Part shown: positions 1-32,000 of the stretch, piece after piece
Position numbering within the stretch: the first letter of the stretch is position 1
Layout: each line of letters begins with the position of its first letter
Source of the DNA: Copranaerobaculum intestinale
GTDB taxonomy: Bacteria; Bacillota_I; Bacilli_A; Erysipelotrichales; Erysipelotrichaceae
NCBI RefSeq assembly: GCF_009831105.1
Contig: NZ_WUUQ01000002.1
Coordinates: forward strand, 240,001-272,000
Length of the DNA: 32,000 bases
Direction of reading: 5' to 3'
The notes under the pieces: generated by a model
Databases searched by the model: none
Told to the model about the DNA's origin: nothing
The model's input: only the letters and a program-made list of their open reading frames with translations
Translations under genes and position numbers: made by a program

Positions 1-1149
1 GTGAAGGAAGCAGAGCATACGGTGACAACAGTTTTTATCCTGCTGGTTGGAGTGGGCATTATCATGGCCATCGGCGGATTACTTTTTTTAGATCCGATCC
101 TGAAGCTGTTCGGTGCTACTTCAAACGTGATGGGATACGCGCGAGACTATACCTCCGTGATCCTGATCGGTGTGCCGTTTAATTTGATTGGTATCGGTAT
201 GTCCAATATGGCCAGGACCGACGGCAGTCCTAAGCTTGCGATGTACAGTGTGCTGGCCGGATGCATTCTGAATACGATCCTGGATCCGGTTTATATCTTT
301 GTCTTCCACTGGGGCGTGTTTGGGGCAGCCGTTGCGACGATTACCTCACAGATTATTTCCGCAGTGATCTTGACGCATTATTTTTTCCGTAAATCAAATA
401 TGCGGATTCGTATCAATGCATTACATATTCATTTCAATATCGCCCGCAAGGCAGTTATTCTTGGAGTATCCAGCTGTATTACGCAGCTGGCCGCAACAAT
501 ACTGCAGATCGTCATGAACAATTCTCTGGTTTACTATGGTGATCAGACAACGGTTGGCGGTGATGTAGCGCTGAGCGCGATGGGCATCGTTATGAAAGTC
601 AGTATGATTCTTACCTCGATCTGTATTGGTATCGGAATCGGATCCCAGCCGATCCTGGGCTTCAATCGAGGTGCCAATAATCCGCATCGCATCAAGGAAA
701 CATATATCAAGGCAGTGACAATGGCTACCATTGTTGCGACGATCGGCTGGCTGCTGTGTATGCTGATTCCGGATGTATTATTATCGATCTTCGGTTCTAA
801 TGATGCTAATTTCTTTGCGTTTGCGCAGAAATGTATGCGGCTGTTTATGCTGGGAGTATTCTTTGCGGGATTCCAAATTGTTTCGACCAATTATTTTCAG
901 GCAACCGGTCAGCCGGCAAAGGCTTCGATCTTATCCATGATGCGGCAGCTGATCCTGTTAATTCCGCTGATTCTGATCCTGCCGACGAAATTTGGATTGG
1001 ATGGTGTTTTATATGCCGGTCCGATTGCGGATATCAGTTCCGGGTTGATTGTATTGGCGTTTATCATTCATGAAATGAAACGGTTGAATCGCTGGATCAA
1101 AGAGAATGACGACAAGGAAGAGGGTCAGCGTGAAACTCAGCCTGCTTAA
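1..1149 (+). CDS. MATE family efflux transporter (5' end cut by window edge)
   Basis: The frame is open from base 1. The product is a polytopic hydrophobic protein with MATE-like segments (ARTDGSPKLAM, GVFGAAVAT, QPILGFNRGA, GQPAKAS) and is followed by an intrinsic terminator. Confidence 0.85.
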   Translation: MKEAEHTVTTVFILLVGVGIIMAIGGLLFLDPILKLFGATSNVMGYARDYTSVILIGVPFNLIGIGMSNMARTDGSPKLAMYSVLAGCILNTILDPVYIFVFHWGVFGAAVATITSQIISAVILTHYFFRKSNMRIRINALHIHFNIARKAVILGVSSCITQLAATILQIVMNNSLVYYGDQTTVGGDVALSAMGIVMKVSMILTSICIGIGIGSQPILGFNRGANNPHRIKETYIKAVTMATIVATIGWLLCMLIPDVLLSIFGSNDANFFAFAQKCMRLFMLGVFFAGFQIVSTNYFQATGQPAKASILSMMRQLILLIPLILILPTKFGLDGVLYAGPIADISSGLIVLAFIIHEMKRLNRWIKENDDKEEGQRETQPA

Positions 1150-1179
1150 ATCTTGCTGATCATTGTCAAAAAAAGTATT

Positions 1180-1203
1180 GCACGGGAAAACCGTGCTTTT
1201 TTT
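1180..1203 (+). terminator. Rho-independent terminator after the MATE gene
   Basis: GCACGG-GAAAA-CCGTGC hairpin followed by a T7 run. Confidence 0.8.
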
Positions 1204-1274
1204 ATCCTTCAGGCATACCGGTTTCCAATTGGGCAAAAATGAATATAATAGAGTATGAAAATGCGAGGGATCTT

Positions 1275-2180
1275 ATGAACATACAGAAATACATCGATGT
1301 GCTGTCACATCTTCAAATAGCATGGAAGCAAAATGAGCGAATTGCGGCATATACCAGCTTAAAGATCGGCGGACCGGCAGCCCTGGTCGTGAAACCAAGC
1401 AATGATGAACAGCTGCATTTGGCATTTCAGGAGGCAAAGCGCCTTCAGCTGCCGGTATGCATGATCGGAAACGGGTCTAATATACTGGCGGATGATTGCG
1501 GCTATGATGGGGTGCTGATCGTAACGCCGCCTTTTTTTCATAGCATTGAACGCAGGGAAGGCAACGTTATTTATGCCCAGGCGGGAGCCAGTCTGAGGGA
1601 TGTTTGTTTATTTGCGCGGGATGAATCCTTAGGCGGCATGGAATTTGCATATGGAATTCCGGCAACGGTTGGCGGAGCCGTCTATATGAATGCGGGAGCT
1701 TACGGTGGTGAAATAAAGGACATTCTGTTATCCTGCCGCTTTCTGGATGAGCATGGAGAATGGCATGTAAAACATGTATCTGATCTGCAGTTCAGCTATC
1801 GTCAAAGTCTGTTTACCGACCGCGAGGTTTGTGTGGCGGATGCATTATTTCAGCTGTATCCGGATGACAAAAAGAAAATTGCTGCGAAAATGGAGGAACT
1901 GATGGAAAAACGGCGGCAGAAGCAGCCGTTAGAATATGCCAGTGCCGGAAGTACCTTTAAGCGGCCGCAGGGGAATTATGCTTCAGCATTAATAGAACAG
2001 TGCGGTTTAAAAGGATACCGTATTGGAGATGCGATGGTTTCAGATAAGCATGCCGGGTTTTTGATCAATATGAATCAGGCAACCAGTCATGACTTTAAGC
2101 AGCTGATTCATTATGTTCAGGAAGAAGTGTATCAACAGACTGGCTACCATTTGGAATGTGAAGTAAAAATGATTCCCTGA
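1275..2180 (+). CDS. murB: UDP-N-acetylenolpyruvoylglucosamine reductase
   Basis: Contains YTSLKIGGPA, the FAD-binding region GNGSN, and the C-terminal SAGSTFKRP and GGA..S.KHAGF motifs typical of type II MurB. The ATG at 1275 has a GAGGGA RBS 5 nt upstream and gives the usual N-terminal length. The track start at 1239 is an alternative. Confidence 0.93.
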   Translation: MNIQKYIDVLSHLQIAWKQNERIAAYTSLKIGGPAALVVKPSNDEQLHLAFQEAKRLQLPVCMIGNGSNILADDCGYDGVLIVTPPFFHSIERREGNVIYAQAGASLRDVCLFARDESLGGMEFAYGIPATVGGAVYMNAGAYGGEIKDILLSCRFLDEHGEWHVKHVSDLQFSYRQSLFTDREVCVADALFQLYPDDKKKIAAKMEELMEKRRQKQPLEYASAGSTFKRPQGNYASALIEQCGLKGYRIGDAMVSDKHAGFLINMNQATSHDFKQLIHYVQEEVYQQTGYHLECEVKMIP

Positions 2181-2199
2181 TGTGAATCTACAGAAAAAG

Positions 2200-2225
2200 G
2201 CAGATTGTATGATCTGCTTTTTTTT
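2200..2225 (+). terminator. Rho-independent terminator after murB
   Basis: GCAGAT-loop-ATCTGC hairpin followed by a T8 run. Confidence 0.75.
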
Positions 2226-2227
2226 GA

Positions 2228-2257
2228 TATTTAATTAAATAAATATCTAATTAAATA
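2228..2257 (+). promoter_or_regulatory. Two 14-nt AT-rich palindromic boxes, TAT(T/C)TAATTAAATA, abutting the -35 (candidate operator or UP element)
   Basis: 2228-2241 is a perfect palindrome (TATTTAA|TTAAATA). 2244-2257 repeats it with one mismatch and ends exactly at the -35 hexamer. Confidence 0.4.
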
Positions 2258-2285
2258 TTGACATCTGTATTTATAAATATATAAT
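2258..2285 (+). promoter_or_regulatory. Sigma-A type promoter for the aminopeptidase operon
   Basis: TTGACA (2258-2263), a 16-nt spacer, then TATAAT (2280-2285). It lies 35 nt upstream of the AGGAGG RBS and ATG at 2320. Confidence 0.6.
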
Positions 2286-2319
2286 TATTTTAACGTACTT
2301 ATGTACAGGAGGATTATAT

Positions 2320-3330
2320 ATGGATAAGCAAACGATTGTGGACATCGTAAAGGCAAGCGGTGTTAAGGAAGGCGAAATGGTATTCATTCATTATTGGGGA
2401 GAAAATGAAAACAAGGAGCTTGCAGATCAGTTTATGTGTGCAGTTACTGCCCTGCATGCGACCCCGGTTTTGTTACAGCAGTCACGGAAATTAAATCGAG
2501 AACTGTTTTTAAATGTTGATGAGCATTGTTTTGACGATCGTTATTTTGACATGCTTTCACATTTTGATGCCGTTATCGATATTTTTACCTATCGTCCGGT
2601 GGTACTGAATGCGGATATCGGTGACTCACAAATGAAGCTTTATCGCCGCTACATGTCTCAGCTTTTTCCGGCTTTCATGAAAAGCAAGCGAGTGACACAG
2701 ATTCGGATACCTACTCTTGAAAATGCCCAGGAATCCGGCCTGGAGCCGAACGATTTTATGCAGCGAATGGAACTGGCGTATGCAATTTCTTACGATGATT
2801 TAAAAATTGCATGTCAAAATCAGATCGATCAGTTAGCAAAGCAGTCACATCTGACCTTATGCACCGGTGACCACGCTAAACTGCATTTTACGTTGACCGG
2901 ACGCCAATGGATAACGGATGCCGGCGATGGTGATATGCCCTGCGGTGAGGTCTTTATTGCGCCGCTTGAGGATCAAACATACGGAACGGTCTATTATGAC
3001 GACTTGTTTATAGAAGATCTCGGTCATTTTACACAGGTTACCATAGAAGTAGAAAAGGGATGTTTTATGGGTGCTGATCAGACAGAGGTAAATCAGTTTA
3101 TAAATCGTTTGGATCCGGCTGACCGAGTTGTCTGTGAACTGGGCTTGGGAATGAATCCTAATATCACATCATTGTGCGGATATACCGTACTTGATGAGAA
3201 GATGGCGGATACCTTCCATATTGCGATCGGTATGAATGACATGTTTGGCGGTCAAAATCATGCCTCTGTGCACATTGATCTGGTGGGCCGCGGCAGCTTA
3301 ATAAATGAAAATGGTGATTGCATATGGTAA
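2320..3330 (+). CDS. M29 family (AmpS/PepS-like thermophilic metalloprotease) aminopeptidase
   Basis: Contains MPCGEVFIAPLE, ELGLGMNP, LDEKMADTFHIAIG and NHASVHIDLV, which match the conserved metal- and substrate-binding blocks of peptidase M29. A strong RBS (ACAGGAGG) precedes the start. Confidence 0.85.
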   Translation: MDKQTIVDIVKASGVKEGEMVFIHYWGENENKELADQFMCAVTALHATPVLLQQSRKLNRELFLNVDEHCFDDRYFDMLSHFDAVIDIFTYRPVVLNADIGDSQMKLYRRYMSQLFPAFMKSKRVTQIRIPTLENAQESGLEPNDFMQRMELAYAISYDDLKIACQNQIDQLAKQSHLTLCTGDHAKLHFTLTGRQWITDAGDGDMPCGEVFIAPLEDQTYGTVYYDDLFIEDLGHFTQVTIEVEKGCFMGADQTEVNQFINRLDPADRVVCELGLGMNPNITSLCGYTVLDEKMADTFHIAIGMNDMFGGQNHASVHIDLVGRGSLINENGDCIW

Positions 3331-3689
3331 AAGCAGAAGCATCGATCATAAACTATTTTATCAAACAGATAGAGGAGAAGAAAAAACAGAGTACATTATG
3401 TTATGAGGATGGCAGAGCAGATGAAGCCAACCTTGAAAAAATCGCAGGCAGTGTCTTGACCTTATTTCAAACTGTTTATGAAGCTTCGTTGAAGCAGGAT
3501 GACCGCATGTCCCAGCAGACATTTATGTTAGATCAGCTTCAGCAAATACCCAATCATTGGCGCCAATCATACCAGATCGCAAAGCAGCACGATGATGCGG
3601 TAAAGATGTTATACGAATCCATAAAAATCGAAACCGCGAAACAGATACGGGAAACATTTATACGGTATTGGGGTGAACATGATGAATGA
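3324..3689 (+). CDS. Hypothetical helical protein, translationally coupled to the aminopeptidase
   Basis: The ATG at 3324 overlaps the upstream stop (3328-3330) and has a GGTGA RBS 6 nt upstream. The track gives a TTG at 3318. I recognise no family. Confidence 0.55.
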   Translation: MVKAEASIINYFIKQIEEKKKQSTLCYEDGRADEANLEKIAGSVLTLFQTVYEASLKQDDRMSQQTFMLDQLQQIPNHWRQSYQIAKQHDDAVKMLYESIKIETAKQIRETFIRYWGEHDE

Positions 3690-4251
3690 ACGAGAAACCG
3701 TACAGCTGTTTAAATGTCTTGCGGATAAGACAAGACTGCAGATTTTACGATCACTTGCGAATGAAGACATGGATGTGGAGCGTTTGGCACAGCGGTTAAA
3801 TGTAACTCCGCCGACGATTTCATTTCATTTGAAAAAGCTTGCGGATGCGGGAGCGGTGTCCTCTTATAAAGAACAGTACTATACTTTTTATTCTCTTCAT
3901 CGGGAAATCTTTATGAAAAATATTTTAGATTTTATTCAGATACAATCGGATGAAGCAGATTTGCAGGCACAGCGAGATCATGATTATCGGGAAAAAATCA
4001 TTGCTTCCTTTTTTGAATATGGCAAGCTGAAAAGTCTTCCGACCCAGCGAAAGAAAAAACGGATCGTTTTGGAGGAAATCGTAAAAAGCTTTAAAGTAAA
4101 TCAAATTTATACAGAACGTGAAGTCAATATCATGCTTGCGGATTACCATGATGATTTTTGTACACTGCGCCGCGATATGGTTGAAGCAGGGCTGTTGAAG
4201 CGTGATCAGGAAGGGTATCAAAGACCGTGTAAATATGAAAAGGAGAACTGA
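3679..4251 (+). CDS. ArsR-family HTH regulator with C-terminal DUF2087 domain
   Basis: The N-terminus LFKCLADKTRLQILRSL...ERLAQRLNVTPPTISFHLKKLADAGAV is a classic ArsR winged HTH. The C-terminus YTEREVNIMLADYHDDFCTLRRDMVEAGLLKRD matches the DUF2087 signature. The start overlaps the upstream stop; ATG 3679 or 3682 are both possible, and the track gives GTG 3673. Confidence 0.85.
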   Translation: MMNERETVQLFKCLADKTRLQILRSLANEDMDVERLAQRLNVTPPTISFHLKKLADAGAVSSYKEQYYTFYSLHREIFMKNILDFIQIQSDEADLQAQRDHDYREKIIASFFEYGKLKSLPTQRKKKRIVLEEIVKSFKVNQIYTEREVNIMLADYHDDFCTLRRDMVEAGLLKRDQEGYQRPCKYEKEN

Positions 4252-4715
4252 TGATGTTTGTATGTATTATGGGAGACAGCTGTACCGGGAAGTCCACGCT
4301 GGCAAAGACGCTCGCAAAACGGATCGATGCCGAGGTAATGACCGGTAAAGATTATTTGCGGCTTGCGAAGGATGAGCGAAGTGCTGAAGCAGTTTTTAAA
4401 AAGAAAGCGGAATCGGCATCTCAGAGTAATCAGCATCTTTTTTATGTGATTACGGAGAAAACGCAGCTATCGCTTGTACCTGATCAAGCGCTGCGAATTT
4501 TGGTAACGGCGAGTTTGGAAACGATAAAAGACCGATTTGCGAAGCGAATGGGAGGAAACCTTCCTAAACCGGTGGAGCAGATGCTGGAACGCAAATACGG
4601 CATGTTTGAAAGAGAACAGTATGACTGCAGAGTAAATACGGATCAGGATGATTTTGAAACAGCCATGTCAGATATTCTCGAACAATTGCAGCGAATAGAA
4701 AAAAATCAGACTTAG
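4251..4715 (+). CDS. Small P-loop NTPase (cytidylate-kinase-like/AAA family)
   Basis: Walker A motif GDSCTGKST lies at the N-terminus of a 154-aa protein. The start overlaps the upstream stop (TGATG). Confidence 0.65.
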   Translation: MMFVCIMGDSCTGKSTLAKTLAKRIDAEVMTGKDYLRLAKDERSAEAVFKKKAESASQSNQHLFYVITEKTQLSLVPDQALRILVTASLETIKDRFAKRMGGNLPKPVEQMLERKYGMFEREQYDCRVNTDQDDFETAMSDILEQLQRIEKNQT

Positions 4716-4728
4716 GTCTGATTTTTTT
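4701..4728. terminator. Bidirectional terminator between convergent genes
   Basis: AAAAATCAGAC-TTAG-GTCTGATTTTT is a perfect hairpin with an A-run and a T-run on either side. It overlaps the stop codon of the + strand gene. Confidence 0.8.
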
Positions 4729-4789
4729 GGATTGAATTGTATCTTTAAAAGTTTCTGCTTGATGATTCATTTAGCATTTATTTTATGTT

Positions 4790-6871
4790 TTATGGTTCTG
4801 CATTATGTTCGTGCAGGTAAGCTTGCAGATCGGTGAAGGAAAGAGCCTTGCTGTAAAGCCAGCCCTGATAGATATGGCATCCCATATCTGCTAGCTGCTG
4901 CTGTTGACTTTGATCCTCTACATATTCTGCGACTACATCGAAGTGCAATGATTGTGAAAGCTGCATGATCGATTCAATGATCTTAGCAGAGCGCTTGCTG
5001 TCACGAAGCTGTTTAATCAAGGAGCCATCCAGCTTGACACAGTCAAACTGATTATTCAGTAAGTACATCATGGAACTATGTCCCATGCCGAAATCATCCA
5101 TAATAATCCGTACGCCGAGTTTGCGAAGTCTCATGATCTGCGCGATATTTTTCTGCGTGATTTCCATAGCTGCTTGTTCGGTCAATTCCAAGCCGATCAT
5201 CGAGCTGTTGATTCCGGTCTGGTCGATTTCTTGCTGTATTTTTGATATCAGCTTAGGGTTAACCAATTGTTCTGCCGTTAAATTCAAAGAAAGTATGAAA
5301 TGCTGATAACCCTGATCCTGGAGAATTTTTAAATCGCAAAATACCTGATGGATCAATAGATCCCGCAGCAGCTCCAGATACCCGTTTTCTTTTAGCAGGG
5401 CGATGACCAGCGGCGGATACAAATAACCGATGGATTCCACAAAGCATCGAAGCAATGCTTCTGCACCTAATGCTTTTCCCTTCTGGTTAACCTGAGGCTG
5501 ATAATGAATGTTGATTTCTCCTTTATGCAGTTGATGTACGATTTCACCTAACAGAAAACGCGCCATTTCACCGGCTTCTCCTTCCAGCTGCATAAGCTTC
5601 GGTGAAGTGCCGTCTTCTTCATGCAGAATTACCAATTCTTCTAATTTTTTAACCTGCATTTTCTTAGTTTGATTGATCCTTCGCATATTGAAGCGTACAA
5701 ACGGCAGATAAATGAGCATACCGACGATTAGATTGACAAGCTGTAAAATGCTTCCGGAAATTGAGCCGGTCGCCGCATATCCGCTGATAAAAATCGGTGA
5801 AGTCCATTCCACTCCATGAATCGGAATGGGGACAATATGGAAAAACATTGCTCCATAGCTAATGACGGTTAAAACGATAGGGGTCAGAATAAACGGAACC
5901 AAATAAACAGGATTTAAGACGATTGGAATACCGAAAATCAGCAATTCATTCATATTAAAGACAGCCGGCAAGGTTGAAAAACCGACAAACCGTTTGAATA
6001 CCTTGCGTTTATCCGCAATCATGATCGCGGCAATCAAACACAGTAAGGCACCGCATCCGCCGAATAATACAAAGGTATCGAGAAAGGTCTTGGACATGAT
6101 CTGTCCTGATTGCAGGGCAAAATAATTTCTTGCCACATTATCAAGAACATTCCCCCCATGAATACCGAAGAACCACATGAGATGAAGCAGAAAGATAAAG
6201 ATCACACCGCTGAACAACGTAGTTCCCAAGGCAGTGAAGATAGTAAGCATAGCATCACTGATCAGTGACTGCAAATCATTGATGCCAAACGCGCTCATCA
6301 GCAGATGCAGAAAACTGAACAATAAGAGTATGACCGCTATGGGGATAATGGCATACATGGCATGGAAGAAGGTACTTTCATTCGCTGATTGATGCTTGAA
6401 AACTTTTTGCATCCACAAATTTAAAGTATGATACAGCATGGATGATACACATACAACCAATAATGCGTTAAACAACATCGTACTTTGGAACAATGTAAAG
6501 TCAAAGCTTTTGGCAGCGTTCCAACAAAAAATCAGGTAGGCACTTAGATTGACAAACACAAGCATGCCGCCTGTATTGAGTTTTAAATATTTCTCAAAAC
6601 TGATACTGATGGTAATGAGCAGAATCAGCGTGATAACATCTAAGGTACAGCCATGTATGATCGTCAACAGCTCGAGATAAGGCTTCCAGCCGGCAGAATG
6701 TAACAGAGTCTGGTATCCGGGAATCGGCAGACTTAAAAGCAGCAGTGCCGTCGATCCGCATAAGATAGCCGGAATGGCCAAGGCAACACCGTTTTGGATT
6801 GCCCGAATGATTACATTTTGTTCGATCTTTTGAAATGTTTTGCGCAGAAAAACGGTCATTGTCTCATTCAC
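4790..6871 (-). CDS. PTS EIIC (lactose/cellobiose family) membrane domain fused to a C-terminal EAL c-di-GMP phosphodiesterase domain
   Basis: Residues ~1-395 are polytopic and carry the EIIC signature NELLIFGIPIVLNPVYLVPFILTPIV. Residues ~445-690 carry EALLR (471-475), ELTE, DDFGMGHSS, KLDGSLI, AEYVE and QGWLYSKA, which is the full EAL catalytic set. Confidence 0.85.
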   Translation of the reverse strand: MNETMTVFLRKTFQKIEQNVIIRAIQNGVALAIPAILCGSTALLLLSLPIPGYQTLLHSAGWKPYLELLTIIHGCTLDVITLILLITISISFEKYLKLNTGGMLVFVNLSAYLIFCWNAAKSFDFTLFQSTMLFNALLVVCVSSMLYHTLNLWMQKVFKHQSANESTFFHAMYAIIPIAVILLLFSFLHLLMSAFGINDLQSLISDAMLTIFTALGTTLFSGVIFIFLLHLMWFFGIHGGNVLDNVARNYFALQSGQIMSKTFLDTFVLFGGCGALLCLIAAIMIADKRKVFKRFVGFSTLPAVFNMNELLIFGIPIVLNPVYLVPFILTPIVLTVISYGAMFFHIVPIPIHGVEWTSPIFISGYAATGSISGSILQLVNLIVGMLIYLPFVRFNMRRINQTKKMQVKKLEELVILHEEDGTSPKLMQLEGEAGEMARFLLGEIVHQLHKGEINIHYQPQVNQKGKALGAEALLRCFVESIGYLYPPLVIALLKENGYLELLRDLLIHQVFCDLKILQDQGYQHFILSLNLTAEQLVNPKLISKIQQEIDQTGINSSMIGLELTEQAAMEITQKNIAQIMRLRKLGVRIIMDDFGMGHSSMMYLLNNQFDCVKLDGSLIKQLRDSKRSAKIIESIMQLSQSLHFDVVAEYVEDQSQQQQLADMGCHIYQGWLYSKALSFTDLQAYLHEHNAEP

Positions 6872-7006
6872 CCCTCATGTATTTATTATATACGATTCAC
6901 GGTCCTTGAAAAAGGATAAATTAACTGATTTTTCATAAGGTGATGTCGTATCGTTTCAGTCATGAAAGTGTTATAATAACATTGTTGAATAAAAGGAGGA
7001 GTTCTT

Positions 7007-8116
7007 ATGACATGGCAGGAGATGCTTACTCACAATGCTACGAAAGCAGAAGATGTAAAAGAGCTTCTTCATCTGAGTGATGAAGAGGTAGAAAAATTAG
7101 ACAGGATACTGGAACATTTTCCAATGTCAGTCTCTCAGTATTATTTATCCTTAATTGATCCAAGTGATCCGGATGATCCAATCCGTAAATTATGTATTCC
7201 TTCGTTATCGGAAACCGACCTGAGCGGTGTGTTTGACACCAGCGGTGAAGCCAGCAATACCAAAATGCCGGGACTTCAGCACAAATATCAGCAGACGGCG
7301 CTGATTTTATCAACCAATCAGTGTGCAAGTTACTGCCGCCATTGTTTCCGTAAGCGCTTAGTAGGCTTGAGCGATCAGGAAATTATGAAAACATTTGATG
7401 TTATGGCGGATTATGTAAGAGATCATGAAGAAATTACCAATGTTTTGATTTCCGGCGGTGATTCTTTTATGAACAGCAATGAGACGATTGAACGCTATCT
7501 GAAAGCTTTTTCCGCAATCGATCATCTCGATTTAATTCGTTTCGGTACGCGTACTCCGGTATTTCTGCCGCAGCGTATTAGCGAAGATCCAGAGCTGCTG
7601 AGCTTGCTGGAAAAATATAATAAAATCAAACAAATTTACGTAGTAACGCATTTCAACCATGTGCGTGAATTGACACCGGAAGCAATTAAGGCCGTACAGA
7701 TGCTGATACATATCGGTATTCCGGTCAAAAATCAGACGGTTTTGTTAAAGGGCATCAATGATGATCAAAACGTATTGGCCGCTCTGTTAAAGGGACTTAC
7801 CAAAGTCGGTATCATTCCTTATTACATCTTCCAGTGCCGTCCGGTAACCGGGGTTAAGGTACAGTTCCAGGTTCCGATTGCCGAGGCTTATGAGATTATC
7901 GAAGGTGCTAAGAATCTGCAAAATGGACAGGGCAAATGCTTCAAATACTGCATGTCTCACGAAACCGGCAAGATTGAAATTCTCGGCAAGCTTCCTGACG
8001 GCAATATGCTGATGAAATACAATCAGGCAAAATACAAAGAGGATGAAAGCAGAATCTTCACGGTTGCATTACGAGAAGGTCAGGCATGGCTTGAGGATGA
8101 GGATGTAAAGCGATAA
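7007..8116 (+). CDS. KamA-family (lysine 2,3-aminomutase-like) radical SAM protein, short form
   Basis: Contains the CxxxCxxC cluster CASYCRHC (7322-7345), plus LISGGD and the typical KamA N-terminal region (IPSLSE...LQHKY...ALIL.TNQC). It is 369 aa and has a strong RBS (AAAGGAGGAG). Confidence 0.85.
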   Translation: MTWQEMLTHNATKAEDVKELLHLSDEEVEKLDRILEHFPMSVSQYYLSLIDPSDPDDPIRKLCIPSLSETDLSGVFDTSGEASNTKMPGLQHKYQQTALILSTNQCASYCRHCFRKRLVGLSDQEIMKTFDVMADYVRDHEEITNVLISGGDSFMNSNETIERYLKAFSAIDHLDLIRFGTRTPVFLPQRISEDPELLSLLEKYNKIKQIYVVTHFNHVRELTPEAIKAVQMLIHIGIPVKNQTVLLKGINDDQNVLAALLKGLTKVGIIPYYIFQCRPVTGVKVQFQVPIAEAYEIIEGAKNLQNGQGKCFKYCMSHETGKIEILGKLPDGNMLMKYNQAKYKEDESRIFTVALREGQAWLEDEDVKR

Positions 8117-8144
8117 GCGGACTGATATCCAGTCTGCTTTTTTT
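8117..8144 (+). terminator. Rho-independent terminator after the KamA-family gene
   Basis: GCGGACTG-ATATC-CAGTCTGC hairpin (one G-U pair) followed by a T7 run. Confidence 0.75.
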
Positions 8145-8461
8145 ATGCCTTTGTTTATAAAAGCTTTTCTATACAGGTAATTTCTGTAAAATAACATCGC
8201 ATGCATAAACCAAGATCACAGACAGTTATTGATAAGTGTGTATAGTGTATACCGTATGATCATAGAGAAATAGATGCTTTCAGCAAGCCTGATTGATTCT
8301 GTCTATGATATTAAGCCGCTTCTCGCATATCGTTTTTTCAGTTGTTGTTTTTTTGTATAGGCAACTGCATACAGGGTTATTATCACAAAGCATTAGGGGA
8401 TGTGTATGATAATAGTAGGGATGATGGACAGACCAAAATCCCAGATTATAGGGGGATGATT

Positions 8462-10582
8462 ATGCTTTTTTCGAAAATGATAGAAGTGAATGATGAGATA
8501 AATGCAGAAATGACGCTGCCCCGAAAGGGACCGGTCATAGCATTGGTCGGAAATCCAAATGTGGGTAAGAGTACGGTGTTCAACGCGCTTACCGGTATGA
8601 AGCAGCATACCGGTAACTGGCCGGGTAAAACGGTCGAGCTGGCAACGGGTACGTATGAGTACAACCATTTGCGGCATGAAATGGTAGATTTGCCTGGCAC
8701 CTATTCGCTGCTGGCACATTCCAGTGAAGAAGAAGTAACAAGGAATTTTATCTGCTTTGAGGAATGCGATGTGTGCACGGTTATCTGTGACAGTACTTGT
8801 TTAGAACGAAATCTCAATTTGGTCTTACAGACACTGGAGATTACCAATAAGGTCGTTGTGGTTTTGAATCTGCACGATGAAGCGCAGAAAAAGGGCATCC
8901 AGATTGATCAGGAGCAGTTACAGAAGCAGTTAGGCTGTGATGTAGTGACAATGAGTGCCCGCAACAATGTTGGATTCGATGATCTGAAAGCGGCAATTCA
9001 GCGGACTGCAAAAAAGAAATTTCAGGAGGAGCTTGTACCGGTACGCTATGATATGCGCATTGAGTACATGGCGCAGGAAATTATTGACGCAATGGGAGAT
9101 ATGCCGTTCAATCGCAGATTTTATGCATTGAAGCTCCTGGATCATCAGGTGGATGCTGAAGCGTTCTATCAGCAAATGGGAAAAAAGGCGGAGAATGTAA
9201 GAGCAGTCGTTACGCAATGTCATGAGAAATTGGCACATATGGGAATTGATCAGCGTTATGAGGAAATGATCGTTCATGCGATCAATTCAAAAGCTAAAAG
9301 GATCAGTGAAGATTGTATTATATTCAACAATGCCGACTACTATCAAAGAAATATGAAAATAGATCGGATCGTAACCAGCCGCCGCAGCGGGGTGCTGATT
9401 ATGCTGGCATTATTGGCTGTAATATTCTGGATCACGATCGAAGGAGCCAATGTACCGTCACAGATGCTGAGTGATATGTTCGGAAATCTTGAAGCTTGGC
9501 TGAATCAGCTGGCTTCGTCGATCTCCATGCCGGTATTTTGGCAGGGACTGCTGATTGACGGTGTGTATAAAACCCTAGCTTGGGTCGTCTCGGTCATGCT
9601 TCCGCCGATGGCCATCTTCTTCCCGATGTTTACGATCCTGGAAGACCTAGGCTATCTGCCGCGAATCGCTTTTAATCTGGATGGTTATTTCCAAAAAGCA
9701 TGTGCCTGCGGGAAACAAGCGCTTACGATGTGTATGGGGTTTGGATGTAATGCGGTTGGGGTCAGCGGGTGTAGGATCATTGATAGTCCCCGTGAACGGC
9801 TGATTGCTTTATTAACGAATAACTTTGTACCATGCAACGGCCGCTTTCCTACTTTGATCGCAATCATAACGATGTTTTTTTCCGGGATGCTGGCTGCACC
9901 GTGGAATGGGCTTATGTCTACACTTTTATTGACCGGAGTAATCTTATTCGGCATTTTGCTAACCTTTTGGACATCATCCTTTTTGTCAAAAACGATTCTG
10001 AAAGGCGTGCCGTCCTCTTTTACCCTGGAATTGCCGCCTTATCGCAAACCGCAATTCGGCAAAGTAATTGTTCGTTCTATTTTTGATCGTACGCTCTTTG
10101 TATTAGGCCGCGCAGTCAGCGTTGCGATTCCGGCCGGCGCGATTATCTGGCTGCTGGCAAATATTCAGGTTGACGGCATAACTTTATTGGCACATATTTC
10201 TGCCTTTCTTGATCCGCTGGGTCATTTGATGGGTCTCGACGGAGTGATTCTGTTAGCCTTTATATTAGGCTTCCCAGCCAATGAAATCGTTGTTCCGATC
10301 ATTATCATGTCCTATATGGCAAGCGGCTATATGATGGATATGCAGAATCTTTCAGCACTGAAAGAACTGCTGCTGAACAACGGCTGGACTTGGATAACCG
10401 CCGTATGTACGATGCTGTTTTCACTTGTCCATTTTCCATGTGCGACAACACTGCTGACCATTCGTAAAGAAACCAAGTCCTGGAAATGGACAGCGCTTTC
10501 CTTTCTGCTTCCGACGGTAATGGGAATCGTCTTATGTATCATCGTATCATCTGCATGTCATCTGCTGGTAGCACTCTTCTAA
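8462..10582 (+). CDS. feoB: Ferrous iron transporter FeoB
   Basis: The N-terminal G-domain has GNPNVGKST, DLPG and NLHD (an NKxD variant). A polytopic permease domain with the two gate regions follows. The track ORF from 8342 starts on TTG; the GGGGG RBS favours ATG 8462, with 8456 also possible. Confidence 0.92.
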   Translation: MLFSKMIEVNDEINAEMTLPRKGPVIALVGNPNVGKSTVFNALTGMKQHTGNWPGKTVELATGTYEYNHLRHEMVDLPGTYSLLAHSSEEEVTRNFICFEECDVCTVICDSTCLERNLNLVLQTLEITNKVVVVLNLHDEAQKKGIQIDQEQLQKQLGCDVVTMSARNNVGFDDLKAAIQRTAKKKFQEELVPVRYDMRIEYMAQEIIDAMGDMPFNRRFYALKLLDHQVDAEAFYQQMGKKAENVRAVVTQCHEKLAHMGIDQRYEEMIVHAINSKAKRISEDCIIFNNADYYQRNMKIDRIVTSRRSGVLIMLALLAVIFWITIEGANVPSQMLSDMFGNLEAWLNQLASSISMPVFWQGLLIDGVYKTLAWVVSVMLPPMAIFFPMFTILEDLGYLPRIAFNLDGYFQKACACGKQALTMCMGFGCNAVGVSGCRIIDSPRERLIALLTNNFVPCNGRFPTLIAIITMFFSGMLAAPWNGLMSTLLLTGVILFGILLTFWTSSFLSKTILKGVPSSFTLELPPYRKPQFGKVIVRSIFDRTLFVLGRAVSVAIPAGAIIWLLANIQVDGITLLAHISAFLDPLGHLMGLDGVILLAFILGFPANEIVVPIIIMSYMASGYMMDMQNLSALKELLLNNGWTWITAVCTMLFSLVHFPCATTLLTIRKETKSWKWTALSFLLPTVMGIVLCIIVSSACHLLVALF

Positions 10583-10609
10583 AAGATACTGTCTGACAGT
10601 ATCTTTTTT
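10581..10609 (+). terminator. Rho-independent terminator after feoB
   Basis: AAAAGATACTGTC-T-GACAGTATCTTTT hairpin followed by a T-run. Confidence 0.85.
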
Positions 10610-10712
10610 ACATACTAACACACTTTAAAAAGAAGTGAATAAATTCATTGCATTTCAATTATAAAAAGAGTAACATAGGCAATAATTAAGAAGGAAGGAA
10701 CTTTCAAATATT

Positions 10713-13004
10713 ATGCTGGAACTAAAACATATAAAAAAGACTTATCATGTCGGAGATACCGAAACCAAAGCGCTGGACGATATTTCGCTGTCTTTTCGCC
10801 AGAAAGAATTCGTAGCGATATTAGGAGTCAGCGGGTCGGGTAAGACCACCTGCCTGAATGTTATCGGTGGATTGGATCGTTATGACAGCGGTGATCTTGT
10901 TATCAACGGAAAACATACGGTTGATTTTAAAGATCGGGATTGGGATGCATATCGAAATAACAGCATCGGCTTTATTTTTCAAAGCTATAATCTGATTACC
11001 CATCTTGGTATTGTTGAAAATGTTGAGCTGGGCATGACGCTAAGCGGTGTATCACGGGATGAAAAGCATCGCCGTGCGGTAGAAGCGCTGACAAAAGTAG
11101 GACTGGAAGATCATATTCATAAAAAACCGAATCAGTTATCAGGCGGTCAGATGCAGCGGGTTGCGATTGCTCGGGCTCTGGCAAATGATCCGGATATTAT
11201 TTTAGCCGATGAACCGACCGGTGCTCTGGATACGACCACCAGTGTTCAGATCATGGATCTGATCAAGGAGGTTGCCAAGGATAAATTGGTGATCATGGTC
11301 ACTCATAATCCTGAATTGGCCGAAAATTATGCAGACCGTATCGTTCGCTTTGCGGATGGCAGGGTTGTATCGGATACCAATCCCTATGAGGAAGAAAAGC
11401 AGGACGATCATTTTAAATTGAAAAAGACCAGTATGAATTTCTTCACAGCACTGCGTCTTTCTTTCAATAACATCCGTACGAAAAAAGGAAGAACGGCGCT
11501 GACTGCCTTTGCTTCCAGTATCGGTATTATCGGAATTGCTTTGATTTTATCTTTATCCAATGGCTTTCAGATACAGATTGATAAATTTCAGCGTGAGAGC
11601 CTCACCAATTTCCCGATTATCATATCTAAGCAGAGCGCGTCGGTAAATCCTGAACAGATGGTTGCTCAAAGTAAAAAATATAAGGATTATCCTAAAGCCA
11701 AAACGGCTATTCCTTATGATCCGCAAAATGATTCGATGATGCATACAAATATTTTCACGGAAGACTATATGGAGTATATCAAAAAAGTCGATCCGCAGAC
11801 TGTCGGCAGTATTGGGTATACTAGGGTGGTCGGAATGAACCTTCTGTCTAAACAGGATAAAGGGATTACTCGAGTAGACAGCAAAGCACTGAATTTCAGC
11901 TCGTATCCGACTTCATTAAAAGCTAAAGGACAAACGAACAAAAGTTATCTTAAACAAAATTTTGATTTGCTTCAGGGAAGTTATCCGAAGGACAAACAGG
12001 ATTTAATTCTAGTCGTGGATAAAAAGAATCGTATCAGTACGCAACTGCTGGAAGCGCTGGGGCTTGATAAAGATGCCAAATCAATTGATTTTCATGAATT
12101 GGTTGGCAAGGAACTGAAAGTTGTACCTAATGATTTATTTTATCAATCCACACCAATGGGTACTTTTACGTTTAATCAGAACTATCAGCAGATGTATGAT
12201 AATGAGAAATCATTAAGTGTACGGATCGTCGGGGTATTTCGTCAGAAAAAAGATGTTGTCATGTCGGAGCTAAATGCCGGTATCGCTTATCGTGATGATC
12301 TCGTCCAATATGTCATTGATGCAGATAAAGATTCTGCCATTTTAAAGGCGCAGCAAACATCTGATCGCAATGTATTAACCATGGAACCGCTGGATGCGGA
12401 TACCAAAACTCAGATGATTTCTTACCTGGGCGGAGATGAAACTCCATATGTGATTACCATTTATCCGCGCAGCTTTAATGCAAAGGATGATGTATTGAAA
12501 TATCTGGATGCTTTCAATAAAGGCAAGTCAAAGGAAGATCAGGTTATCTATACTGACATGGCAGATACGATTACTTCTTTAAGCGGTGGAATTATCGATG
12601 GTATAACGATGGTATTGGTTGCTTTTGCGGCGACCTCACTGATTGTATCTCTGATTATGATTGCAATTATTACGTACACGTCAGTATTGGAGCGAACCAA
12701 GGAAATTGGTGTGCTGCGTGCCCTCGGCGCTCGTAAAAAGGATATTACACGTGTGTTTGATGCGGAAACCTGTCTATTAGGTATTTTTTCCGGATGCTTG
12801 GGGATTGCCATTGCCTATTTCTTGACATTCCCGATCAATTCGATTATCTATGCGGCTACGGAACTTAAAAATGTCGCCCAGCTGCAGCCGATACATGCCG
12901 TTTTGCTAATAGTTATCAGTACAGTATTAACTATGCTTGGCGGTCATATACCAGCCCGTATGGCATCGAAAAAGGATGCTGTGGAAGCACTGAGAAGCGA
13001 ATAA
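10713..13004 (+). CDS. Fused ABC transporter ATP-binding protein/FtsX-type permease (MacB-like)
   Basis: Walker A GVSGSGKTT, signature LSGGQMQR and Walker B ILADEPT are present. A TM helix, a large extracytoplasmic region and a C-terminal FtsX-like 3-TM block (ERTKEIGVLRALGA) follow. Confidence 0.9.
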   Translation: MLELKHIKKTYHVGDTETKALDDISLSFRQKEFVAILGVSGSGKTTCLNVIGGLDRYDSGDLVINGKHTVDFKDRDWDAYRNNSIGFIFQSYNLITHLGIVENVELGMTLSGVSRDEKHRRAVEALTKVGLEDHIHKKPNQLSGGQMQRVAIARALANDPDIILADEPTGALDTTTSVQIMDLIKEVAKDKLVIMVTHNPELAENYADRIVRFADGRVVSDTNPYEEEKQDDHFKLKKTSMNFFTALRLSFNNIRTKKGRTALTAFASSIGIIGIALILSLSNGFQIQIDKFQRESLTNFPIIISKQSASVNPEQMVAQSKKYKDYPKAKTAIPYDPQNDSMMHTNIFTEDYMEYIKKVDPQTVGSIGYTRVVGMNLLSKQDKGITRVDSKALNFSSYPTSLKAKGQTNKSYLKQNFDLLQGSYPKDKQDLILVVDKKNRISTQLLEALGLDKDAKSIDFHELVGKELKVVPNDLFYQSTPMGTFTFNQNYQQMYDNEKSLSVRIVGVFRQKKDVVMSELNAGIAYRDDLVQYVIDADKDSAILKAQQTSDRNVLTMEPLDADTKTQMISYLGGDETPYVITIYPRSFNAKDDVLKYLDAFNKGKSKEDQVIYTDMADTITSLSGGIIDGITMVLVAFAATSLIVSLIMIAIITYTSVLERTKEIGVLRALGARKKDITRVFDAETCLLGIFSGCLGIAIAYFLTFPINSIIYAATELKNVAQLQPIHAVLLIVISTVLTMLGGHIPARMASKKDAVEALRSE

Positions 13005-13030
13005 AAAATGCTGAGTGATCAGCTTTTTTT
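13003..13030 (+). terminator. Short terminator hairpin after the ABC gene
   Basis: GCTGA-GTGA-TCAGC hairpin flanked by an A6 run and a T7 run. The stem is only 5 bp. Confidence 0.5.
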
Positions 13031-13090
13031 ATATATGTAGATTTTCATAATTTGTGAATGATAATGGAAGAATATTGTGATACTTGATAA

Positions 13091-13124
13091 GTAAAAGGAC
13101 TGCCTCATGAAAGTGACAGTCCTT
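13091..13124 (-). terminator. Terminator for the minus-strand HD gene
   Basis: AAGGACTG...CAGTCCTT is an 8-bp stem with a 14-nt loop. On the minus strand it is followed by TTTTAC. Confidence 0.5.
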
Positions 13125-13158
13125 GCAATGAGATGCGTTTTATCATAATCTGTTTTAG

Positions 13159-13740
13159 TTATTTACCTTCAAGAAAATAAGTAGCTTCCATATCGGCTGT
13201 ACTCAATGCAAAGGCAATGGGATAATTCTCAAATGTGTAGCCGATGCTGCGTTGATCTTCCGGCCCAGAAAAACCCATGTGATAACGAATTGCGAATGCT
13301 TCCTCCCTAGTAAGCTTCATAAATCCGGTTATGATATAGACTGATTTTTCGCCATGACCATAGGGAAGCTGATCGTCAAACTCATAATACGGAACCTGCT
13401 TCCATTCTCCGTTTATCTTCTGATTACGAGTGCTTTCTTTATACACATTGGTTTTACAAATATCATGGAGCAGAGCTACTATAGCTACTGTTTCATCGTT
13501 ATAATTCATGTTGTAAGTTGATTTCGTGCGTTCTCTGGACAGATAATCAACCAGGCAGTCATACACATTCAAGCTGTGTTCAAGCAGTCCTCCAGAATAG
13601 GAGCCATGAAAGCGAGTGCTTGCCGGAGCGGTAAAGAAATCACATTGATCACTGCACATATATGCAAGCAGCCTGTCTGCGCCCTCTCGCTTGATGTGTT
13701 CCTGAAATAAGGCAATAAAACGTTCTTTGTTATTTTCCAT
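13159..13740 (-). CDS. HD-domain metal-dependent phosphohydrolase
   Basis: Contains FHGSYSGGLLEHSL (the H of HD) and VALLHDICK (the HD dyad). The second ATG (13740) has a GAGAGG RBS 7 nt upstream. The track start is 13764. Confidence 0.75.
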   Translation of the reverse strand: MENNKERFIALFQEHIKREGADRLLAYMCSDQCDFFTAPASTRFHGSYSGGLLEHSLNVYDCLVDYLSRERTKSTYNMNYNDETVAIVALLHDICKTNVYKESTRNQKINGEWKQVPYYEFDDQLPYGHGEKSVYIITGFMKLTREEAFAIRYHMGFSGPEDQRSIGYTFENYPIAFALSTADMEATYFLEGK

Positions 13741-14007
13741 AAGCTTACCTCTCTGTGATTCCATTATACACGAAAAAGATTACCTGCGTCCACGTACGGA
13801 AATAGAATCAGACAAAATTAATTATTATAAATTGAGGGAACGGATGAAAATACAGGGAATGAAAAACGGATAAACGAAATGTAAAATAATTTATCAAAAC
13901 CTATCTGAAGTTTATGGAAATAATTAATTATAGAATCATTTGAATGGTCTATTATTTCCTTCCATACTTAGAAACGATTTAGATTATGTTTTTATTCTTA
14001 TAGATTA

Positions 14008-14016
14008 TGATATAAT
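14008..14016 (+). promoter_or_regulatory. Extended -10 element (TGaTATAAT) for the DUF2779 gene
   Basis: TG-A-TATAAT lies 20 nt upstream of the ATG at 14037, with a GAGGTGA RBS between them. No convincing -35 was found. Confidence 0.45.
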
Positions 14017-14036
14017 TTTACCATTGAGGTGATTTT

Positions 14037-15533
14037 ATGTATCATATTTCTGATATTAAAAAATTCGAACGGTGTGAAAAATATTTTTGGCTTTATACTC
14101 ACCAGCCAGTAAAGTATTCACCTTTCGTGTATCATAATGAGAATATGACAGAGCTTTGTAAAAAGCTGCTTTCGATTAATGAACCGTATTTTGAAGGACA
14201 AGCCAATGATGAAGGAGAAAAAGCATTACAAGCAATTTCAGAGTATTCCTGCCTTGTAAATGCCCGTTTTGTATATCAGGATTTGCGTATTAAGATACCG
14301 TTTTTGATAAAACAGGATGACCACAGCTTCGACGTTTATTTTACTTATACCAGTTGTTATCCAAAAGAAGGGGAAGCGCAGTCAATCGCCGACCATATGT
14401 ATGTGTTAAAACAGCTGCAAATACCGGTTCATCATATTTATGCGATTCATTTGAATGCGCAATATGTTCGTCAGGGGGACTTGGACGTTCATGAACTGCT
14501 GATAATCGATACCTATTTATTCAATCATAAAAATAAAGCGCATCAGAAAATTGAAGAATTAGTTGATACTTGTTCACGAAATCTGGATGAGGTGCTTGTG
14601 AGAATGCGTGAAGTTCAACAGGTTGAACATGTTGAAAGCAAGCGGACAACAATGTGCACAAGAGGATTAAAATGTCCTTATTTTGAAAAGTGCTTTGAAA
14701 CTCCAAGTCCCACCTCTGTATTGAATCTGGTACAGTCCGCTGGAAAGCTGGAAATGCAGGAAGCAGGTATTCAGGATATGCGTGATGTCGATCTAGCCAA
14801 GTTAGAAGGTACACGTCATCAGTATGCGCAGATCATGGCCGCGAAATGTTTCGACGGTATTTACTTTGATACCTTTGCTATGTATTCGTGGGTGCATGAC
14901 AATATTCAATATCCAATTTCCTATTTGGATTTTGAATGGGAAACATATGTTTATCCGCCTTACGACGGCATGAAGCCTTATGATGTGCTGACCTTTCAAT
15001 ATTCATTGCACATAGAAAAGGAACATGGTGCTGAGCTGGAGCATAAACAGTTTTTAGGTAAGCAGGACTGCCGTGAAGCATTCATACAGCATTTGCTTGC
15101 AAACATTCCGGAAACCGGCACAATTATGGTATTCAATATGGAAGGTGCAGAGAAGCTGCGCCTCATGCAGCTTAGCGAGCAGTTCCCACAGTATCGTGAA
15201 CAGTTAGTAGCGGTATGCGATCGCATGATCGATCTATCTTTGCCATTCAGTACCGGCAATGTCTATCTAAAAGAGATGGCGGGGATGTACTCACTGAAAA
15301 AATTGGTTACGATTTTCAGTGATTATCGTTATAGCGATCTGGATATTTCATATGGTATGGATGCCGTAAAAAACTGGCGTATGCTGGCACATAGCGATGA
15401 TGAGCAAAGTAAGGAAATAGAGCAGCATCTGTTTGAATATTGTGCGATGGATACATATGCAATGGTGCTTGTCTATCACGGTATCTTAGATCTATTAAAT
15501 GAAAAAAGTAAGAATTTATATTCATCATCTTAG
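14037..15533 (+). CDS. DUF2779-family protein (Cas4/RecB-like Cys-cluster N-domain plus DEDD/RNase H-like C-domain)
   Basis: The N-terminus ISDIKKFERCEKYFWL and the block YLDFEWETYVYPPYDGMKPYDVLTFQYSLH match the DUF2779 signature (LDFET...P...PyqqiPFQ.S.H). Cysteines at C13, C207, C213 and C219 are arranged like an Fe-S nuclease cluster. Confidence 0.7.
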   Translation: MYHISDIKKFERCEKYFWLYTHQPVKYSPFVYHNENMTELCKKLLSINEPYFEGQANDEGEKALQAISEYSCLVNARFVYQDLRIKIPFLIKQDDHSFDVYFTYTSCYPKEGEAQSIADHMYVLKQLQIPVHHIYAIHLNAQYVRQGDLDVHELLIIDTYLFNHKNKAHQKIEELVDTCSRNLDEVLVRMREVQQVEHVESKRTTMCTRGLKCPYFEKCFETPSPTSVLNLVQSAGKLEMQEAGIQDMRDVDLAKLEGTRHQYAQIMAAKCFDGIYFDTFAMYSWVHDNIQYPISYLDFEWETYVYPPYDGMKPYDVLTFQYSLHIEKEHGAELEHKQFLGKQDCREAFIQHLLANIPETGTIMVFNMEGAEKLRLMQLSEQFPQYREQLVAVCDRMIDLSLPFSTGNVYLKEMAGMYSLKKLVTIFSDYRYSDLDISYGMDAVKNWRMLAHSDDEQSKEIEQHLFEYCAMDTYAMVLVYHGILDLLNEKSKNLYSSS

Positions 15534-15793
15534 TTATATTTTGCAATTTTTTACTGTAAAATCGTATGGTGAAAATACACATAAAAAGGAATATTTGAAA
15601 ATTTTTCCTATATATAAAAAATAGAAAAATCCCGTTATGAAAGATGATTGCACCTGCCTCATGGGTTGTTTATAATGATGGCAGGGAAAGGAAGAAACTG
15701 ATAAAACAAAATGGTGGGGGCCGAAACAGTTGATACGGTATACTTCTGAGGGAGATTTAAAGAAGCGAAAGAACTGTGATTTTTCTGTTTCAA

Positions 15794-15822
15794 ACGCCAT
15801 GTCCACCATGGTGCTTTTTTTA
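15794..15822 (+). terminator. Intrinsic terminator-like hairpin inside the leader of the 94-aa ORF
   Basis: cgCCATG-tccac-CATGGtg stem (7 bp including one G-U pair) followed by a T7 run. It ends 15 nt upstream of the ATG at 15838. Confidence 0.55.
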
Positions 15823-15837
15823 TCAGCGGGTGAAATT

Positions 15838-16122
15838 ATGCGTATTGAGAATGATGAAAGATTGCGTAAAATGTATGCCGATATTTATCAGGAAATTATC
15901 AATATTACCGGGTATCATCACAAAGATGATTTAGAGCTTTTAGATCGATGGCTGGAAGATAATAATATTGTGGACGTATATTTACAGATATTACAAATTT
16001 ACACGTCAGATATTAGACTGACGCCTCAGGAACGTGATTTGCTATTGCAGTATCGTACAATGAATGAGCGCAGCAGGGCAAAATTAAGAAAGTCATTAAC
16101 ATTGCTAACAAGCACAAAGTAA
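15838..16122 (+). CDS. Hypothetical 94-aa helical protein, first gene of the regulator cluster
   Basis: The ATG at 15838 is preferred because the track start (15730) would read through the terminator hairpin. A GGGTGA RBS precedes it. I recognise no family. The C-terminal LTPQERDLLLQYRTMNERSRAKL resembles tails seen on small XRE-type proteins. Confidence 0.5.
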   Translation: MRIENDERLRKMYADIYQEIINITGYHHKDDLELLDRWLEDNNIVDVYLQILQIYTSDIRLTPQERDLLLQYRTMNERSRAKLRKSLTLLTSTK

Positions 16123-16130
16123 TAAACTAT

Positions 16131-16159
16131 TTTACAGAAAATTTCTTATTTGTTACAAT
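16131..16159 (+). promoter_or_regulatory. Promoter of regulator 1
   Basis: TTTACA (16131-16136), a 17-nt spacer ending in TG-T, then TACAAT (16154-16159). It lies 24 nt upstream of the ATG at 16183. Confidence 0.6.
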
Positions 16160-16182
16160 AGACCTGTAAAGGGGTTTGACGG

Positions 16183-17499
16183 ATGGAGACGATTATAAAC
16201 TCATCTTATTTAATAACAATCGGAACGCTGATCGGTTATGAAAGAAAGATGAAATGCAAGGAATTGGCTGGTACCAAGGAAAAGGAAGCATATAAACAAA
16301 TACCTTTTTGTGAAGGGATTTGTTGCGTGCAGACATATCGTAATATTGAAAAAGCTACTCTTGAAGTGAAAACTCCAATCTATGAGAAATTACTTCATAA
16401 GCTTGGCTATGAAATGATTTATGATGATGATCTTTATAAGGAGATAAATTATAGATTGCAGAATTTGAATGATGCAATAGAGAAATATGATTTGGAATCA
16501 GTATTTATTATTGTTGATAAATTGAATAATTTATTGAAAAATTCGGAAAAAGATATTTATCAGAAATATTTAATTCAAGTAATTGATGTCATATATCAAT
16601 ATTATAAAATCAATGAGTTCCCGGATTTAATAAATGTTGAAATGATGAAATCTGTATATGCAGGCTTTCCTTCATATATAAAAAGCGTCATGATTGATAT
16701 ATTATATAAATATGCCGTATTGAATATTATTGATGATAATGAATATGTTAAATATGTAAAAGAAATCAATTTAAAAACAAGTAAATATGTGCCTAATCAA
16801 ATAAATTATTTACAATTTTTATGTAATATTCAAGATTTTGATAAATTCTATCTTATTTTTGAAGAAGTATTGAAAGACTTAAAAAAGAAGCGATTGTTTT
16901 TAAGAATGCTTGATATTTATGATTTAAAAATCATAGCTGATCTTAATACTGATCCAACAAGAATAGTAAAAGACATAGATGAATGTAATATAAATGTAGA
17001 TCGTGTTATGAATAAATTAAGTTTTCATGAGGATGAAGAAGTCACTTCTAAAACCATAAAAACAAAGCTATCGCAGCATTATTATAATATTGGTTATTCA
17101 TTGATGATTGCAAGGCAGTATAATGAAGCAAAAGATGCATTTGAAAAATCTTTGAATTATGATGATATCTTTGAATTAGCATGTAAAGTGTTTTTATTTA
17201 ATTGCTATGATAGATTAGGATTTGATTGTGTTGAGTATAGGAATTATATTAATCTGAGCAGAACTTATGATACAAGTAATAAACATTATGTTTTATTCTT
17301 ATATTATGTTTTCAAACTTGAGAATAATAATTTGAGGGAAAGGTTAAAGTACATTAAAAAATATGTGTTGAATTATATTCTTCCAGAAGATACATTGCTC
17401 ATAAGAATTTTATTTTTCGAAATTAATAATTTGGCGAAGGCAACTTCTAATTATCAAGTTCTCCAAGAATTTATTGAAAAAATGGGTTTAATTAACTAA
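16183..17499 (+). CDS. RRNPP-like (NprR/PlcR/AimR-type) regulator 1: degenerate XRE HTH plus TPR-like helical repeats
   Basis: The N-terminus IGTLIGYERK...FCEGICCVQTYRNIEKA...IYEKLLHKLGY follows the XRE HTH pattern. The rest is all-helical with TPR-like units (YYNIGYSLMIARQYNEAKDAFEKSL). At 438 aa it is close to NprR in size. A secreted pro-peptide gene lies immediately downstream. Confidence 0.6.
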   Translation: METIINSSYLITIGTLIGYERKMKCKELAGTKEKEAYKQIPFCEGICCVQTYRNIEKATLEVKTPIYEKLLHKLGYEMIYDDDLYKEINYRLQNLNDAIEKYDLESVFIIVDKLNNLLKNSEKDIYQKYLIQVIDVIYQYYKINEFPDLINVEMMKSVYAGFPSYIKSVMIDILYKYAVLNIIDDNEYVKYVKEINLKTSKYVPNQINYLQFLCNIQDFDKFYLIFEEVLKDLKKKRLFLRMLDIYDLKIIADLNTDPTRIVKDIDECNINVDRVMNKLSFHEDEEVTSKTIKTKLSQHYYNIGYSLMIARQYNEAKDAFEKSLNYDDIFELACKVFLFNCYDRLGFDCVEYRNYINLSRTYDTSNKHYVLFLYYVFKLENNNLRERLKYIKKYVLNYILPEDTLLIRILFFEINNLAKATSNYQVLQEFIEKMGLIN

Positions 17500-17566
17500 T
17501 AAATTACCCATTTTTTTATTTTTGTTTAAATTCTGCTAAAAGCAGGATTATGGGTATTTCGGTGCA

Positions 17567-17595
17567 TAGATAAAATATTTCATGGCCTTTATGAT
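17567..17595 (+). promoter_or_regulatory. Candidate activator-dependent promoter of pro-peptide 1
   Basis: A weak -35 TAGATA, a 17-nt spacer, then TATGAT inside the 9-mer CTTTATGAT. That 9-mer recurs upstream of pro-peptide 2. Confidence 0.4.
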
Positions 17596-17629
17596 GTTTC
17601 TGTAAAGAGAAAAGGAGGGTCATTAGACC

Positions 17630-17779
17630 ATGAAAAAATTAATTGTTGGATTTTCAGTTGTGGCTGTTTTGGCAGGATGTTTTATAGTGAATAATTCAGA
17701 AAATAATGAAATATCTACTAAAACAAGTGATAGAAGTGGTGGATTAATTGCTGATAGAAGTGGTGGATTAATTGCTTAA
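17630..17779 (+). CDS. Secreted pro-peptide 1 (49 aa): MKKLIVGFSVVAVLAGCFIVNNSENNEISTKTSDRSGGLIADRSGGLIA
   Basis: This ORF is not in the supplied track; I translated it by hand. An AAAGGAGGG RBS sits 10 nt upstream. The peptide has an MKK start, a hydrophobic signal sequence with an LAGC lipobox, and a duplicated C-terminal octapeptide. A terminator lies downstream at 17892. Confidence 0.6.
   Translation: MKKLIVGFSVVAVLAGCFIVNNSENNEISTKTSDRSGGLIADRSGGLIA
17729..17776 (+). repeat. Perfect 24-bp tandem duplication (GATAGAAGTGGTGGATTAATTGCT x2) encoding DRSGGLIA twice
   Basis: 17729-17752 is identical to 17753-17776, and the stop codon follows directly. Confidence 0.95.
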
Positions 17780-17891
17780 TTATCGTTGATTGCGTAGAAG
17801 GTATCTCAAATCTCACATACGCGGGTGGAACCCATGTTCACATCTACATATAGCTGGGGAGCTAAACTTACAATCGAACATGGTGAAAAGC

Positions 17892-17918
17892 AGGACTTAG
17901 GGAGAGTCCTCTTTTTTT
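17892..17918 (+). terminator. Rho-independent terminator ending cassette 1
   Basis: AGGACT-tagggag-AGTCCT hairpin followed by C and a T7 run. Confidence 0.7.
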
Positions 17919-18044
17919 ATATTTGGACTTTTTCGCCGATTTTTGCAGACAAGGGACAAAATCATGAAAGACTGCATGTCCGACTGCTATACGCAGACAA
18001 AGTGATTATGTTAAAATAAACAAAATGGGAAAGAGGGAGTTTGA

Positions 18045-19346
18045 ATGATAGAGAATACGGATTATTTCCTCGCAGTAGGTGCTTTAATTGAGTGTGAACG
18101 TATTCGTCAGAAGAAACTGGCATCGGATCACAAGCCCTTCAATCAAGAATCTTTCTGCGAGCATATTTGTGATACCAAAACATATCGGCGCATGAGTGTT
18201 GAGAAAAGGGAAATCAATCATCGCTTCTATGGTCAGTTGCTACAGCGGTTGGGACTTCAAATGGCCTACGACGATGAACTTTATAAAAAGCTGCATGTAC
18301 GTTTGGCCAATTTAAACGATGCCATAACCAAATATAATTTACATGACATCGAGGAAATCTACGGGAAAATAGAAAATCTTATCGGGGACTGTCACCCGGA
18401 TATTTACTTTCAATATATCCGCTGGATCACAACCCTGCTTACCAATTATTATTTACATAATCAGTTTCCAAGTCTGGAGGAAATGCAGGTGCTCTTACAA
18501 ATATGTATGGGATTTCCTAGGGATGTACGCGATATGATGATGGATTTGATTTTTAAATACTATCGGCTTCATACCACATCCAATCAGGATTATTTTTCAT
18601 ATATTAAAAAATTTCCGTATGAATCCAGCACCTTTCTTCCAAATCGAATAAATTATATACAGTCTATTCATGACCGAGATGACTTTGATCAATTTACCGC
18701 GCTGTCGAATGAATTGATACCTATACTGGAAAGTACCCGTAATTATTTTCGTCTGATTGATGTTTATGACTTACAGATTACGGCAATGTATTATACCGAC
18801 CGTATTCATGTTGAGGATGTCATAACAAAAGCGGATAATAATGTGACTTCCTTATTTGAAAAATATAAATACAAAGCAGATATGCCAATCAAAAAGATTG
18901 AATGGCCATTAAAGCGTAAAATATCACAATATACATATCATAAGGGATGCATTTTATTTTTACTGAAAAATTATGAGCAGGCTATCCATATCCTGAGTGA
19001 ATATCTGTTGAATAATCAAATGATGGAGGTTCACAGCAAGGTGATGCTAATAAGCTGTTATCATCATCTTCATCAAAAAATTCCTTCCGCTTATCTGGAA
19101 TTGCATCACCATACAGATGATCAGAAATTTTTGAATATGCACACGTATTTTCAAATGAAGTATCTTCATGATGAACAATTGATTACGCTAAACAACTACT
19201 TGGAATATGAGGTCTTACCGCTGGTAATGCCGGAAGATGATGTACTGATCCGGGTTCTCACGTATGAGTTAAGTTTAAATGCGAAGAATAACCGCGGCTA
19301 TGTATTATTTCATCATTTCTTTGAAAAACTAGGCATGACGCAATGA
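18045..19346 (+). CDS. RRNPP-like regulator 2 (paralog of regulator 1)
   Basis: Aligns with regulator 1 over its full length. Matching blocks include YFLAVGALIECER / YLITIGTLIGYER, FCEHIC..TYR / FCEGIC..TYR, LGLQMAYDDELYKKLHVRLANLNDAITKYNL / LGYEMIYDDDLYKEINYRLQNLNDAIEKYDL, MPEDDVLIRVL / LPEDTLLIRIL and FFEKLGM / FIEKMGL. A GAGGGAG RBS precedes the start. Confidence 0.6.
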   Translation: MIENTDYFLAVGALIECERIRQKKLASDHKPFNQESFCEHICDTKTYRRMSVEKREINHRFYGQLLQRLGLQMAYDDELYKKLHVRLANLNDAITKYNLHDIEEIYGKIENLIGDCHPDIYFQYIRWITTLLTNYYLHNQFPSLEEMQVLLQICMGFPRDVRDMMMDLIFKYYRLHTTSNQDYFSYIKKFPYESSTFLPNRINYIQSIHDRDDFDQFTALSNELIPILESTRNYFRLIDVYDLQITAMYYTDRIHVEDVITKADNNVTSLFEKYKYKADMPIKKIEWPLKRKISQYTYHKGCILFLLKNYEQAIHILSEYLLNNQMMEVHSKVMLISCYHHLHQKIPSAYLELHHHTDDQKFLNMHTYFQMKYLHDEQLITLNNYLEYEVLPLVMPEDDVLIRVLTYELSLNAKNNRGYVLFHHFFEKLGMTQ

Positions 19347-19412
19347 AAATTCCCTAATTTATGAGAATGTTAGGATTTTTTACCGGTTCTGTATTTTAGG
19401 TATTTTACCGTC

Positions 19413-19441
19413 TGGAGACCGTCTTTTCCTTTCTTTATGAT
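19413..19441 (+). promoter_or_regulatory. Candidate activator-dependent promoter of pro-peptide 2
   Basis: A weak -35 TGGAGA, a 17-nt spacer, then TATGAT within CTTTATGAT. The geometry is the same as upstream of pro-peptide 1. Confidence 0.4.
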
Positions 19442-19466
19442 AGAGATGGAAAGGAGGAGACATATT

Positions 19467-19592
19467 ATGAAAAAGTTGTTGATAAGTGTCTTTGCGGTAC
19501 TGCTTGCCGGTGGTCTGTTGAGTGGGGAAGCTTTACAGCCAAAGCAGGAACAGAAGGTTATGGTGGATCGTTCGATTTCTGTAATTTTCTAA
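19467..19592 (+). CDS. Secreted pro-peptide 2 (41 aa): MKKLLISVFAVLLAGGLLSGEALQPKQEQKVMVDRSISVIF
   Basis: This ORF is not in the supplied track; I translated it by hand. An AAAGGAGGAG RBS sits 6-7 nt upstream. The peptide has an MKK start and a hydrophobic signal peptide. Its C-terminal DRSISVIF parallels DRSGGLIA of pro-peptide 1. Confidence 0.6.
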   Translation: MKKLLISVFAVLLAGGLLSGEALQPKQEQKVMVDRSISVIF

Positions 19593-19692
19593 ATACATTC
19601 GCCTCAGGTGAAGAAAAGAGGGTGATATGCCTTCTTTTTCTATTTGAAACTGGGCGTTTATACCTGACGAATCTGGGTAGGTAACATAGGTT

Positions 19693-21780
19693 ATGTCAGG
19701 GGGTGATAGTATCGCTACAGGATATTTACAGGTACAAACCTTCATCGCCGATCAGGCTATGCCAATTGCCAATGTAACCATTCGTGTATATAAAGTTAAT
19801 AATAACGAGGTTGTGTTTGAAGATTATTTCATGACTGATCAGGAGGGAAGTACCGAAATTATTGCGCTATATGCACCGGATCGCGATCTTTCTTTAGAGG
19901 AAAGCAATGATTATCGGCCATATGAACAATATAATGTAGAAGCTCGAATCATTGGATTTGAATCAGAAGAGCGCATCGGTGTACAAATTTTTGCGGGGGA
20001 GCGCTCTGAATTGTTTTTTTCGCTTGTTCCCACTCGCATCAGAACCTCTACCGAACGTAATGTCAATACCATAGAAGACCACCATCTGCTGACGAACTAT
20101 GGGGGAAATAATACCGGACAATCGATCCGTGATAATTTCAATGAAGGTGATGTGCAGCCGTTTGTATTAGATCAGGTAATCATTCCCAGAAAGATTACCG
20201 TTCATTTGGGGAGACCGACTGCCAGCGCTGAAAATGTTACAGTGGACTTTATTTATTATATTAAGAATGTTTGCAGCTCTGAAATTTATCCGACGTGGCC
20301 GTATGAGGCGCTTCGGGCGAATATCTGGGCACAGATTTCACTTGCATTGAACCGGATTTATACGGAGTGGTATCGAAGCAAAGGATATAACTTTGATATA
20401 ACCAATAGTACAGCATATGATCAGGCATTTGTGAAGAACCGTAATATTTATGATACAGTGTCCGTTATTGTTGATGACGTATTCAACCAATATATTCAGA
20501 AATCAAATTTCCATGAACCATTTTATGCAGAATATTGTGACGGCAAGATTGCGACATGTCCTGGCATGAAGCAATGGGGTACGCTGGATCTGGCCAACCG
20601 CGGTTATGATTCACTGCAAATTTTAAAATACTATTATGGGGATAATATTAAGATCGTGGAGTCTAACAATATTCAGGATGTTTCCGGATCATATCCGGGC
20701 ACACCGCTGCGTTTAGGCAGCAGTGGACAGGAAGTCTTTATGATTCAGGAATTTTTGAATGCGATTGCAGTTAATTATCCGAATATCAAACCGATTTATC
20801 CGGTAGACGGTAATTTTGGACAGTCTACAGAAGATGCGGTGAAAGTATTCCAGCGGCAGTTTAATCTTACTCCGGATGGCATTGTCGGCAAAAATACATG
20901 GTATAAGATATCCTTTATCTATGTGGCAGTGCGCAAGCTTGCTGAATTAACGAGTCTTGGCCGTGAGGAAGATGCATTCAGCGGTGAATGGCCAGGAGTT
21001 GTGCTACGTATCGGTGATAAGGGTGTGAATGTACAGCAAGTGCAGTTCTATCTGTCTTCGATCGCACAGTTCTATCCGCAGATTCCCGATGTAACGATTG
21101 ACAGCCGTTTCGGTACACAGCTGGAACGTTCAGTTCTGGCTTTCCAGAAGGCCTTCAATCTGATTCAGGATGGTATCGTAGGGCAGGGTACATGGAACCG
21201 TATTTTTGAGGTATTCTCAACTTTAGAATCAACAGTGACACCGCCTTGGACACCGCCTCCGTATCCTGGTTTTACAATTTCTGAAGGTGCGTCCGGAAGT
21301 AATGTAGAGGCCTTGCAGGGAGCACTGAATCTGGTATCTCAGCAGTACACAAATCTGCCGGTCATTGTCGCAGACGGCTATTTCGGTCCGTCTACTACCA
21401 ATTCTGTAAAGGATTTCCAGCGTACTTTTGGACTGACTGTGGATGGCATTGTCGGACAGGAGACATGGAATAAGATATTCAAGACAGCTCTGGAAGTGGA
21501 TCAGGGGGATCTTCCTTCGCAGGGACTGCCGCCGTTTCCGGGAACCGTTTTACGCGTTGGTTCTACCGGCAACGATGTCCAGCTGATGCAGACAAGGCTA
21601 AAAACGATAGCGATTTATTATAAAACCATACCGGATATTACCGCTGATGGAATTTTTGGCAGCTCAACTCGCAATGCGGTCATTGCGTTTCAGCGGCTGA
21701 TGGGACTGGAAGCAGACGGAGTTATCGGGCAGCAGACTTGGTATCAGATAAATAAGGTATTCGAGGAATTGACAACCTAG
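19693..21780 (+). CDS. Peptidoglycan-binding protein: CarboxypepD_reg-like N-domain, SpoIID/LytB-like central region, 4x PG_binding_1
   Basis: GYLQVQTF...IANVTIRVYK...TDQEGST resembles a carboxypeptidase-regulatory fold. YIKNVCSSEIYPTWPYEALRANIWAQISLALNRI resembles the SpoIID signature. Four ~75-aa repeats carry the G..V..LQ..L....DG.FG..T..AV..FQ....L..DG.VG..TW pattern. There is no N-terminal signal peptide. The start codon is uncertain. Confidence 0.75.
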   Translation: MSGGDSIATGYLQVQTFIADQAMPIANVTIRVYKVNNNEVVFEDYFMTDQEGSTEIIALYAPDRDLSLEESNDYRPYEQYNVEARIIGFESEERIGVQIFAGERSELFFSLVPTRIRTSTERNVNTIEDHHLLTNYGGNNTGQSIRDNFNEGDVQPFVLDQVIIPRKITVHLGRPTASAENVTVDFIYYIKNVCSSEIYPTWPYEALRANIWAQISLALNRIYTEWYRSKGYNFDITNSTAYDQAFVKNRNIYDTVSVIVDDVFNQYIQKSNFHEPFYAEYCDGKIATCPGMKQWGTLDLANRGYDSLQILKYYYGDNIKIVESNNIQDVSGSYPGTPLRLGSSGQEVFMIQEFLNAIAVNYPNIKPIYPVDGNFGQSTEDAVKVFQRQFNLTPDGIVGKNTWYKISFIYVAVRKLAELTSLGREEDAFSGEWPGVVLRIGDKGVNVQQVQFYLSSIAQFYPQIPDVTIDSRFGTQLERSVLAFQKAFNLIQDGIVGQGTWNRIFEVFSTLESTVTPPWTPPPYPGFTISEGASGSNVEALQGALNLVSQQYTNLPVIVADGYFGPSTTNSVKDFQRTFGLTVDGIVGQETWNKIFKTALEVDQGDLPSQGLPPFPGTVLRVGSTGNDVQLMQTRLKTIAIYYKTIPDITADGIFGSSTRNAVIAFQRLMGLEADGVIGQQTWYQINKVFEELTT
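20692..21762 (+). repeat. Four tandem PG_binding_1 domain-encoding repeats within the CDS
   Basis: Repeat units start near 20692, 20990, 21262 and 21535 (YPGTPLRLG, WPGVVLRIG, YPGFTISEG, FPGTVLRVG). They are diverged at the DNA level. Confidence 0.8.
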
Positions 21781-21783
21781 CAG

Positions 21784-21814
21784 AAACAGATCCGTAATCA
21801 GCGGATCTGTTTTT
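21784..21814 (+). terminator. Rho-independent terminator
   Basis: CAGATCCG-7 nt-CGGATCTG hairpin followed by a T5 run. Confidence 0.8.
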
Positions 21815-21887
21815 ATAAGTTGGTGTCTTAATGGGTAAAAAGGAATATTTGATGCTATAATAAGGGCATATTAATGGAGGTATGGAT

Positions 21888-22874
21888 ATGCCAAATATTA
21901 TTACGCATAAGATTTTCGGAGAAGAGGTTGTGAAAAAGCTTCAGGAGGAGCATAAGGATGAACTGAAAAAAATCATTGCCCGTAATCCCCAGCTTTTTTA
22001 TATCGGTACCAACGGTCCGGATTTCCTGTTTTTCTATAATGCGAAGCCGTGGCAGGGACTTGGCTCTCATTCTGTCAGCGGAATTGGAAATCAACTGCAT
22101 CGCGGAAATGTGAATAGTTTTTATACAGAAGCGATCAAAGAAATTCAAAAGCAGCATGATCTGGCAATCAAGGAACGGATGACAGCTTATTTGCTTGGTC
22201 ATTTATGTCATTGGGCATTGGATAAAGTCACGCATCCCTACATTTTCTACATGACCGGTAACTGCAAGGGACAGTCCAATTCCTGGCATCACCGTTTTGA
22301 ATCCATGATGGATACCAAGATGCTGAAACGCTATCATCATACGCGTATTTCCGGTTATCCTTTCTATAATATCTGTGCATATGACCGGGATATGTTACAG
22401 GCGATCGCCCGTATTTATGTACCGGTTGTTAATCGCATATTAGATCAAAAGATTAGCGTTTATGATATTCACAAGGCGCTGGATGACTGGATGGATGTGC
22501 AGAAGCTGCTGTTTGATCCTACCGATACTAAATTTCATATCATTCAAAAAGTGGAAAAGGTGGTACGGCCATGGCTGATCAGCGGCAACATTGTGCGGGA
22601 ACAGGAAGATGATACGTATGATGAACTGAATTTGAAACATGCAGTTTGGTATCATCCGTGTGATTTGAGGATCTGTTCCAATGAATCGTTTATCGATCTG
22701 TTTGAAAAAGCGATCGATATTGCAGTAGAGGTAATGGATCATGCGCTGGAATTGATAATTCAAAATCAGGAAGCATCGCTGATCGGAAAAGATTTGCAGG
22801 ATCAGGCATATGATACTGGTATGGCCAGCGGCTATGAAATGCTTCATTTCAAGCCGATATATGAGGAGGATTAA
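21888..22874 (+). CDS. Zinc-dependent phospholipase C-like family protein (cytoplasmic, function unknown)
   Basis: The N-terminus MPNIITHKIFGEEV, plus GPDFLFF and HLCHWALDKVTHPYI, match the His-rich pattern of the PF00882-like family. The GGAGG RBS favours ATG 21888 over the track start 21882. Confidence 0.6.
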   Translation: MPNIITHKIFGEEVVKKLQEEHKDELKKIIARNPQLFYIGTNGPDFLFFYNAKPWQGLGSHSVSGIGNQLHRGNVNSFYTEAIKEIQKQHDLAIKERMTAYLLGHLCHWALDKVTHPYIFYMTGNCKGQSNSWHHRFESMMDTKMLKRYHHTRISGYPFYNICAYDRDMLQAIARIYVPVVNRILDQKISVYDIHKALDDWMDVQKLLFDPTDTKFHIIQKVEKVVRPWLISGNIVREQEDDTYDELNLKHAVWYHPCDLRICSNESFIDLFEKAIDIAVEVMDHALELIIQNQEASLIGKDLQDQAYDTGMASGYEMLHFKPIYEED

Positions 22875-22876
22875 GT

Positions 22877-23821
22877 ATGCAGCTATTTGATTTACATGCC
22901 GATATTGGCTACGATGTTTATGTTCAGCATCAAAAGGGAGAAAAAGACGTGATCGATTCTCGTCATGCTTCAAAGATGAAGGCAGGCGGTATATCCGTCG
23001 TTTGTATGGCATCCTTTTTTGACGGTACTCAGGATTGGGAAACAATGCAGACGATGATTCATGAAACCCGGGTTGAATTGGATCACTCAAAATATTTTAA
23101 GCATATTTTAAGGAAAGCAGATATGCCGGATGCGGATGATTTATCATTACATGCAATCATGAGTGTTGAAGGAATGTGCGGTATCAAAGAGGAACCGGAA
23201 GCAAAAGTGCAGTGGATGTATGAGCAGGGAGTGCGGCTTGCTTCACTTGTATGGAATGAGGAGAATGCTCTAGCGGCTGGAGCACCGCAGGATCCGGCCT
23301 GCGGCTTGAGTGAATTAGGAGTCCGTGTCGTAAAAGCGATGGATCGGCTGAATATGGTGATCGATGTTTCCCATGCGAATGAGAAAACCTTTTGGGATAT
23401 CATGAAGCATACCAAAGGAAAGGTAATTGCTACCCATTCAGATGTCCGCAGCTTGAGCGATCATGCCCGCAATCTAAATGATGATCAGATAAAGGCAATC
23501 TGTGAACGCGGAGGGCTGATCGGTATGAATGCAGTTTATATGTTTGTATCGAAGGATCATCAGCGCTGTGATGTAAATGCGTTGGCTGATCACGCTGCCT
23601 ATATCAAAGAAAGATTTGGAACATCTTATCTTGCCTGTGGTTTTGACTTCATGGATTTCTATGAGGATTCCGTTGAAGATGAAATGGTAGATGGTATGCC
23701 GGATGCCCGTTATGCCCAGGCTTTTCCTAACGCACTGGCAAAACGCGGTTTTACTGAGGAAGAAATCCGGATGGTGTGCTTTGACAACGCCCGCAATCTG
23801 TTTTTAACAACCTTGCCATAA
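22877..23821 (+). CDS. Membrane dipeptidase, peptidase family M19
   Basis: Contains DLHAD (HxD zinc site), VIDVSHANEKTFWD, ATHSDVRSL..HARNLNDDQIKAI..GGLIGMN and the C-terminal FDN..RNL. The start lies 2 nt after the upstream stop. Confidence 0.88.
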   Translation: MQLFDLHADIGYDVYVQHQKGEKDVIDSRHASKMKAGGISVVCMASFFDGTQDWETMQTMIHETRVELDHSKYFKHILRKADMPDADDLSLHAIMSVEGMCGIKEEPEAKVQWMYEQGVRLASLVWNEENALAAGAPQDPACGLSELGVRVVKAMDRLNMVIDVSHANEKTFWDIMKHTKGKVIATHSDVRSLSDHARNLNDDQIKAICERGGLIGMNAVYMFVSKDHQRCDVNALADHAAYIKERFGTSYLACGFDFMDFYEDSVEDEMVDGMPDARYAQAFPNALAKRGFTEEEIRMVCFDNARNLFLTTLP

Positions 23822-23844
23822 TAAAACATCATAAGTATGTATTG

Positions 23845-23875
23845 AAAATGCAGACCGCTCAGTCTGCATTTTTTA
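23845..23875. terminator. Bidirectional terminator between the dipeptidase and the convergent MerR gene
   Basis: AAAATGCAGAC-cgctca-GTCTGCATTTT hairpin with flanking A- and T-runs. Confidence 0.8.
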
Positions 23876-23919
23876 TTATGAATGAATGCTATATGGTCAA
23901 TTCAGAATGGTAAGACTTT

Positions 23920-24774
23920 TTAATCGGACTGTTTTTTTCGGATCGGGAATTGAATCTCGGTAAGCCATTCCTCTGGTGAATCTTTATTCCAAACCCCATC
24001 GATGTAGGATTCCCGCTGATGTCCGATAATTTCATAGCCGCTTTCTTCAATAAATTGTATGATCGCACTGTACGCTTCGGGCAGCCGATAATAAGGACCC
24101 TTGTGCAGTGTGCAGGCGGCAAGCTCGATTTTTGGAAGTCTGGTAAACTGAATGCTGTCTGTATCTTCTTTCAATTCTGTAACTGCCTGACAAATTTGTG
24201 CATCGATATCGGATTCTCGATACGCCTCATCATGATAGATCGTGAAACAATAATCCGGCTCAGCGCATTCACAACCTGCTTTTTCCATTTCCAGCCCCAT
24301 TTGCGGCATTCGATCGAACAGTTCCTGGTAACCGGACATCTGAATCCGCATGGAAGCAATGATTACTTCCGGCAGTGATTTGGTAATTACATGATATCCG
24401 CTGTTTCTAGTATCACGGATCAAGTAGCTTTCAATGCCTGCTATCTTCTTACCCAATTCGGCCATTGATGATAATAGTTCACTCTTTTTCTTCAACAGAA
24501 GCTTTTCTTCTGAAGCACCGTCAATAACCGATTGAATTTCATCCAGGGAAAATCCAATCTCTTTTAGTGCTAGAATCTGATGAAGCTTGGGCAGCTGTTG
24601 AGAAGTGTAGTAACGATAACCGTTGCTTTCATCGATGACATGAGGTTTTAACAGACCTATATCGTCATAATGGCGCAGCGACTTGATCGTTACCTTGTTC
24701 ATTTGGGAAAAGACGCCGATGCGGTAGAGTGCTTCAGGTACTTTCGAGCATTTTGGCAGCTTTTGGTTATTCAT
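23920..24774 (-). CDS. MerR-family regulator with C-terminal GyrI-like effector-binding domain (BmrR/Mta-like)
   Basis: YRIGVFSQMNKVTIKSLRHYDDIGLLKP is a MerR HTH. It is followed by a coiled-coil linker and a GyrI-like C-domain (G.Y..L..AY..I..FIEESGYEI......ESYIDG). An AGGAGGA RBS precedes the start. Confidence 0.88.
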   Translation of the reverse strand: MNNQKLPKCSKVPEALYRIGVFSQMNKVTIKSLRHYDDIGLLKPHVIDESNGYRYYTSQQLPKLHQILALKEIGFSLDEIQSVIDGASEEKLLLKKKSELLSSMAELGKKIAGIESYLIRDTRNSGYHVITKSLPEVIIASMRIQMSGYQELFDRMPQMGLEMEKAGCECAEPDYCFTIYHDEAYRESDIDAQICQAVTELKEDTDSIQFTRLPKIELAACTLHKGPYYRLPEAYSAIIQFIEESGYEIIGHQRESYIDGVWNKDSPEEWLTEIQFPIRKKQSD

Positions 24775-24851
24775 ATCATATCCTCCTATTTCTATTGAAA
24801 GGTCTTATTGAATTTATACAGCTGATAACGGCTTTTACTGCCAAGAAAATA

Positions 24852-24941
24852 TTAGAAAATAGCAGCTGATCGTGATACATGACAAGTGATCCTTTCATTC
24901 ACAAGGAGATGTTGGATTACTTCGGTACAATTTTCCATCAT
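24852..24941 (-). CDS. Possible 29-aa leader ORF (MMENCTEVIQHLLVNERITCHVSRSAAIF) between the MerR-type promoter and the MerR gene
   Basis: A perfect AGGAGG RBS (24951-24946) sits 4 nt upstream of the ATG. The ORF is hand-translated and has no recognisable family, so it could be fortuitous. Confidence 0.25.
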   Translation of the reverse strand: MMENCTEVIQHLLVNERITCHVSRSAAIF

Positions 24942-24960
24942 AATTCCTCCTATTGAGATC

Positions 24961-24991
24961 AGCTTAAAGCCTCCTGTAAGAGGAGAGTCAA
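24961..24991 (-). promoter_or_regulatory. MerR-type promoter: TTGACT, 19-bp spacer with dyad CTCCT-N5-AGGAG, TAAGCT
   Basis: The minus strand reads TTGACTCTCCTCTTACAGGAGGCTTTAAGCT. The over-long 19-bp spacer carrying an inverted repeat is the hallmark of MerR-family operators. It points toward the MerR gene. Confidence 0.6.
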
Positions 24992-25296
24992 CCAGAAAGT
25001 AAGAAAAATATGAATTCATTTGATGTATAGATTTAGAATTTACCGATAAAAAGCTTTCTGTTCAATCGAAAGCAATTCTTTCCGTGCGCAGTAAAATTGA
25101 CGCATATCATTCATTTTATGAAATAAAAAAACATTTACTTTCGTGCTTCCATAAGCTTTCAAATAAATGTAATCAATAACTATTTTTTTCTTTCATTCCG
25201 TACACCTACAGTATAGCAGAAAGGGAATCAAAATGTAAGCCTGTTAATCGCTTAATTTTCGCATATAATAAAAGTAAATAGAAGGAGGAATTCATT

Positions 25297-25833
25297 ATGA
25301 AAGTCCAAATTTACGGAAAAAACATTTCGGTTACGCCGGCGATTGCCGAGAAGATTGAGCGCAAGCTGTCCTCTCTGGAAAAGTATTTTATTATTGATGA
25401 GTCTGTGATTGCCAATGTAGTCGTACGTGTTTATCCGACAAAGCAGAAAATAGAGGTTACGATTCCAACTAAGTTTGCGGTGCTTCGTGCAGAGGTGGTG
25501 CATGATGATCTGTATGCGGCAATTGACTTGGTTGTAGATAAGCTGGAAGACCAGATTCGTCGTCAGAAGACGCGTCTGTCCCGCAAGAATAAAGAAAAGC
25601 TCGCGATGGCATTTGCGGAATATGAAGAGCTGGATGATGCCTATGAGGAAGACAAGGATGAAGTTGTCAGAACGAAGAGCATCGTGCCTGAAACAATGGA
25701 TTTGGATGAAGCTATCATGCGTATGGAGATGCTGAACCACTCATTCTTTATTTATCGTGATGAAGAGGATGAGGAAATCGCAGTTGTCTATAAGCGTAAT
25801 GACGGCGGTTATGGTTTGATCGAAACAGAATAA
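25297..25833 (+). CDS. hpf: Ribosome hibernation promoting factor, long form
   Basis: Starts MKVQIYGKNISVTPAIAEKIERKL. It has an acidic linker and the C-terminal dimerisation domain (VRTKS..PETMDLDEAIMRMEMLNHSFFIYRD...VVYKRNDGGYGLIE). A strong RBS precedes it. Confidence 0.93.
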   Translation: MKVQIYGKNISVTPAIAEKIERKLSSLEKYFIIDESVIANVVVRVYPTKQKIEVTIPTKFAVLRAEVVHDDLYAAIDLVVDKLEDQIRRQKTRLSRKNKEKLAMAFAEYEELDDAYEEDKDEVVRTKSIVPETMDLDEAIMRMEMLNHSFFIYRDEEDEEIAVVYKRNDGGYGLIETE

Positions 25834-25839
25834 AGAAGT

Positions 25840-25871
25840 AAACGGTTCCTAAAGGATGGAACCGTTTTTTT
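25840..25871 (+). terminator. Rho-independent terminator after hpf
   Basis: AAACGGTTCC-8 nt-GGAACCGTTT hairpin followed by a T-run. Confidence 0.85.
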
Positions 25872-26006
25872 ACGCTTGATGTATCCTAGCATGATTTTGC
25901 AGGATTCTTGAAGCATTTTGATGAAAGAAAAGGTATGTATTTTTAGAGGATATTTGCGGATCACGTACAATCAGAGTACAATGTCATTATACAGGAGGGA
26001 TACCGG

Positions 26007-26573
26007 ATGAGTGAAAAGAAACGCTGCTGCTGGGCTGAGAATGTGGATGATATTTATGTCCGTTATCATGATGAAGAATGGGGTAGACCGGTCTATGATG
26101 ACCATAAATTATTTGAAATGCTGGTTCTTGAATCATTTCAGGCGGGACTGTCCTGGATTACGATTTTAAAAAAACGGGAAAATTTCCGCCGTGCCTTTGA
26201 TAATTTTGATGTGGATATGATCATGCACTATGATGAAGCAAAGGTCGCTTCTCTAATGCAGGATAAAGGTATCATCCGCAATCAACTTAAAATCCGGGCA
26301 GCGATTTCAAACGCGAAGATTTTTCGTTCCCTTCAGGAAGAATACGGCTCCTTTCATGAATATTTGTGGCAGTATACAAATCATCAGATCATCATCCGAC
26401 AGGGTGAGGACATGCCGATTCATACCGCGCTAAGCGATCAAATTGCGGCAGATTTGAAAGCGCGGGGTATGAAATTCTTCGGAACGGTTATTGTTTATTC
26501 CTACCTGCAGGCGGTTGGAGTCGTAAACGATCACGAACCAAAATGCTTTTTGAGTCCACAAAGGGAAGTATAA
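26007..26573 (+). CDS. tag: DNA-3-methyladenine glycosylase I
   Basis: Contains YHDEEWGRPVYDD.KLFEMLVLESFQAGLSWITILKKRENFR.AFDNFD, and the zinc-site Cys/His residues are present. Confidence 0.92.
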   Translation: MSEKKRCCWAENVDDIYVRYHDEEWGRPVYDDHKLFEMLVLESFQAGLSWITILKKRENFRRAFDNFDVDMIMHYDEAKVASLMQDKGIIRNQLKIRAAISNAKIFRSLQEEYGSFHEYLWQYTNHQIIIRQGEDMPIHTALSDQIAADLKARGMKFFGTVIVYSYLQAVGVVNDHEPKCFLSPQREV

Positions 26574-26613
26574 GGTCGCTTATAATAAGAAAAGAAAGGA
26601 AAGGGATGTGAGG

Positions 26614-26733
26614 ATGGGTATCGGTATCGCATGGGATAGTGAATTTGGTTGGATCGCAGGTATGCTTGCAATCATTTTGCTGTGTGTTGTCATTGGCTTG
26701 ATCTATTATCTGGTTCGCCATAACCATTCCTAA
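26614..26733 (+). CDS. Possible 39-aa single-pass membrane protein (MGIGIAWDSEFGWIAGMLAIILLCVVIGLIYYLVRHNHS)
   Basis: Hand-translated. A purine-rich RBS region (GAAAGGAAAGGGA) lies upstream, the peptide has one clear TM helix, and a strong terminator follows immediately. Confidence 0.45.
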   Translation: MGIGIAWDSEFGWIAGMLAIILLCVVIGLIYYLVRHNHS

Positions 26734-26748
26734 TTCAGCAGTTTTTTG

Positions 26749-26775
26749 AAAAATGTCCAAAGCTGGACATTTTTT
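26749..26775 (+). terminator. Rho-independent terminator
   Basis: AAAATGTCCA-aagc-TGGACATTTT hairpin followed by a T-run. Confidence 0.85.
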
Positions 26776-26872
26776 GTTTGTTAATCAACTTGATATATTC
26801 AATTCGCACTTGTTCTTTAATCATGAAAGATACGAAATAGCAAGGATAAAATTAATTTTTTATTGAGCCAAA

Positions 26873-26906
26873 CTGACAAATTATGAGCAGCTTATTCGCC
26901 TATACT
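26873..26906 (+). promoter_or_regulatory. Candidate spoIIG-type promoter with 22-bp spacer
   Basis: CTGACA (26873-26878), a 22-nt spacer, then TATACT (26901-26906). Spo0A-box-like TTCGNNN elements lie at 26803-26809 and 26895-26901. The predicted leader is very short. Confidence 0.35.
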
Positions 26907-26927
26907 TGTCCTCACAGGAGGCGGGGC

Positions 26928-27665
26928 ATGAGCAGTTATATCGAGGTTACGTTCATCAATAATGTTTTCATTATGATGCTTTCACTGGTTCTGGCACATT
27001 ACCTGCTGCTTGACCGCATGAGCCGCAGAACGATGTTACACTATACATTCGCTATTTCCTTGTTGGCAGTGCTGTGCTGGAGCTCCTTTTCCCCCTTGCT
27101 GATGCTGGGAGCGGAAATCCTGTCCTGTATTTTCTGGTTCAAGCTGCATATAAAAGTGTTTGCCTTAGCTTATAGTCTGCGGCTGCTTTTTTCCTTGACC
27201 TGCTATGTTCTGTATGGCGGAAGCTTTCATCTGCTGATCTATTTTGTTCCAATCGGTACCTACGCAATCTTGTACTTTTGGGTGATTGCCGGCATTGCCC
27301 TGATCGCATGCTTGCGAAAATGGAAATATTATATTACCCAGGCCCAGTATATCTACGAAACTGAGCTTTATACAAAGCAGAAAAAATTTCATATTTATGG
27401 CTACCTGGACAGTGGAAATGTGCTCACATATCATGAAATTCCTATTATATTCGCGGTTTCCAGATTTTATGAATATTTCAAAAATGAGAACATAGAATTA
27501 GTAGTAATGAATACTATGAATCAAACCAGCTCGATACGGGTCTATCCGTGTGAGCTGCAGGTAAGAGGCTGTGAGAAACAGCCTGCATATATTTGCTTTG
27601 ATCGTCAGGGCATCATTCCGATGCACTGCGAATGTCTGTTGAATCTCCATGTATTGACGAGGTGA
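26928..27665 (+). CDS. spoIIGA: Sigma-E processing peptidase SpoIIGA
   Basis: Five-TM N-terminal half followed by the aspartic protease motif GYLDSGNVL, positioned directly upstream of sigE. An AGGAGG RBS sits 6 nt upstream of the ATG at 26928. The track start is 26883. Confidence 0.85.
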
Positions 27666-27670
27666 AGAAG

Positions 27671-28372
27671 ATGAACATATGGAAAAGACTTTGGGCATTT
27701 TTATTTCGGTATCGTGATCATCAGGAAGTACTTTATATTCAGGGAAATGATGTGCTGCCTCAGCCGCTGTCGAAGGATGAGGAGCTGGCAGCGCTGATTG
27801 CACTGGAGGATGGAGATGAGGAAGCACGCAACACCTTGATTGAACATAATCTGCGGTTAGTTGTATATATTGCCAAGCGTTATGAAACCAATCCGATCTT
27901 TATGGAGGATTTGATCAGTATCGGCAGTATCGGTTTGATCAAGGCGGTAAATACGTTTAAACGGGATAAGAATATCAAGCTGGTGACCTATGCTTCCCGC
28001 TGTATCGAAAATGAGATTCTCATGTATCTAAGAAAAAAGAGCCGTCGCAAGGTAGAAGTATCCTTTGACGAACCGCTGAATGTTGATTATGACGGCAATG
28101 AACTACTGCTGAGCGATATTTTGGGAACCGATGATGACGTAGTCACAAAGGAATTTGAACGTAATGAGAACAAGCGAGAGCTGTTAGATGCCATGAAGTG
28201 TCTCAAGGAACGAGAACGTCAGATCCTGCAGATGCGCTATGGCATCGAGCATGAGGAATTGACCCAGAAAGATATTGCATCGCGCTTAGGCATCTCCCAG
28301 TCATATATCTCCCGACTGGAAAAGCGTATTATCCATAAATTAAAAAACCAGATGAAACAAAACAACGGGTAG
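27671..28372 (+). CDS. sigE: RNA polymerase sporulation sigma factor E (pro-sigma-E)
   Basis: Near-identical blocks to B. subtilis SigE: [78 protein letters not shown] and [25 protein letters not shown] precedes the ATG at 27671. Confidence 0.95.
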
Positions 28373-28401
28373 CCTGACAGGAATTACCAGTTGTTTTTTT
28401 T
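28361..28401 (+). terminator. Imperfect terminator between sigE and sigG
   Basis: AACAAC-GGTA...TACC-GTTGTT bulged stem followed by a T8 run. Confidence 0.5.
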
Positions 28402-28451
28402 ATAAACAAACGGCTCACGGGAAGACTGCTAGTATCGCTAGGAGGAATATC

Positions 28452-29228
28452 ATGAGTCGTTACAAAGTGGAAATCAGCGGGGTCAATACCGCTGCTTTGA
28501 AGGTACTTACGAATAAGGAGATGAAAGAGCTGTTTGTGAGACTTCAAAACGGGGAAAAAGAGGCGAAAGATATTCTGATTGAGGGTAATTTGAAACTGGT
28601 ATTATCAATCGTACAGCGTTTTTCATCCCGCTGTGAAAATATGGATGATCTGTTTCAAGTCGGCTGCATCGGACTGGTAAAGTCCATTGACAATTTTGAT
28701 TTGAAACATGAAGTGCGGTTTTCCACCTATGCCGTTCCGATGATCATGGGGGAGATCAAGCGATATTTAAGAGACAATCAGGTGATTCGCGTAAGCCGGC
28801 ATTTAAAAGATCTGGCATATAAGGCATTTAAGCTGAAAGAGGAGTATATCCATGAGCATCAGCATGAGCCTTCTACGGCTTATTTAGCTGCCCAGCTGGA
28901 GGTAAAGGAAAAGGATATTGTAGATGCTTTGGATTCCGTACAGAGTGTAATCTCAATCTTTGAACCGGTCTATAACAGTGATGGCGATGAATTGTATCTC
29001 ATGGATCAGATTCGTGATGACAAGGATGAAATTGCACTGCTGGAAAATGTACTGGCTTTAAAAAACAGTATGAAGGCACTGAATCCCAAAGAAATGGATA
29101 TCATCAAAAAGCGCTACTATGATGATATGACCCAGACCGAGATTGCCAGTGAACTGGGAATTTCGCAGGCGCAGGTGAGCCGGCTGGAGAAAAGCGCGAT
29201 CGCCGTTTTAAAGAAAAACTTTAATTAA
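28452..29228 (+). CDS. sigG: RNA polymerase sporulation sigma factor G
   Basis: Contains MSRYKVEISGVNT, DDLFQVGCIGLVKSIDNFD, FSTYAVPMIMGEIKRYLRDN..IRVSR and ISQAQVSRLEK, which closely parallel B. subtilis SigG. Confidence 0.95.
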   Translation: MSRYKVEISGVNTAALKVLTNKEMKELFVRLQNGEKEAKDILIEGNLKLVLSIVQRFSSRCENMDDLFQVGCIGLVKSIDNFDLKHEVRFSTYAVPMIMGEIKRYLRDNQVIRVSRHLKDLAYKAFKLKEEYIHEHQHEPSTAYLAAQLEVKEKDIVDALDSVQSVISIFEPVYNSDGDELYLMDQIRDDKDEIALLENVLALKNSMKALNPKEMDIIKKRYYDDMTQTEIASELGISQAQVSRLEKSAIAVLKKNFN

Positions 29229-29274
29229 TGGTCGAAATGTTCACCTGGGCGCATATACTGAAACAGGTGATAGA

Positions 29275-29514
29275 ATGAAAATGAGTGAACTTTCCTGTAA
29301 GCAGGTAGTGAATATGCAGGATGGAGCAATCCTTGGCCATATCGTAGACAGCGAGCTGGACGGTAATTTCCAGATTCAGCTGTTCACGGTCGCGAAACCG
29401 CCGCGGATCGTAAATAAGATGCTTCCTTGGTTCTTTCCCTGTGAAGAACTGTCCTTCAGTGTATGTGATATCATCAATATCGGAACTGATGTGATTCTGG
29501 TGAAACTCAAATAA
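29275..29514 (+). CDS. ylmC: YlmC/YmxH family sporulation protein (PRC-barrel)
   Basis: 79 aa. Contains SEL..K.VVNMQDGAILGHI.D.ELD and ends DVILV. It sits in the conserved position after sigG. Confidence 0.85.
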   Translation: MKMSELSCKQVVNMQDGAILGHIVDSELDGNFQIQLFTVAKPPRIVNKMLPWFFPCEELSFSVCDIINIGTDVILVKLK

Positions 29515-29521
29515 AAACGTG

Positions 29522-29556
29522 AAATAAGAAATTTTGTCGGAATTTCTTATTTTTTG
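29522..29556 (+). terminator. Rho-independent terminator after ylmC
   Basis: AATAAGAAATT-ttgtcgg-AATTTCTTATT hairpin followed by a T-run. Confidence 0.8.
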
Positions 29557-29660
29557 TTGGTGATCTTTTATAAAAATTAGCAGATAAGGTTTAACCCCTT
29601 AATCTATTTATGTTATAATAGGCCTTAGATAAGAAGATTTGTATAGTAGGAGGGTTCTCT

Positions 29661-30062
29661 ATGGGTTTCAGCCAGAAGATAAAGGAATTTATCGCACCGA
29701 TTGATGATGATGAAGTTTTGGAGCTAGAGGAAGAGGAAGCAGTAAGCATTTCCGAATACGAAGCACCGAAATCAAAAGTGGTAAATAAAATGTCAGCCGA
29801 TACCAAAATGGTATTGTTTGAACCGCGTTCATTCGATGAAGCGGAAGAAGTGGCTCGCCGTTTAAAGGAAAATCGTGCGGCAGTTGTCAATTTACATAAG
29901 CTGCAGCGAGAATATGCCCAGCGGACAATTGATTTTTTAACCGGGGTGGTATTTGCATTAGACGGTACGATCCAGAAGATCGGACACAATGTCATTCTGT
30001 GTACGCCTAAGACGATCAATGTCAACGGTGAAATCAACTTAGATGCCAGTGAAGAGGATTAA
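29661..30062 (+). CDS. sepF: Cell division protein SepF
   Basis: Contains the conserved core VLFEPRSFDEAEEVARRLKENRAAVVNL and FL.G...AL.G.IQKIG...ILC.P. A GTAGGAGGG RBS precedes the start. Confidence 0.92.
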   Translation: MGFSQKIKEFIAPIDDDEVLELEEEEAVSISEYEAPKSKVVNKMSADTKMVLFEPRSFDEAEEVARRLKENRAAVVNLHKLQREYAQRTIDFLTGVVFALDGTIQKIGHNVILCTPKTINVNGEINLDASEED

Positions 30063-30822
30063 TCATCAGCGTACAGTTGATTTTTATCGGGGTAACGAGG
30101 AATTTGTAAAACGGCTGCTTGATCTGGAAGATCAGGTAGATCGTCAGCAAATACCGTTTGTTACTCCTTTTTTGACTGTCGATCAACAGGAAATTGTGCA
30201 GCAGGTCATAAGTGGGCGGTGCTTGCTTGATCGTTGGGGCGGTTATGCGGCTGCGGAGAATTGCCGGATACTGCTGGCACCGCTTTGGTGGGAGCATGAA
30301 AGGGATTTTGAAATCACACTGCTGAAAGGACAGTATGCGGATAAATATCATCAGCTGTCGCATCGTGATGTGTTGGGAGCGTTGATGAAGCTGGGAATTG
30401 AGCGAAATGTGTTTGGCGATATACTGGTTGAGGACGGCGTGATCTATCTGTTTTGTACGGCGGCGATAGCGTGCTATCTGATACAGAATTTGACACAGAT
30501 CGGCCGGGCTAAAATTACCTTTACTCGCTGTGAAGATAACATTGAACGGGATGTGAAAATCGAGTGGCGAACCGAAGTGATCTCATCAATGCGCTTTGAT
30601 ACGATTGTGGCCGCGATCACACATTTGTCGCGGCGCAAGGCTCAGGAGTTGATCAGCAAAGGACTGGTGAAACTTAATCATGTAACGCTTGAAGAAACAG
30701 CAAGTTTATGTAATAATGATTGTACTGTTTCAGTGCGCGGCTATGGTCGATTTATCGTACATGATACGATGCGCCGAACACAGAAAAGCAATGCGGTAGT
30801 GGAAATTGGCAGGTATTGTTAA
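30043..30822 (+). CDS. ylmH: YlmH family RNA-binding protein (S4 domain)
   Basis: Contains HRDVLGALM.LGI.R...GDI and the C-terminal S4-like RFD.IVA....SR.KA.ELI..G.VK.N. It is syntenic between sepF and divIVA. The start overlaps the sepF end by 20 nt and the exact start is uncertain. Confidence 0.85.
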   Translation: MPVKRINHQRTVDFYRGNEEFVKRLLDLEDQVDRQQIPFVTPFLTVDQQEIVQQVISGRCLLDRWGGYAAAENCRILLAPLWWEHERDFEITLLKGQYADKYHQLSHRDVLGALMKLGIERNVFGDILVEDGVIYLFCTAAIACYLIQNLTQIGRAKITFTRCEDNIERDVKIEWRTEVISSMRFDTIVAAITHLSRRKAQELISKGLVKLNHVTLEETASLCNNDCTVSVRGYGRFIVHDTMRRTQKSNAVVEIGRYC

Positions 30823-30828
30823 GGGAAG

Positions 30829-31311
30829 GTGAGGCTGGTGGACGAGAAGCGTTTTGATACAATGAAAAACGGTTATAATCGTTTTCAGGTAGATGACTGT
30901 CTGATGAAGCTGCATGATGAAATAGCAATGCTTACCCATAAGGTTGAACTATACCGCATGCGCAGTGAGGATGTTGAGGAACAGCTGAAGGACATCAAGC
31001 AAAAGTATGAGTTTGTCGTAACCGGATTGGCCGCAAAGGAAAAAGCCGCAGAGGATATGTCACGGCTGGCCATGCGGGAAGCCAATACGATCGTGAATAC
31101 CGCCCAACAGAATGCGGATGTGATCGTAAAGGAAGCGCTGATGACAGCCCGCAGCATTCTGCTTGATATTGCCGGTTTAGGCAAAGAAGCAGCGCAGCTG
31201 AAGGGCTCGATGAAGGAACAGCTGGATGTTTTGGAGAAGGCCTTGAATGCCTTTGAGGTTCCCCCGATCCCGGATATGGAGTTATTGAATAGTACAGAAG
31301 AAAAGCGATGA
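30829..31311 (+). CDS. divIVA: DivIVA domain-containing protein
   Basis: The N-terminus F....NGYN...VD..L is the DivIVA lipid-binding motif, followed by a coiled-coil. The start is GTG at either 30829 or 30838. Confidence 0.85.
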   Translation: MRLVDEKRFDTMKNGYNRFQVDDCLMKLHDEIAMLTHKVELYRMRSEDVEEQLKDIKQKYEFVVTGLAAKEKAAEDMSRLAMREANTIVNTAQQNADVIVKEALMTARSILLDIAGLGKEAAQLKGSMKEQLDVLEKALNAFEVPPIPDMELLNSTEEKR

Positions 31312-31317
31312 ACAGGA

Positions 31318-31526
31318 CTCGTTTTGATCAGAAATCTTATAGAGAGCCGCTGGCTGGTGGAAAGCGGCAGAGGAATGATGAAAATATCACCTGGGAGCTG
31401 ATTTCCCTAAGTATCGTAAGGAAATCCGTCACCTTCCGCGTTAGGAAGCAGAGGGCATATGAAATTCATATGAACTAAGGTGGTACCGCGTAATTTTACG
31501 TCCTTAGCGATAAGGGCGTTTTTTTA
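31318..31526 (+). promoter_or_regulatory. T-box leader, isoleucine-specific (ATC specifier), with terminator
   Basis: The T-box sequence AACTAAGGTGGTACCGCG lies at 31473-31490. Stem I elements are present (AGAGA, GGTGGAAAG). The specifier ATC-A lies at 31386-31389. The terminator ACGTCCTTA-gcga-TAAGGGCGT plus a T7 run lies at 31498-31526. Confidence 0.9.
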
Positions 31527-31544
31527 TTTAAAGGAGGAAATAGT

Positions 31545-32000
31545 ATGGAATATAAAGACACACTGAGGATGCCGAAGACCGCATTTGAAATGAGAGGTAA
31601 GCTCCCGACGAAAGAACCGTTGTTTCAAAAACGCTGGAAAGAGGCGGATATGTATCATAAAATGCTGGAAAAGCGTGATGGTGCACCGACCTTCAATTTG
31701 CATGATGGCCCGCCGTACGCCAATGGGGACATCCATATCGGACACGCTTTAAACAAGATATTGAAGGATGTCATTGTACGCTCTCATTATATGATGGGCT
31801 ACCGTACACCATATATTCCGGGCTGGGATACGCATGGTCTTCCGATCGAGCATGCGATCACCAAGTTGGGGCATGACCGCAAGCAGATGAGTGTTGCCGA
31901 GTTTCGCAAGCTCTGTTACAATTATGCGCTGGAACAGGTGGAGAAGCAGAAACAAGGCTTCTTGAAATTAGGAGTAGTGGGTGATTACGATCATCCTTAT
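31545..32000 (+). CDS. ileS: Isoleucine--tRNA ligase (3' end beyond the window)
   Basis: This ORF is not in the track because it runs off the window. The hand translation is [21 protein letters not shown]...[26 protein letters not shown]...[11 protein letters not shown], which includes the HIGH motif. An AAAGGAGGAAA RBS precedes the start. Confidence 0.95.

Follow-up and report, generated by a model that had tools for sequence, protein, structure and literature searches.

Two putative RRNPP-type peptide signalling systems in tandem on the chromosome of Copranaerobaculum intestinale

Organization of the locus

A 32,000-nt stretch of the Copranaerobaculum intestinale genome (contig NZ_WUUQ01000002.1, positions 240,001 to 272,000; referred to below as the window) contains two genes coding for predicted receptors, R1 and R2, each followed on the same strand by one short open reading frame, P1 and P2 respectively (Table 1). 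R1 and R2 could be aligned from end to end (32% identity, E = 9e-73), in agreement with the original prediction that they are paralogous, and both open reading frames were found where it had placed them. The stop codon of R1 is separated from P1 by 130 nt, and that of R2 from P2 by 120 nt. The predicted positions of P1 and P2 also held, and strong ribosome-binding sites (AAAGGAGGG or GGAAAGGAGGAG) are located about 8 nt upstream of their ATG codons. The locus is flanked by the core genes murB, spoIIGA-sigE-sigG, sepF and divIVA. Its synteny (FeoB, ABC transporter, HD, DUF2779, the locus, PG_binding, Zn_dep_PLPC, M19 peptidase) is shared by contigs showing 83–100% identity. The window contains no oligopeptide permease gene, and no operator or output gene for R1 or R2 was identified.

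Table 1. Features of the R1-P1 and R2-P2 locus (positions in the window)
Feature	Position	Strand	Description
Terminator-like hairpin	15795-15813		Just upstream of the 94-aa ORF
94-aa ORF	15838..16122	+	Directly upstream of R1; conserved
R1 promoter-like site	16131..16159	+	TTTACA, 17 nt, TACAAT, extended TG; predicted, consensus scan 10/12
R1	16183..17499	+	438-aa predicted cytoplasmic receptor/regulator; XRE-type HTH (residues ~30-75), 18 helices, about nine TPR-like repeats
Hypervariable 'pherotype' block	16515..17775	+	R1 codons ~110-438, R1-P1 spacer, P1 to stop codon
Terminator-like hairpin and U-run	17475..17524	+	Spans the R1 stop codon; RNA fold -16.3 kcal/mol, z = -4.5
P1 promoter-like site	17567..17595	+	TAGATA, 17 nt, TATGAT; consensus scan
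P1	17630..17779	+	49-aa pro-peptide; MKK signal peptide, lipobox LAGC, DRSGGLIA twice in the tail
Structured non-coding element	17787..17918	+	Directly 3' of P1; intrinsic terminator 17892-17910 and T-run at its end
R2	18045..19346	+	433-aa paralogous receptor/regulator; shares the R1 architecture
P2 promoter-like site	19413..19441	+	TGGAGA, 17 nt, TATGAT; consensus scan
P2	19467..19592	+	41-aa pro-peptide; MKK signal peptide (LAGG, no Cys), tail VMVDRSISVIF
Terminator-like hairpin and U-rich tract	19613..19645	+	After P2, 5' of the gene for a 695-aa peptidoglycan-binding protein; RNA fold

P1 and P2 both start with MKK followed by a hydrophobic core. They had been predicted to carry Sec-type signal peptides; the MKK start and the export signal stood up to analysis, while that of P1 turned out to be of the lipoprotein type rather than plain Sec, matching Pfam LPAM_1 with 21.6 bits (the cut-off is 20 bits). 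Not all of the pro-peptides have the lipobox Cys, which is missing in the P2 of the window and in one gene of the related strain L003, and retained in the P2 orthologue of the distant locus L005 (LTGC). In the tail of P1, 24 nt are exactly duplicated in tandem (17728-17751 and 17752-17775), each copy encoding DRSGGLIA. The corresponding units of P1 orthologues are DRNGVVIA, DRSGVHIC and DRSGTVIS, along with DRNGGLIA in three copies and DRWGGLIA in two. The signal peptide and a D-R-x-G-x-x-I-x tail are retained even at about 50% DNA identity. Strain L003 has five pro-peptide genes in tandem, whose units include DRNGGLIA, the unit of L004, and DRNGVVIA, that of L001, as well as DRWGGLII, which is close to the L007 unit. 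The P2 tail is identical in L001-L004, L007 and L005.

Since seven related, independent contigs have the small open reading frames in frame and in an unchanged position, with signal and tail kept, these are not chance ORFs. Receptors with only about 20% identity also precede genes for exported peptides of 41–80 aa in L008, L014 and L011. An adjacent pro-peptide gene thus accompanies homologous receptors in close relatives and in three of the five distant family members examined; in the other two (L010 and L012) no obvious one adjoins the receptor. These comparisons confirmed that P1 and P2 encode predicted exported pro-peptides, with the putative pheromone in the C-terminal part.

Several non-coding elements of the locus are conserved as well. 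Seven loci share without change the ACCCATTTTTTTATTTT arm of the hairpin at the R1 stop codon and, despite their variable surroundings, the -10 element (TTTATGAT) and ribosome-binding site (AAAGGAGGG) of P1. For P2, the -10 element and a 30-nt block upstream of it are kept in six loci; the hairpin that follows P2 was not flagged by a simple terminator scan. The structured element downstream of P1 (fold z = -2.5) is conserved above the flanking genes and is recognizable even in L005, where the identity of R2 drops to 52%. Its stems are invariant and its loops show substitutions and indels, including 1-nt indels that disrupt an ORF sometimes placed there by gene callers. Rfam gave no match to it, and no covariation was available for the structure. 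As a candidate output of the system, it may be either a small RNA or the 3'-UTR of P1. The 94-aa ORF is found 5' of R1 in L001-L004 and L006 (93–100% conserved) and gave no match in Pfam, NCBIfam, PHROG, PADLOC or PDB; its product might serve as an accessory factor, or it might be a target gene.

Fold and affiliation of the receptors

AlphaFold models of R1 (AF2; pLDDT 95.4, pTM 0.91) and R2 (pLDDT 83) were wholly helical, with an HTH at the N-terminus. In R1, residues 7-73 form five short helices, and 18 helices follow the HTH. The best Foldseek matches of R1 in the PDB were Rap phi3T (E = 1.4e-3) and apo NprR, followed by ComR, PlcR-DNA, AimR-DNA and Rgg2, and those of R2 were Rap phi3T, AimR and NprR. 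The E-values were modest (1e-3 to 1e-2) and the TM values lay around 0.5; generic TPR proteins such as the proteasome lid and LGN ranked shortly below the RRNPP receptors. The highest TM among solved structures was that of R1 with NprR 5dbk (0.54/0.64; rmsd 5.6 Å over 377 columns). The XRE-type HTH is the best-conserved region of the receptor family; an N-terminal profile searched against the PDB found the PlcR HTH first (E = 0.0023), then PezA and HipB, and Pfam HTH_3 was detected in five of 54 family members. TPR_1 or TPR_2 was detected in 16 of the 54, positions 278-310 of the family profile match the TPR consensus, and residues 300-327 of R1 match TPR_2 below threshold. The view that both proteins join an HTH to a TPR-like body was thus borne out, the structure search giving no indication of a non-TPR fold; an RRNPP-type HTH plus TPR fold is supported by the models.

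The locus shows, in its models and sequence, three of the features that define RRNPP(A) systems: a TPR-like superhelical receptor (TM up to 0.64, with the modest E-values mentioned), an N-terminal HTH, and an adjoining gene for an exported pro-peptide. Pfam and NCBIfam assign R1 and R2 to no family, and all the homologues found are labelled 'hypothetical protein'. When all PDB chains, NprR (4gpk, 5dbk) among them, were searched with phmmer and with profiles, there was no match to NprR, Rap, PlcR or AimR, and no sequence-level link to a validated RRNPP receptor, QsrG included, emerged from the sequence and profile searches. This agrees with the original statement that neither receptor could be assigned to a named RRNPP subfamily.

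In architecture, the R1 model corresponds to the NprR type (HTH plus nine TPR, about 420 aa). R1 and R2 share with NprR-NprX of the Bacillus cereus group the XRE-type HTH, some nine TPR-like repeats, a length of about 420–440 aa, and a receptor gene that precedes, on the same strand, a small pro-peptide gene whose exported product has the signal in its C-terminal part. However, the lack of detectable sequence or profile similarity argues against membership of the NprR subfamily. Further, NprX peptides are of the SKPDIVG type, not D-R-x-G-x-x-I-x, the NprR hosts are Bacillaceae rather than Erysipelotrichaceae, and the cassette described here is duplicated in tandem, with a lipobox in P1. NprR also has a moonlighting function in binding Spo0F.

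An N-terminal HTH is common to the RRNPP(A) subfamilies except Rap, which instead binds response regulators through a three-helix bundle at its N-terminus. Although Rap structures (8rsu, 8rst) were the top Foldseek matches, the XRE-type HTH of R1 and R2 argues against membership of Rap-Phr (Bacillus, its phages and plasmids); Rap has no HTH and acts by protein-protein interaction. Phr pentapeptides such as DRVGA and ERGMT start with an acidic residue followed by Arg, as do the peptides predicted here (DRxG..), but these are longer (8–9 aa), and the receptors show no sequence similarity to Rap. Duplicated pheromone units and multiple pro-peptide genes are shared with Phr (PMC5199041, PMC11343458).

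R1 and R2 also differ from PlcR, which has five TPRs in about 285 aa: they have 433–438 aa and about nine repeats, resemble PlcR in the HTH only, and reach a TM of 0.29–0.45 with it. The PapR signal is a C-terminal heptapeptide. AimR-AimP systems are encoded by temperate phages; aimX lies downstream, and their peptide is of the xxxxGG/A type. The chromosomal core context of R1 and R2, the lack of tblastn matches in phages and the different peptide motif speak against this assignment, and the conserved structured RNA 3' of P1 resembles aimX in position only.

The Qsr-Qsp systems of Clostridium acetobutylicum (QssA-H) comprise an Xre-HTH and multi-TPR regulator followed by a 39–50-aa pro-peptide; several paralogous systems are present per genome, the HTH is the most conserved part, and an active heptapeptide lies in the C-terminal region of the pro-peptide (PMC7376267). 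The gene order and the pattern of conserved HTH and variable TPR are thus shared (PMC7376267). However, when the family profile was compared with QsrG (pSOL1 CA_P0040) by hhalign, only one TPR motif was aligned, with 2.8% probability; the sensitivity of this comparison is limited because the template is a single sequence. In addition, tblastn gave no match among plasmid records that included pSOL1, the carrier of qsrG and also of qsrH (PMC7376267), and the peptide tails contain neither P nor W, while Qsp peptides have a common L..P..W motif. R1 and R2 were therefore not placed among the Qsr-Qsp systems. Taken together, sequences and models point to RRNPP-type communication of a known kind, and to a candidate new subfamily that has not yet been described.

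Variation of the two systems among strains

When the window was compared with L002 and L004, the flanks were at least 99% identical (17–18 mismatches over 14037-16400 and 6–11 over 17800-20300), while the block extending from within R1 to the end of P1 was only 50–70% identical. The GC content of this block is 24–25%, that of the flanks 37–38%. Its dS is saturated (1.4–2.4), against 0.016 for the N-terminal part of R1; correspondingly, the N-terminal 105 aa of R1 are 93–99% identical and the C-terminal 220 aa 49–65%. The block starts in the TPR domain of the receptor and ends exactly at the P1 stop codon, indicating that the R1 TPR domain and P1 evolve as a unit. The predicted pheromone changes along with it (DRSGGLIA, DRNGVVIA, DRSGVHIC and others), and each strain sampled has its own R1-P1 allele. 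In strains with differing R1, R2 is 99–100% identical, and R2-P2 (DRSISVIF) shows no variation between strains.

The similarity between P1 peptides correlated with that between R1 TPR domains (r = 0.74, exact Mantel p = 0.0028), although this is not independent proof of interaction because such a correlation is expected for tightly linked genes in one recombining block. It is solely from this co-variation that we infer binding of the peptides to their receptors. On these comparisons, the behaviour of R1-P1 is that of a pherotype channel specific to the strain, its allele classes having diverged anciently and recombining with sharp borders, and the behaviour of R2-P2 that of a channel common to the species or genus.

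Co-variation of the signal-binding part and the signal gene, with a conserved DNA-binding or output part, is also seen in PlcR-PapR pherotypes and in ComQXPA and Agr groups. Unlike these, a different allele was found here in every strain sampled, and ComQXPA and Agr are membrane-kinase systems. The divergence of R1-P1 (about 50% at the amino acid level) appears larger than that among PlcR pherotypes.

Alternative explanations and proposed mechanism

The arrangement described probably represents a pair of paralogous quorum-sensing systems of the RRNPP peptide type, placed in tandem on the chromosome of an Erysipelotrichaceae gut bacterium that forms spores. R1 and R2 might instead be ordinary HTH-TPR transcription factors with another ligand or partner protein, the small ORFs being unrelated small lipoproteins or secreted (e.g. 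membrane-anchored or antimicrobial) peptides. The generic TPR is indeed the only family signal at the sequence level, two distant homologues have no adjacent peptide, and the P1 lipobox suggests a lipoprotein fate. However, the variable block would hardly run from the receptor TPR domain to the exact P1 stop codon, what is conserved in the peptides is a short motif at the C-terminus, repeated in tandem like that of Phr pheromones, and the order of receptor and exported peptide recurs at about 20% receptor identity; the mature part (about 30 aa) is also too short and too variable for a structural lipoprotein. This explanation is thus unlikely.

It is equally doubtful that the locus serves mainly in inter-strain interference or kin discrimination, a non-cognate P1 inhibiting or hijacking the R1 of another strain as in agr cross-inhibition. 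The extreme allelic diversity of R1-P1 in near-identical strains, with its anciently diverged classes, would fit such a role, as would the presence of predicted pheromones of other strains among the five pro-peptide genes of L003. Yet interference is compatible with quorum sensing rather than exclusive of it, and peptide arrays are equally explicable as intermediates of duplication and divergence (PMC5199041). It is very improbable that the locus serves a mobile element (a phage or an ICE) for communication, in the manner of arbitrium or of the Rap-Phr systems of phages. The low GC of the variable block, the phage Rap and AimR among the structural matches, and the match of the downstream 695-aa protein to endolysin-type PHROGs (via its PG_binding domains) would agree with such a role, but chromosomal synteny is retained, core genes flank the locus, integrase and phage structural genes are absent from the window, and tblastn against 50,697 phage and 72,556 plasmid records gave no match.

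For the two probable quorum-sensing systems, the following mechanism is proposed by analogy with NprR, PlcR and Qsr, from which we infer peptide processing, uptake, receptor binding and the regulon. P1 and P2 would be expressed from their own promoters and exported via Sec, P1 probably being processed as a lipoprotein anchored by its lipobox Cys. Extracellular proteases would free C-terminal peptides of 8–9 residues, namely DRSGGLIA (two per P1) and DRSISVIF. These would be re-imported by an oligopeptide permease and would bind the cognate receptor on the concave side of its TPR superhelix, altering the action of its N-terminal XRE-type HTH at target promoters. The promoters of P1 and P2, the structured RNA 3' of P1 and genes nearby would be the likely targets.

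What is new here, besides the lipobox and the tandem pheromone units of P1 and the five tandem pro-peptide genes of one related strain, is the contrasting evolution of the two channels seen in the strain comparisons, R1-P1 being hypervariable within the species and R2-P2 invariant. The variation of R1-P1 would mean that near-identical strains use different dialects, as in a pherotype system.

Two paralogous candidate receptors, each followed by a predicted pro-peptide gene

The original prediction proposed two tandem cassettes, each formed by a receptor gene (R1 and R2) and a small pro-peptide gene downstream of it (P1 and P2). Inspection of the ORF list and of the sequence confirmed the coordinates of all four genes. 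The proposed paralogy of R1 and R2 was borne out by an end-to-end alignment (32% identity, E = 9e-73), and the ribosome binding sites and MKK starts ascribed to the small genes proved correct, as both P1 and P2 have a strong Shine-Dalgarno sequence and code for an MKK start and a hydrophobic N-terminus.

Features of the R1-P1/R2-P2 locus (positions in the window)
Feature	Position	Strand	Size	Remarks
R1 promoter-like site (predicted)	16131-16159	+		
R1	16183-17499	+	438 aa	ORF list and sequence
Hairpin and U-run at R1 end (predicted)	17475-17524	+		strong, z = -4.5
P1	17630-17779	+	49 aa	start 130 nt past R1
Structured non-coding element (predicted)	17787-17918	+	~130 nt	hairpins and intrinsic terminator, directly 3′ of P1
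R2	18045-19346	+	433 aa	ORF list and sequence
P2	19467-19592	+	41 aa	start 120 nt past R2

The P1 pro-peptide contains a lipobox (LAGC), matched by Pfam LPAM_1 above the threshold, and its tail is encoded by an exact 24-nt tandem repeat that specifies DRSGGLIA twice. P2 has LAGG in the window. The P2 of L005 (2618-2741), a related contig, has a true lipobox (LTGC) and an identical tail, VMVDRSISVIF, suggesting that the lipobox Cys of P2 is either dispensable or was recently lost.

A TATGAT -10 element is predicted upstream of each pro-peptide gene; the -10 element TTTATGAT and the ribosome binding site in the spacers were invariant across loci. A GGTATTT sequence that precedes TATGAT by 36 nt in the P1 and P2 promoters of the window was considered as a shared operator, but was discarded because it is not kept in other P1 alleles; neither an operator nor an output gene was found. 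A predicted hairpin followed by a U-tract was present after P2; none was found after R2. Across species, the receptor genes on either side were less conserved than the predicted structured element that follows P1, which was recognisable even in L005; its predicted stems were invariant across loci, its loops were variable, and frame-breaking indels were present. It is either the P1 3′-UTR or a small RNA. A 61-64-aa ORF overlapping it (‘x’, 17825-18019), which is a gene-caller product in some loci, was rejected as a coding sequence since 1-nt indels break its frame and the terminator lies inside it. A search of Rfam with region 15480-19720 gave no match, even at E ≤ 1. This region includes a conserved non-coding stretch of about 300 nt (15534-15837), located between the DUF2779 gene and the 94-aa ORF that precedes R1. 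The stretch ends in a terminator-like hairpin (15795-15813) followed by a T-run, some 25 nt upstream of the 94-aa ORF start, and could therefore be an attenuator or a leader.

Fold and family of the receptors

Sequence searches said little about the identity of R1 and R2. In Pfam, R1 gave a sub-threshold match to TPR_2 only, and no match was found in NCBIfam, PHROGs or PADLOC for the receptors, the 94-aa ORF or the DUF2779 protein; the 94-aa ORF had no match in the PDB either. Searching the PDB with the single receptor sequences returned nothing meaningful. No RRNPP receptor (the superfamily of peptide quorum-sensing receptors) was matched among PDB chains by R1, R2, the family profile or the central region after removal of the canonical TPR, and the central-region profile found no RRNPP protein. 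A word-indexed search of 5.8 billion proteins yielded four relatives of R2 and seven of R1, the sole named one being ‘hypothetical protein GSF08_06065 [Clostridiaceae bacterium DONG20-135]’, 100% identical to R1. When 1.84 billion cluster representatives were searched exhaustively with a profile, 109 proteins were detected at E ≤ 1e-3, of which only six at E ≤ 1e-30, which indicates that the close family is tiny and the wider family modest. These relatives were mostly 410-440 aa long and matched end to end; one further name was recovered, ‘hypothetical protein [Erysipelotrichaceae bacterium]’. In an alignment of 54 members, TPR_1/TPR_2 was recognised in 16 and HTH_3 in five, and the most conserved columns lay in the N-terminal domain (R21, F42, C47, T51, E56 and Y67).

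The AlphaFold2 model of R1, built from the 54-sequence alignment (pLDDT 95.4, pTM 0.91), opens with five short helices (residues 7-73), after which come 18 more; that of R2, from a 10-sequence alignment, reached a pLDDT of 83. In Foldseek comparisons with the PDB, RRNPP receptors topped the list for both models; no match reached E < 1e-3. The leading matches of R1 were Rap of phage phi3T (E = 1.4e-3) and apo NprR (TM 0.54/0.64, rmsd 5.6 Å over 377 columns), followed by ComR, PlcR-DNA, AimR-DNA and Rgg2. For a profile built on the first 80 residues, the best PDB match was the PlcR HTH (E = 0.0023), and a search of viral folds in BFVD returned generic TPR proteins only. The HTH and TPR-like helical body initially proposed thus hold up in the models, the Foldseek ranking and the PlcR match: as modelled, R1 and R2 have an RRNPP-type fold with an NprR- or Qsr-like architecture, an HTH followed by about nine TPR-like repeats. 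In a structural phylogeny of the superfamily, the nine-TPR, HTH-bearing QssR and NprR were grouped with Rap in one clan (PMC12700828), and the fold matches of the R1 and R2 models place them there.

R1 and R2 could not be shown to belong to any named subfamily, in line with the original prediction: sequence and profile searches assigned none, and an hhalign comparison of the family profile to QsrG of Clostridium acetobutylicum pSOL1 gave a probability of 2.8%. The Qsr-Qsp systems of C. acetobutylicum share with this locus the gene order, a pro-peptide size of 39-50 aa and an HTH that is the most conserved part (PMC7376267).

A variable R1-P1 pair beside an invariant R2-P2 pair

Scans of GTDB genomes, one with the family alignment and another with R1, and a scan of JGI metagenomes with the conserved R1 N-terminus detected no relative; all related loci were therefore obtained by looking up exact proteins in Logan, ENA and NCBI assemblies. 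These provided seven related contigs (L001-L007), which have in common the gene order FeoB, ABC/FtsX, HD, DUF2779, 94-aa ORF, R1, P1, R2, P2, the 695-aa PG_binding protein, Zn_dep_PLPC and M19 peptidase. A pro-peptide gene was present wherever the contig runs past a receptor, in agreement with the expectation that the small ORFs would be conserved beside their receptors. The P2 tail, VMVDRSISVIF, was the same in all contigs (L001-L005 and L007); in L005, which belongs to a more distant species, R2 is 52% identical to that of the window, yet the P2 tail is unchanged. The P1 tails differed, with one to three predicted pheromone units per gene.

Predicted P1 tails in the window and in related contigs
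Contig	P1 tail	Copies
Window	DRSGGLIA	two
L001	GDRNGVVIA	
L002	ADRSGVHIC	
L003	ADRSGTVIS	
L004	GDRNGGLIA	three
L005	GDRSGTVIS	
L007	GDRWGGLIA	two

Among five distant family members examined (~20% identity), three (L008, L011 and L014) had a downstream exported peptide and two (L010 and L012) did not. In L010 (4429-6299), a receptor homologue of 38% identity (P0013) lies behind DUF2779 and a 112-aa XRE-like ORF; it may be an orphan receptor, with no obvious downstream pro-peptide. The 94-aa ORF, which occupies the same position as this 112-aa ORF, was considered as its kin, an idea that was rejected because zero similarity was detected. In L013 (3001-7174) and L014, two 415-aa receptor copies of a distant family member surround an oppositely oriented AAA_14/DUF4143 ATPase gene, and a 42-aa exported peptide follows the second copy only.

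About 6.3 kb of the locus was aligned for five contigs. In both flanking regions, L002 and L004 matched the window at 99% identity or more, with 17-18 mismatches in 14037-16400 and 6-11 in 17800-20300, but between ~16,515 and 17,775 identity was only 50-70%. This block runs from around codon 110 of R1, inside TPR-like repeat 1, to the stop codon of P1; its GC content is 24-25%, versus 37-38% in the flanks. Among the R1 alleles, identity is 93-99% over the N-terminal 105 aa and 49-65% (85% in one pair) over the C-terminal 220 aa. The dS values in the block were saturated (1.4-2.4), even in strain pairs with an N-terminal dS of 0.016. This argues that the alleles are old lineages moved by recombination rather than products of recent mutation, and makes dN/dS uninformative as a test of positive selection. 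Peptide similarity followed receptor similarity (r = 0.74, exact Mantel p = 0.0028), a correlation that, P1 and R1 being linked, is consistent with co-evolution but is not proof of it. The R1-P1 allele was different in each of the eight contigs sampled, whereas the paralogous R2-P2 pair was invariant. In this pattern, the output domain is conserved and the sensor and signal vary together, as is known for PlcR-PapR pherotypes and for the ComQXPA and Agr specificity groups. What is new is an intraspecific pherotype cassette beside an invariant paralogue, together with a lipobox pro-peptide, tandem pheromone units and, in a related strain, a five-gene pro-peptide array.

This array (L003, 3951-4647) lies after R1 and has five P1-type genes in tandem. 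Genes 2-4, joined as TAAATG, lack individual Shine-Dalgarno sequences, and one gene codes for MAGV instead of the lipobox Cys. It specifies seven pheromone-like units (DRSGTVIS, DRNGTVIS, DRNGIVIS, DRNGGLIA plus DRNGVVIA, and DRNGGVIA plus DRWGGLII), two of them identical to pheromones predicted for other strains (L004 and L001) and a third nearly so (L007). In Rap-Phr systems, pheromone duplication occurs within and between genes and has been proposed to give a promiscuous intermediate in specificity shifts (PMC5199041), and phage Rap systems have been shown to produce multiple mature peptides (PMC11343458). Arrays of the L003 type bear on this duplication-divergence model.

Genomic setting and significance

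The window is part of the core chromosome of a spore former. Its genes include MatE, murB, feoB, spoIIGA-sigE-sigG, sepF, ylmH and divIVA, besides a T-box leader at the 3′ end (31299-31508, 134.6 bits); no integrase or phage genes were found in it, and tblastn searches against phage and plasmid records gave no match. At 4790-6871 (- strand), an unusual fusion codes for a 693-aa protein with a PTS EIIC permease and a C-terminal EAL domain (c-di-GMP phosphodiesterase). The 695-aa protein (19693-21780) has an N-terminal region matching phrog_28785, a weak SpoIID-like segment and four PG_binding_1 repeats. Its gene comes straight after P2 and keeps its syntenic position in every related contig, which makes it a possible target of the system. 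The locus is followed, some 7 kb further on, by the sporulation cluster spoIIGA-sigE-sigG (26883-29228); that position, and the adjacent SpoIID-like peptidoglycan-binding protein, allow a tie to sporulation or cell-wall remodelling to be conjectured.

Fold, gene order, conservation and co-variation together support the original RRNPP interpretation. By analogy, we infer processing and uptake of the peptides, their binding to the receptors, and a regulon for R1-P1 and R2-P2. A more elaborate reading seems rather unlikely as a whole. R1-P1 would be a strain-level ‘dialect’ system of a human-gut commensal, in which balancing selection maintains ancient allele classes and recombination at the HTH/TPR border shuffles them. 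The five-gene array would allow some strains (L003) to send out, on purpose, pheromones that belong to other dialects, a form of signal mimicry or manipulation. The structured RNA following P1 would serve as the output, acting like aimX as a riboregulator within an RRNPP system that is chromosomal and not phage-borne, and lipid anchoring of the pro-pheromone would introduce a release step dependent on contact or on a protease.

To our knowledge, RRNPP work to date has dealt almost wholly with Bacillus, Streptococcus, Enterococcus and Clostridium. The RRNPP_detector catalogue, derived from complete genomes, lists 11 known and 21 candidate subfamilies, and the string ‘Erysipelotrich’ is absent from its main text and from part of its supplementary files (PMC10075063). 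The locus, a candidate new subfamily of the well-known RRNPP kind, would thus be an addition from abundant, poorly studied human-gut bacteria. Direct synthesis is feasible for the predicted pheromones DRSGGLIA and DRSISVIF and for their variants in other alleles, and the presence of a variable R1-P1 and an invariant R2-P2 in one locus constitutes a natural experiment on the diversification of signalling specificity.

Follow-up and report, generated by a model that had tools for sequence, protein, structure and literature searches.

In the human-gut bacterium Copranaerobaculum intestinale DONG20-135 (Erysipelotrichaceae), the open reading frame at positions 17630 to 17779 of the window (the whole stretch of 32,000 nucleotides that we analysed) probably encodes the secreted precursor of a peptide signal that is present in it as two units, and together with the receptor gene R1 directly upstream it would form an RRNPP-like quorum-sensing pair. 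The locus is most likely an RRNPP-like system of a gut member of the Erysipelotrichaceae, with a tandemly duplicated pheromone precursor and a receptor from an uncharacterized family. The original prediction had taken the reading frame for the pro-peptide of an RRNPP-like receptor, and this is borne out by the fold matches of the receptor, by the adjacency of the two genes and by the co-divergence of the pro-peptide with the receptor domain. All of the features described below lie on the forward (+) strand.

The pro-peptide gene, pp1, encodes 49 amino acids (MKKLIVGFSVVAVLAGCFIVNNSENNEISTKTSDRSGGLIADRSGGLIA, starting with MKKLIVGFSVVAVLAGC and ending with DRSGGLIADRSGGLIA), and its RefSeq record, WP_160624941.1, is named "lipoprotein". 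The gene ends in a perfect in-frame duplication of an octapeptide, as had been noticed before: two units of 24 bp (GATAGAAGTGGTGGATTAATTGCT), identical in DNA and both read as DRSGGLIA, occupy 17729-17752 and 17753-17776, and the TAA stop codon (17777-17779) follows directly after the second. This array has the top TRF score in the window (score 98, period 24, 2.0 copies, 100% match). A search for the 24-bp unit in which up to 3 mismatches were allowed found only 2 sites, with 0.00 expected from 100 shuffles, and a chance origin of the repeat is excluded. Nor is the repeat an accident of assembly, because records of exactly the same protein come from 21 contigs, and 5 more have it with the substitution N22S. 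Exact look-ups of hypothetical one-copy and three-copy versions of this allele found none on record. The signal peptide (MKKLIVGFSVVAVLAG plus Cys17) is encoded at 17630-17680, and the variable polar linker between it and the units (FIVNNSENNEISTKTS, 17681-17728) is the least conserved part among alleles.

A terminator-like hairpin (AAATGGGT / ACCCATTT, inverted repeat at 17480-17513) with a T-run spans the stop codon of R1 (17480-17525), and a promoter-like site, TAGATA-17-TATGAT, precedes pp1 at 17567-17595; both are features at the level of consensus only. The Shine-Dalgarno sequence AGGAGG (17613-17618) lies 11 nt 5' of the ATG and is kept in all orthologous loci, where the string 'aaaaggagggtc' is found upstream of every first pro-peptide gene. 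Downstream of pp1, a conserved noncoding block (17786-17925) ends in a terminator-like hairpin (17892-17910) with a T-run. The block may belong to the pp1 transcript as its 3' end or be a small RNA in its own right; it folds moderately well (z = -2.1), but there are no compensatory changes or covariation among the loci, so that we make no RNA claim for it. A scan of 15000-20000 against Rfam at E <= 1 returned nothing, and when the intergenic regions were searched for palindromes resembling operators, only weak A/T-rich matches and the terminator stems came up. The neighborhood in the window is ordinary chromosome (MurB, FeoB, SpoIIGA-sigE-sigG, SepF, and DivIVA), and there are no opp genes within the window. 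A reading of pp1 as a RiPP precursor was dropped, as no modifying enzyme adjoins the gene in any close locus.

Receptor R1 (438 aa, 16183-17499) has a constant N-terminal domain (residues 1 to about 105), which is 93 to 99% identical among alleles, and a hypervariable TPR-like domain (residues 106 to 438, approximately), which is 46 to 66% identical. The former is probably an HTH-type effector domain and the latter the predicted peptide-binding domain. An AF2 model of R1 is all-helical (pLDDT 87, pTM 0.83). The top matches of the model in a Foldseek search of the PDB were Rap phi3T, NprR, PlcR, RapJ, AimR, and Rap phi105, with TM values of up to 0.56 (query-normalised) or 0.68 (target-normalised), at E-values of only ~3e-3 and with generic or eukaryotic TPR proteins ranking close behind. 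The model suggests that R1 is a cytoplasmic, all-helical repeat protein with a fold closest to those of Rap, NprR, PlcR, and AimR, and that it has the TPR or TPR-like superhelical receptor domain by which RRNPP(A) receptors are recognized.

By sequence, R1 lies outside the described subfamilies that were tested (Rap, NprR, PlcR, PrgX, Rgg/ComR, and AimR), and neither single-sequence nor profile searches against the PDB gave a match. R1 itself has a weak TPR match in Pfam, and no family assignment was obtained in Pfam or NCBIfam beyond single weak TPR repeats. R1 belongs to an uncharacterized receptor family, of which an exhaustive profile search retrieved about 109 clusters of relatives of 410 to 440 aa. 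When 60 members were scanned, 18 had TPR matches and 6 had HTH_3 matches, the latter only at E >= 1e-3. The family consensus TQxxFxxxICSxxTLxxIExG resembles an XRE HTH; a separate model of the N-terminal 110 residues of R1 was of low confidence (pLDDT 62), and none of its fold matches was significant. Three distant relatives (L008, L011, and L013) have a small secreted peptide gene downstream as well, and a 38%-identical one (L010) has no recognizable pro-peptide there. With two receptor alignments, no relative was found among the GTDB representative genomes, a set from which the source genome is seemingly masked or absent. The IMG/VR viral contigs held no R1 relatives, and the JGI metagenomes gave one short contig (L007).

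Using receptor and peptide homologs, we recovered syntenic metagenome contigs (L001 to L009 and L014), and these show where the locus varies. In 50-nt bins against L001, L003, and L006, identity to the window falls from 98-100% to 50-80% at ~16500 and is back at 98-100% at ~17800, and the flanking genes of these three contigs, including a second receptor and pro-peptide pair (R2/pp2), are 99 to 100% identical to those of the window. Because identity drops only between ~16500 and ~17790, the variable block consists of residues ~106-438 of R1 together with pp1. Judged from these bins and from a per-gene table, the stretch 16500-17790 is a strain-variable pherotype cassette; in the contigs with such flanks, its two diverging parts, the repeat domain and pp1, have a nucleotide identity of 50 to 78%. 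In every locus, the receptor gene is followed 95 to 170 nt downstream by a pro-peptide gene that has an RBS and whose product has an n-h signal peptide, which points to the small adjacent gene for an exported pro-peptide that is characteristic of RRNPP(A) systems. The repeat domains of the window and L001 receptors are 66% identical and both loci have GGLIA units; those of L005 and L009 are also 66% identical and both loci have DRSGTVIS. The similarity of the receptor repeat domains tracks that of the peptide units, as would be expected of a co-evolving pair.

The paralogous pair downstream is conserved. R2 (433 aa, 18045-19346) is 32% identical to R1, and its gene is 81 to 100% conserved among loci at the nucleotide level. 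Its pro-peptide, pp2 (19467-19592, MKKLLISVFAVLLAGGLLSGEALQPKQEQKVMVDRSISVIF), has no Cys and ends in an invariant DRSISVIF (...VMVDRSISVIF).

At least six signal-receptor dialects are found at this one chromosomal site. Where the window has DRSGGLIA twice, L001 has GDRNGGLIA three times, L006 and P0129 (14 contigs) have GDRWGGLIA twice, and a single unit is present in L002 (GDRNGVVIA), in P0134 (GDRNGLVIC), in L003 (DRSGVHIC), and in L005, L007, and L009 ((G)DRSGTVIS). L014 has the mixed pair GDRSGGLIA-DRSGVHIC and so carries the unit of the window. The pp1 alleles thus contain one, two, or three units, the range of copy number among related alleles that had been anticipated. A one-copy version of the L001 allele also exists, but it is on a 501-bp contig and could be a collapsed assembly. 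In L005, five tandem pro-peptide genes follow R1, only two of which were found by the gene caller. Their units are DRSGTVIS, TDRNGTVIS, TDRNGIVIS, GDRNGGLIA-GDRNGVVIA, and GDRNGGVIA-GDRWGGLII, so that the array holds the exact units of L001 and L002 and, as a one-residue variant (GDRWGGLII vs GDRWGGLIA), that of L006. Genes 2 to 4 of this array lie directly against the stop codon before them and lack a separate RBS, which makes their expression uncertain.

For the production of the signal, we propose the following route. After export by Sec, the precursor would be cleaved at the lipobox or close to it, probably by Lgt/Lsp, so that a tail of 32 residues would remain tethered by its lipid. Extracellular or surface proteases would then cut after the hydrophobic-Ala pair found before the units in most alleles (...[VI]A/(G)DR..., the slash marking the boundary). 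Since ...IA is also how each unit ends, this site would arise anew where one unit meets the next, and the two-unit precursor would yield two DRSGGLIA peptides. The peptide would be reimported and bind the repeat domain of R1, and this would change the activity of the constant, probably HTH, N-terminal domain. Candidates for the targets of R1 are the conserved block at 17786-17925, a small reading frame at 15839-16122, and the SpoIID/PG-binding gene at 19693. The young homotypic duplication would double the signal dose and might be the first stage of a duplicate-then-diverge route to new specificities.

Of the other 13 pp1-type alleles, 12 have [VIY]A before the first unit (NPVA/GDR, NTVA/DR, ELIA/DR, and others), the exceptions being L014 (...KAV/GDR) and the window allele itself (KTS/DRS). 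The units of pp1 end in IA, IS, IC, or II; a protease that prefers a hydrophobic residue plus Ala would also cut between the units of the window allele because these end in ...IA, and the resulting junction, LIA/DRS, is the usual pre-unit context. As far as can be read from these motifs, one precursor should therefore give off one DRSGGLIA peptide at the least, and probably two. At the first unit of the window allele, where ...KTS stands in place of the usual [VI]A, release may be inefficient or may depend on another cut. For the N terminus of the mature peptide, forms with or without G/T are candidates.

Codons 14 to 17 of pp1 (17669-17680) encode L-A-G-C after MKK and an uncharged core, the canonical lipobox that had been recognized earlier, and both patterns that we applied agree with it. 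The PROSITE PS51257-type rule (Cys at 15-35, K/R within the first 7 residues, and six uncharged residues before the Cys) and the G+LPPv2 pattern are satisfied by pp1 and likewise by all Cys-bearing pp1-type alleles tested; the lipobox was taken as [LVI][ASTVI][GAS]C with the Cys at 15-35, preceded by a basic n-region and by an h-region free of charges. The rival explanation, that the lipobox is unused and that Cys17 merely lies inside a long hydrophobic core (LIVGFSVVAVLAGCFIV), is less probable than lipidation but a serious possibility. In that case SPase I would process the precursor, or it would stay uncut as a signal-anchor, as with ordinary Phr, AimP, and PapR precursors, and the rest of the model would be unchanged. 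This explanation draws on the paralog pp2, which has LAGG at the lipobox position together with a good GEA/L type I site and is perfectly conserved, and on gene 3 of the L005 array, which has MAGV. It also fits the residues after the Cys, which are hydrophobic in all alleles (CFIV, CLFA, CLLA, and others), as in an extended type I signal peptide. Typical lipoproteins do not have hydrophobic residues after the Cys as these alleles do. Moreover, a type I-like (-3,-1) site is present at position 20 in 8 of the 14 pp1-type alleles, as LFA/G in L002, L005_1, L007, L009, and P0134 and as LLA or LLS in L005_3, L005_5, and L006. Against it, the window allele has no such site downstream of the Cys, and the standard rules and the RefSeq name both make it a lipoprotein; A15, G16, and Cys17 are kept in 13 of the 14 pp1-type genes, despite strong divergence elsewhere (the non-signal part of the cassettes carrying Cys17 is only 42 to 57% identical), and a Cys is also present in distant relatives, namely, the L008 peptide (MGAC) and the pp2 of L009, from a more distant species (LTGC).

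On this sequence evidence we consider the Lgt/Lsp route for pp1 somewhat better supported than not. With the Cys retained by 13 of the 14 related genes and missing from the paralog, lipidation of pp1 is plausible, neither proven nor indispensable; for the paralogous pp2 signal, at least, it is clearly dispensable. The Cys, whose conservation the original prediction had made a touchstone for its lipobox, is thus kept in most pp1-type genes, and it is replaced by Gly in pp2 of this clade and by Val in one array gene. A lipoprotein-type route had also been called unusual for an RRNPP signal. It is less so than was thought, as 211 of 2,734 RRNPPA propeptides (7.7%) are predicted Sec/SPII substrates (PMC9765709). 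A bolder version of the lipidation model, for which we see only a modest chance, would have pp1 as a true lipoprotein in which a diacylglyceryl-Cys holds a concatemer at the surface while proteases clip off the units one by one, and strains that encode the units of other pherotypes, such as L014 and L005, would use these to address or jam rival strains within their own gut species. If this were true, release of the signal would be protease-gated and the signal would initially be cell-associated, with copy number acting as a dosage dial; a lipid-anchored maturation route has not been demonstrated for any RRNPP-type C-terminal pheromone.

Returning to the units, the comparison of alleles shows that selection acts on the peptide. 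The two units of L006 differ at 7 of 27 nt, and all of these differences are synonymous (P ~1e-5). Similarly, DRSGGLIA is encoded in the window and in L014 with 6 of 24 nt different, all synonymous, although the two cassettes are only ~50% identical as proteins. The two units of the window, having no differences, are not informative in this respect, and their identity therefore speaks for a recent duplication, or a recent homogenization, and not for selection on the DNA. Of the two explanations first offered for the perfect repeat, a very recent duplication fits the finding that homologous units in other alleles differ, and then only synonymously, and "selection on the DNA" has to be given up in favor of selection on the peptide.

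Heterotypic pairs are found in L014 (DRSGGLIA-DRSGVHIC) and in genes 4 (GDRNGGLIA-GDRNGVVIA) and 5 (GDRNGGVIA-GDRWGGLII) of the L005 array, and in L003 (TNE----LIA-DRSGVHIC) the intact unit follows the remains of a first one that was destroyed by substitutions and by a deletion of 4 codons. L014 goes with the L004 receptor (76/76 identical residues), the repeat domain of which is 82 to 85% identical to that of L003. Because alleles have one to three units, mixed pairs, a relic, and a five-gene array, the unit of 8 to 9 residues, (G)DRxGxxIx, appears to be the functional module that is duplicated, shuffled, and kept under purifying selection or lost, and the earlier view that the C-terminal octapeptide is the functional unit agrees with its single, multiplied, and recombined occurrence. 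For RapK2, an RR/KR/KK series was shown experimentally, in the paper from which the transient-duplication model comes (PMC5199041). By analogy, the repeat of the window most likely arose recently as the homotypic opening step of the duplication-dependent divergence known from Rap-Phr, and the series window, L014, and L003 (homotypic, heterotypic, and decayed) would reproduce the RR/KR/KK logic.

The same comparison bears on whether the two units are separated at all. If they were not, the mature signal would be one 16-mer, as had been considered originally, or a still longer tail, and its specificity would differ from that of single-unit alleles. There is indeed no spacer between the units of the window allele, and the usual upstream ...[VI]A is missing at its first unit. 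However, the same units occur singly (L002, L003, L005, L009, and P0134), tripled (L001), and in mixed pairs; the first can decay while the last is retained (L003); the ...LIA/DRS junction recurs unchanged ahead of the sole unit of L003; and known RRNPP ligands have 5 to 10 residues (PMC11343458). We therefore regard a 16-mer as improbable and retain the octapeptide as the candidate signal.

PrgX-type pheromones and Listeria pPplA are derived from the signal peptides of lipoproteins. With this precedent and with the lipobox of pp1 in mind, one could suppose that the signal is a hydrophobic peptide from the cleaved signal sequence (e.g., SVVAVLAG) and that the tail is irrelevant, and we give this very little credence. 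The signal sequence is near-constant among pherotypes, which speaks against a specificity peptide within it: residues 9 to 16 are ALIAVMAG in L003, L005_1, L005_3, and L005_4 although the receptors or units of these differ, whereas the binding domain of the receptor diverges to 46 to 66% identity and co-varies with the C-terminal units, and it is in the tail that duplications and purifying selection are seen. Just as little can be said for a small lipoprotein or a nonfunctional reading frame that has no role in signaling and whose repeat arose by neutral replication slippage. A very recent event of this kind would indeed leave two perfectly identical units, and the annotation is only 'lipoprotein' or 'hypothetical'. 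However, every locus retains the gene together with its RBS and its position, pp1 and the receptor domain diverge in concert, the protein sequence of older duplicates is kept unchanged, and the two-copy allele is on 26 contigs with no one-copy form on record.

The closest parallel to the proposed R1-pp1 pair is Rap-Phr. In both, a small Sec-exported precursor is encoded just 3' of a TPR receptor, the mature peptide is C-terminal with an Arg at position 2 (predicted here), internal copies are identical or diverged, receptor and peptide co-diverge, a natural series of homotypic, heterotypic, and replaced units exists (window, L014, and L003 in our case), and some loci have extra propeptide genes. 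In the duplicated Phr propeptides of phi3T and phi105, the only ones for which this was demonstrated, both copies are produced and active; that of phi105 has two identical ERPVGT copies with a 4-residue spacer (PMC11343458). In contrast, the units of pp1 have 8 to 9 residues and abut without a spacer, the lipobox is conserved in pp1, and the locus is chromosomal and belongs to a member of the Erysipelotrichaceae and not to Bacillus. R1 is not a Rap by sequence, and in its 438 aa a putative N-terminal XRE-HTH-like motif would stand in place of the 3-helix bundle of Rap. Extra neighboring propeptide genes have been reported for RRNPPA systems (PMC9765709). For Rap, two propeptide genes in a locus are reported, compared to up to five here (L005).

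NprR-NprX and PlcR-PapR probably share the size and architecture of R1 (HTH plus TPR; NprR has 423 aa), and NprR is among the best fold matches of R1. Their mature peptides are C-terminal, of 7 to 8 residues, and form strain-level pherotypes, and repeats have been reported in NprX and PapR (PMC9765709). R1 differs in having no sequence-level membership in these families and a putative HTH, and pp1 differs in its DRxGxxIx motif and predicted SPII-type signal peptide. The sharp boundaries of the cassette, within which variation is confined to the signal gene and the recognition part of the receptor and spares the output domain, in strains that are nearly identical elsewhere, resemble those of agr (agrB-D-C) and comQXP, but these systems use membrane histidine kinases and modified peptides, where we predict a linear peptide and a TPR receptor in the cytoplasm. 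Enterococcal cCF10 and cAD1 and Listeria pPplA have in common with pp1 the lipoprotein-type signal sequence, and the PrgX receptor class falls within RRNPP; there the signal is the cleaved signal peptide, whereas in pp1 it is the C-terminal tail that is variable, duplicated, and selected.

RRNPPA propeptides with up to six identical copies have been described for AimR, NprR, PlcR, and Rap (PMC9765709). Multicopy and Sec/SPII-type propeptides have both already been reported for RRNPPA systems, and the pattern that we describe is known from Bacillus and is not new in kind. Our literature search found no paper linking RRNPP with Erysipelotrichia and nothing on signaling in C. intestinale. What is known of RRNPP-type peptide quorum sensing comes almost wholly from Bacillus, Streptococcus, and Enterococcus and from their phages. 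What the present locus adds is an unusually complete natural series of pherotype evolution together with a conserved predicted lipobox. It may be seen as a natural experiment in a human-gut commensal, in which homotypic, heterotypic, and decayed duplicates would represent successive steps of a change in specificity while the paralogous R2/pp2 system next door is frozen. As the lipobox is conserved in one paralog and there is none in the other, the pair would also be a clean system in which to study the role of SPII-type processing, and the locus would give independent support, outside Bacillus, to the model of duplication-dependent divergence.

The paralogous receptor and pro-peptide pair, R2/pp2 (18045-19592), is frozen, whereas the adjoining R1/pp1 pair is hypervariable. 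The pp2 tail, DRSISVIF, is invariant in all loci. The longest pp2 ORF starts at 19437; a conserved RBS and the RefSeq annotation support the start at 19467, which gives a precursor of 41 aa.

In the syntenic contig L005, a tandem array of five pro-peptide genes lies downstream of R1 (3951-4647), only two of which were detected by the gene caller. Two of the five carry two differing C-terminal signal units apiece. The exact units of L001 and L002 are both present in this array, and that of L006 is represented by a variant that differs at one residue. The starts of genes 2 to 4 abut the stop codon of the preceding gene, with no RBS of their own, and in gene 3 the lipobox Cys is replaced by Val. 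Contig L014 holds a precursor (366-509) ending in the hetero-duplicate GDRSGGLIA-DRSGVHIC, that is, the unit of the window followed by that of L003; the receptor fragment on L014 is identical to the L004 counterpart. In the L003 precursor (5461-5592), the first unit is reduced to a decayed relic, TNE----LIA, with a 4-codon deletion. A second pro-peptide gene is found downstream of pp1 in L007 (1212-1340); a frameshift separates it from its ...GDRNGVVIA end, and it is an extra copy undergoing decay.

Immediately 3' of the pp1 stop codon is a non-coding block (17786-17925) with a terminator-like hairpin at its end. It is strongly conserved, even in L009, despite R2 being only 51% identical there. 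Its placement is reminiscent of that of aimX downstream of aimP. Folding of the block gave z = -2.1, with no covariation seen and no Rfam match found for it. The 61-aa ORF that gene callers place in it is probably spurious.

A conserved small ORF and its leader lie 5' of R1 (15640-16122). The ORF probably starts at ATG 15839, giving about 94 aa, for which no family match was found; the leader holds a terminator-like hairpin (15795-15813) and a T-run. The order DUF2779 gene, small ORF, receptor is retained also in L010, which carries a 38%-identical receptor relative. No recognisable pro-peptide gene lies downstream of that receptor (L010:4299-4525), which may be an orphan.

Elsewhere in the window, a single 693-aa ORF (4790-6871, minus strand) has an unusual architecture, in which a PTS EIIC domain is fused to a C-terminal EAL (c-di-GMP phosphodiesterase) domain. 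The sporulation genes SpoIIGA, sigE and sigG are located at 26883-29228.

In every syntenic locus, pp2 is followed by a 695-aa protein (window 19693-21780) that has four PG_binding_1 domains as well as a region resembling SpoIID, and the L010 receptor likewise adjoins a PG-binding protein. It is possible that this 695-aa protein is a regulatory target.
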